NCBI RefSeq assembly: GCF_036365525.1
Contig: NW_027140645.1
Span: forward strand, 1-64,000
Origin: Heterodontus francisci
Lineage: Eukaryota
DNA: 64,000 nucleotides
Direction: 5' to 3'
A program made the translations under genes and the position numbers. This document shows positions 1 through 64,000 of this stretch, piece by piece. The notes beneath the pieces are model-generated. The model was given only the letters and a program-made list of their open reading frames with translations. It was not told where the DNA came from and did no database searches. How positions within the stretch are numbered: position 1 is the first letter of the stretch; every line of letters starts with the position of its first letter.

Positions 1-510
1 CAGTTTTGGTCTCCTTACCTTAAGAAATACTTGCCAGGATGGAGGGATTGTCCTATGAGGAAAGATTAAATAGACTGGGCCTTTATTCTCTAGAGTTTAG
101 AAGAATGAGAGGTGATCTCATTCAAACATACAAAATATTTACAGGGCACGACAAGGCAGATGCAGGAAGGATGTTTCCCCTGGCTGGTGCGTCTGGAACC
201 AGGCGACAAAGTCTCAGAATAATGGGCAGGCCATTTAGGACTGAGATGAGGAGGAATTTCTTCACTCAGAGGGTGGTGAATCTTTAGAATTCTCTGCCCC
301 AGAGGGTTGTGGAGGCTCAGTCATCGAGTATATTCAAGACTGAGATCAATAGATTTCTACATATTAAAAACATCAAGTGATACGGGGATAGTGCAAAAGA
401 TGGTGTTGCAGTTGATCATCAGCCATGATCTCATTGAATGGCGGAGCAGGCTCGAAGGGCTGAGTGGCCTCCTCCTGCTCCGATTTCTTATGTTCTTATG
501 TTATGTTCTT
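1..510 (+). mobile_element. CR1 LINE 3' fragment
   Basis: LSYEERLNRLGLYSLEFRRMRGDLI...RNFFTQRVVNL, CR1 3' hairpin and (ttctta/tg) tail. Confidence 0.9.
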
Positions 511-518
511 ATACTCAC

Positions 519-575
519 ACATAGTCTCGCATACATTCCACTGCATAGATCATATTTTCCCGCGTAGATGTCACA
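519..575 (-). CDS. UQCRC2: UQCRC2 exon 5 (57 bp); gene continues beyond the left edge
   Basis: ttttgcag|T GTG ACA TCT ACG CGG GAA AAT ATG...GAC TAT GT|gtgag translates (N)VTSTRENMIYAVECMRDY(V), matching UQCRC2 [20 protein letters not shown]; phase fits exon 4. Confidence 0.95.
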
Positions 576-1234
576 CTGCAAAAGCAGAAATGGCCGGTAA
601 TTTCTGGATGAAATAAACTGAAGTCAACTGTAGCTCAGATGTCTTTGTAAACCTCCTTTTTAAATGTTTCTAGCAATTCATCAACCTGCCACACATTGAC
701 ACAGGGAAATTCAAAACACTTAGAAGTACAGTAAACTAATTTCAGCATTAAAACAGGCAAGGGTTTATTTTCAGTAACTGTGACTAGATGGGTCAGTCAA
801 TGAAACCTGCAGTTTCGACAAGATGCAAATTTAAATTAAGGGGCATTAAACTTGTCCTGCACTGGGTACTCAATAGGATTTTAGGAATCTACTATTCACA
901 TGAAACTGACTAATGACAGAGTGGAACTAGGACTATCTTCATAAATTGGATGTGATCTACTTAAAACCGAAGGCTGGCAGACTGGGTGGTACACCCACTG
1001 CTGAAATGAAAGTCTCTGGTGTGCGCTGCCAGTAAGGGTCCAGTGTGAGATGACTTTGGCCAGTCGCTCATGGACATGGTCCACTGTAAAAGAAAATCAC
1101 ATTTGTCACAAAACTGGCAATTTCACTCCAACAGGCTATAAGAATAGTTGGTGTAAGGAAGAATTCTGGAAATATAATGCATTACTGGCAGTCGCAGAGT
1201 ACAGGATGTTTCTGTTCTGCACCTGGCTATATAG

Positions 1235-2670
1235 TTTTTTTTTATTCCTTCATGGGATGTTGGTGTCACTGCCAAGGCCAGCATTTATTGTCCACCCCAA
1301 ATTGCCCTTGAGGTGATGGTGAGCTGCCTTCTTGAACTGCTGCAGTCCATATGAGGTAGGTACACTCACAGTGCTGTTAGGAAGGGAGTTCCAGGATTTT
1401 GACCCAGTGACAGTGAAGGAATGGCGATATAGTTCCAAGTCAGGATGATGTGTGGCTTGGAGGGGAAATTGCAGGTGGTGGTGTTCCCATGCATCTGCTG
1501 CCCTTGTCCTTCTAGGTGGTAGAGGTCGCGGATTTGGAAGGTGCTAAGGAGCCTTGGTGCGTTGCCACAGTATATCTTGCATATGGTACACGCTGCTGCC
1601 ACTGTACATCGGTGGTGGAAGGAGTGAATGTTTGTGGATGGTGTGCCAATCAAGCAGGCTGCTTTCTTCTGGATGGTGTCAGGCTTCTTGAGTGTTGTTG
1701 GAGCTGCACCCATCCAGGCAAGTGGAGAGTATTCCATCACACTCCTGACTTGTGCCTTGTAGTTGCTGGACAGGCTTTGGGAAGTCAGGAGGTGAGTTAC
1801 TTGCCACAGGATTCCTAGCCTCTGACCTGCTCTTGTAGCCACGGTATTTATATGGCTACTCCAATTCAGTTCCTGGCCAATGGTAACCAACCCCCAGGAT
1901 GTTGATAGTGCGAGATTCAGCGATCATAATGCCATTGAATGTCATGGGGAGATGGTTAGATTCTATGTTGGTGATGGTCATTGCCTGGCACTTGTGTGGT
2001 GCGAATGTTACTTGCCACTTATCAGCCTAAGCCTACATATTGTTCCGATCATTTCTACACGGACTGCTTCAGTATCTAAGGACTCCTGAATGTTGCTGAA
2101 CATTGTGCAATCATCAGCGAATATCCCCATCTCTGACTTTATGATTGAAGGAAGGTCACTGATGAAGCAGCTGAAGATGGTTGGGCCGAGGACAATACTC
2201 TGAGGAACTCTTGCAGTGATGCCCTGAAGCAAAGATGATCGACCAACAACCACAACCATCTTTGTTTGCGCTAGTTATGACTCCCACCAGCGGAGAGTTT
2301 TCCCCCCGATTCCCATTGACTCCAGTTTGCTAGGGCTCCTTGATGCCATACTCGGGCAAATGCTGCCTTGATGTCAAGGGCAGTCACTCCCACCTCACCT
2401 CTTGAGCTCAGCTCTTTTCTCCATGTTTGAACCAAGGCTGTAATGAGGTCAAGAGCTGAGCAACCCTGGTGGAACCCAAACTGAGCAGGTTATTGCTAAG
2501 CAGGTGCCACTTGATAGCACTGTCGATGACACCTTCAATCACTTTACTGTTGATCGAGACAGACTGATGGGGTGGTAATTGGCCGGGTTGGGCTTGTCCT
2601 GCTTTTTGTGTACAGGACATACCTGGGCAATTTTCCACATTGCTGGGTAGATACCAGTTTTGAAGTTGCT
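1235..2670 (-). mobile_element. Second CR1-group LINE family ('LINE-B', MEYSPLAW motif), decayed RT to 3' end
   Basis: VPQSIVLGPTIFSCFISDLP...IFADDCTMF RT motifs; YKAQVRSVMEYSPLAWMGAAPTTLKK; 3' tail gcaataaatgctggcc...catcccatgaa. Confidence 0.85.
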
Positions 2671-2684
2671 GGCCCTAAGGCTAG

Positions 2685-3072
2685 AAAGGAAGAACTTGCA
2701 TTGATATAGCACCTTTCATAATCTGAGGATATCCCAAAGTGCTTTACAGCCAAATAATCATGTTTGGAAGTGTTATTACTGTTGTAGAAAATGGGGAAAC
2801 CAATTTACACACAGTAAAGTCCCACAAGCAGGAATGAGATCGTGACCAGATAATTTTTTTTTTAAAGTGATGTTGGTTACAGGATAAATATTGATGAGCG
2901 CTCCCCTGCTCTTTGAATAGCACTACGGGATCTTTTATGTCCAATGGAGAGCGCAGACGGGGCCTCAGTTTAATGTCTCATCCAAAAGACAGCATCTCTG
3001 ACAATCCAGCACTGCCTCAGTACTGTACTGGGAGTGTCAGCCAACAGTTTGTGCTCAGACTTCTGGAATGGG
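2685..3072 (-). mobile_element. Deu-domain tRNA SINE (SacSINE1/AmnSINE-like)
   Basis: tRNA-like head, core ...ttggatgagacattaaactgaggccccgtctg...aaagatcccgtagtgctatt..., L2-like tail aaggtgctatatcaatgcaag. Confidence 0.7.
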
Positions 3073-3219
3073 ACTTGAACTGATAACCTGCTGACTGAGA
3101 GGCGAGAGTGTTACCCACCGAGCTAGCACTGCCTGATTCGAGCCCACACCCTGATTCTGATATTTCTCATCCTGGTGGATACAGAAATTGAACAGAAAAC
3201 ATGAAATAAGTACACTTAC

Positions 3220-3284
3220 TTCAAGCTGCCTCCAACAGCTTCTATCCCACGGGTTATTCTGAATGACGAAGCTCCCTTTGTTGT
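3220..3284 (-). CDS. UQCRC2: UQCRC2 exon 4 (65 bp)
   Basis: tttacag|ACA ACA AAG GGA GCT TCG TCA TTC AGA ATA ACC CGT GGG ATA GAA GCT GTT GGA GGC AGC TTG AA|gtaag = TTKGASSFRITRGIEAVGGSL. Confidence 0.96.
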
Positions 3285-4120
3285 CTGTAAAACAGAAAAA
3301 GCTTTGGTTAAAACTAAAAGACTACAGTTGCTAACAGAATTCTGTACTCTAAATTTCACAGAAAAATGGAAAGTTTATACATTTTAAGATGTGACAAAAT
3401 TAATCTCTGTTAAAAGTACGTTGAGGAATGCAAGCACAGCAATTGGAGAGTTCAGTGTGGTGCACTGAGAACACATTTTACCGAGGGAACAACAGATAGC
3501 TACATATGTGCTACATAGAGGATAATGGATAACCAGAACTATGCTTCAAGGCAGTAATACTACAAGACAGTTTGTGTGAATTTAACCAATGCACCCAGAT
3601 TCCAAAATACATTGTTAAATGAGGACATTATATCAGTAATAGCAATGACAGAAAATTAGTCAGAATTCCAGCTCCTGATCAATATCCAGTGATTCCTTTG
3701 CAGGTGAGGCCACGATCAGACATTGTTGTGATGCCCAACAGAGTTGAATAGCCTGGCAACATTTCCCCAGAATCACAATGAGAAATGGCCACTCAGAAAA
3801 TGAACCAGAGAACATCCGACACCAGCAGAATTGTATCCCAGCAAGTGGCATTGGGAGAGAGGGGAGGATAGGTGAGAAAACCCAGGGATAGGGGTGGGGA
3901 AAACACTCCCCTTTACCCATACACATACAAATGTAAGCGTGAACCAGATTAATTTCAATTAGACTGTTTAAAACAATCTACCCCACTCAGGATGGTGAAA
4001 GCAAACATAATATATCTCTGATTTAAAACAGATGACATATCGAGAAAGAAATTTTGAAAATGTGTTGCAAAGGTGAAAAGCTGTTCAAGGAGCTAAGCTT
4101 TCTGTTAAAACTTTACTTAC

Positions 4121-4270
4121 CAGGTTTGCTCCCAGGCGAAGGACATGAGTGATGCCCAAGTTACTGGCACTCTCATACCTGCTGCCTGCCTTTATAAAGA
4201 CGCCAATCTTTGAGGTTGGTGAGTAGTTCTCCAGGGAGGCAATTACCAATCCATTTGGCAATTTGGACAC
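4121..4270 (-). CDS. UQCRC2: UQCRC2 exon 3 (150 bp), cytochrome b-c1 complex core protein 2, M16 peptidase-like N-domain
   Basis: ORF 4085..4270 [50 protein letters not shown]; ctgcag acceptor and gtaagt donor. Confidence 0.97.
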
Positions 4271-4599
4271 CTGCAGGGGAAAAATTCAGTCCACATAAAG
4301 ACTTGATTATCCATATTAAATTTAAAATCCTGAGTCTGCACATGTTTTCAACTTAATTTTCTGTTATGATTTTTGGTCACACCTTTTAACTCAACATTTA
4401 ACATTGAATATGCCTATTTAATAAGCTAAAATGGGAATTCCACTATGTAAACAGGTCCTGGTAACACGGTAGTTGCAGGCTGTGACCACTAGGTGGTGGT
4501 TTAGTTTCAATGTTTTATCTAACACACAAATACCACATGTACAAAACAGTCGAATCATAGTCTGATTTATTAACTGGACAGCAAAATAAACACTTATCT

Positions 4600-4930
4600 C
4601 CAGGGATTTGAGTACATAATCTAGGCTGACACCTCAGGGCAATAGTAAAGGAGTGCTGCACTGTTGGAAGTGCTGTCTTTTGGATTACACGGAGGTCCAG
4701 ATACCGCTTCAAACAAGAGCTGGGAAGTTCTCCCAAAGCCCTGGCCAACATTTAGTCATCAACCAACATTACAAACAAACAGAATATCTGGTCAGTCATC
4801 TCACTGCTATCTGTGGGAGCTTTCTGTGCACAAATTGGCTACCACATTTCCCTACAACAGTAACTACAATTCAAAAGAAATTCACGAGATGTGACTTCAG
4901 GCCATCTTGAGGACATGAAAGGTGCATTTA
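4600..4930 (+). mobile_element. Deu-domain SINE, partial
   Basis: Same core and tail as 44823-45201. Confidence 0.6.
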
Positions 4931-5717
4931 AATCATCAGGACAGGCATATAGTGCCTTGGTTTAGCTCCATGCAAAGTATTTCTAATATTTAATTCCAAT
5001 TGTTTTTCCTTGGTAATTTTTCTCCCTCCCTTCCTCTCCTGAAAGTACTGATTCCTCGGTGGGCAGTTCCACAGAACCCTTGCTCCCTCTAGTATCTTGC
5101 CCCAATGGTCAATCTTCACATGCAAGCCTAGACAGCGAGGGAGCTAAAAAGCCACAGCTATGTTCCTACCCTCACCCTGGCTGAAGTCAGCTAACTCAGC
5201 ACCAAAGGATTGAACCTGGGACCTTCTGGTCCACAGACTCAACTACTCGCCAGATCAATGAACCAAGCCCAAACCATCTTAATATTTTTTCCCTTCGGGG
5301 ATGTGTGAACAGCAATTAAAAGATGTACAAGTGCTCAAGTCTTGTGAAGCTGTGCGAAAATTGTCTGTCACATTTCCTACACTGCAACAGTGATTACACT
5401 TCATAAGTATTTCATTGACTGCAAAGTGCTGAGACGTCCGGTGGTCGTGACGTGTTACATAAACGCAAGTCTTTCTTTTTCTTTAAAGAGCAAATTGAAC
5501 GCGTGATGCGGATCATAACAATACAGAAAGTGCAGACCACAAGCAACCTCAGCGGCATGCAGCACACTGTTACAATATATACTAGGGCACCTTCATGGAC
5601 ATCAGCTATCTGCTCAAAGTAGCACAAAGCCGTGATGCCATTGAGGGGTTTGCTCAAAAAGATGATCAAGGCAAAATCACATTTCTGGAAAAGAAGTTGC
5701 GACTAGTGTTCACTGAC

Positions 5718-5807
5718 CTGCAGCTCCTGAGGTGGAAGGTGTAGTTTCTCTGCAGCTGCTGTAAACTCATACTGAGGCACAGCTTTGGGTGAATAAAGCC
5801 TCTTTGT
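5718..5807 (-). CDS. UQCRC2: UQCRC2 exon 2 (90 bp, or 84 bp if the downstream AAG acceptor is used)
   Basis: tttgatttcag|ACA AAG AGG CTT TAT TCA...CAG GAG CTG CAG|gtcagt = TKRLYSPKAVPQYEFTAAAEKLHLPPQELQ, similar to human RFYS...PPQPQDLE; phase 0 at both ends. Confidence 0.9.
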
Positions 5808-7324
5808 CTGAAATCAAAAATTCACGACAATCAATTGAAAGATTTCAGAAAGGCCAGGACACCTGTCCTGGAAACCTCGATGAAGGTTTTTGCTCCATTT
5901 GTTTTTAATATGTATTTAAATAGTAGAAGAAACTAAAGCTCCATTTCACATCTCATGATTGAAAGATCATTTCCAGTCCAAAGTTTGGAGCAAGCTGATT
6001 TTTTAACAGATTATAACCCATAATTGTTAAAGTTCTACAAAAGCAAAATACTGCGCATGTTGGAAATACATAGAGAGGGGAACAGAGTTAACATTTCAGG
6101 TTGATGGTCTCTCCATTTGCCTTACACCATCATTCCTTTCGTCATTTAATCTTTCCTGCCTTCCACCCTATTGCAGGCCTTCCCTCCTGTTCTTCCCACC
6201 CCCCCTCCCTGCCTCTGTGCTTGCTTAAAACCTCTTCCATCCCTAAATCTCTCCAATTCTGATGAAAAAACATTGACCCGAAACATTATCTGTTTCTCAC
6301 TCGGCAGACGCTGCCTGACCCAATGACTGTTTCCAGCATTTTCTGTTTTTAAATATGAGTTAAACTTTTAATGATTAGTGACAGTACAATACAGACCACA
6401 TAAATTGTTCTTCAAGGGCAATTAGGGATGGGCAATAAATGCTGGCCTGGCCAGTGATGCCCACATCCCATGAATGAATAAAAAAAACTGTTATTGTTTC
6501 AGCTTTAGCTACTTTTCCTGGTCTACATTAGAAGGTGGGTGACCATCCTGCTCCACTACTGCTGTTCTGAGCAGGAACTGCCCGACAGGTGGCCAGATAT
6601 AGCTCCCCTCCTTCTGACCTCCCTCAGCTGCTCTTTACAGTGCAGATCTCAACACAGGAACTCAATGCAGTATGCACTACTGCTCCATGGTACAACCAGG
6701 TGCTACACCACAACCAGAAGTTTTAAACTAGTTTAGTTTTCAACTTGCTAAATCGGCTTTGAATGCTATATTGCTATGATTTTCACCTATCAGTTATGAA
6801 TCAAAAATGAACCATCCTTAAAAAAAGAAACCAGAATCATAAAAATGACAAAGTAAGTGGCCATTTGGCCCATCTTGTCTATGCTGGTGCTAACTATTCA
6901 ACTGGGGCTTTTTAGATCAATCGCTTTTCTCATTATCATTTCTATTACAGTCTACTCTTGACAAATCAAAGCGCTATTCTCGAAGAAAATAATCAAATTA
7001 ACTATTAATTCAAATAATCCAGTTATTGAAATTAAACCACTTTTCATTAACAGCTTTTTCCTATCAAATTTCCTTTTAAGTTGTACTAGAATCCAGCCTC
7101 AATAATCGCTTGTGGTTCCTTATCTTAACGAACCACGGTACAAAATTTCTAACTTCCCTCTCCTTCTAGCTGAGTAAATATCCACTCATTAGTGACCTTA
7201 CAACCAAGTCGTCACCGTTTACCCGCTCAAAAACTTTCACAATTTTGTAAATCTTCCCTGCAATTTAGAGAATTTTCACTGCCCCCTTTCCATGGATCTA
7301 ATATCCATGGAAATATCCATCTAA

Positions 7325-7610
7325 TGTCAGTTGCCAGCGATCGCCAGAGCTGGCGGGCAGCCTTAAAGGCGGGGCTAAAGCGTGGCGAGTCGAAGAGACT
7401 TAGCAGTTGGCAGGAAAAAAGACAAAAGTGCAAGGGGAGAGCCAACTGCGTAACAGCCCCGACAACCAATTTTATCTGCAGCACCTGTGGAACAGTCTGT
7501 CACTCTAGTATTGGCCTTTATAGCCACTCCAGGCGCTGCTTCACAAACCACTGACCACCTGCAGGCGCTTACCCATTGTCTCCCGAGACAAGGTGGCCAA
7601 AGAAGAAGAA
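7325..7610 (+). mobile_element. RTE-clade LINE 3' fragment
   Basis: SVASDRQSWRAALKAG...FICSTCGTVCHSSIGLYSHSRRC (C-terminal zinc knuckle) and (GAA)n tail; near copy of 8515-8800. Confidence 0.85.
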
Positions 7611-7845
7611 TATCCTTCCTATAACAAAGTGTCCAGAACTGTGTGCAATATTCCAACCAATGTCTTGAGCAAATTCAACACAAATTCCTTGCTTTTGTAT
7701 CTAATGTCCCTCTATATATTCCCACTTACCTGTTGTGATACTCAAGTTATTGTCTTTTTTGTGCCAGAAGCGATCAAGGTAAAGTCGAGATAGGATGTTT
7801 AACATTGTTGATGCAAAGTGACATTTATATGAGAATTAAGTAGCA

Positions 7846-8800
7846 ATCCTGCCACCTTCCATGCGGCTCACATGGCCAAGCCATCTCAAGCGCCGCTGAC
7901 TCAGTAGGATGTATATGCTGGGGATGTTGGCCGCCTCAAGGACATCTGTGTTGGATATACGGTCCTGCCACCTGATGCCAAGAATTCTCCGGAGGCAGCG
8001 AAGATGGAATGAGTTGAGACGACACTCGTGGCTGACATACGTTGTCCAGGCCTCGCTGCCGTAGAGCAAGATACTGAGGAGTGGGAGTCAGGCTTGAAAC
8101 ACTCGGACTTTTGTGTTCCGTGTCAGTGCGCCATTTTCCCCACACCCTCTTGGCCAGTCTGGACATAGCAGCGGACGCCTTTCCCATGCGCTTGTTGATT
8201 TCTGCTTTGGGAGACAGGTTACTGGTGATAGTTGATCCCAGGTAGGTGAACTCTTGAACCACTTGCAGAGCGTGGTCGCCGATAATGATGGATGGAGCAT
8301 TTCTGACGTCCTGTCCCATGATGTTCGTTTTCTTGAGGCTGATGGTTAGACCAAATAGGCCATGTGAACCGCATGGAAGATGACAGGATCCCCAAGGACA
8401 CATTGTACAGCGAGCTCATCACTGGTATCAGCCCCACCGGCCGTCCATGTCTCCGCTTTAAAGACGTCTACAAACGCAACATGAAGTCCTGTGACATTGA
8501 CCACAATTCGTGGGAGTCAGTTGCCAGTGATCGCCAGAGCTGGCGGACAGCCATAAGGGTGGGGCTAAAGAGTGGCGAGTCGAAGAGACTTAGCAGTTGG
8601 CAGGAAAAAAAGACAGAAGTGCAAAGAGAGAGCCAACTGTGTTACAGCCCCGACAACCAATTTTATCTGTAGCACCTGTGGAAGAGTCTGTCACTCTAGA
8701 ATTGGCCTTTATAGTCACTCCAGTCGCTGCTCCACAAACCACTGACCACCTCCAGGTGCTTACCCATTGTCTCTCGAGACAAGGAGGACAAAGAAGAAGA
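7846..8800. mobile_element. RTE-clade LINE with inverted 5' portion (7846-8357 minus; 8358-8800 plus)
   Basis: Minus: FGLTISLKKT...FTYLGS...LYGSEAW...LRWLGHVSRM; plus: GHVNRMEDDRIPKDTLYSEL...GRPCLRFKD, then (GAA)n tail. Confidence 0.88.
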
Positions 8801-9472
8801 AAGAGCAATTGAACCACATTTATTGATGAATAATCACAGTATAACAAATACTGTAAAGATAATAAAAATGCCGAACAAACTTGTTGAAAATAAATTTCCC
8901 CTCGCCATCCCAAAACCATCGTTAAATTAGAAATATAAAACATAAGGCTCTGTCCCTAAAGACAGTGTAAGGATAGTGCAGCTGTTGCTATCTCACAATA
9001 ACCTTTGCAATGTCAAGATCCTACACCAGTACTGCTGCAGTGACTGGTTTGGGATATATAGCAATGTATTTATTTAAAATGCTATGAATTTGCAGAAGAG
9101 ATCCTGGAAATGGGAGAATTTGGGGTTTGTGACTGGTTTAACTGAGCAGTGAGAGGCTGAATCTCTCCATTTCACCCAGTGGCGGGATGACCTTCAGTAA
9201 CCTCACGGCGCTCGTCCTGGTCACCGGGTGTCCCGGTCACCGCGCTTCCAACTGCATTCAGCAGCCGGACTGTGCTTACTGAGGATCAGTATGGGTTCAG
9301 GGGCGAGTCACCGCCGGGAAGGCCGAGCGGCCGCTCCTACCCGGGCAGCGGCCTAGGCCGCACCGGGGTCACCGGGTTATTTTCCGTTTGCGGGCTCTAC
9401 GGATAAGAAACCGGGCGCTTATTGCCGAGTAATGACTAGTCCCTCAGCAGGGATCCGGAAAGGGACACTTAC

Positions 9473-9517
9473 AGCAAGGTTTGCGAGCGCAGAATTCACT
9501 CTCCTCACCAACCTCAT
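9473..9517 (-). CDS. UQCRC2: UQCRC2 exon 1 coding part (mitochondrial presequence MRLVRRVNSALANLA)
   Basis: ATG at 9517 in a CpG-rich region; 15 codons, Arg-rich with no acidic residues, followed by gtaagt donor; phase 0 joins exon 2. Confidence 0.88.
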
Positions 9518-9544
9518 CCTCTCCGCGTCGCCTCCCCCGACTCA

Positions 9545-9800
9545 GACACACACAATATGGCGGCCAACCAGCGACTGCGCTTGACACACACAATATGGCG
9601 GCCAACCAGCGACTGCGCTTGACACACACAATATGGCGGCCAACCAGCGACTGCGCTTGACACACACAATATGGCGACCTACGCGCGACTGCTCTTGACA
9701 CATACAGTATGGCAGCTCGCCAGCAACCAGTGGTGTGACACATACAATATGGCGGTCCACCAGCTACCGCCTCAAAGACACACACAATATGGCGGCCGTT
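9545..9800 (+). repeat. 38-40 bp tandem repeat, 7 copies, each carrying a YY1-like CAANATGGCGGC motif
   Basis: Unit gacacacacaatatggcggccaaccagcgactgcgctt starts at 9545, 9583, 9621, 9659; diverged copies at 9697, 9737, 9777. Confidence 0.9.
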
Positions 9801-10024
9801 GCCCTTCCCACTCTATGTGGAGGAATCTGTCAATCACAGACAAGTAATGTTTAAAGGTTCTTGTGAACTGCTCTCGGTTTTAATATTACATTATACTAGA
9901 TTAGATACATAGTGTACATGTGCATTGCATTTTACTGTGTCATCTGTTGTATATGTTGCATTGTGTGTCACCTAGGTTACATTGTGTGATAATATTGTAT
10001 GTTATACTCTGCATATATACCATG

Positions 10025-10500
10025 CAAAAAAGTTCAGATGTTGAAAATCTAAAACAAAAATAGACAATACTGGAAGTATTCAGCACGTCAATCAACATCT
10101 GTGGATAAAACAGATTAGCTACTATTTTAAGTAAAGATTCTTCGACAGAACTGGCTATTATTGAAATAAAAAAACAGAAAATGCTGAAAATACTCAACAG
10201 TCTGGCAGCATCTGTGGAGAGAGAAACAGATTTAATGTTTCAGGTCAGTGACCCTTCTTCAAAACTCGATGAAAGTTCCCAGTTCTGATGAAGGGTCACT
10301 GACCTGAAACGTTAACTCTGCTTCTCTCTCCACTGATGCTGCCAGACCCGCTGAGTATTTCCAGCACTTTGTTTTTATTTCAGATTTCCAGCATCTGCAG
10401 TATTTTGCTTTTATTTTATTGGCTATTACTGATAACTTATCTGTTCTATCCATAGATGCTGGCTTCGTTGCTGACTGCTTCTGGCATTTTCTGCTTTCGT
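10025..10500. mobile_element. Cluster of Penelope-like element terminal-repeat remnants in inverted orientation
   Basis: About 105-bp arms 10162-10266 and 10281-10382 are imperfect inverted repeats; the same sequence recurs at about 6040-6350, 15050-15690, 49950-50075 and 57230-57355; it carries a hammerhead core as in PLE pseudo-LTRs. Confidence 0.65.
10281..10317 (+). ncRNA. Minimal type I hammerhead ribozyme motif
   Basis: AGTT-CTGATGA-A-GGGTC(act)GACCT-GAAAC-GTT-AACT: stem I AGUU/AACU, conserved CUGAUGA and GAAA boxes, stem II hairpin, palindromic ACGU stem III. Confidence 0.65.
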
Positions 10501-10829
10501 TGTAAAATCAAGCTCGGAAGATCGCTAGTTCCATTCCATTTATAAATTATTAAACTTGTGTTAAACTTGTATTAAACCTAAATTATTACCTTGTGTAGGG
10601 CATGGACTTCCTATCTATAAACTTTACTTCCTGTTCTCATTACTTTTAATCATACTTTTGTGTCAACATTTACCACTGTACATTACCGTGTCAATATTTC
10701 CCATTCCTATTTCCTATGTTAACTGTTACAATGTTGTTATTGGTTCTGGTTCAGTCACTATCTTACATATAAAGTTAAATTCATCAGTTGATCATAGACG
10801 ATGCCATTGCAATTTATTAGTCGTTTATT

Positions 10830-13440
10830 TTTTTTTATTCATTCATGGGATGTGGGCATCACTGGCCAGGCCAGCATTTATTGCCCATCCAGAATTGCCC
10901 TTGAGAAGGTGGTGGTGAGCTGCCTTCTTGAACCACTGCAGTCCATGTGGGGTAGATACACCCACAGTGCTGTTAGGAAGGGAGTTCCAGGATTTTGACC
11001 CAGCGACAGTGAGGGAACGGTGATTATAGTTCCAAGTGTGGATGGTAGAAACATAGAAAATAGGAGCAGGAGTAGGCCATTTGGCCCTTCGAGCCTGTTC
11101 CGCCATTCATTATGATCATGGCTGATCATCCAACTCAGTAACCTGTTCCCGCTTTCTCCCCGTATCCTTTGATCCCTTTCGCCCCAAGAGCTATATCTAA
11201 CTCCTCCTTGAAAACATACAATGTTTTGGCCTCAACTGCTTTCTGTGGTAGCGAATTCCACAGGCTCACCACTCTCTGGGTGAAGAAATTTCTCCTCATC
11301 TCAGTCCTGAAAGGTTTACCCCGTATCCTTAGACTATGACCCCTGGTTCTGGACTCCCCCACCATCAGGAACATCCTTCCTGCATCTACCCTGTTAAGTC
11401 CTGTTAGAATTTTATAGGTTTCTATGAGATCCCCCCTCACTCTTCTGAACTCCAGCGAATATAATCCTAACCAACTCAATCTCTCCTCATATGTCAGTCC
11501 CGCCAATCCAGGAATCAGTCTGGTAAACCTTCGTTGCACTCCCTCGATAGCAAGAACATCCTTCCTCAGATAAGGAGACCAAAACTGCACACAATATTCC
11601 AGGTGTGGCCTCACCAAGGCCCTGTATAATTGCAGCAAGACATCCCTGCTCCTGTACTCGAATCCTCTCGCTATAAAGGCCAAAATACCATTTGCCTTTT
11701 TAACCACTTGTTGCACCTGCATGCTTACCTTCAGCGACTGGTGTACGAGAACACCCAGGTCTTGTTGCATATTCCCCTCTCTCAGTTTATAGCCGTTCAG
11801 ATAATAATCCACCTTCCTGTTTTTGCTACCAAAGTGGATAACCTCACATTTATCCACATTATACTGCATCTGCCATGCATTAGCCCACTCACTCAACTTG
11901 TCCAAATCACCCTGAAGCCTCTCTGCATCCTCCTCACAACACACCCTCCCACTCAGTTTTGTGTCATCTGCAAATTTGGAGATATTACATTTAGTTCCCT
12001 CATCTAAATCATTAATATATATTATGAATAGCTGGGGTCCTAACACGATCCCTGCGGTACCCCACTAGTCACTGCCTGCCATTTGGAAAAAGACCCATTT
12101 ATCCCTACTCTGTTTCCTGTCTGCCAACCAATTTTCTATCCATCGCAAATACACTACCCCCAATCCCATACGCTTTAATTTTACATGCGGGTCTTTGTCG
12201 AAAGTCTTCTGAAAGTCCAAATAAACCACATCCACTGACTCCCTGTCATCAACTCTACTAGTTACATCCTCGAAGAATGCTAGTGGATTTGTCAAGCATG
12301 ATTTCCCTTTCGTAAATCCATGCTGACTCTGACCGATTCTATTGCTGTTCTCCAAGTGCTCTGCTATAAAATCTTTTATAATGGACTTTAGAATTTTCCC
12401 CACTACCGACGTCAGGCTGACTGGTCTATAATTCCCTGCTTTCTCTCTACCTCCCTTTTTAAATAGTGGGGTTACATTAGCTACCCTCCAATCTGTAGGA
12501 ACTGTTCCAGAGTCTATAGAATCTTGGAAGATGACCACCAATGCATCCACTATTTCTAGGGCCACTTCCTGAAGTACTCTGGGATGTAGATTATCAGGCC
12601 CTGGGGATTTATCGGCCTTCAATCCCATCATTTCTCTACTAATACTGATTTCCTTCAGTTCCTCCCTGTCACTAAGCCCTGTGTTCTCCAACATTTCTGT
12701 TATGATATTTGTGTCCTCCTTTGTGAAGACAGAACCAAAGTATGCATTTAGTTGGTCAGCCATTTCTTTATTCCCCATAATAAATTCCCCTGTTTCTGAC
12801 CGTGAGGGACCTACATTTGTCTTCACGAATCTCTTTTTCTTCACATACCTAAAGAAACTTTTACGGTCAGTTTTTATCTTTCCCACAAGCTTGCTCTCGT
12901 ACTCTATTTTCCCCTTCTTTATCAATCCCTTGGTCCTCCTTTGCTGAATTCTAAACTGCTCCCAATCCTCAGTGTGTGTGTGACTTGGAGGGGAGCTTGC
13001 AGGTGGTGATGTTCCCATGCATTTGCTGTCCTTCGAGTTGGTAGAGATCCCGGGTTTGGAAGGCGCTGTCTAAGGAGCCTTGGTGCATTGCTGCAGTGCA
13101 TCTTGTAGATGGTACACACTGCTGCCACTGTGCGTCGGTGCTGGAAGAAGTGAATGTTTGTGGATGGGGTGCCAATCAAGCGGGCTGCTTTGTCCGGGAT
13201 GGTGTCGAGCTTCTTTAGTGTTGTTGGAGCTGCACCCATCCAGGCAAGTGGAGAGTATTTCATCACACTCCTGACTTGTGCCTTGTTAATGGTGGACAGG
13301 CTTTGGGGAGTCAGGAATTCCCAGCCTCTGACCTGCTCTTGTAGCCACAGTATTTATATGGTTACTCCAGTTCAGTTTCTGGTCAATGGTGACCCCCAGG
13401 ATGTTGATAGTGGGGGATTCAATGATGGTAATGCTATTGA
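10830..13440 (-). mobile_element. LINE-B copy interrupted by a CR1 insertion (host parts 10830-11047 and 12973-13440)
   Basis: Host sequence agttccaag...ggatggt|gtgtgacttggagggg is split by the CR1. Confidence 0.85.
11048..12972 (-). mobile_element. CR1 LINE, 5'-truncated, relatively well preserved ORF2 reverse transcriptase
   Basis: ORFs 12065..13018 (KSPGPD, NYRPVSLTS, DFQKTFD) and 11135..12046 ([25 protein letters not shown]) plus CR1 3' UTR. Confidence 0.95.
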
Positions 13441-13824
13441 AGAAAACAGTGTGCGTTAATGGTCTACCGATAAGATGGCAATTGGCAAAGTGTACAACAG
13501 ATCACTAAAACTACAGAGATCCTCAGTTATAAAGCTAAACACAAATTCTTCAACATTGTATTTCTTATACATTTCATAGGGAAATTGAACTTATATAATT
13601 TGAATCTAAATGTCTATATAAATATAAATGTGAAAGTGACACTGTGTTGCCCTGGTGTCACCAGCGGAAACAAAAAATATTAAAGCAGCTGCCCTTTCGG
13701 GGCGCCACAAACTTAACCTTTTGCTTGAAGTTTGCATGTTATTTAGATCAGTCCAAGCAGGTGAAAATTGAGTTTTGTTTCCCCCATAGTTTTTATTCAT
13801 TTTGAACAATTTAATTGTTTTAGA

Positions 13825-14610
13825 AACTTAATGTGAAGTGATTCATTTTGGAAGGTAGAACGCAGAGAGAGATTATAAAATAAAGGATACAACCCTAAAG
13901 GGGGTGCAGGAACAGAGGACCTGGGGGGTATATGTGCATAAGTCATTGAAGGTGGCAGGACAGGTTGAGAGTGTGGTTAATAAAGTATACGGTATCCTGG
14001 GCTTTATTAATTGGGACACAGAGTACAAGAGCAAGGAAGTTATGTTGAACTTGTATCAGACACTAGTTTGGCCTCAGCTGAAGTTTTGCGTCCAGTTCTG
14101 GGTGCCGCTTTTAAGGAAAGATGTGAAGGCACTGGAGTACAGAAAAGATTCGGGGATGAGGAACTTCATTTACAAAGATAGATTGGAGATGTTGGAACTG
14201 TTTTCCTTGAGTGGAAGGCTAAGAGGAGGTTTAATAGAGGTATTCAAAATCATGAGGGGTCTGGACAGAGTAGATAGGGAAAAACTGTTCCCACTCGTGA
14301 AAGGATCACGAACAAGGGGGGGGGGGGGGCACAGATTTAAGGTAATTGGCAAAAGAAACAATGGCGACGTGAAAAGCATGTTCACACAGCGAGTGATTGG
14401 GATCTGGAATGCACTGCCTGAGAGTGTGGTGCAGGCAGGTTCAATCGAGGCATTAAAAAGGGAATTAGACTGGTATATGAGAAGGAAGAACATACAGGAT
14501 TATGGGGAGAAGGCAGGGGAACGGCACTACCTGAATTGCTCACTCGGAGAGCTGGTGTAGACATGATGGGCTGAATGGCCTCTTTCTGCACTGTAACAAT
14601 TCTGTGAAAT
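13825..14610 (+). mobile_element. CR1 LINE 3' fragment
   Basis: ORF 13904..14560 is CR1 ORF2 C-terminus. Confidence 0.9.
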
Positions 14611-15265
14611 ATAATAAACAAACAATTATTAATGCCATCCAGGATGCAACCTCTGAAAGAATGAAAGATTTGTATTTATATAGCACCCTTCAGGATGACC
14701 AAATGTGCCAAAGCGTTTAACAGCCAAGGAAGTACTTTTTGAAGTGTTGTCCTATAGAAACTACATTATCTTATATTACTAATTAATTACTAATGTAGGA
14801 TTACCCTGTGGTGTCACCCGTTGCGAAAGCCAGATATAGTCGAGCTGATAAACCATGCAATCATTTAGAAATAAATTGGATGTTGCATGGCCGGGCATGG
14901 CAGTCATTCTGAGTGAAATGAGCTTCAGATGGACCAGACTGAACATTGAGAGCATGACTGGCCTTTTTTTATTTTTTTTTATTTTTTTGTTTTATTTTTT
15001 AAACCACGTACTTGCCTTAAACTTGGTTTTTCATGTTGTGCTTTTGGACAGAGCTGCTCATCATTCTGCCATTAACACTGTCTCTGGACTCATGCTTTAT
15101 CTGTCACCACAACCATTAGCACTCCCCTTGTCCCATGACATCTTTGTCATTTAATTTCTCCTGCCCTATCACACACCTTCCCTTTTATTCTCATTCCCCA
15201 CTCCCCCTTCACTTGCTTAAAACCTATTACATTTCTAACCTTTGCCAGTTCTGATGAAAGGTCAC

Positions 15266-15588
15266 AGAGATACAGCACCGAAACAGGCCCTTCGGCCCAC
15301 TGAGTCCACGCTGACCATCAACCACCCATTTATACTAATCCTACATGAATCCCATTTTCCCTCTCACATCCCCACCTTCCCTCAATTCTCCTACCACCTA
15401 CCTACACTAGGGGCAATTTTCTTTTAACAATGGCCAATTTATCTATCAACCCGCAAGTCTTTTGGCTTGTGGGAGGAAACCGGAGCACCCGGAGGAAACC
15501 CACGCAGTCACAGGGAGAACTTACAAACTCCACACAGACAGTACCCAGAACCGAACTCGGGTCGCTGGAGCTAACCGCTGCGCCGCCC
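15266..15588 (-). mobile_element. V-SINE (HE1-like tRNA SINE)
   Basis: Head ggcggcgcagcggttagc, V core gtgtggagtttg...gggtgctccggtttcctcccac, CR1-like tail gggccgaagggcctgtttc. Confidence 0.85.
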
Positions 15589-15689
15589 CTGAAACATTAA
15601 AACTCTGCTTCTGTCTCCACAGATGCTGCCGGACCTGCTGAGTATTTCCAGAATTTCTTGTTTTTCTTCCAGCACTTTCTGTTTGTATT

Positions 15690-16270
15690 TGAGATGGGCC
15701 GAATGGCCTGCCTGCGGTGTAATTGATACCGCCAGGCGGAGGTGGCGCTGTGGGATTCGGCTGGCCTTGATTAAAGGGGAGTGTACTCTTGTCCACTGGA
15801 GTCTCTTTGGTGCGGCCTGGAGGCTGATAGTGAAGGCGGTGAGCTCGGTGCTGGTTAGTGCAGTCGGCTCGGGTCCTCCGTGAAGCGGCAGTCGAGGGGA
15901 CAGCGGGGAAATCCAGCCAGCGGCAAGCAAGTTACCGGGTTTGGAATCTATAAAGGGGGAGATGGTAAGTGGGGGCGGGTGTGGAGGCCGCAGGCTTCGG
16001 CCCGCATTTTCCCCCGAAGCAGGCGGCGGGAAGGAGCGCCTTCCACAGCCGAGGCTGTGTGTTTTCAGTGCGGCTGCGGTAGTTGAATCGCTCCGGTTTG
16101 AACGCTTCAGCGGTCGGTCTCGGCCTAGCAGCTTCAGGCCTGGCGGCTGCGTCGTCGCAACCTGATGGAGAATCGCATGTGGCTCAGCGATTTGCGCCAC
16201 TCGGCCCATCGTGTCCGTGTCGGCCCAAAGAGTTATCCAGCCTGATCCCACTTCCCAGCTGTAGGTCACA
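15690..16270 (+). promoter_or_regulatory. CpG island / promoter and first exon region of SNU13
   Basis: Strong GC/CpG enrichment surrounding ATG|gtaagt at 15962-15970. Confidence 0.7.
15962..15964 (+). CDS. SNU13: SNU13 exon 1 coding part (start ATG only)
   Basis: gagATG|gtaagt perfect donor in the CpG island; exon 2 begins at codon 2 (ACA GAA) and so needs an upstream ATG; 3+121+263 = 387 nt = 128 aa + stop. Confidence 0.82.
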
Positions 16271-16309
16271 CCATCTCCAGTGTAAATATAAATACCTGGA
16301 GCAGAGGAC

Positions 16310-17010
16310 ACCGGTTTAAAATGATTGGCAAAAGAACCAGAGGCGACACCAGGAACAACTCCTTTACTCAGCGAGTGTTTCGGATCTGGAATGCACTGCC
16401 TGAGAGTCTGGTGGAGGCAGATTCAATCGTAGCTTTCAAAAGGGAATTGGATAATTATTGGGAGGGCAAAAAAATATTAAAGGGTATGGGAGTGGGACTA
16501 GTTGAGTTGCTCTTGCATTGAGCCAGTATGGGCACGACGGGCCGAATGGTCTGTTCTGTAACCATTCTATGATAACCCTTTCAGATCCCCACCACCCTCT
16601 GGATGAAAAAACTCAACTCTCTAATCCGTCTATCAATTACTTGAAATTTATGCCCTTTTGTTGGCTTTTCTACTAAAGGAAATTGGGCCTCCTTATCCAT
16701 TTTATCTAGGGTCCACATAATATTGTACACCTCAATTAAATCTCCCCCTCGAACTCCTCTGCTATTAAGAAAACAGCCCCATTCTTAGTGGCTAAAATTC
16801 TCCATTCCTGACGTCATTCTTGTAAATCTCCTCCATACCCTCTCTAGTGTGATCACATCCTTCGTGTAATGCTGTAGGCTATACTCTAGCTCTGGCCTAA
16901 CTAGTGTTTCATACCATTCCTTGCTAATAAAAGAAAGTATCCTGTATGCCTTCTTAACCCCCCTTATCTACCTGACCTGCTACCTTCAGGGAACTGTGGA
17001 CATACACTCC
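16310..17010. mobile_element. Two CR1 3' fragments tail-to-tail (plus 16310-16570, minus 16575-17010)
   Basis: FTQRVFRIWNALP ORF on plus; reverse-complement CR1 motifs on minus. Confidence 0.75.
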
Positions 17011-17400
17011 ATGGAGAGAATTTGAGTCCATGAGCTGGATTTTCATTCTGGGATCAGGACCCTGGTGCCCGGATAGTTTCTAGGTCCCGACCCCATACCG
17101 CGTCAACCACACTATTTTCAAAAGCATAAGATCTAATTGGGCCGGGGTGAGTGTGATACCCCATTAGCAGCACCAGTATGTAGGTGGGAAGCAGCTGCAG
17201 ACTGCAATGTTAAAAGGCAGACGGCAGCCATGCTGGGCTCACCATTGCCTTGCAGAATGGTGCAGGCAGCAGATCAGAGGGCCAGCAGTGTAGCTGTGTA
17301 AACAAGTAACTTCCCTCCTGACTCCCCAAAGCCTGGCCATCTACAACGTACAACTCTGCCTGGATGGGTGCAGCTCCAATAACACTCAAGAAGCTCAACA

Positions 17401-18839
17401 CTACTTTTTAAAAAGGGTGAAAGGGGGAACCAAGGAAATTACAGACCAGTTAGCCTGACATCTGTGGTGGGGAAGTTGCTGGAGTCTATAATCAAGGATA
17501 GGGTGACTGAACACCTGGAAACATTTCAGTTAATCGGGGACAGCCAGCATGAATTCATGATGGGAAGGTCAATTTCTGACAAATCTCATTGAATGTTTTT
17601 GAAGAGGTGGCTAAGGTAGTGGACAGGGGAATGTCTATGGATGTTATTTATATGGACTTCCAGAAGGCATTTGATAAACTTCCACATAAGAGACTGTTAA
17701 CTAAGGTAGAAGCCCATGGAGTTGAGGGCAAATTATTGACATGGTTAGGAAGTTGGTTGAGTGGTAGGTGACAGAGTGGAGATAATGGGTAAGTACTCTG
17801 ATTGTCAGGATGTAACTAGTGGTGTCTCGCAGGGATCTGTGTTGGGGCCTCAATTATTCACATTATTCATTAACGATTTGGATGATGGCATAGTAAGTCA
17901 TGTATCCAAATTTGCTGATACAAAATTAGGAGGCATTGTAGACAGTCTAGATAGCATAAAATTGCAAGAAGATATTGACAGACTAGGTGAATGGGCAAAA
18001 CTATGGAAGATGGATTTCAGTGTGGGCAAGTATGAGGTTATCCATTTTGGACCAAAGAAGGATAGAGCAGGGTACTTTCTAAATGGGAAGAGGTTAAGTA
18101 CAGTGGATGTCCAAAGAGACTTGGGGGTTCAGGTGCATAGATCTTTAAAATACCACGAGCAAGTGCAGAAAATAATCAAAAAGGCTAATGGAATGCTAGC
18201 CTTTATATCTAGAGGATTGGAGTATAAAGACACAGGTTATGCTGCAGCTGTACAAAACCCTGGTTAGACTCCACTTGGAGTACTGTGAGCAGTTCTGGGC
18301 ACCACACCTTCGGAAGGATATAATGGCCTTGGGTGGGGTGGGGTGGGGGGGGGGTGCGGGTAGTGCAACGTAGGTTTACAAGAATGATACCTGGACTACA
18401 GGGGTTGTTACGAGGAGAGATTACACAAATTAGGCCTGTTTTCGCTAGAATTTAGAAGGTTAAGGGGTGATCTGATCGAAGTCTTCAAGATATTAACAGA
18501 GAAAGACAGGCTAGATAAAGATAAACTATTTCCACTGGTTAGAGATTCTAAAACTAGGGGGCAGAGTCTAAAAATTAGGACCAGACCGTTCAGGAGAGAT
18601 GTTAGGAAGCACTTCAGGCAAAGAGTGGTAGAAGTTTGGAACTCTCTCCCACAAACAGCAGTTGAAGCTAAAACAGTTGTTAATTTTAAATCTGAGATAG
18701 ACTTTTGTTAAACAAAGATATTAAGGGATATGGGCCAAAGGCAGGACGGAGTTAGGCCGTGGATCAGCCATGATCTCGTTGAATGGCGGGACAGGCTCGA
18801 GGGGCTGAATGGCCTACTCCTGTTCCTATCATCTTATGT
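17401..18839 (+). mobile_element. CR1 LINE nested in a LINE-B copy (host about 17300-17400 and 18840-19070)
   Basis: RT motifs [21 protein letters not shown]; host aagctcaacac|accatccaggacaaagc is split. Confidence 0.88.
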
Positions 18840-19697
18840 ACCATCCAGGACAAAGCTGCCCGCTTGATTGGCACCCCATCCACCACCTTTAACATTCACT
18901 CCCTTCGCCACCGACAGACAGGGGCAGCAGTGTGAACCATCTACAAGATGCACTGCAGCAACGCACCGAGGCTCCTTAGACAGCACCTTCCAAACCCGCA
19001 ACCTCTACCAACTAGAAGGACAAGGGCAGCAGATGCATAGGAACACCACCGCCTGCAAGTTCACCTCCAGATAAAGCAGAAAAAGAAAGCTTGACAGTCG
19101 CAAAAAACTTAATACTTTAGAAAGCCTAGAGGAGTATAGGGTTGAAGTTTATAAAAAAAAAAGGAAATTAGGAAAGAGAGCGGGTGGAAAAATATTGGCA
19201 GGTTAAATCAAGGAAGACCAAAAATATTAGTACATTCAGAGCAAGGGGATAACTAGGGAAAGGCGAGGGCCTATCGGAGATGTACAAGGTAACTTATGAG
19301 TGGATGCAGAAGATGTGGGCTAGGTTCTTGGGGCCGGATGGATTGCATCCCAGGCTGTTAAAGGAAGCCAGGGAGGAAATAGCGGATGCTCTGAGGATCC
19401 TCACTAGATACAAGCACAGTACCAGATGATTGGAGGTCTGGAAACATTGTACCATTGTTTAAAAAGGGTGTGAGGGATAGGCCAAATCATTATAGGCCAG
19501 TCAGTCTGACCTCGGTTGTGGGCAAATTATTAGAATCAATTCTGAGGGATAGGATAAACTGTCACTTAGAAAGGCATGGATTAATCAGGGATAGTCAGCA
19601 TAGATTTGTTAAAAGGTCATGTGTTACTAACAATTTAATTTTTTGAAGAAGGATTGATGAGGGTAGTGCAGTGGATGTGGTCTACAAGGATTTTATT

Positions 19698-20012
19698 TAG
19701 TGATACAGCACTGAAACAGGCCCTTCGGCCCACCGTGTCTGTGCCGACCATCAACCACCCATTTATACTAATCCTACATTAATCCCATATTCTTACCACA
19801 TCCCCACCTTCCCCCTACCTATACTAGGGACAATTTGCAATGGCCAATTTACCTATCAACCTGCAAGTCTTTAGCTGTGGGAGGAAACCGGAGCACCCGG
19901 CAAAAACCCACGCGGTCACAGGGAGAACTTGCAAACTCCGCACAGGCAGTACCCAGAATCAAACCCGGGTCACTGGAGCTGTGAGGCTGCGGTGCTAACC
20001 ACTGTGCCGCCC
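19698..20012 (-). mobile_element. V-SINE (HE1-like)
   Basis: Full tRNA head, V core and tail; interrupts the CR1 DF|KAFEK motif. Confidence 0.88.
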
Positions 20013-20461
20013 TAAGGCATTTGAAAAGGTCCACACGGTCAAGAAAGTAAAAGCCCATGGGATACAGGGGAATGTGGCGAGTTGGATCCAAAATTGGTTC
20101 AGTGATAGAAAACAAAGGGTAATGGGCAATGGATGTTTTTGCGAATGGAAGGCGGTTTCCAGTGGTGGTCCACAGGGCTCAGAGTTGGGTCCTTGTTGTT
20201 TGTGGTATAAATGTGGGAGGCATGATTGGTAAATTTGCAGATGACACAAAAATTGGCCATGTAGTTGATAGTGAAGAGGATATCTGTAGACTCCAGAATG
20301 ATATCAATGGTTTGATTGTGTGGGTGACAAAGTGGCAAATGAAATTCAATATGGAGAAGTGTGAGGTAATGAATTTGGGGAGGGCAAATAAAACAAGGAA
20401 TACATAATAAATGGGAGGATATTGAGAAGGTAGGGGAAGTGAGAGACATTGGAGTCCATAG

Positions 20462-20883
20462 TAAAGGCTGGCTCGGGTCTGCAAATGATACCCGACCCCG
20501 AGCCTGGCTCGAGTCCTTCCATTTTTCCCGCACCCAACCCAACCTGACCATCAGTTAACATACCTTCCGTTTTTCACTTTGTTGCTGATCTGCACAAGCT
20601 TAAAATAACTAACAAAATCACCTTTTCAAGTCCAAAAAGTACATTAACAGAGGAACCACTTACAGGAGGTTGTGATAGAGCGTGTCCAACACGAGCCCGA
20701 ATGCCAGGTAAAAACGATCAATAAAATGAGTAAACAATGTATCAATCAGTAAACCACCATAACTTATCTAGGTATGTTTAGGCATTTTTATCCAGGAAAC
20801 TCTCACTACAACACCAGAATACAACCATCTTCAACACAATATGCATTGTCTGGAATGTCGTCTGGTTCGGGTTCGGGCCTTTA
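20462..20883. mobile_element. Putative non-autonomous DNA transposon (hAT-like MITE)
   Basis: Ends TAAAGGC...GCCTTTA; flanks gtccatag / gtccacag; subterminal cccga/tcggg motifs; interrupts a CR1. Confidence 0.5.
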
Positions 20884-21928
20884 GTCCACAGGTAGATAAA
20901 GTGATGAAGAAGGCATATGGAATGCTTTCCTTAATTGGCCGAGGTATAGAATACAAAAGCAAGGATGTAATGCTGGAACTGTCTAAAACATTGGTTAGGC
21001 CACAGCTGGAGTATTGCGTACCGTTCTGGTCACCACATTACAAGAAGGACATAATTGATCTGGAGAGAGTACAGAGGAGATTTACAAGAATGTTGTCAGG
21101 GCTTGAAAATTCCAGCTATGAGGAAAGATTGGATCGGCTAGGGTTGTTTTCCTTAGAACAGAGGAGGCTGAGGGGTGACTTAATCAAGGTGTACAAAATT
21201 ATGAGGGGCGTAGACAGGAAGGACCTATTTCCCCTGGCAGAGAGGTCAATTACCAGGGGGCACAGATTTAAGGTGATTGGTAGAAGGATTAGAGGGGACA
21301 AGAGGAAAAACTTTTTCACCCTGAGGGTGGTGGGTGTCTGGAATTCACTGCCCAGATCAGTGGTGGAGGCAGAAACCCTCAACTCATTTAAAATGTACCT
21401 GGACATACACCTGAAGTGCTGTAACCTGCAAGGCTATGGACCAGGTTCTGGAAGATGGGATTAGATTGGGTGGCTAGTGTTTTCAGTTGTCACCGACACG
21501 ATGGGCTGAATGGCCTCTTTCTGTGCTGTAACTTTTTGATGGTTATGGGATTCTGTGTTAGAGAGTCTGGTTTAACTGGACTTTTTTTATTTGAGAAAAT
21601 GGGATATTCAGTGTCATTGTATCCAAGAGCCCTAAAGTCCTGTTTGGCTTATAAGGGTTTTATAATGTATTGTGGTAACTGGTTTCAGTACTGACTTTTG
21701 TAATTGCCATTTTCTGAATGTAAAATCTGTGTTCTCGGCTGCATTCTGGCTCAATAATCAGTGCGTTAGTTCTTTGAGAACAGGTGGTTGATGGTTTGTA
21801 GTGCAATACAAGTGAATGTTCCTTTACAGTTTCTTAATGTGCACTTTAATCAGTGCTATATTTAAAAAAAAAAAAAAATATTGAGCTCCCTTCTAATCAG
21901 CTAACTATATCTTGTGTTTTTATTGTAG

Positions 21929-22049
21929 ACAGAACAAGACGTTAACCCAAAAGCCTATCCTCTCGCGGATGCCCAGCTAACAAAGACGATAATGGATCTT
22001 GTACAGCAAGCAGGGAACTATAAGCAACTTCGAAAGGGAGCTAATGAAG
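21929..22049 (+). CDS. SNU13: SNU13 exon 2 (121 bp)
   Basis: ttgtag|ACA GAA CAA GAC GTT AAC CCA AAA GCC TAT CCT...GCT AAT GAA G|gt = [40 protein letters not shown]. Confidence 0.96.
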
Positions 22050-22236
22050 GTACTTCATGTTTTACATCCTGAGTACAGTATTGGATATTAAACTGGAGTC
22101 ATAACGCTACTTGTAATCTGCAGGTAGAAGTTTATTTTTAAGTTGGAAGTGATTCCAGCTGCTCTTGATAGCCTAAGAAAGAACCTGCATTTGTATAGCA
22201 GCTTATCACACATCCCAAAATGCTGTACAGCCAACA

Positions 22237-22532
22237 GGGCGGTGCAGTGGTTAGCACCGCAGCCTCACAGCTCCTGGGACCCAGGTTCGATTCTGGGTAC
22301 TGCCTGTGTGGAGTTTGCAAGTTCTCCCTGTGTCTGTGTGGGTTTTCGCCGGGTGCTCCGGTTTCCTCCCACATCCAAAGACTTGCAAGTGATATGTAAA
22401 TTGCCCCTAATATAGGGAAAATGGGATTGTTGTCGGGTTAGTATAAATGGGTGGTTGTTGGTTGCAACAGACTCGGTGGGCCGAAGGGCCTGTTACAGTG
22501 CTGTATCTCTGAATAAATAAAAATAAATAAAT
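22237..22532 (+). mobile_element. V-SINE in SNU13 intron 2, inserted in a Deu-SINE tail
   Basis: gggcggtgcagtggttagcaccgcagcctcacagctcc head through gggccgaagggcctg tail and A-rich end. Confidence 0.88.
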
Positions 22533-22934
22533 AGATTCCTTGTGTGGTGGCAGACAGTTTGTGCACAGCAAGGTCCTGCAAATGGTCACTGAGCTCTGTG
22601 GAAAAGAAAATTGATGATGTGGGCGATACAGCAAATTTAACAGATTGATTCAGGTCTGCTCCGTTCTGCAGAGGGGCACAGTGTAGGAAAGGGCAAGAGG
22701 TTGGATGTATGTCTGGCATGATGTTTGGTAAAAGTAAATTTGGACCAATGTTTCTGTACTGAATGTAACGATTGCAATCAAAATTGAAAGCAGATTGGGT
22801 TGGGAGGTGGGGAGGGGTGACAGTGTGGAAGGACTCTTTCCCTGGGGTGAGGGGGTTGACAGTGCAGGGAGTGCTTTTTCCCCTCATCTGTCTAAGAGCA
22901 GAGAGAGAATTGATAAATATGTCTTTCTTTGCAG

Positions 22935-23197
22935 CCACCAAGACCTTGAACAGAGGAATTGCTGAGTTCATAGTGATGGCTGCAGATGCTGAACCGTTGG
23001 AGATTATTCTTCATTTACCTCTTCTCTGTGAAGACAAAAATGTGCCTTATGTTTTTGTAAGATCCAAACAGGCTCTGGGTCGTGCATGTGGGGTGTGTCG
23101 GCCAGTCATTGCATCCTCGGTCACCATAAAGGAAGGCTCTCAGCTGAAGCCACAGATCCAGTCTGTTCAACAAGCAGTTGAGCGTTTACTGGTTTGA
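22935..23197 (+). CDS. SNU13: SNU13 (NHP2L1/15.5K, L7Ae-family kink-turn binding protein) exon 3 to stop
   Basis: ttctttgcag|CC ACC AAG...: [54 protein letters not shown]...VERLLV*, near-identical to vertebrate SNU13. Confidence 0.97.
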
Positions 23198-23348
23198 ATT
23201 GCCGTGACAGTCAGTGGAAAATTCAGCGGCTGAACAGGAAATGGCTTCTAACAGTCAGTCGTGTACATTACACTTTTTTTTTTCTAATCTTTTGAACATT
23301 GCGGTAGGATTGTTTGAGGGCACATTTGTAATGTACTTTAATTTCTTC

Positions 23349-23354
23349 AATAAA
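23349..23354 (+). terminator. Putative polyadenylation signal of SNU13
   Basis: AATAAA about 150 nt after the stop codon. Confidence 0.6.
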
Positions 23355-23648
23355 AAGTGCTTCTCCTGAATACTACCTAAGATTTATGCCCCTGAAACTT
23401 GCCTTTCAAATGCTGGACTGGCACTGTATAACAAAGTAATCACTTTTACTGTCTTTAGATGGTAGCACTTATCACTGGGGGACAGCAATCTCTAATCCAA
23501 AAGGTAAATCTTCATTTTTCCCATAGTGTAAGCTTTGCTTACCTTGCCTTTGACCTATTTAGCACAAATACTCATGTAGGAAAATACTAGCTGTTGCTGA
23601 TGCAGGTAGAGGTTTTGATCCAATCTGATGGGTTGAGTCTCCTGAACC

Positions 23649-24030
23649 TTTTTTTATTCATTGAAGGGATGTCGGTGTTGCTAGCTAGGCCAGTATTGAT
23701 TGACCATCCCTAATTTCCCTTAACGTTGTGATGAGCCACCTTCTTGAAATACACTCGAGTTGCTTACTGGGCCATTTTAAAGAGTCTCATATGGACCAGA
23801 CTGAGTAAGGACAGCACCTTTCCATCCCTAAATGACATTAGTGAACCAGGTGGACTTTTAAGACAATCTGGTAATGTTGTGGTCATTTCTGATGCAGGCT
23901 TTTTAATTTCAGATTAATTAACTGAATTTACATTTCCCAGCTGCCACGGTGGAATTTGCACTCATATCTGGATCATTAGACTAGGCCTCTGGATTACTAG
24001 TCCAGCGACATAACCACTATGCTACTGTAC
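23649..24030 (-). mobile_element. Third tRNA-derived SINE family with a LINE-B-like 3' tail
   Basis: Head ...atagtggttatgtcgctggactagtaatccagag; core ggttcactaatgtc; tail matches the LINE-B 3' end; related copies at 35086-35443 (-) and 39240-39710 (+). Confidence 0.6.
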
Positions 24031-24219
24031 ACTAAATGCGAGCAGTATGGCTGGAGTGGTAAATGCAAAGGTTAGTTGCGGTTGCTTTGCTAATGTTAGC
24101 AAACTCAAGTAGTTGATGCTAATGTCGGGACTAGTGTATTTTTGCATACCAGCCATAAACTCTATCACTTACAGATTGAGGATGCTATCTGTAAAATTGT
24201 GAAACATTTCACTCTTGCT

Positions 24220-25440
24220 TATCCAATAGCGAAGGTTCACTAGATTGGCTCATGGGACGAGAGGCTGAGTAAATTGGGCTTGTACTCTGGAGTTTAGAAG
24301 AATGAGAAGTGATCTTATTGAAACATACAAGGTTCTGAGGGGTCTGGACAGGGTAGACACTAAGGTTATTTCCCCCAGTTGGGGAATCTAGAACGTGAGA
24401 TCACAGTCTCAGGATCATTTAGGACTGTAATGAGGAGAAACTTCTCCACTCAAAAGGGTTGGGAACCTTTAGAATTCTGTACTCTAGAGGGTTGTGGATA
24501 CTCCATTGTTGAGTATATTCGAGAGATACTTTCTGGTCTTTTGGAATCAAAGGAAATGGGGAGTGGACGAGAAAGTGGAATTGAGGCAGAAGATCAGCTA
24601 TGATCATATTGAATGGTGGAACAGGCTCAAGGGGCCGTATGGTCTACTCCTGCTCCTATTATGTTCTTAGAGTGGTTGGGTTTTTAATAATGCAAGTCAA
24701 AAGATAGAACCAGCTCCATTTCTATACTGCCCTTCACGTCCACCAGATTTTCCAACTTGCTTTATAAGTGTAGGTACTGTTTTGTAGGCAAATGTGTGCA
24801 GCAAGATCCCACAAACATCACTGGTGTTCTGGCTAAGATGGCACAACAGGATAAAGGGAGTGATATCTACATCCAAGAGGGCTAGTCCCAGAAGAAAAGC
24901 CAGCTGGTAAAGGACAATGTTTATTTCTAATAGAAATGCATCCAACTGTTCAGAGAATCAAAATAGATACCTCCTTAGGGGTAAGCAGGGGCTTTGGCAG
25001 AGGTGGATCTAAACTAGAGGGTACAGAGGAGATGTGAAAATGTTTCCAGGACTAGAAATTTTAGCTATGAAGCAAGATTGGATATGCTGGGGTTGTTTTC
25101 TTTGGAGCAGAGGAGGCAGAAGGGAGATTTAATTGTGTAAAATTGAGAGGCTGAGATAGAAAGGACATATTTCCCTTGGTCAGTAACCAGGGGGTATAGA
25201 TTTAAAGTAATTGGTAGGGTTAGAGGCGAGTTGAAATGTTTTCGTTCAAAGGGTGATGGGGATCTGGAACACTGTCTGAAAGGGTGGTAGAGGCAGACAC
25301 TCCCATTGCATTTTTTTATTTATGTGCCATAATCTACAGGGCTATGGACCCAGAGCCAGTAATTGGAATTAGATCAGATTGTTTTTCAGCTGGCACAGGC
25401 ACAATGGGTTAAATGGCCTTCTGTGCCATAAATTTGTTTT
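24220..25440 (+). mobile_element. Decayed CR1 3' fragments (24220-24670, 25015-25440)
   Basis: GLYSLEFRRMR.DLIETYK and FSLEQRR motifs with CR1 tails. Confidence 0.75.
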
Positions 25441-25576
25441 TCTAAGGGTTTTAAATGACGAGGTGCGGGGGAGTAATGGAGAATATGATGGAGGTTGCTG
25501 AAGGCACAGCTACACAAGAGGCCACAGTCAGAAATCTACAACCTGAAGGCAGGTATTGGGTCAGGCAAGAATTAAA

Positions 25577-28500
25577 ATAAAGTGCTCTGAATTCTGGAAA
25601 GGTCCCAGTGGATTGGAAATGGAACACCTCTGTTCAAGAAAGGAGGGAGACAGAAAGCAGGAAACTATAGGCCAGTTAGCCTAGCATCTGTCTTTAGGAA
25701 AATGCTCGAATCCATGATGAGGTAGTAACAAGATGTCTAGAAAATCACAATACAATCAGGCAGAGTCAGCATGGTTTTGTGAAAGGGAAATTGTGTTTGA
25801 CAAATTTATTAGTGTTCTTTGAGGATGTAACAAGCAGGGTGGATAAAGAGTGGATGCAGTGTATTTGGATTTTCAAAAGGCATTCAATAAGGTGTCACAT
25901 GAAAGACTACTACACAAGGTAAGAGCTCATGTTGGGGGTAACAGTATGAATAGAGGACTGGCTAACTAACGGGAAACTCTTGGCATTTATTCACGGGTGA
26001 AGATTTTGGGAAGGTTGTACACATCGGTTGCAGGCCCACTGGTGGCTAGTCAGGCCTATCCGTGACTGGCAGATTCTCCCACAGTGGGTACAAATGAAAG
26101 TGTAGTCACTGCTGGGGGCAATTGGATCTATCCTCCTTTTCTCTTTCATGCTGGTTCTTCGTTCAGTCTCAAAGGTGTCTGTAGCCCTCCTGATGTAGCA
26201 TCTCCAGGCATCACGATCTAAGGCCTGCGCTTCCCACTGGCAATGGTCGATGTGGCACACAGAGAAGGTCTTCTTTAGGGAGTCCTTGAAACGTTTGCAT
26301 GGGGCCCCTCTGTTCCTTTTACCAGTGGTCAGCTCTCCATACAGCATAAGCTGGGCAACATGACCTACCCAATGCAGTTGGCTTTGCAGGAGGATGGCTT
26401 CGATGCAGGCTATTTCCAGGACTTCAATGTTTGTGATCATAAGTAGGATCAGGAGTAGGCCGTCCGGCCCCTCGAGCCTGCTCCGCCATTCGATAAAATC
26501 ATGGCTGATCTTTTCGTGGACTCAGATCCACTTACCCGTGTTCTCACCGTATCCCTTAATTCCTTTATTATTCAAAAAGATATCTACCTTAGCTTTAAAA
26601 AAAAGTTTACTGAAGAAGCGTAAGCTACTTCACTGGGCAAGGAATTCCATAGATTAACAACCCTCTGGGTGAAGAAGTTCCTTCTTAATTCAGTCCTAAA
26701 TCTGCTCCCTCTAATCTTGAGGCTATGCCCTCTTGTCCTAGCTTCACCTGCCAGTGGAAACATACTCTCCACTTGTATCTTATCTATTCCCTTCATGATT
26801 TTATATGTTTCTATAAGATCCCCCCTCATTCTTCTGAATTCCAATGAATATAATCCCAATCTACTCAGTCTCTCCTCATAAGCCAACCCCCTCAACTCCG
26901 GAATCAACCTAGTGAACCTCCCCTGCACCCTCTCCGGTGCCAGTACATCCTTTCTCAAGTAAGGAGACCAAAACTGCACACAGTACTCCAGGTGCGGCCT
27001 CACCAGTACCTTATACAGCTGCAACATAACCTCTCTGCTTTTAAACTCAATCCCTTTAGCAATGAAGGACAAAATTCCATTTGCCTTCCTAATTACTTGC
27101 GGTACCTGCAGACTAACCTTCTGCGATTCATGCACAAGGACACCCAGGTCCCTCTGCATAGCAGCATGCTGCAACTTTTTACCATTCAAGTAATAATCCT
27201 TTTTACTGTTACTCCTACCGAAATGAATGACTTCACATTTATTAACATTGTATTCTATCTGCCAGTCCTTTGCCCACTCAATGTATCTATGTTCCTCTGC
27301 AGAGTTTCACAGTCATCTGCACACTTTGCTCTGCCACTCATCTTAGTGTCATCTGCAAACTTTGACACCCTACAAGTGGTCCCCAACTCCAAATCATCTA
27401 TATAAATTGTAAATAATTGCAGACCCAACACCGATCCCTGAGGCACACCACTAGTGAATGCCAACCAGAATAGCACTCATTTATCCCCACTCTCTGCTTC
27501 CTGTCAGTCAACCAATCCTCTATCTATGCTAATACTTTACCCCTAACGCCATGCATCCTTATTTTATACAGCAGCCTCTTGTGTGGCACCTTGTCGAAGG
27601 CTTTTTGGAAATCTAGGTACACCACATCCACTGCGTCCCCACTGTCCACCTTGCTCGTAATGTCATCATAGAATTCCAAAAGATTTGTCAAGCATGACCT
27701 GCCCTTCATGAACCTATGCTGCGTCTGCCCAACGGGACAATTTCTATCGAGATGCCCTGCTATTTCTTCCTTGATAATAGACTCAAGCATCTTCCCCACT
27801 ACAGAGGTTAAGCTAACCGGTCTATAATTCCCCATTCTTTGTCTACCTCCCTTTTTAAACAGTGGCATCACATCTGCTGTTTTCCAATCAGCTGGGACTA
27901 CCCCAGAGTCCAGTGAATTTTGGAAAATTATCGCCAGTGCACCTGCTATCTCTCCCGCCATCTCTTTTAGTACCCTAGGATGCATTCCATCAGGGCCAGG
28001 AGACTGATCAATCCTTAGCTCCATTAGCTTGCCCAACACTACCTCTTCCGTAATAATGATTGTTTCCAGGTCCTCACCTACATTTGTCTCTTTGTCCTGC
28101 CAGCGGATCTTGAGGATGCTGCAGAGGAAGCGCTCTAGAAGGCGTACATGACGGCGGTATAGGACCCATGACTCAGTGCCATATAGAAGGGTGGTGAGAA
28201 TTATGGCTTTGTTTGGTCTGTTCTCTGAGGCTTTGGTTGCTCCATGCTCGTTTGTACAGTCTGCTGAATGTACTGTACAGATTGTGTTTGAACGCCTATT
28301 CACGTCCTTGTCTATGCTGGCATCAAAAGGGATGACGCACCCCAAGTAAGTAAACTGCTTGGTGGTCTATATTGTTGGGATGCGGGCTGATGGAAGACTT
28401 CTGTTTTCTTTAAACCAATTTTTTAGTCCAAAGAGTTGCCTAGATAGAGACTGGCTAACAGGAAACAGTCTGGATAAATAGGTCATTTTCAGGATGGCAA

Positions 28501-29030
28501 ACTAACCTGTAGAGTGCCACAGGGATCAATGCTGGGCCCTCAACCATATACGATCTATTATTAATGACTTGGATGAAGGGACCAGCTGTATTGTCAAAAA
28601 TTTACTGATACAAAGATGGACAGGAAAGCAAGTTGTGTGGAGGACAGAGTCTGCAAAGTGATATAAAGTGAGGAAAATGTGAGGTTATCCACTTCAGAAG
28701 AATAAAAAAGCAGATTATTTAAGTAGATGGAGACTGAAGAATGCTCTGGTAGGTAGGGACCTGGGTGTCTTTGTACATGACTCAGTCAGCAGGCAGGTAC
28801 AGCAAGTATTTAGGAAGGCAATTGGAATGTTGGCATTTAGTGCAAGTGGGGGATGGAGTATAAAAGTAGGGAAGTCTTACTATAACTATTCAGGGCATTG
28901 GTGAGATGGCACCTAGAGTACTGTACAGTTTTGGTCACATTTCAGGGACATACATTGGAAGCAGCGCAGAAGGTTTAATAAGTTGATGCTTGGGATCAAG
29001 GGGTTGTCTTATGAGGAAAGGTGGAAATAT
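25577..29030 (+). mobile_element. Old CR1 split by an RTE that is itself split by a CR1
   Basis: Plus CR1 parts 25577-25977 and 28445-29030; minus RTE parts 25990-26437 and about 28087-28440; minus CR1 26438-28086. Confidence 0.8.
26438..28086 (-). mobile_element. CR1 LINE RT region, 5'-truncated
   Basis: ORFs 27524..28345, 27255..27476 and 26584..27189 carry complete RT motifs. Confidence 0.92.
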
Positions 29031-29079
29031 GCACTCTGGTGGAGAAGATATGAGGGCTCTGTTCAGGGTTAACTAGGAT

Positions 29080-29565
29080 TTTCTTTTACTTGTTCATGCG
29101 ATAAGAGTGTTTGCTAGCAAGGCAAAATTTTATTGGCCAGTACTAATTGCACGCGAAGGTGGTGGTAAGCCACCTGTTTGAACCACGCAATCCACGTAGT
29201 GCAGGTGCATCCACAGTGGTGTTGGAGGGAGTTCCAAGATTGAGCCAGTGAAGGCATGGTGATGTATTTCCAAGTCAGGACAGTGAGACGTGAAGGGGAA
29301 CTTGCAGGTGGTGCTGTTCCCATGCATCTGCTGCCCTTGTTCTTCTAGGTGGCAGAGGTCATGGGTTTGAAAGATGTTGTCAAAGCAGCCTTGAGTTGCT
29401 GTAGTGCATCTTGTAGATTGAGCAGTGCACTTAAAGGGAGTGAATGGTTGAGGTGATGCCAATCAAGCAGGCTGCTTTGTCCTGGATTATTCTGTTGGAG
29501 CTGCACTCATCCAGCCAAGTGGAGAGTGTTCCACTATACTCCTAACTTGTGCCTTTTAGATGGTG
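29080..29565 (-). mobile_element. LINE-B fragment
   Basis: Homologous to 1235-1770. Confidence 0.8.
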
Positions 29566-29617
29566 ATAAAAGTATGCTGTTGCACAACCATCACTAGTCC
29601 AATAATTAAATGAAAAT

Positions 29618-29623
29618 TTTATT
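29618..29623 (-). terminator. Putative polyadenylation signal of the kelch-like gene
   Basis: AATAAA on the minus strand at the end of a largely TE-free, AT-rich 1.8-kb stretch after the stop at 31460; LINE sequence resumes just beyond. Confidence 0.5.
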
Positions 29624-31459
29624 ACAAATTATACATTGATATTTGCATTAAATGATGTAACAGTTTTAGTTATGTACTGAGGTATGAAAGCATTCTTGCA
29701 CATGTGAACAAATAATTGGTTTTCTTTAAAAACCCATAGGGTAATACATATATTACAGCTAAAATATCTTATTGCATTGAGAGATTATAGTCTTTAAGCA
29801 CAGCATTGTTCTTGTGAAGCTTTTAAAACATGGATTTTTTGGAAGGTTAAAAGCTGGTAAAGTCTCAGAATCCTGATCAAACTGTTAACACTTGCAGGGT
29901 TTGAGAATGAAGTTAGCTGACTGAGGTACATTTCAGTGACTAGAAACAGTACCACCAAGTGGGGGTTAGAGAACCACAGCAGCAATTCTTACAACAAATA
30001 GCCATTAAACACCTCTATTCTACTAGACAGTTTATAAAAGTATATTTCCACCTCCCTGTCCCATACCACCCCACTTTGAAGGTAGCAGCTTCCTTCTGGA
30101 GGAATAGTCCCAGAGAGGAGTAGGAATCTTAGTGTGATGGATTAACAGCCCATTACCAATGTAGTGTACAAGTAGGCCAACTGCCAGAGAGTCTGTTCAA
30201 CACTCATGAAATAGCCACACAGGTTTTCAGAAGGGGCCAAAGTATAAAGAAAGCAGGAGTAGGAATTCATTAACACAAGGGCACTGAACAATTGGGCCAT
30301 TCCCAGTCAGTGTTAGGGATCAGCTAACGGTACAGATTCAAACCCAACATCTTGATTAGAGTGGCCTAAAAAGAAACTGACTTCAGGACATTTCCCCACC
30401 CAGATATCAGCTTCTTTGCAGACTTACTTCACTTCTTGGTGAAGTAACTTTATCTTCAGTAACTAAGACAGTCTAACTCTTATCAAGATACCCAGGGAGA
30501 ATAAGAGCCAGTATTGGCAATGGGTCCTTACTGCAAACAGTTTACAATAGAAACTGCAGCCCAGACAGGCTGGCTTTCCTCAGTACTGTGCTGGAATCCA
30601 TTTTAAGCATGGGATACAAAAACTTTAAAACTTGTACCTGTATAAGTGAAGACTTTCCTGGAATGAGAACAAGTTTAAAAGTTCCCTTGTACAGGTGGTG
30701 AGTTTTTAAAAACTCAAACTGTAAATTTGCAGCAGGCTATCTGGTGTAGGTTCATCCTCATTGAAATAACTGGACACTTGGGAAAACATCCAGTATTTGC
30801 AAGTTGCATGATGCAGGAAAATACAATGAACAAGAAATCAGCCTTCTGAATCTGGCTGCTACTGCAGGAAGGAATGTGCACATCCTAAATATTAAAAAAA
30901 AATTCAATGAGCAGTGCAGAGGGACTGGAACAAAAATCTCAATACAGGAGGTAAAAAAGCCCCGGTTAGAGAAGCTTTTGCACCAAAAGGAATAATTTAC
31001 TTAATTACAAGGAAAATATTGTTTGAAGAGTCAGAATACCTGAAGAATGTTGGTACCACTGCCATGAAAATATGGCCAACTCTTCTCAATGGAAGCCAAG
31101 ACTTGTAGTTTTCTAATGTGTTCAATTTTGCCACTTGGGCAGTAATTTGGAGAAACAGACCAACTCCCCTGTCCAAGATGACCCCTCCCCTGCCCCCTTG
31201 TCAAACCCATCCAGTTTTCATCCTGTTGAAACTGGTGTTAACAAAATCCAGGTGGGTTTTATGACGGGCTTGTGTCCCACTCCACCAGGTTGCAATGTTA
31301 AAATGATCCCCCAATGCGTTTCTATAAGCTTGTACCTGGTGGAACGGGATGTCCCTTTATGAAGATTGCACATTCTTATTCTGCAAATTGCAGATGACAA
31401 CCATTACACACAGTTGCTGAAAATGGCACATAGCCACAGTGTGAGAGATGAGATTTATG

Positions 31460-31619
31460 TCAATCCACACAATGTTCTTGATCGTCTGTGTGATTGGGCC
31501 ATGCATCTTTCTGTATCTTCACAGAGACACAACTTAACCAACTGCGACTCGTGAGCATCTCTCCAAATATCTCCCATTTGCCAGTTTCTTCACTGTACTG
31601 CTCAATGGTGTCATGGTAT
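31460..31619 (-). CDS. Kelch-like gene, last coding exon (160 bp)
   Basis: gtttccag|A TAC CAT GAC ACC ATT GAG...GAT TGA = YHDTIEQYSEETGKWEIFGEMLTSRSWLSCVSVKIQKDAWPNHTDDQEHCVD*; completes the phase-2 Arg codon of the previous exon. Confidence 0.9.
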
Positions 31620-32452
31620 CTGGAAACAAGGGTTTAGGACAATCAATGATAAAGGGAGAGATTACTGGGCTTCGCACACAAAACAGACTGGGAGTAAAAA
31701 TGAGATCTAGGGAATTCTGCAACTAAAATCAGATAAACAATCAAGAAAAACAGTATTCTGTGCTGCAGCCTTGCCTTTAATCACAGTTGCAACATGACAG
31801 GTTGTGCAGTGAATTGAGAGATGGGAGGTTTTTACTACATCACCTCCAAGAACACAGAAGTGAAGTAAAACTGGATTTGGAAAGGTGTGAGGTCAGTGGT
31901 CTTCAGCAGTGCAGAGGGACTGGAACAAAATAAATCTCAATACAGGAGGTAAATTAGCAGAAACAGCCCCAATCATTTGAGGCTTATGAGAAGCACAGCG
32001 TTTGGGGAACCAAACAAAAAAAGCCCCGTTTAGAGAAAAGCTTTTGCACCAAAGGAATAATTTACTTAATTACAAAGAAAATATTGTTTGAAGAGAGTTG
32101 GTACCACTGCCATGAAAATATGGCCAACTCTTCTCAATGGAAGCCAAGACTTGCAGTTTTCTAATATGTTCAATTTTGCCACGTGGGCAGTAAGTTGGAG
32201 AAACAGACTACCTCCCCCTCAAAAAAAAAAGTTTGCCCCCAAAGGTCTTTTAAATAACAAAGCCCCTGAGCAATACCTCCACCCCAATGGCATGTTTACA
32301 ACAACTTGCATTTATACAGCACTTTTAACATAGTAAAGTTCCCCAAGGCACTTGAGAATTATCAGACCAAAAATATAGACATTGCACCAAAGGAGGAAAC
32401 ATTAGAAAAAGGTGACCAAAAGTTTGGTAGGTTTTTAAGGAGCATCTTTGGC

Positions 32453-33570
32453 AGGTTGTCTAGTGCTGTTGGGAGGAGTTTAAACTAATTTGGCAGGGGG
32501 AGGGGATGCAGACTTCTTGCAGAATAGGGACACAGCTAAACACAGGAAAGCAAAGAAGTCAGAGGGAATACAACAGAAGTAAGTTTCAAGGGAGTAAGAC
32601 CAGGACGGATGGCCTCTACTTTAATGCCAGGAGTATTACAGGTAAAACGGATGAGTTAAGGGCAAGGATCGACAGTGAAATTGTGATTCGGTAGCCATCA
32701 CGAAGGCATGGTTGAGGGAGGGGCAGGATTGGCAGCTCAATATCCCGGGATATAGAATCTTCAGGGGGTAAAAGAGGAGGGGGCGTTGCAATATTAGTTA
32801 AGGAGTCAGTTACTGAAGTAAGGAGAGATGATATCTTGGAGAGGGCATCAAATGAAGCTTTATGGGTAGAGTTTAGGAATAAAAAAAAAGGGACAGCCAC
32901 ATTGCTCGGTATTTATTATAGACCCCCAGATAGTCAGCAGGAAATTGAGGAGCAAATATGTGCGTAATTCACAGGTGTGTAAAAATAGGGTAATTATATT
33001 AGGTGATTTCAACTTTCCCAACATTAATTGGGATAGTCATCGTGTTAAGGGCTTCGATTGAGTGGAGTTCTTAAAATGTATACAGGAGAACTTTTTAGCT
33101 CAATACGTAGAGGATCCAACAAGGGAGGGTGCAGTGCTGGACCTAATTCTGGGGAATGAAGCCAGACAGGTGGTTGATGTGTTGGTGGGGGTGCGATAGC
33201 GACCACAACATGGTACAATTTAAGCTTGTTATGGGGAAAGAAATAGACAAGTTGCAAAAAAAAGGTATTGGATTGGGGGAGAGCGAATTTTAGTAAAATA
33301 AGGCAGGATCTGGCCAAGGTAGACTGGAAAGAGTTACTTGTCGGGAAATCTACAGAAGAGCAGAAGGGGGCATTCAAAAAGAAAATGGGGAGGGTACAGA
33401 CCTAACATGTTCCCTCAAGGGTAGGAGCAACAAGCCCAGAGAACCATGGATGACCAGAAATATTCAGGGTATGATGAGAAGGAGAAGAGAGGCTTTTAGC
33501 AAATACAAAGAGAGCAAATCAACGGAAGCATTAGTGGAGTACAGAAAGTGTAGGATGGAGCTTAAGAAAG
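32453..33570 (+). mobile_element. CR1 fragment spanning the ORF1 end and the ORF2 AP-endonuclease domain
   Basis: SAVGRSLN* ORF1 end; LYFNARSI, GGGVA, YRPP, GDFNFPNI, LDLIL and SDH endonuclease motifs, with stops. Confidence 0.85.
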
Positions 33571-34389
33571 CTACTACCCCACTGGCCGCTGTCCCCTCCT
33601 CGGCAACTCGCTTCCTCCCCTCCACTCAGCCGCTCGCTCCAGACCTTGCTGCTTCCCCCCGCTCCCCTGGCCGATTGTTCCCCGCTATCGCCATGCCGTT
33701 CTCCGGTCACTCGCTTGCTCCCCGCTCCAGCGGCTAGTTATAGGCAGCAATGCTTCCCTCCTCTCGGCCACTCGCGCCTACGTTTGATTGGTCTCCACAC
33801 GCCAAAGCGGCAAGGTGGGTGGCAAGGGGCGACGCAGGAGTGAGTGGCTGAAAGGAAAGTGGCGCAGCCTGGAGCTAGCGGCCGGACAGCGGGGCGGCAG
33901 GGAGCGAGGAACAAAATTGGCCAGAGGAGCGGGCGGGCGGGGGGAAAGCAGTGAGGTTTGGAGCGTGTGGCTGAGAGGAGGAAGCGTCGAGGCCTGGAAC
34001 GGGTTGCCGGGGGTGGGGGTGGGGGAAGAGAGAGCAGCCAGGTGGGTTGGGAACGAGTAGCTGAGTTGGGGGGGTGGGGAGGGAAGAAGGGAGCGATAGA
34101 GATCGAGCTCCAGCTTCAAAATCTCCCATTCAGCCGCTCCCTCCAGCCGAATGGGGGGGCTGGATACCCAATGGCGCTTTATCGCGCATGTGCAAAGATG
34201 GGCCAGACACGGATACACGATGCCGTTGGAGTTGCGTGATGACATCATCCTATGCACGCGCCACTTCGTCCTGGCAAGATGTAACTGCACATGTGCACAG
34301 CTTGATGCACTGATGACATCAGCAGGGCACTGCGTTGTCAGGAGTCACTTTGTATTAATAAAGCCCAGGATACTGTATACTTTCTTATT

Positions 34390-34689
34390 TAGAGATACAG
34401 CACTGAAACAGGCCCTTCGGCCCACCGAGTCTGTGCCGACCAACAACCACCCATTTATACTAACCCTACAGTAATCCCATATGCCCCGTCACCTCCCGAC
34501 ACTAGGGGCAATTTACAACGGCCAATTTCCCTCTCACCTGCAAGTCTTTTGGATGTGGGAGGAAACCGGAGCACCCGGCGAAAACCCACGCAGACACAGG
34601 GAGAACTTGCAAACTCCGCACAGGCAGTACCCAGAATCGAACCCGGGTCTCTAGAGCTGTGAGGCTGCGGTGCTAACCACTGTGCCGCT
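34390..34689 (-). mobile_element. V-SINE
   Basis: Same consensus as other copies; inserted in a minus-strand CR1 fragment. Confidence 0.88.
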
Positions 34690-35085
34690 TCATTGACTGC
34701 TCTCAACCTGTCCTGCCACCTTCAATGACTTATACACATATACACCCAGGTCTCTCTGCTCCTGCACCCCCTTTAGAATTGTACCCTTTATTTTAGAGTG
34801 TCGGTGTTCTTCCTACCAAAATGAATGACTTCACATCAAGTTTCTAAAACAATTACATTTTTAAAAAAATGAATAAAAGCTATGGGAGAAAAAACTCAAT
34901 TTTTATCTACTGGGACTAATCTAATTAATTTTTTGCTTGAAGTTTGTGCTCATTAAGCAATTATCCCTCATATTATGCAGAACCTTTGCCAATATAAACA
35001 AGCCAGCAAACTTCAAAACAAATCCTACAAGTGCAAATGTGTTTAAAAAGAACAAAATTCCCTTCACGCAGTGGTTAGACAAAGG

Positions 35086-35443
35086 TTTTTTTTTTAAATA
35101 TTAGTTTGTGGGATGTGGGCATTGCTGGCTAGGCCAGCATTTATTGCCTAATTGTCCTTGAACTGAGTGTCTTGCTAGGCCATTTCAGAGGGTAGTTAAG
35201 AGTCATTGCTGTGGGTCTGGAGTCACCTGTAGGCCATGTGATTTTCTAAAGGACATTAGTGAACCAGACAGGTTTTTACAACAATGGTTTCATGGTCACC
35301 ATTAGACTAGAATTTAATTCCCAGATTAACTGAATTCAAAATTTCACCATCTGTCGTGATGGGATTCAAACCCATGCCCCCAGAGCATTAGCCTGGATCT
35401 CTGAGTTACTGGTCCAGTGACATTACCACTACATCACCACCTT
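35086..35443 (-). mobile_element. Third SINE family (LINE-B tail)
   Basis: Homologous to 23649-24030. Confidence 0.6.
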
Positions 35444-36438
35444 CCCAAAGTTACATATGAAAGCTTGAACTTTAAGTGAGCAACTCTGAGCTCACACTGG
35501 AGCCCATCAGAGTGCAGAAGCACCATCGAGGAGCCATATAATTCACTAGCATCAGCCCATCTCTCTACGCTTTCCCAATGATTGAGTCAGACTCAATGGA
35601 CTGAGCCAAGACTCCAGTTAAGTTGCTACAGAAATGGTTTTAAACCAAAGGGGGGAAAAAAATGCAGCACGATGGGGAAAGAGCAGAGGAGTGCGACTAA
35701 TTAGATAGCTCTTCCAAAGAACTGGCACAAACACAATGGGCCGAATGTCCTCATTCAGTGCTGTATGATTTTTGCTTCTCCTCCTCAGTCTATTTATCTA
35801 GAAAAGCAGTAGCAAAAGCTCCAGCCATTCTTACTGCTTCAGAATCACTGGGATCTCCACGTGACATCAATTTTTTTTAAAAAGCACAATTTAGTGCAAC
35901 AGCCAGACACAATCTCTGTAGCACAAGTAAGTGGAAAAGGAAATTGCCTGAAATTTGGGTTTTGCAAATTATAATCTAAATTGATCAGAAATATTTCTGT
36001 ATGTGAATTGATGTACAGCATTAGGGGATAAAAACAGTCTCACAAATCTCGTGTCAAATAGTAATTCCTCATGTAAACCCACTGGCCAGTTTATACAGAA
36101 AGGAGTGAAATGCAGTCATACAAGAAAAGGAATTTCAAACACAGTATTTCTGCGGTTATTTCATCATCCTGCAGCAACACCTTGAAATGATGCTCTTTAA
36201 ATATTGCCGGACACAAACTAAGGAAATCCTCGAAGTTTATAAAAGGGTAGTGGAAATCTGGAACTCTCTCCCCCATTAAGCTGTTGAGGCTCGAAGTTGG
36301 TTTGAAAATTTCAAAGCCAGAATAATAGATTTTTGTTGTGCAAGGGGATTCACACTTACAGAACAAGGCAGAAAAAAAAAGGGATTGAGAAACAGATCAG
36401 CCACAATCTAACTCAATGATGGAACCGCTTGCACCTAC

Positions 36439-36604
36439 CGATCCCACCCTTCTTCTCCTCCCAGCACATAGATCTTGCCGTCGATCACAGCCACTCCTGG
36501 CCGGTAGCGTCTCTCGTTCATGGGGGCACACATCTTCCAAACATTGGTTTCAGGGTCATACTGTTCCACCTTGTCTGTGTTCTCTGTTGAGGCATGCCAG
36601 CCAC
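36439..36604 (-). CDS. Kelch-like gene exon (kelch repeats, 166 bp)
   Basis: GGWHASTENTDKVEQYDPETNVWKMCAPMNERRYRPGVAVIDGKIYVLGGEEGWD(R); ccccag acceptor, gtaggt donor. Confidence 0.93.
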
Positions 36605-37489
36605 CTGGGGAGGAGATGTACAAACTTACACACTCAGCAAGTTTATTGCCGCTTCCCAAACACATGTGCCCCACTTTCCACTGTACCCGTCCAGGGGAGG
36701 GCAGCAACCCTTCTCCAATTCCTTTGCCGTTCTGTTAGTTTTCAGCTGTGCGCTGTTTGTGCTGGTTCTGCTCTACAATGCAGAGAGCCGATCACATAGA
36801 ATAGCGTAATGGCAGGGAGCAGCATACCAGTATTTACTGAAGCCAGCTCCCTTAACCTCAGGGTATGTTCTGAGAAACTACAGTTCCATTTCTCTATAGT
36901 GCTTCTCCAATAAGACCATTTATATAGACTGTAGGAGAATGACCCAACACCATTGCCACTTGGGCTGCAACAGTCAAGAAGGCTCACCACCACCATCTCA
37001 ATGGCAACTAGGGAGGGGCAATAAATACCAGCCTTGCCAGGGTCTCCCACATCCAGAGAATGAAGAGAAAAGATGCACATACCTCCCGCAGGCTGCAGTC
37101 CACCAACTCCACTTACAAAACCAACATTACTAGATTCACCCTCCCAAACATTTCTATGCCCAGCTTCAGTAGACGGGCAATAGGACATTTCTTCCCAAAT
37201 CTTTCACTAGCTGGTCACATAGGGACAGTTTCCTTTACACAAGTGGCCCCCACAAAAACCATGTGGCAAAATTATAATGTGACAAAATGTAAACAGTTCA
37301 ATTGTGTACCAAGTCTGGTTAGAACATAGAACAGTACAGCACAGTACAGGCCCTTCGGCCCTGGCGATAGCCCTTTCTGCCCTGGATTGTAGTGGGTTCA
37401 GATTGTTGGTTTTACATTGATTTTTCTTGTTCCAACTTAAAAATATGTATACAGGAAGTGCATTTATGAATTGAGTCAATTGCAAGAGA

Positions 37490-37915
37490 AAATTGGATTT
37501 ATACAGCACCTTTAACATAGTAAATCATTCCAGCACTTCACAAGAGCAATATCAGGCCATATAAAGAGATATTGGGACAGATGACCCAAGCTTGGTCAAA
37601 GTGGTAGGTTTTAAGTATCATCTGAAAAAAGACAGAAAAAAAAAAATGAGGGGTAGAGGTGGGAATTCAGAGATTAGGGCCTAGGCAGGTGAAGGTACAG
37701 CCACCAATGATAGAGCAATGAAAAAAAAAAAATCAGGAAGGCACAAGAGCCCAGAACTGGAGGAGCACAGAGATCTTGAAGTGTTGTAGGGCTGGAGGAG
37801 GTTGTAGGATTTGAAAACAAAGGATGAAAATTTTTGAAAGCGAGCCATTGCTGATGGAGCCAGCGTAAATCAGCGCTGACAGGGGTGATGGACGAACAGG
37901 ACTTGGTGCAAGTTC
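37490..37915 (-). mobile_element. L2 LINE 3' fragment
   Basis: Homologous to the L2 at 53780-55000; similar pieces at 32296-32450, 42400-42600, 47305-47660, 52130-52480. Confidence 0.7.
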
Positions 37916-38005
37916 AAAAGCTATTTCATTACCCATAATGCACTTTGGAACATGAAGTTGTGAAAGGCGTTACAGAAATGCAAATCTTCCTTTCTCACTT
38001 CTTAC

Positions 38006-38152
38006 CAATGACGTAAATCTTTCCTTGGAGGACACAGGCAGCTGAACCAGAGCGTGGAATCTGCATTGGAGCCACCTCGGACCAGGCATTGATTTTCGGG
38101 TTGTACACCTGAACCAGATCCATCCCGTCACCATCCTCCAACACAGCACCCC
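38006..38152 (-). CDS. Kelch-like gene exon (147 bp)
   Basis: GGAVLEDGDGMDLVQVYNPKINAWSEVAPMQIPRSGSAACVLQGKIYVI; tttgcag / gtaag. Confidence 0.93.
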
Positions 38153-38947
38153 CTGCAAAGTCAAACCTCATTAGCATTAGATTTCACCAACTTCCATAAA
38201 GCTTCAGGGCAACAAATTTGAATACTTTTTTTGCCATTTGTCATCATCTTTCCTTCCCTCCTCATCTGTCCCAAACGTACCCTCCAATGGTCCAACTCAC
38301 TACTGTGGACATTGATGCTATTCCTGCTTCAGCCAGTAGGAGTGCTCTCGAGCTTTCCTTACTCCACAAGCCTCAGGCCTCCAACGCTCTGAAGTCAAAA
38401 CTTGCCCAAAATCAGCAAATCAAATTCACAGGAGAGCTAGAATTCAAATGTGTCCTTGTCTGTTGGCCAAAGGTCATGAATGCAACCAGAGTTAAAGGCA
38501 GACAGAAGCTTCAAACATTAAAAGGTGAGCGATATTTAAATTCCCATGTTGTCCCTTTGCATTTACCTCTACTCTGTTCAGAGGCGGCAAAACATGGTTG
38601 ACAATTTGATAACAACCAACACTGGTCAACTGTGAAAAAGACAAGGCAGGAAACTGGTCCTTTTTGTAGGGGTGAATTTGCCCTAAGCATCCTTCAACCA
38701 GAACAGGGAAACAGTAGATCACGATTGTGGGAGCTTGCTGTGCACAATCTGGCTGTCACACTTCCAACATCACATCAGTGACTGGAGTTCAAAAGTATTT
38801 AATTAACTGCCAAGCATCTTGGGACTTCAAAAGGTCATGAAAGGTGCTAGATAAATGCAAGTCCTTTGTCTCTTAGAACCTCACAAGGCAGTTATAGTCA
38901 GTGCTGAGTCCAACAGGTATCCGGGACAGTATCACATTTTATTTTAC

Positions 38948-39124
38948 CTGCTACATACAGAAGTCCATGAAAAGCCACCACAGCCGGACTCGTCACTGCC
39001 ATCTTCATGGATTCCAAGAAGTGCCATGTGTTTGTGTGTAGATTGTAACATTCCACAGAATCCAGCCTCGATGATCCTTCCCATCCTCCCACTGCAAAAA
39101 CAAAGCCATCCAACATGGCAAGGC
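38948..39124 (-). CDS. Kelch-like gene exon (177 bp)
   Basis: GLAMLDGFVFAVGGWEGSSRLDSVECYNLHTNTWHFLESMKMAVTSPAVVAFHGLLYVA; long pyrimidine tract + ggcag acceptor, gtaaaa donor. Confidence 0.93.
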
Positions 39125-40474
39125 CTGCCAGAGGGGGGAGGGGAGGAAAAAAAAAAAAAAACTCAATTCAACTCCTCATTCCAAACTGTATTACCACCAA
39201 CAGAACTGTCCATACATCTAGAGAACACACATGGGGGAAACAATTAACTGGTATAGTGGATCATACGCTAGCCATTCACCTCCATTACCCAGATTCAAAA
39301 CCAGCCTGGCTGGGTATAATAGCATAGCATGCAAGTGAACTAATAATCTAGAAAATACACATTCAGATCCCACTATTGCAGTCTGAGAATTTGAAAATAA
39401 TCTGGAGTCAGTAAAAGTGACCATGAAGTTGCGGGATGGTCTCAAAAATCCAACTGTTCATTAATGTCCTTTAGAGAAGGAAATGTGCCATCATTACCCA
39501 TCTGTCCTATATTTGACTCCAGTCCAACCCAACTTGATTGACTCTTAACTCCCCCTTGAAGTGGCCCAGCAAGCCACTCAGTTGTATTAAACTGCTACAT
39601 GGAGCAGTTAAAGAACAAATCTCACCAGCAACTTCTCAGGACAACTCGGGATAGGCAATTAAAATACCAGCCTTGCTAACAGTGCCCACACCCTGACAAT
39701 CAATTATTAAAAAAGCCCAACTTAACGGAAGTCCCCCTGTGGGTTGGTGCCCATGTGGATTCAGCGTGACAATCAGTCTGTGTCATCAGAGCTAACAGCT
39801 CAATACACTAACTTGGAATGAGCTGACTAGCCACAGAATTGGAAATGGAAATGAGAGTGTTCCAATCCGGGGTGGGGGGGGGGTGGTGATGTTTGTGAGG
39901 CACATTACAGGCAGCTTTACACCATTCAGCAACACCTCACCTTGACCCCAAAATTCATACAAGTGTAACAAAAACACTGAAAATGACCCCCGTGTTTCGG
40001 ACCAGTTTGCTTTGTGCAGTCAACATTCCAAGAGGGGTTAGAAACCAATCTAACTGAATGTGACAATGGGGTTAGTATGGACTTAACCAACCGAGCCCAG
40101 CACGATGCCTGCTCCTAGATTCCAATATCTCAGCTGCTCTCTCTTTGCTGCAAAGAAAATCTAGGGAAGCTGATTAATATACACTCTCATGTTCTTACAT
40201 ATAAAAGAGGTTGCGAGAAACAGTATCTACAATATCTTTGAGAAGGGGAAGTAGATAGACATGAGAAAAAAGTTATGAGAATGAAAGCTGTTAGAGAACC
40301 AGAACAGACTCAATGGGCTGATTAGCTCCACAAAGTTTAATCAAAACTTTTTTGCAAAGACATTTGTTACAAACTCCAGGTCTGTTCTAGTTATTTCCTC
40401 TGGTTCGGCCTCACTATTGAGCAAGTTTGAGGTCTGCGGGCATCAAGGTTTTTTTGGGGTTTTTTTTTTTAATA

Positions 40475-40800
40475 AGAGATACAGCACTGAAACAGGCCCT
40501 TCGGCCCACCGAGTCTGTGCCGACCATCAACCACCCATTTACACTAATCCTACATTAATCCCATATTCCTACCACATCCCCACCTGTCTCTATATTTCCC
40601 TACCACCTACCTATTCTAGGGGCAATTTATAATGGCCAATTTACCTACCAACCTGCAAGTCTTTTGGCTTGTGGGAGGAAACCGGAGCACCCGGAGAAAA
40701 CCCACGGAGACACAGGGAGAACTTGCAAACTCCACACAGGCAGTACCCAGAATTGAACCCGGGTCGCTGGAGCTGTGAGGCTGCGGTGCTAACCACTGTG
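40475..40800 (-). mobile_element. V-SINE
   Basis: Consensus head, core and tail. Confidence 0.88.
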
Positions 40801-41931
40801 GAAAAGGTTGCCTCACTGGGATAAATCTTATATCAGAACACCTAGATCAGTTAGTACCAGCAACTTCAGATGCATGAAAAGAGACAGCTCAAAACGGGAG
40901 AGTCTTCCCCTCGTCTCCCCGGGAGAGACGCTCAGCGACACAAGGATGAGGAAATTGGGGACAAGCTGTGCAGTGAGCTATTCCTGCAGTGCCTGTTGCT
41001 GCCGATGAAGATTCTATCCTCCTGTACACCATCAGGGCAAACCTTGTAACGTGTCTAAAGATATGGGAACACCAGCAAGTGAATGGTGTCTGGTGAGCAA
41101 CCATTGTGTATAGGTTGTTCAAAACTTCCCTTCATTGCCCTGTAGGGTGCCCATCACACTCTGTCCTCGCTCTCACATCCCACTCCCCTGCACTCACACA
41201 TACCCTTAATATTTTTTAAATTGAAAATATTTACCAACTTTTAAAAAACTATTGTGGATTCTGCTTTCATCTGTTTTTGGTAGATCATTATCACTGCAGC
41301 CTCCGACTATCCTCCTCACTTCTAATGCAGAGACATAAACCCTGGGGTTGTGTTTGGGGCTGTCCACAGTTACTCTTTCAGTGAATTTGTTCTGTACGGA
41401 GGTCATGTCACTTGCACGTTGTCGAAGCTGCTGTCTAAGTCAATGATTAGCTCATTTACCTTTTGAGGACATTTCCTCCATCGAGGGGCCTGCTCCCCTC
41501 CTCCATCGGCACAGTCTGAAGGTGGACAGGTGACTTAACTATCACTTGGTGTTGGCCAGTTGTGGGTGGTCCCATCTACTCCATCACAGTTGCAGGTTTT
41601 AAACAGCTCACCCCAACACCTTGATAAGACATTCCACATTCTTTAAAAAAAAAACCCTCATGTCAAAAATCTTTCCCAGCCCCTGACCTTCACTCGCGAG
41701 GATAATGCCCACACATCTCACGATTGTGGAGCTGTGCTTGTCCTACAGGAGGCACAAGCTGAGGAAGGTCACTTTCACTCCAACACTCATAGATCACATC
41801 TACCAACGCAAACTAGCCAGAGTGTTGAGCAGTTCTGGGTGGGAATCAGAGCCAGACAACTTTTAAAGTGTCTAAAAAGAGGGAGGAGGGGCAGGGAAGG
41901 GGAAGAAAAGATTTTTGGTAAAGATGATTAC

Positions 41932-42060
41932 CTAGTTCAGATCGTGCCACGTTCATTGCTGCCATCTCGTGCCACATATCAAAACACGGGTCATAGCGCC
42001 ACATCTCTTTGCTCGCAGAACCATCAGGAAACTCCCCGCCGGCCAAGTAAAGGGTCGAAC
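41932..42060 (-). CDS. Kelch-like gene exon (129 bp)
   Basis: GSTLYLAGGEFPDGSASKEMWRYDPCFDMWHEMAAMNVARSEL; gagtag acceptor, gtaat donor, phase 1-1. Confidence 0.9.
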
Positions 42061-43558
42061 CTACTCAAAGAACTGGATTGTTATTGTTCAATCACCCAAC
42101 ATTTCAGACAAACTCATCCAGACACCCCCTGCCTGGATAAACTTACAAGCCCAGTATAAGGTGCAAGTCTTGCAGGTATTACAAACTCAAAAAAACAGGT
42201 AGAAAATTCCACATTATAGTTCAGGATCAGCATTTCTCCAGTTGCTCTCATAGCATCTGTTGGACTTGTACTCATTTCAAACACTGCACTTGTGTTCTTG
42301 ACAAAAGGGCAACTTTGATAGCAGACCAACATTTATATCTTGCGTGGACAGCACACTACAGGTTAATAATTCCCCACTGGTAATAGCATAATGCTCTGGA
42401 GCTCCCCCTAGAAATCCCTCCCTAAACCTCTCATCTCCTTTAAATTGCTCCATAAAACTAACTCTTTGTCCAAGCTTTTGGTCATCTGTCCTAATATCTC
42501 CTTAAGTGGCTCAGTGTCAAATTTTGCATGACGACACTCCTGTGAAGCATCTTGGGATGTTTTACTACATTAAGGTGCTATAGAAATGCAGTTGGTGGTT
42601 GGAGACCACAAGAGGGCTACCAACTGAACCAAGCTGGTAATGGATGGTACAGGATTACAGCAAGTGAGGAAGCAAAATAAGGCAATTAATGTTACAATGG
42701 GCTAGTATGGGTAGGTCAACAAGATAAGACAGTTAAACAGGAGTCTTTTTTAAACTATGCTGCTCCGCTCACATCCCTCGTGACCAATCTGTGTGTGTGA
42801 ACTTGGGGTATTACAGGATACTTGACTGTTGAGAAAGTGTTTGACTTGGAGGATTGCTCCCCTGGTATTTCTTACATTTTTACACTAATGTCTTTAGAGA
42901 AACTACTCACAGAGGCCATTGGAAAATATGAAGTGCACAGGAATGCGAGCAGCTGTTTTATTCAGCTGGCCCCGAATTTAACATCGGTCACTTAGTTTTT
43001 ATTGGCCCATTTCATTCATTCTTTCTCCTAAAGTATCTATGAACAGATCCAACTCTGTCAGACTGAGCGTAGAGACTGCATACTAAAACTACTCAGGACA
43101 ACCTTCAAACTTTAACACTCAATGATTTGCCATTAGAAGGTTCATGTACTCCAGAATTTAAAACAATAGGAAGGCAAATAAAGATTTTAAGCTACTGGTT
43201 ACACATGACAGCAGGAATAATCTTTAAGAGTGGAACTGTGGGACTGTAACCCCGAATAAGGAGCAGTCCACAGGACAGGAGGGGAGAAAGACAACATTCG
43301 AGATGCGGTGCGAGGGACAATTTTTCTCCATGAATCTTGGCAAACACCTGCAGTTGGTCCATTTAATAAGTTCGCCCCAGTCACTGTTCTTGACCCCATA
43401 CCTATATAAAATAAATTGTGGAGGGTATCACCTCCCTCAGTGTCCCTTAAAACGGTGCAGTGAAACCTCCAAGAGAGAACATTTAAAACTCATCTTGACT
43501 GAACATACTCGCACACTTCCTGTGATAAAAGAATGGTAAAAGTCCACACCAGCCATAC

Positions 43559-43705
43559 CTGATGCAACAAGTCCATGCTTACTAACAGCAAAGGGCAAAT
43601 AGGCGAGGCACTTCCACTGACGGCTAACAGGATCAAAGCTTTCCACACTGCGGAGAACCACTTTGTCATCTTCCCCTCCGACCGCAATTATTACCTCGGT
43701 TGTAC
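43559..43705 (-). CDS. Kelch-like gene exon, first kelch repeat (147 bp)
   Basis: GTTEVIIAVGGEDDKVVLRSVESFDPVSRQWKCLAYLPFAVSKHGLVAS; gttccag / gtatg. Confidence 0.93.
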
Positions 43706-43767
43706 CTGGAACAGCAAATGGCCAGCGCCATTTATAAACTTGTTAACTACCTAGAACTTGTACAAAG

Positions 43768-44175
43768 AATGACTTGTATTTCTATCGCTCCTTTTACAAC
43801 TTCAGGATATCCCAAAGCATTTCACAGCCAGTGAAATTTCTGAAGTGCAGTCACCATTGTAATGTCAAAAATGTGGCAGCTAATCTGGGCACAGCAAAAT
43901 CCCACTGACAGTCGCCTGGTGATCTGTTGGTGATGTTGGTTGTGGGATAAATATTGGCCCCAGGACACTGGTGAGAACTCCCCTGCTTTTCTCTGGATCG
44001 TGCCCCAGGGTCTTTTACATCCACCCAAGGGGGCAAACAGGGCCCCAGTTTAATACCTCTTCCAAAAGACGGCACCTCAGACAGTGCAGCACTCCCTCAG
44101 TATGGATTAGATTATGTGCTCAAGTAACTGGATTGGAATTCGAATCCACCCTAATGATTCAGAGGAGAGGGCTAG
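43768..44175 (-). mobile_element. Deu-domain SINE
   Basis: Reverse complement of the 44823-45201 element. Confidence 0.7.
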
Positions 44176-44822
44176 CCATCTAAACCACAGCTGGTATATC
44201 CCCTTTCACTGAGGTTTATCCATATAGAATCGGAGATAGGGTCCAATGTCAAAATGGAGAGGGGTGGGAGCGAGAAAGCAAAGGAGTATCCATTAACAGC
44301 TGACATGGTCAGGGACCCTCTCTCCACAATGTCCATGAAAGCAGGCTCAGGGTGCACAGTCTGTGCTCGTGTGAGAGACAGAGGCCACACAGGATGCATG
44401 TGAATCCTCTGTATCAGAGAGTACTGCCAAGTACATTTGGGCTGGATCCTAACTCATCTTGACTGATGAGAAGCACTAAGACAAGATAAAACCATAGCTA
44501 CAACTGGACAACACCCCGAGGGAGTGGCACGATTCTGCCAAGCAAATACCATTTGTTCCGTACTTTGAGCTCTTGCACTGGAATCAAGCTCTATGACAAA
44601 GAAAGGTCAAAATATAGAGGGTGTGGGAAGATCTGAGGAAGGAGGCGGCATACAAGTTATTTAGATTTGGGAAAAAGTTGTCAAGAATGTAACATTTGAA
44701 AAGGGGAATAAAGATGTTTGTAACTCAGCTGTGTTTAAATAATATGCCACCATTCATCTCTGGATGACAAAAAGTGCTCCCATGGTTTCTGTTTGCAACA
44801 TCCCAGAATCCTAATGCACGTT

Positions 44823-45201
44823 AGCCGTGGCTCAGTGAGTAATATTCTCGCCTCCCAGTCAGAAGGTTGTGGGTTCGAGTCCCATTCCAGAGACTTCAGC
44901 ATCCAGGCAGACACTGCCAGCGCAGTACTGAGGGAGTGTTACACTGTTGGAGGTGCCGTCTTTCAGAGGCGACATTAAAACCAAGGCTCCGTCTGCTCTT
45001 TCAGGTGGGCGTAAAAGATCCCATGGCACTATTTCAAAGAAGAGCAGGAGAGTTATCACGTGTTCCGGCCAACATTTATCCCTCATCACAAAAAAAAATT
45101 ATTTGGTCTTTTTCACATTGCTGTTTGTGGGATCTTGCTGTGTGCAAATTGGCTGCTGTGTTTCCTACAATACAACAGTGACTACACTTCAAAAAGTACT
45201 T
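44823..45201 (+). mobile_element. Deu-domain tRNA SINE, near full length
   Basis: A-box tggctcagtgag, B-box ggttcgagtccc, Deu core ggtgccgtctttc...aaaagatcccatggcactatttc. Confidence 0.75.
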
Positions 45202-45274
45202 TCGGACACCTCACGTTCCTGCTTTTAGAAGTGTCGAGTCACAGAACTGAACACCTGGTTGCTGCTGCACTCAC

Positions 45275-45461
45275 CAGTGGATCTGCGAGGACGAGTCCTG
45301 GAGCTAAAGAGTTCCCCACGTCTGTCTTGTAACAAGAGGTAGTCCTTGGCTTCGGAAATCAATCGCTGGCACGCAAGAGACTCCTGGACAATGCTCAGTG
45401 ACTCTATGATGTCATGGATGTAATACGGACTAATTAAGGGCAGACGAACGTGCTCCAAAAT
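45275..45461 (-). CDS. Kelch-like gene exon, BACK C-terminus/linker (187 bp)
   Basis: ILEHVRLPLISPYYIHDIIESLSIVQESLACQRLISEAKDYLLLQDRRGELFSSRTRPRRST; VRLPL and RTRPR motifs typical of KLHL proteins; tttcag / gtgag. Confidence 0.94.
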
Positions 45462-45574
45462 CTGAAAGCAGTTTAAAAAGTGTGACTGCAGTTTCCTATA
45501 CAAAAAGGAAAAGCTTGCCAAAAATGCACTGAACTGTCACCCCAGTCCCAGTTTGGAATGATAGATCATGCCAA

Positions 45575-46580
45575 CATACACATTAGGAGCAGGAGTAGGC
45601 CACTCGGCCCCTCGAACCTGCTCCACCATTCAGTATCGTGGCTGATCTGATTGTAATCTCAACTCCACATTCCCGCCTACCCCCAATAACATTTCACCCC
45701 CTTGCTTATCAGGAATCTATCTACCTCTGCCTTAAAAATATTCAAAGGCTCTGCTTCCACTGCCTTTTGAGGAAGAGAATTCCAAAGACACTCAACCCAC
45801 AGGGAAAAAAAAAAATTCTCATCTGTCTTAAATGGGTGACCCCGTATTTTTAAACAGTGACCCCTAGTTCCCGATTCTCCCACAAGCGGAAACATCCTTT
45901 CCACATCCACCCTGTCAAGATCCCTCAGGATCTTATGTTTCAATCAAGTTATCTCTTACTCTTCTAAACGCCAGCGAATACAAGCCCAGCCTGTCCAACC
46001 TTTCCTCATAGGACAACCTGCCCCTTCCAGATATTAGTCTAGTAAACCTTCTCTGAACTGCTTCCAACGCATGTGGAAGGAAGGGTCAGGTTCTAAGATC
46101 GAAAGAAATAGGAGCAGGGGGTAGGCCACTCGGCCCCTTGAGCCTCTTCCACCATTTGAAAAGATTATGGTTGATCAGATTGTGGCCTTAACTCAAGATT
46201 TAATAGAGGTATTTAAAATCATGAGGGGTCTGGACAGAGTAGATAGAGAGAAACTGTTCCCACTCATGAAAGGATTGAGGACGAGAGGGAACAGATTTAA
46301 AGTATTTGGTAAGAGAAGCAAAAGTGACATGAGGAAAAACTTTTTCACACAGCGAGTGGTTAAGCTCTGGAATGTGCTGCCTGAGAACGTGGTGGAGGCA
46401 GATTCAACTGAAGCATTCAAAAGGGAATTAGACTGTTATATGAAAAAGGAAGAATGTGCAGGGTTATGGGGAGACGGCAGGGGAATGGAACTCAGTGAAA
46501 TGCTCATTAGGAGAGCCGGTGCAGACACGATGGGCCGAATGGCCTCCTTCCGCCCTGTAACAATTCTGTGATTCTGTGAA
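45575..46580. mobile_element. CR1 3' fragments (minus 45575-46070; plus 46195-46580)
   Basis: LDRVDVERMFPLVGES and DLIEVFKIMRGLDRVD ORF pieces. Confidence 0.85.
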
Positions 46581-48339
46581 TTAAACCTCCCATGACTCTG
46601 CTCGGGCACAATGGGCTGAATGACATTGGCTGTATCACTCAGTGACCCTGTTCACAGTTAGGAGGCGTAGAGGCAATTTAACTGTTTGTTGTAACCGGTA
46701 GAGAAGGATTTCAGTGCCACCTCTAAAGGCAAGATCAGCAGATCTCAAAAGGATTGTGGATGTGATATTATTAAATGAACAATTTTATGTCCAGCAATTT
46801 CCACAAGATGATTTAATCAGGCCGTCAGGCTCACAGTTTAAACATGGTGACGGTGGAGTGAAAAATTACTGGACTGAGAACCATCTCCATTTCAATTCCA
46901 AAATCCTATATTGACTTGGCTACTCTAATGCTCACAGTCTCCACTGGCACCAGACACTGTTCCTGCCTCCATCTGCACCAGTGATATTGTTGGCACAACC
47001 AGTCATCTTTCTGCTGAGGGATGGGAGCACACTGACTAGAGAGAGGGTTTGTGGAAGGAAAGCAATGCAAGGACAGAACACAAGTAAATTAAGAGAATCT
47101 TGGAACCATACCAAAAACAGACACTTGGGATTGCTTCATTATACAAGGCAAGGGGGGGGTGGGGAAGAGACACAGCTGTACATTAGAAACAGTCACAAAA
47201 GATTCCCAGTTTAAAACACAAACTTGGTTGCTCAGAGAGGTTTAAAAATCTGGGCCTATTTCACTTCAGGTGAATTGATAGAGGTTTATAAAATAGTTAA
47301 AACAAAACTTGCATTTATATAGCACCTTCAACATTGTAAAAACATCACAAAGCACTTCACAAGCATTTCTGACAGAGGAGATATCAGGGCAGGTGGCCAA
47401 AAGATTGGTCAGAGATAAATTTACAGAACATCCTGAAAGGAGGAGAGGGGTGGAGAGGTTTAGGGAGGGAATTCAAGCTTGGGGCCCTGGGCAGCTGAAG
47501 GCACGGCTACCAATGGTGGAGTGAAGAAGATTGGGGACGCACAGATACCAGAATTAGAGGAGTGCAGTGGGGCCGGAGGAGATGAGAGAGGTAGGGAGGG
47601 GCGGGGCCATGAGGGATCTGAAAACAATGATGAGAATTTTTAAATTGTGGTGTTGCTGGACTGGGAGATTTATAAAGAAAAGACAGAACCAGTGAAATGG
47701 CAGAGCAGGTTTGATGAGCTTTTCCTGCTGGAAGTTAATCTACAAACAATTTATTCAGGATCAAAATACTGTGAGGAAAGAAATTGCAGGGATATGGGTA
47801 AAGAGCAGGTGAGTGACACGAGCTGCACTGCTCTTTGAAAGAGCTGGTGCAGACTCGATGGGCCGAACTGCCTCCTTATCTGCTGTACAAGTCTCTGATT
47901 CTATATGAAATTGCTAGCACCGTGCACACCATAAAGAATTAACATACACAGAAATTATAACATAGAAACAGGCCATTTTGGCTCCTCAACCTGTGTTGGT
48001 GTTTATCCCCCACACGAGTAATATCCTAATCCCATGTGCCTATTGTCATATCCCTTTATCCCACTTTCCTTCAATCAAGTATCTAACCTCATCTTAAACG
48101 TTGGCCTGGCCCCTCATTCGATCACTAACTCCAGGAGTGCAGTTAATAACCCCACAACCCAGTGTGGAGAGAAAAAAAAAATAAAGTTTCTTCTTCTCTG
48201 TTCCAAAGCTTTTACATTTAATCTCCACCCTTAACCCCAACCACTGCTTTTATCAAATCCATCCCAGCAGTCTAAACGTCAAACACCTCCATTTTCAGGT
48301 CACTATGGGGAGGCAGCAGAACACAAGAATGTCCTTTAC

Positions 48340-49014
48340 CTTCTCAAAGTTCTGTTTTCTCGAGTGATCCTTTTCCAACCAGAGGACAACAGCCTCGAAG
48401 ACCATCTCCTCCGTGGTGATACTCAGCTCGTCGCTGGCGATAATTTCCGTCAGCTTCTCTGCCGACAGCGAGAGGAACTCCTCCTGCATGTGAACCACAC
48501 TGAAATGCTGCAGGATGTAGTCCAGGCTTTTGGTTTGCAGCTCCACGCAGGAGTGGGCCTCAGCGAAGCAGTGGATGCCCACACAGTTTGTCTCTTCCAT
48601 CTGCCGCTCCATGAACTTACAGCAGGCTTCCCGTACAGGCATGATGTCCAACAGGTTGGCAGCTGCCAGCAAGGCCTGGACATTGGCTCGTGTGATGAGC
48701 ACACGGGCTGTATAGGAATAGGCCACCAACAACCCCACCATCTGTGGCTCGACACCATTTATCGCCACCCGCTCCTGCCGGGACTCAACCAGGTCTGTGG
48801 AAAACATGGCCCTGAAGTAGGAACTGAAGGAGGCGAGAACGATGCGATGACAGGGGAATTCCTGACCGTCACAACACAGAATAACATCACAGAAAGCGTT
48901 GTTCAGTCGCAAGCTGTTGAGTCCATCCAGAACTTTGCTGGAATGCTCTGATTCGAGAAATAAGTAGTCCTCACACTCTAATTGGTTCCGAGTGTCCTCA
49001 GTGAGCAGTTCCAT
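48340..49014 (-). CDS. Kelch-like (BTB-BACK-Kelch, Cullin3 adaptor family) gene, BTB/BACK exon from ATG; exon acceptor at 49039
   Basis: FCDVILCCDGQEFPCHRIVLASFSSYFRAMF (BTB) and NCVGIHCFAEAHSC...EEMVFEAVVLW (BACK); summed exons 675+187+147+129+177+147+166+160 = 1788 nt = 595 aa + stop. Confidence 0.95.
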
Positions 49015-49420
49015 ATTACCCTCCTCCCAAAAATTACCCCTGTCAAATACAAGGGGACACATTAATTTATAAAAAGCCAACCCATCTCCCTTTGGCAAAG
49101 CTCACACCAGAGGATACAGGGTCAAGTAACACCTCATAGAATCTTACAGCAGGGCAGGCCATTCAGCCCATCCTGCTTCTTTGAAAGAGAGAGTCTGGGT
49201 ATGGTGTATTCTGCTGCCAACAGCCAGTAGAGTCTAATATAATTCCTTAACTCACTGGTAGCACCCTCACCTCAGACTGTGAAAGTCATAGGTTCAAATC
49301 CCACTCCAAGACTTCAGTGTATAATCCAGAGCAGTGCGCTGGGGCAGATAAGGTGTTAAACCAAGGCCCCAACTGCCCCTCGGGTGGATTTAAAAGATCT
49401 CATGGCCACTCATGCCACAT

Positions 49421-49731
49421 CGGGCGGCACAGTGGCGCAGTGGTTAGCACCGCAGCCTCACAGCTCCAGTGACCCAGGTTCGGTTCTGGGTACTGCCTGT
49501 GCGGAGTTTGCAAGTTCTCCCTGTGACCGCGTGGGTTTCCGCCGGGTGCTCCGGTTTCCTCCCACAGCCAAAGACTTGTAAATTGACTGTTGTAAATTGC
49601 CCCTAGTGTAGGTCGGTGGTAGGAGAATGGTGGGGATGTGGTAGGGAATGTAGGATTAGTATAAATGGGTGGTTGTTTGGTCAGCACAGACTCGGTGGGT
49701 CGAAGGGCCTGTTTCAGTGCTGTATCTCTCT
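49421..49731 (+). mobile_element. V-SINE nested in a Deu-SINE (about 49250-49900)
   Basis: Deu core taaaagatctcatggc...|...aagagcagcaggtgagttctccc is interrupted. Confidence 0.85.
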
Positions 49732-50408
49732 GACTATCCCAAGAGCAGCAGGTGAGTTCTCCCTGCACTCTTTGACTAATATTTATCCCTCAACTGAAAA
49801 CAGATTACCTGCTCATTATCACATTGCTGTTTGTGGGAGCTTGCTGTGCGCAACTTGGCTACTGTTTACTACATTGTAGTGACTGCACTTCAAAAAGTAC
49901 ACCATGGCTGCAAGGTCATGAAGGATTCTGTACAAAATATCAGTGCCTTCGTGATCATGAGCTTTAACATTAACTCTGTTTGTCTCCTCACAGATGCTGC
50001 CTGACCTGTTGAATATTTCCAATATTTTCTGTTTGTATTTTTAGATTTCCAGCATCTGCAGTATTTTGCCTTTGTACTAGTGAACATGTCAACGTGAGAG
50101 AGACTTTTGGATATATTGCAACTGACAAAACAAAAGTGTAACCAACAGTGCAAGGGAAAGAGCAGAGAGTGGGACTAATTAGATAGCTCTTTCAAACACC
50201 TGGCAAAGGCATGATGGGTCGAATGGCCTCCTTCTGTGCTACAAGAGTCTACAAAATCAGCAAACGTAAGCTTAGATCAGAATTTTGGGTTTAGTCGCTG
50301 TTGGCATTTGCAATTTTTAAACGCCAGTCAAGAGGGAGCAGCTAGTAATGCTGACTGTCCCCCAACAGCAAGAACTGGCTTGCTATATCCAATTTAAAAA
50401 ACTTTCTG

Positions 50409-50737
50409 GAGATACAGCACTGAAACAGACCCTTCGGCCCACCGAGTCTGTGCCGATCATCAACCACCCATTTATACTAATCCTACATTAATCCCATTAC
50501 CCGCTCACATCCCCACCTTCCCTCAATTCCCCTACCACCGACCTATACTAGGGGCAATTTATAAGGCCAATTTACCTACCAACCTGCAAGTCTTTGGCAT
50601 GTGGGAGGAAACCGGAGCACCCGGAGGAAACCCACGCAGTCACAGGGAGAACTTGCAAACTCCGCACAGGCAGTACCCAGAATTGAACCCGGGTCCCTGG
50701 AGCTGTGAGGCTGCGGTGCTAACCACTGCGTCGCCCA
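50409..50737 (-). mobile_element. V-SINE
   Basis: Consensus head, core and tail. Confidence 0.88.
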
Positions 50738-52853
50738 CATTTAACCTTTGCCCAAGTGAATTTATTTTCTACAGTTACAATGTATTAGGGAAAAGATGAT
50801 TCTAATCATTGTGGGGCTCAGAAAGGATGACGAAAATCTTTCCGAACTCAATCACACCAGACTCCAACCGAACATTGCTGCGACTTGTACAAGTAAACTC
50901 CCCAACTGAAGATATCTAAATCCCAGCTCATTGTCGGTGATTAACATTTACTGAAGCAACAACATACCAGCATCGTTGAGATGTCTCAACAGCAGATCAA
51001 AGGGCAGCAACAAGAGGTTGAAGCATCTCAGTCTCCCCTCAACTCCCATTTGTTGCTTTAGAACAGGTTACAGGCAGCCCGAGAACATCAACTCTACATT
51101 TTATGTAGAGAGGATCCTCCGCATAATTAGCTTCTACTGACTAACACATTCACAAAGGTGCAAGATTAGGGGTAGATCTTACTCCAATCTCTGAAATGGG
51201 ACATGAACCCCACAACCTCCAAACACAAGCCAAAGTGCCACCCACTAAGCCATGGCTAGCTCTTAGCAAGTGGATTTTTTCTCCAGTTGGAACATTAAAC
51301 AAAGAATTAAACACTTTTGCTCCAAGTTGTGGGCACTGAGGCATAAAAAACAGCTGCAGTGCTTAAATCTTGTTGTAGTCCCAAGGCTGACTCCATGATG
51401 TCTTAAAGAGTCTCTGATGACACAGGGAATGATCTAACGGGATATTATGTGCCACCTCCCAGTTTTAATTCATTCTGGGAATGTGGCCATTGTTGGTCAA
51501 GTCCAGCCTTTATTGTCCATCCCTGGTTGCCCTGAGACAGTGGAGTGGGCTGCCTTCTTGAACTGCTGCAGTCCACGTAGATTTGTAGCGGTTTGATATT
51601 AAATAGAATGCTAGGCCATTCCGTACAGTGAACCAATAGTCACTGCTCAGGCTGACAGCGAGAGCAGTCATCAGCTGAGGTTCTGGAACAGAGACAGCAC
51701 TCAGAACTATATGCCAGTGTGACCCAGCACGAGACACAGATTCCACTCTCAGTGCTAATGGAGCCCCTCCCTCCCCCCCACCCCCACACTCCCACTGCCT
51801 CCCATTAATAAAGGACTCTGCCTGCCTTAGCCAGGAATCAGCTACCAAATTCTACTGGGCAGAAGAGATCCTTTCCTGTTTGTACTGCTAGAAGCTACTG
51901 CGCTCAGGGTGGGGGCCAGGAAGCAGAGTTAAGTGTTGTTTTCACTCAACTTCTGCTAAATGTTAAACATCTTTTAAACCAAATCTTTCCCTATTTAGGA
52001 CACAAAACAGAAATAGGAGAAATCTGGACAGCAACGAAAAGCAAACTGCCTTTCCCCGTGACAGTGTCACCTGTCCAACATTTAGCTATTCTGGGACTAG
52101 CCGTACCCAAACATCTTTCCCAAAAATTACCCATCCTCATTTTCAAATCCCTCATCCCTCCCAATCTCTAACCTCCTCCAGCTCCACAACCCTCCGAGAT
52201 CGCTGTGTTCCTCTAATTCTGGCTTGAGCATTCCCGATTTTAATCCCTCCACCATTGGTGGCTGTGTCTTCAGATACCAGGAATTTCCTCCCCTAAACAT
52301 CTCCATCTCTCTAACTCTCTTTCCTCTTCAAAACCAACCTCTTTGACCAAGCTTTTGGTCACCTGCCCCAGTATCTCCTTATATGGCTCAGTGTCTAATT
52401 TTGCTTTCCAAAACTCCTGTGAAACACCTGGGGACATTTTACTACATTAAAAAGGTGCTACATAAAAAGGAGTTGTTGTTGGTAGAACATTTGAAACAAT
52501 ATTGGAATAATACCTACCAGCAGGAAGATATCTGCCAACATAAGAACTGAAGTCAATGGAGACACCCCAAGTAATGCAGTGACCCGGAGCTCCCGGTCAC
52601 ATATTTAATTTGCAAGCTTCAAGACATTAACCTGGAACAGTATCAGCTGTTAATGTTAGTCTGCATTTACATGGCAGCAGGATTCCTGACACACGAGTTC
52701 TCTCTCCACAGCCACAATCATCTACATCATCTTTAACAGAGACAGAAGCGACAGTAATGCTGCCACACAGAACGCAACAAGACTACATCACTGCAGCATC
52801 TGGCAAACTGAAGACAATGCCACTTTCACATGGAGGGCGGAAAATAACATTAC

Positions 52854-52991
52854 CTCACTCCACATGCTGCAACTATTACAATGCATGGGTTATCATTGAT
52901 GATTGCAGCTGAACTCTTGTTAACTTGCACACCCAGTTTAAGCAGTGGACAATCAGACATGCACAGAAAGGCAGTATTCAGCTCCGTAAGA
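52854..52991 (-). other. Candidate upstream exon of the kelch gene; possibly coding from ATG at 52960
   Basis: ctttcccgttgcag acceptor and GAG|gtaatg donor; ATG at 52960 ends in phase 2 and splices in frame to 49039 (…CGVR|GNFWEEGNMELL). Confidence 0.4.
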
Positions 52992-53267
52992 CTGCAACGG
53001 GAAAGTAGCACCTGAGCTTGTAACCATTGCAGAGATGGACACACCTCTCATCAACTCAAGCCAAGATCTCTCCCCCCCCCCCCCCATTGCAGCTGGGACG
53101 GCTCTCCAATGTGCAGTGGAGACCTTTTTTTCTATTTTTTTTTTGCAAATGATAAGCTGAGCAGTGAATTTGCAATAGGATTTTTAGAGGAAAGCCTCCC
53201 TGTGTGCACACCCGAATCACTGTCTCTCCCTGGACCCGGGAGCTGTCAATCACCCGGACGCACATAC

Positions 53268-53360
53268 CTGGCTCCGCTTCGCACTCCTGCAAGAAAACTC
53301 TGCTCGGAAGCGGAAATCAGCCGCCAGCTCTTATTTCCGCCACTTTAACTCCACCCACTT
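53268..53360 (-). promoter_or_regulatory. Probable promoter and non-coding first exon of the kelch gene
   Basis: Small CpG-rich patch with ETS-like CGGAAG/CGGAAA motifs and a strong CAG|gtatgt donor at 53267. Confidence 0.5.
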
Positions 53361-53779
53361 GCACACACACATAATTCCTGGAATCTCCTACAAGGGAAGG
53401 TCTGCAAAGAAAAAACAAGGAATAAGCAGGGGGAAGGCCACTGTGTTAAGGTCCTCCTGTTAGAGTGAACCGAGGGGCTGGAACCTGTATAAAACCCCTT
53501 GGGCTGGATTGCACCAAAATATGGTTTTGTTGTGTAATGCAAATCTACATTGCATGTGGAATGGAAGGCTTGTGAGGAAACTCACCTTCTGTATTGAAGA
53601 AAACTGATTTGCACTTCCTGGAATGGCAACTTGGAATTCTTTTGTAATGTTACAGATTTTTTATGAACAAAGTATATTTTTGGGGGATGAAAAACAAGGA
53701 ATAAGCATAAAATCATAGAAGCTTAGAGCAATAAGGTGCAATCCAGTTACTGCTCTGTGATCCCTTGTCTCACAGAGAA

Positions 53780-55000
53780 CCTACAACAACAACTTGTCTT
53801 TAGTGAAACATCCCAAGGCACTTCTAAAAATCAATATTTGACAGCGAGCTACCTCAGGAAATGTTTAGGGCAAGAGATAGAAAAGCCTTAAAAGAGGAGA
53901 GAGAGGTAGACAGCCAGGTTTAGTTTAGTTTAGTTTAGAGATACAGCACTGAAACAGGCCCTTCGGCCCACCGAGTCTGTGCCGATCATCAACCACCCAT
54001 TTATACTAATCCCATATTCCTACCACATCCCCACCTGTCCCTATATTTCCCTACCACCTACCTATACTAGGGACAATTTATAATGGCCAATTAACCTATC
54101 AACCTGCAAGTCTTTGGCATGTGGGAGGAAACCGGAGCACCCGGAGGAAACCCACGCAGACACAGGGAGGGAATTCCAGAGCTTAGGGCCCAGGCAGTCA
54201 AATATGCACCTGGCAATGGTGGAATGATTAAAATCAGGGATGCGCAAGAGCCCAGAGTGGGAGGAGTGCAGAGATCTCAGAGGGTTGTGGGGCTGGAGGA
54301 GATTACAGAGATCGGGAGGGCCGAGGTCATAGAGGGATTTGAAAACAAGGATGAGAATTTTTAAATGGAGACACTGCTTGACCGGGAGCCAGTGTAGGTC
54401 AGCGAGCACTGGGGTGATGGGTGAATGGTATTTGGTGCGAGTTGGGACACGGACAGCAGATTTTTGGATCACCTCAAGTTGACGGAGGGTAGAATGTGGG
54501 AGACCAGATAGAGGTGTGTAGGAATTATTAAATATAGAGATAACAACAACACGGATGAGGGTTTCAGCAGTCGATGAGCAATGGGGTGAAGTCAGGCGAT
54601 ATTACGGAGTTGGAAATAGTCTGTCCTGGTGATGGCACGAATATGAGGTCAGAAGCTCATCTCGGGGTCAAATGTGACACCACGGTTGTGAACAGACTGG
54701 TTCAGTCTCAGACAGCTGCCAGGGAGAAGGATGGAGTCGATAGCTGGGGAACAGAGTTGGTAGCAGGGACCATAGACAATGGGCTCAGTCTTCCCAATGT
54801 TTAATTGGAGGAAATTTCTGCTCATCCGGTACTGGGTGTTGGATAAACAGTCTGATAGTTTAGCAACGGTGGAGGAGTGGAGAGAGGTGGTGGTGAGGTA
54901 GAGCTGGGTGTCATCAGCGTACATGTGGAAATCGGTGAAGTGTTTTTGAATACTTTCGCTGAAGGGCAGCTTGTGGATGAGAAATAGGAGGGGTCCAAGG
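53780..55000 (-). mobile_element. L2 LINE RT to 3' end, with truncated V-SINE inserted at about 53920-54168
   Basis: YADDTQLYL, LQLNIGKTE and ITPVLADLHWLPV are L2-typical motifs. Confidence 0.88.
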
Positions 55001-55871
55001 ACTCAGAAGGAGGCCATTTGGCCCATCATTCTGTGACAGATCTTTGAAAGAGCTATCTAATCAGTTCTATCTCCCCCTGTTCTTCCCCCATAGCCCTACA
55101 AATCTTTCCCCTTTAAGTATTTATCCAGCTCCCTTTTGAAAGTTACTATTGAATTTGCTTCTACCGCCCTTTCAGGCAGCGCATTCCAGATCGTAACAAA
55201 TCGCTGCGTAAAAAACAATGATATGCAAAATTAATCTAATAAACTTACAACACAGAAACAGGATATTTGTCCCAATCAGTTCATGTTGGTCTTTATCCTC
55301 CACATGAGCAATAGTCCAAATCCCAGGGGCCTGCCCTGTTCCCAAATCCCTTTATTTCCCTTTCCTTCAATCACCTATCTAACCTGATCTTAAATGCAGA
55401 CATGGCCAAATTTTGTTTGGTAATGCTCCAAAGAAGCACTTTGGGTATTTCACCATGTTAAAGGGGCTTTATAAATGCAAGTTATTGTTGCATTCCATTC
55501 TGTGTGAAGATGTTTCTCCTGGCCTCTGTCCTAAATCTCTTACGTTTAATCTTACACTGATGTAATTCCATTCTAGACCCCTGGAAATGGTTCCTATCTA
55601 CTCCACCTCATCCCTTTATAATTTTAAATACCTTGATCAATCATTTCCTAGTTATGCTGTCATGAAAACTGCTCCAATTTTAACGTTCTTTCTATTTGCA
55701 TTTCCTTACAGCAGGCAGTATCCTGGTGAATCTGCACTGTCCCCTCTTTACTGCCTCAATATCCTTAACAGTTACTGGTGACATTTTTCAAACCTGCCTG
55801 TAATGAAGAAATAAATTTGTGAGATGGCATCAAGACAGTACAATTGTACAAATGGAGTATTTAAAACAGAA

Positions 55872-56190
55872 GGTGGCACAGTGGCGCAGTGGTTAGCACC
55901 GCAGCCTCACAGCTCTAGCAACCCGGGTTCGGTTCTGGGTACTGCCTGTGTGGAGTTTGCAAGTTCTCCCTGTGACCGCGTGGGTTTCCTCCGGGTGCTC
56001 TGGTTTTCTCCCACCGCCAAAGACTTGCAGGTTGACAGGTAAATTGGCCATTGTAAATTGCCCCTAGTGTAGATAGGTGGTAGGAGAATGGTGGGGATGT
56101 GGTAGAGAATATGGGATTAATGTAGGATTAGTATAAATGGGTGGTTGATGGTCAGCACAGACTCGGTGGGCCGAAGGGCCTGTTTCAGTG
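55872..56190 (+). mobile_element. V-SINE
   Basis: Consensus head, core and tail. Confidence 0.88.
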
Positions 56191-57369
56191 CAAGTAGAAT
56201 AGGGAGAAAGACCAGTTTGTTTATTTATTTCAGAAAATTTGAAATAAAATGAATATGCAGCGCTATTAATGTTAGATGTTGCATGTTTAAATGAAGACTT
56301 AGAAATTGAATATTTTAAAAATAAATGTTTCATTTTCATGTGAACACATCCTTGACAATTTGCAGAATCATAGATTACTTCAATGTATTTCATTTCACCA
56401 AGATAGTAATTTGTAATTTATTGAAGATAAATTTACATAAAGATACATATAAGTACTATATGTGTTCAGTGAAGGATAAAAGACTAAGTATTATGTACCA
56501 AATAATTACTACATGACTATAATTAACATTACTTCCAAATATATAACATTCCTAAATATAAATGTAGACTTCTAAAACTATGTATTAATTATATACAATT
56601 AAACTTATTCTCCCCATATATTGCTGCAAACACAGTTATGAAGCTAATCCCTTCTTTGTAGTGAAGGAGAGAAAGGTGTTTTAAACAGTGCTAAATTAAT
56701 GCAGGTGCAGTCATTTTAAAAATCAATTTAAATTGGATAAAAGCTAGAGAAATATTAATCAGTTTATTTTTTTGTCCCAAGGTAGGCTTAAGTTTGGGGT
56801 GCACTCAATATGCAGTACAGTGATCATTGTGAGCCACAACCTCTAATAACTGATAAAAATGTTTATGATAACGCTGGAGAGGTGTTAGCCCAGTTTGCAC
56901 CACAATATGTTTCTTGTGATGTGTAATCAGAAATAATCCCTGACAACATGCTTTCAAATCACTGGGGTGAAAATCCACCAAGATTTACAGACCATCTCTA
57001 CATTTCAGCTTAAAGCCATTGATTTGAAGTCCCCTATGATTATTATCTTATAATGTCAAAGCCTCTTTGACTTTTGTTAACAACTTGCTCTCTCCTTGTT
57101 TACCTCGTGTTGCCTTTATTATGTCTCACTTCTACCCTCAATGCTTCTGCACACCTCCCATTCTGTTTCATGTCCATTCTTCTGACAGCTGTTGTCTCAT
57201 CCTTACCAACATTTCCACTCTGTACCCAGGTAGCAGAGTTAATGTTTCATCAGAACTAATGCAAGGTCACAGACCTGAAACATTAACTCTGTTTCTCTCT
57301 CCACAGATGCTGCCTGACCTGCTGAGTATTTCCAGCATTTTCTGTTTTTATTTGAGAACCTAAGCACCT

Positions 57370-57980
57370 CTTCTTGACATTCAATGGCATTACCATCATT
57401 GTATTCCCCACCATCAACATCCTGGGGGTTACCATTGACCAGAAACTTAACTGGATCAGCCACATAATACAAGAGCAGGCCAGAAGCTGGGAATTCTGTA
57501 GCAAGTAACTCACCTCCTGACTCCCCAGTGCCTGTCCACTCTCTACAAGGCACAAGTCAGGAGTGTGATGGAATACTCTCCACTTGCCTGGATGGGTGCA
57601 GCTCCAACAACACTCAAGAAGCTCGACACCATCCAGGACAAAGCAGCCCGCTTGATTGGCACCACATCTACAAACATTCACTCCCTCCACCACCGACGCA
57701 CAGTGGCAGCAGTGTGTACCATCTACAAGATGCACTGCAGCAATGCACCAAGACTCCTTAGACAGCACCTTCCGTGAGCTCTACCAACTAGAAGGACAAG
57801 GGCAGCAGATGCATGGGAACATCACCACCTGCAAGTTCCCCTCTAAGTCACACACCATCCTGACTTGGAACTATATCTCTGTTCCTTCACTGTCGCTGGG
57901 TCAAAATCCTGGAACTTTCTTCTCAAGGGCAATAAATGCTGGCTTTGCCAGCAAGCCTCACACATGAACGAATAAAAGAA
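57370..57980 (+). mobile_element. LINE-B 3' fragment
   Basis: MEYSPLAWMGAAPTTLKKLDTIQDKAARLIG ORF and 3' tail. Confidence 0.85.
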
Positions 57981-57984
57981 ATCA

Positions 57985-59350
57985 TAGAACATAGAACATA
58001 GAACATTACAGTGCAGTACAGGCCCTTCGGCCCTCGATGTTGCGCCGACCTGTGAAACCATCTGACCTACACTATTCCATTTTCATCCATATGTCTATCC
58101 AATGACCACTTAAATGCCCTTAAAGTTGGCGAGACTTCTACTGTTGCAGGCAGGGCGTTCCACGCCCCTACTACTCTCTGAGTAAAGAAACTACCTCTGA
58201 CATCTGTCCTATATCTATCACCCCTCAACTTAAAGCTATGTCCCCTCGTGTTTGCCATCACCATCCGAGGAAAAAGGCTCTCACTATCCACCCTATCCAA
58301 CCCTCTGATTATCTTATATGTCTCTATTAAGTCACCTCTCCTCCTCCTTCTCTCCAACGAAAACAACCTCAAGTCCCTCAGCCTTTCCTCGTAAGCCTTC
58401 CCTCCATACCAGGCAACATCCTAGTAAATCTCCTCTGCACCCTTTCCAAAGCTTCCACATCCTTCCTATAATGCGGTGACCAGAACTGCACGCAATACTC
58501 CAGGTGCGGCCGCACATCTCCTTAGCTATCCCCAAATTCCTACAGTTTATTCCTGTTTTGTCTTTGCATAAATGCAAAGTATCTTTAAACCTCATCTTAC
58601 CAAGAACAAAGAACAAAGAACAGTACAGCACAGGAACAGGCCATTCGGCCCTCCAAGCCTGCACCGATCTTGATGCCTGTCTAAACTAACACCTTCTGCG
58701 CTTCCGGGGACTGTATCCCCTCTATTCCCATCCTATTCATGTATTTGTCAAGATGCCTCTTAAACGTCATTATGGTACCTGCTTCCACCACCTCCCCTGG
58801 CAACAAGTTCCAAGCACTCACCACCCTCTGTGTAAAGAACTTGCAACGCACATCCCCTCTAAACTTTGCCCCTCTCACCTTAAACCTATGTCCCATAGTA
58901 ACTGACTCTTCCATCCTGGGAAAAAGCTTCTGACTATCCACTCTGTCCATGCCGCTCATAACTTTGTAAACCTCTATCATGTCGCCCCTCCATCTCCGTC
59001 GTTCCAGTGAAAACAATCCGAGTTTTACCAACCTCTCCTCATAGCTAATGCCCTCCAGACCAGGCAACATCCTGGTAAACCTCCTCTGTACCCTCTCCAA
59101 AGCCTCCACGTCCTTCTGGTAGTGTGGTGACCAGAATTGCACGCAATATTCTAAGTGTGGCCTAACTAAGGTTCTGTACAGCTGCAGCATGACTTGCCAA
59201 TTTTTATACTCTATGCCCCGACCGATGAAGGCAAGCATGCCGTATGCCTTCTTGACTACCTTATCCACCTGCGTTGCCACTTTCAGTGACCTGTGGACCT
59301 GTACTCCCAGATCTCTCTGCCTGACAATACACCTAAGGGTTCTGCCATCT
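57985..59350 (-). mobile_element. Two CR1 3' fragments (57985-58510, 58603-59350) immediately upstream of CRYM
   Basis: ORFs 58067..58372 and 58681..59403; (tgttcta)/(tgttctt) microsatellite tails. Confidence 0.9.
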
Positions 59351-59568
59351 ACCTTGATTAAATGAATAATTTGTAAAATTTTTATAGGAAAATGCTGCCC
59401 CAAAATGGTTCACTGGCTGAGTGACATATTATTGAAGGATGAATCAAAGAGCTAATGTTTAATCAGATCATTTAACATATTCTCTTTGATTGGGTCCCTG
59501 GGTTAGTGAATAAGGTATTGTCAGGACTGGCCAGTCAGCTCTCAAAACCCGAGACAAGGATCCCAGCA

Positions 59569-59735
59569 ATGGCCGGGGAACCGATCTACATCGGATCCGG
59601 GGAGATCGAGCAGCTTCTGCAGAACTCGGAGCTGTTGCCGGTGCTGGAGAGAGCGCTCGGTAACTTCTCGAGTGAAGGCGGCGGCGGGGTGGAGCAGCCG
59701 GTCCGGTCCACCGTCCCGATCGCCAAGTACAAAGG
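59569..59735 (+). CDS. CRYM: CRYM exon 1 (mu-crystallin / ketimine reductase)
   Basis: MAGEPIYIGSGEIEQLLQNSELLPVLERALGNFSSEGGGGVEQPVRSTVPIAKYK(G), similar to human ...[26 protein letters not shown]; CpG-rich; GG|gtgcg phase-2 donor. Confidence 0.93.
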
Positions 59736-60114
59736 GTGCGGACTTTTAACCGGGAGTGTTTATTATTAAAGCAGCCCCGAACTCTGAGCTTGCACAAGGG
59801 GCTCGGGGAGATTTTTGTCCTTCATTTGCATTTGTTTATTTTTTCTATTTTCAAAAGGAACGCCAACTTCTTGCGAAATCTTTGCTGACATCTTTCCAAG
59901 ACTGATCAGCACCGAGAAACAAATTGTCCCAATCTGACCGCAAAATCCACCCACCAGCCCTTTCTAATGTTTTCTATCCACTCACTCACTCTCACATGCC
60001 AGGGTGGAGGGTGTGAGGGTAGACGGGGTCACAAGGACACTTTGGGACGTGTTGTGAGCAGCCAAATGCTTAGACAGGGCCCAGCTCCCTGCAGCAAGTG
60101 CTGCAGGTTATATA

Positions 60115-60655
60115 TTTTGTTATTCATATGGCATATGGGATGTGGGTGTCACTGGCTAGGCCAGCATTTATTGCCCATCCCTAATTGCCCTTGAGAAGGT
60201 GGTGGTGAGCTGCCTTCTTGAACCGCTGCAGTCCATGTGAGGTAGGTATACCCACAGTGCTGTTAGGAAGGGAGTTCCAGGATTTTGACCCAGCGACAGT
60301 GAAGTAACGGCGATATAGTTCCAAGTCAGGATGGTGTGTGACTTGGAGGGGAACTTGCAGGTGGTGGTGTTCCCATGCATTTGAAGCCCTTGTCCTTCTA
60401 GTTGGTAGAGGTCGCGGGTTTGGAAGGTGCTGTCTAAGGAGACTTGGTGCGTTGCTGCAGTACATCCTGTAGATGGTACACACTGCTGCCACTGTGTGTC
60501 AGTGGTGGAGGGAGTGAATGTTTGTGGATGGGGTGCCAATCAAGTGGGCCGCTTTGTCCTGGATGGTGTCGAGCTTCTTGAGTGTTGTTGGAGCTGCACC
60601 CATCCAGGCAAGTGGAGAGTATTCCATCACACTCCTGACGTGTGCCTTGTAGATG
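60115..60655 (-). mobile_element. LINE-B 3' fragment in CRYM intron 1
   Basis: YKAHVRSVMEYSPLAW ORF and tail. Confidence 0.87.
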
Positions 60656-60956
60656 TATTTTTTACTTTGTACTCTTCTACAGTGTTTTTTGGAAATGTTC
60701 ATGTCGAGAAATGAGTGAAAGTTCCCCTCACCCTCCCTTCACCCTTGACCTCACCCCCTTACCCCTTTCCTTCCTCCCCTTCTCCACTGCTGGGAAAACC
60801 CTTGGTCGTACTTTGATCATTTTGGAGTTGGGCAGGTGTTTAACACACAATATTTGTCCCAATTTGCTCGCTGTAATTAGGGAAACAAGTCGGTTCTTTA
60901 ATGTTTTCTGTAAATATTCACCTTGTTTCTGCTTTTTCTGTTGAACTGACAGTTGA

Positions 60957-62244
<1,288 letters not shown>

Positions 62245-64000
62245 GGGCTGAAGGTTGATAAGTCCCCGGGACCTGATATTCTACATCCCAGAATGTTGAA
62301 AGAGGTTGCTATGGAGATAGTGGATGGATTGATGATCATCTTCCAAAATTCTATAGATTCTGGAGCGGTTCCTGCAGATTGGAAAGTAGCAAATGTAACC
62401 CCACTATTTAAGAAGGGAGGGAGAGAGAAAACAGGGAACTTCTGACTTGTTAGCTTTACATCAGTCTTTGGGAAAATCTATTCTAAAGGATGCGATAAAT
62501 GGACATTTGGATAATTTGATTGGGCATTGTCAACATGGATTATAAATGGGAAATCATGTTTGACAAACCCATTGGAGTTTTTTGAGGATGTTACTAACAG
62601 AATTGATAAAGGGGACTCGGTGGACATGGTATACTTGGATTTTCAGAAGGCTTTTGATAAAGTCTCCCACAAGAGGTTGTTTAGCAAAATTAAAGCACAT
62701 GGGATAGGAGGTAATATACTGGCATGGATTAAGGATTGATTAACAGGCAGAAAGTAGAGAGTAGGAATAAACGGGTCATTCTCGCATTGGCAGGTTGTGA
62801 CATACATACGAACATACGAATTAGGAGCAGAAGTAGGCCATTCGGCCCCTCTAGCCTGCTCCGCCATTCAATAAGATCATGGCTGACCTGTTTGTGTCTT
62901 GAATTCCACACTCACATCTACCTCTGATCATCTTTAACTCTCTTGCCTAACAAAAATCTATCTACCATCACCTTAAAAATATTCAATGTCCCCGCCTCCA
63001 CCACCTTCTGAGGCAGAGAATTCCAAAGTCACACAACCCTCAGAGAAAAGATTTCTCCTCATCTCTGCCCTTAAAGGGCGACCCCTAATTTGAAAACAGT
63101 GTCCCTTAGTTCTGGACTCACCCACAAGAGGAAACAACCTCTCCACATCCACCTTGTCAAGACTAGTGGGGTACCGCAAGGATCAGTACTTGGGCCCCAG
63201 CTGTTCACAATATATATCAATGATTTGGATGTGGGGACAAAATGTAATATTTCCAAGTTCGTGGATGACACAAAACTAGGTGGGAATGTGTGTTTTGAGG
63301 AAGATGCAAAGCGGCTTCAAGGGGATTTGGAAAGACTTTGTGGGCGAGAACGTGGCAGATGGAATATAATGTGGAAAAATGTGAGGTTATCCACTTTGGT
63401 AGGAGGAATAGATGTGCAGAGTATTTCTTAAATGGTAAGAGATTAGAAAGTGTAGATGTACAAAGGGACCTGGGTGTCCTTGTTAATAAGTCATGCAGGT
63501 GCAGCAAGTAATGAGGAAGGCTAATTGTACGTTAGCCTTTATCACAAGAGGATTTGAGTACAGGAGTAGTGCAGTCTTGCTTCAATTGTATAGAACCATG
63601 GTTAGACCGCACCTGGAGTAGTGTGTGCAGTTTTGGTTCCCTTACCTTAGGAAGGATATTATTGCAATAGAGGGAGTGCATCGAAGATTCACCAGACTTG
63701 TTCCCAGGATGGCAGGACTGTCCTATGAAGAGATTGGGGAAACTGGGCCTGTATTCGCAAGAGTTTTGAAGAATGTGAGGTGATCTCATTGAAATCTACA
63801 AAATACCTAAAGGGATAGACAGGGTAGATGCAGGTAAGACGTTCCCTCTGGTTGGGGAGTCTAGAACCAGGGGATGTGATTTCAAAATAAGGGGGAAGCC
63901 GCTTAGGACAGAGATGAGGAGAAATTTCTTGACTCAGAGGGTTGTGAATCTTTGGAATTCTCTACCCCAGAGGGCTGTGGAAGCTCAGTCATTGAGTATG
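62245..64000 (+). mobile_element. CR1 LINE RT region with an antisense CR1 3' end nested at about 62801-63160
   Basis: GLKVDKSPGPD start, [21 protein letters not shown]; host gtgac|tagtggggt is split by the minus-strand fragment. Confidence 0.88.

Follow-up and report, generated by a model that had tools for sequence, protein, structure and literature searches.

The minimal hammerhead motif upstream of UQCRC2 is very probably an inactive copy in a short Penelope insertion, where it is predicted to be paired shut by an inverted arm and is unlikely to cut or regulate anything. As judged from the DNA sequence, the segment that carries the motif is a stub of an endonuclease-bearing (EN+) Penelope-like retroelement (PLE). 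The locus is probably an ordinary, silent copy in a known insertion layout, and by itself it matters little, given that both the motif and the kind of insertion are known. The end statistics of the family bear on an open question, which is the origin of PLE inverted repeats and tails and the role of the hammerhead. On this point there is perhaps an even chance that the family's commonest product is a copy of the strong-stop type, for which synthesis would start at an RNA position of 100 or 135 nt and run off the 5′ end, with the copies made from two nicks, one from each start site, being joined.

The motif and the palindrome that contains it

The motif comprises 37 bases at 10281-10317 of the window (the whole 64-kb stretch of DNA that was analysed), and its letters are exactly as given in an earlier note that had proposed an intact ribozyme at this site. 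Stem I has four base pairs (10281-84 with 10314-17). The CUGAUGA box (10285-91) is followed by one extra unpaired A at 10292, and stem II is formed by five base pairs (10293-97 with 10301-05), of which the closing pair is G-U. The GAAA box is present, a self-complementary ACGU occupies 10309-12, and the predicted cut lies 3′ of 10313. Hammerhead positions such as C3 and U4 follow what we take to be the applicable numbering.

The two-box pattern occurs three times in the 64-kb window, where 0.31 occurrences are expected, and none of 100 shuffles reached this number. At one of the matches (15251), the second box is contributed by an inserted repeat. A very common, SINE-like interspersed repeat of ∼320 bp (15272-15587) sits in the stem II loop of another hammerhead copy; the same repeat also breaks the ORF of L082, a long family copy described below. 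Among eight profile matches in the window, 10281-10317 ranks first, in agreement with the claim that it is the best-preserved copy there. A covariance-model search of the kind advised in the earlier note gave no match to any Rfam hammerhead model up to an E-value of 10, an outcome that would be expected for a motif lacking helix III. The best Rfam match was mir-3202, at 35 bits against a cut-off of 90. This match reflects the long hairpin only, and a microRNA identity was dropped.

A head-to-head palindrome of 255 bp (10165-10419), which had been missed previously, has the motif at the head of its right arm. Arms of 67 nt (10200-10266 and 10281-10347) are 91% complementary, pairing extends to 10162/10382, and the fold of 10165-10385 has a predicted free energy of −132 kcal/mol (z −20). 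The right arm corresponds to the end of a Penelope-like terminal repeat, tail included, and begins a few bases ahead of the hammerhead. On the minus strand, the left arm carries a second hammerhead (10230-10266) with C3>U, ACGU>ACAU, and one broken stem I pair. Since a 13-bp target-site duplication (TSD) flanks the unit, the inserted segment is 10165-10419. The coordinates of these and other features are collected in Table 1.

Table 1. Features of the young and older stubs and of the transcripts around them (window coordinates)
Feature	Position	Strand	Remarks
UQCRC2 exon 1	9473..9574	-	RNA contig coverage; ATG at 9517
Upstream exon piece, divergent transcript	9738..9843	+	RNA contigs; start from contig only
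Intron of divergent transcript, 612 nt, most likely	9844..10455	+	GT..AG; holds whole young palindrome
Older stub, tail-bearing arm	10033..10155	-	E 6e-14 on pre-insertion site
Target-site duplication, left copy, 13 bp	10152..10164	.	One mismatch between copies
Young stub, left inverted arm, no tail	10165..10266	-	Profile match E 8e-28
Junction filler between arm heads	10267..10275	.	Varies among family copies
Young stub, right arm	10276..10419	+	Profile match 10277-10406, E 5e-45
Minimal type I hammerhead	10281..10317	+	Both boxes intact, ACGU replacing stem III
One-sided tail, ∼35 nt	10383..10419	+	Limits approximate; left arm without tail
Target-site duplication, right copy, 13 bp	10420..10432	.	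One mismatch between copies
Older stub, tail-less arm	10430..10506 (approx.)	+	E 1.3e-5; hammerhead core absent
Downstream exon piece, divergent transcript	10456..10702	+	RNA contigs; end from contig only

The two arms of the young stub are only 88% alike, which places them at the 69th percentile of cross-locus pairs, and this likeness therefore does not establish that one RNA templated both arms. Relative to the family majority, the right arm has two private substitutions and the left arm ∼6-7, as read off the alignment without a significance test. The small number in the right arm could hint at preservation.

When 10165-10419 is removed in silico, an older and decayed stub of the same Penelope family is exposed around the insertion site. 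Its tail-bearing arm aligns with a score of 109.5, and the best of 300 shuffles scores 52. The tail-less arm, with a pairwise score of 52 against 49.5 for the best shuffle, is weak taken alone. The alignments indicate that the young stub landed in the centre of this older one. A longer fold-back copy of the family lies in UQCRC2 intron 1 (6039-6354) and carries its tail on the inverted arm.

The Penelope family and the formation of its short copies

To survey the family at random, 160 stretches of 10 kb (1.6 Mb in total) were taken at round coordinates from large contigs only and were compared with a profile of 29 copies. Among 151 profile matches, 121 arms extend to the 3′ region without being truncated by the start of a stretch. 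Tails are present on 58 of these arms and absent from 57 (6 are of other form), and 43 have a head-to-head partner. Simple scaling from the large contigs sampled to the 6.0-Gb genome gives an extrapolated number of ∼450,000 arms.

A separate search for stubs returned 1752 candidates, of which 40 were scored and 30 loci fetched. The fetched loci share the stub layout but differ in their centres. This layout recurs at unrelated loci with different centres and arm lengths. Most of the young loci (25 of 30) have a TSD of their own, 8-17 bp long, and two share one flank; left arms range from none to >100 nt. The youngest subfamily (L161-L190) is highly uniform, with the same 129 nt at 37 of the 40 loci scored. 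Its members carry U4C in the catalytic box and combine recent activity with a weaker core; according to the accessible text of PMC3088659, the U4C variant is weaker in vitro.

The intactness of the motif is not special in this family. After 70 of the 121 random arms were set aside because they are incomplete or gapped over the motif, 6 of the 51 arms kept are as intact as 10281-10317, and 20 are so if U4C is allowed. In 89 arms, the closing pair of stem II is A-U (33), G-C (29), or G-U (20), and a 13-row alignment agrees. The other stem pairs are mostly invariant, and support from covariation thus rests on one pair. The CpG of ACGU is retained in 55 of 102 arms. Changes are less frequent in core columns (17/691, 2.5%) than in downstream columns (176/3701, 4.8%; p 0.006), a difference that subfamily structure and alignment bias can also produce. 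We read it as probable selection in source elements combined with alignment bias, and not as selection on each copy. An apparent family of arms with C3>U was rejected as a selection effect of rare words in the query; U occurs at this position in only 1 of 81 random arms.

Copies retrieved by means of upstream sequence include part of a 3′ UTR, then a GIY-YIG frame, and farther on a reverse transcriptase (RT), which bears out the proposal that the hammerhead is of the Penelope type. The GIY-YIG domain matches its Pfam model in one of four fragments (E 8e-5), and a second fragment gives an E-value of 0.048. One of the random stretches, L082, holds a partial tandem of repeat, ORF, and repeat that is broken by an inserted repeat. 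Its 626-amino acid open stretch matches RVT_1 (E 0.002) and GIY-YIG (E 0.003), with neither match reaching its Pfam cut-off. Protein atlas neighbours of the L082 protein, at 0.97, carry RVT_1, GIY-YIG, and HTH_animal; a PDB search with this protein gave no relevant match. In L082 and L058, the RT is followed by a C-terminal GIY-YIG domain with CCHH residues (CxxC between the tyrosine motifs and two later histidines), and a C-X4-C-X2-C linker precedes the GIY-YIG domain in L055, L056, L058, and L082. A CX2-5CxxC, zinc finger-like linker between RT and endonuclease marks the Neptune and Nematis clades, as described in the accessible part of PMC8557442. By domain order and linker motif, and with that source as reference, the family classifies as an EN+ PLE of the Neptune/Nematis type.

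The partial-tandem copy itself (L082:1660-6013, minus strand) bears a hammerhead of the type found in the youngest subfamily, with U4C and a G-C closing pair. In this copy, several splice-acceptor-like tracts lie between the hammerhead region and the long frame.

The 5′ ends of the 121 arms, which are local profile boundaries with an error of a few bases, are concentrated at the start of the hammerhead. Relative to C3, 36 ends fall at −8 to −1, whereas 14 fall at −100 to −9 (p 1e-28) and 34 at 0 to +60 (p 4e-16). Selecting arms solely by their 3′ part gave a second set, in which 12 of 29 ends fall at −8 to −1. No pile-up is seen at the hammerhead cut site, where 3 of the 20 ends in +9 to +60 lie near the cut (p 0.52). 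In addition, 19 of 20 head-to-head pairs join an arm with a tail to an arm without one. The position of the ends, together with this pairing, suggests run-off copies that were primed from both nicks.

Likeness of the stubs to long copies drops off at −3 to −5, and some solo stubs begin directly after the TSD with GTT or GGTT. Among random solo stubs, the TSD adjoins the start in 4 of 17. In the random sample, there is no excess of a cap-derived extra G at the 5′ junctions (G at −5 in 4/37 and at −4 in 7/37), and the G-G starts at some young loci were discarded as a cap signal because they are forced by the search query. At the inferred 5′ end of the RNA, long copies read C/T-C-A-G-T-T-C, which we take to resemble the initiator consensus.

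The protein of an anole element cuts both DNA strands and extends them, begins synthesis at two sites within the RNA that determine the tail, and uses uncut RNA, as reported in the available text of PMC11167929. An inverted, 5′-truncated copy with a tail of 30-40 bp is a known layout (PMC8557442 and PMC3846280, in the portions available). Combined with the behaviour of the anole protein (PMC11167929), the pile-up of 5′ ends points to run-off from the 5′ end of the RNA, with both nicks serving as primers. In such a process, the element protein would nick both DNA strands ∼13 bases apart. Reverse transcription would begin at two internal sites, one that yields the tail and one that does not, in the front repeat of uncut RNA, and both cDNAs would run off the RNA 5′ end just ahead of the hammerhead and be joined head to head. 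We lean slightly toward this series of events, and we infer that the insertions derive from uncut RNA and stop at the first bases of the motif. If this model is true, then run-off accounts for the inverted-repeat-plus-tail layout of Penelope elements generally. The transcript would then open with the hammerhead, and the stubs would constitute a genome-wide record of where transcription begins.

A different route to the same stubs is possible, but we consider it rather unlikely. The inverted arm of a Penelope stub could arise by self-priming or fold-back, and the 5′-end pile-up would then mark a 3′ splice site, or a point at which synthesis stalls or folds back, instead of the start of the RNA. 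Self-priming on an antisense template is the preferred proposal in the accessible part of PMC3846280, and microhomology and short fillers are present at many centres, as this route would have it. Splicing would fit the branch-like CTAAC/CTAAT and the pyrimidine-rich stretch ahead of an AG at −4/−3 in long copies, and also an intron of Drosophila virilis that ends at helix I (PMC4209133, as far as available). However, the TSD-bounded solo stubs L110, L239, L171, and L187 start with the same bases and have neither an inverted arm nor an extra exon, and the strict pairing of tail with no tail (19/20) fits two separately primed strands. Among the 15 joints listed of 46, none is a splice joint into the 5′ edge of the hammerhead in element RNA.

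It is quite improbable that a self-spreading, nonautonomous unit (SINE-, MITE-, or retrozyme-like) that is copied whole, and not the long element, accounts for the short copies and palindromes. The identity of 37/40 scored loci over 129 nt would be natural for such a unit, as would the observation that all 14 testable random palindromes have arms liker than the median cross-locus pair, and the stub may hold an internal promoter. Yet the letters that distinguish the youngest subfamily recur in the long copies L082, L065, L263, L168, and L178, and copies that are otherwise identical differ in their centre and in left-arm length. Head-to-tail arrays of the retrozyme kind are absent, and a fixed interior common to copies at different sites, as in MITEs, was not found among ∼50 palindromes inspected. 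Run-off from two nicks remains the reading that we prefer for the stubs.

Divergent transcription at UQCRC2 and the prospects for cleavage

The identification of the neighbouring gene as UQCRC2 holds, since a match to cytochrome bc1 core protein 2 was obtained with its exon 3 (E 7e-21). Exons 9473-9574, 5716-5807, 4121-4268, and 3220-3284 of the minus strand are joined in RNA contigs, and the ATG starts a continuous frame across the joined exons. The motif lies 764 bases from this ATG, close to the ∼760 bp originally estimated. None of the runs is catalogued as RNA, and it is the spliced UQCRC2 contigs that show RNA in runs X1, X2, X3, and X6. The exon 2/3 joint (5708-5716, minus strand) has an 8-base ambiguity, and a GT..AG reading of it requires that the cut be shifted by 2.

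Seven head-to-tail copies of a 38-40-nt unit occupy 9544-9797, at the promoter and 5′ end of UQCRC2, and this array is reached by both UQCRC2 exon 1 contigs and by the divergent exon. Each unit has an ATGGCGG core that is presumably YY1-like. The array is a possible tunable bidirectional promoter. Elsewhere in the window, an open frame at 22769-23194 (plus strand) resembles what we assume to be the C-terminal part of SNU13/15.5K, and another at 48298-49101 (minus strand) has the look, in our estimation, of a BTB-type domain.

Plus-strand transcription from the UQCRC2 promoter region crosses the motif, as the earlier note had supposed, and the motif is present there as part of an intron in contigs from one sample. 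Two contigs join 9843 to 10456, one from run X1 and one from run X2, with depths of 4 and 6 compared with 860-2500 for UQCRC2 contigs. The RNA evidence comprises four runs of one sample, and the joint occurs in two of the four among the rows listed. Assembled contigs carry no information on strand, start, or end, and read depth over the palindrome stems from paralogous copies. Because the skipped 612 bases read GT..AG on the plus strand, the low-depth RNA spanning 9738-10702 most likely represents divergent transcription from UQCRC2 followed by splicing, and the palindrome would lie within the intron that is removed.

The splice acceptor AG of this transcript (10454-10455) is supplied by the tail-less arm of the older stub. 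It is that arm's counterpart of a pyrimidine-tract/AG site of the family, which reads AG in 105 of 113 arms and TG in the young right arm (10334-10335). We regard it as evenly balanced whether a divergent noncoding transcript at UQCRC2 owes its intron and acceptor to two stub generations and, jointly, whether the run-off model of stub origin is correct. In this manner, stubs can provide a promoter-divergent transcript with a splice acceptor, and their inverted arm would at the same time neutralise the ribozyme. Given the ∼450,000 extrapolated arms, such neutralisation may also explain why so many intact hammerheads are tolerated.

The structural context of the motif disfavours cleavage. In the folding model, the left arm, which is transcribed first, pairs with the entire motif. 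The cost of the hammerhead shape, expressed as an ensemble penalty, is 2 kcal/mol for the motif alone, 33 kcal/mol in nascent RNA, and 45 kcal/mol in the whole element or intron; these values come from an equilibrium model, and proteins or fast splicing could open the hairpin. In a host pre-mRNA, the left arm would be made first, form a hairpin of ∼100 bp with the right arm, and leave with the intron. No intact partner hammerhead was found nearby on the plus strand among the profile matches in the window. Decay or interruption affects the copies at 6138-6354 and 14934-15672, and the old right arm has no core.

Minimal hammerheads are inactive in monomeric form and show weak cleavage when dimeric (PMC4209133, available text), and the hammerhead of the anole element cuts only with its protein (PMC11167929, likewise in part). 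The left-arm trap and the lack of a nearby partner on the same strand make cutting at 10313 unlikely, as predicted from the modelled folds. The suggestion that the motif could cleave antisense RNA is not supported, in view of this trap, a mutated partner on the opposite strand, the need for a dimer or a protein, and the unremarkable intactness of the copy. That a co-opted ribozyme, assisted by a second RNA or by the protein that the element encodes, cuts divergent UQCRC2 RNA within the intron, leads to its decay or termination, and so shapes promoter direction is highly improbable. The motif has the correct strand, lies within a transcribed intron, and combines an intact catalytic core with a right arm near the family majority sequence, but the upstream arm is predicted to trap it at 33-45 kcal/mol, a same-strand partner is absent nearby, and 6/51 random arms are equally intact. 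Correctly spliced contigs also exist, so that in at least some molecules either no cut occurs before splicing or splicing goes ahead in spite of it.

Comparison with known systems

In the literature that was searched by title and opening of the abstract, none of the items describes these stubs; most subscription papers, Repbase, and supplements lie outside this search.

The family fits the class of PLE minimal hammerheads, and the copy at 10281-10317 is a variant of it at the G10.1-C11.1 pair. As characterized in the available text of PMC4209133, this class has CUGANGA and GAAA boxes, both of which are present here, and a short helix I (4-5 bp) and helix II, with which the family copies agree. 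An unpaired base between positions 9 and 10.1 is matched by the A at 10292, and a palindromic 15.2-16.2 segment without helix III is matched by the ACGU. The G10.1-C11.1 pair is highly conserved but lies outside the descriptor, and is replaced by G-U in this copy. According to the same portion of PMC4209133, such hammerheads are also known from the terminal repeats of the fish elements Xena, Poseidon, and Neptune, and are dispersed and numerous with some pairs close together on opposite strands, as is the case here. The present copy differs from those described there in its helix II of 5 bp and in its location within a fold-back that traps the motif, and the number of arms is far above the 4,000-9,000 hammerheads given for coelacanth and Xenopus.

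Non-LTR retrozymes, as far as the accessible text of bioRxiv 10.64898/2026.07.22.740005 describes them, are likewise noncoding, carry a type I hammerhead, are related to Penelope repeats, and are reported from a cartilaginous fish. They form head-to-tail arrays with a hammerhead in each unit, whereas 10165-10419 is head-to-head and single, with a tail and a TSD.

In Anolis Poseidon PAc (PMC11167929), the hammerhead also precedes two tail-differing 3′ end points by ∼100-135 nt, and the insertions likewise span an uncut site. That element belongs to a different clade, and a genomic 5′-end pile-up and short palindromes are not described in the part of that paper that was available.

The closest correspondence is with EN+ PLE insertions, as portrayed in the available portions of PMC3846280, PMC8557442, and PMC2377424. 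The stub matches them in its head-to-head inverted arm, one-arm tail of 30-40 bp, and TSD, and the family matches them in its partial-tandem long copy, RT, CX4CX2C linker, and C-terminal GIY-YIG domain. Compared with those insertions, the present ones hold only the last 100-140 nt in each arm and no ORF, and their 5′ ends cluster at the first bases of the hammerhead.
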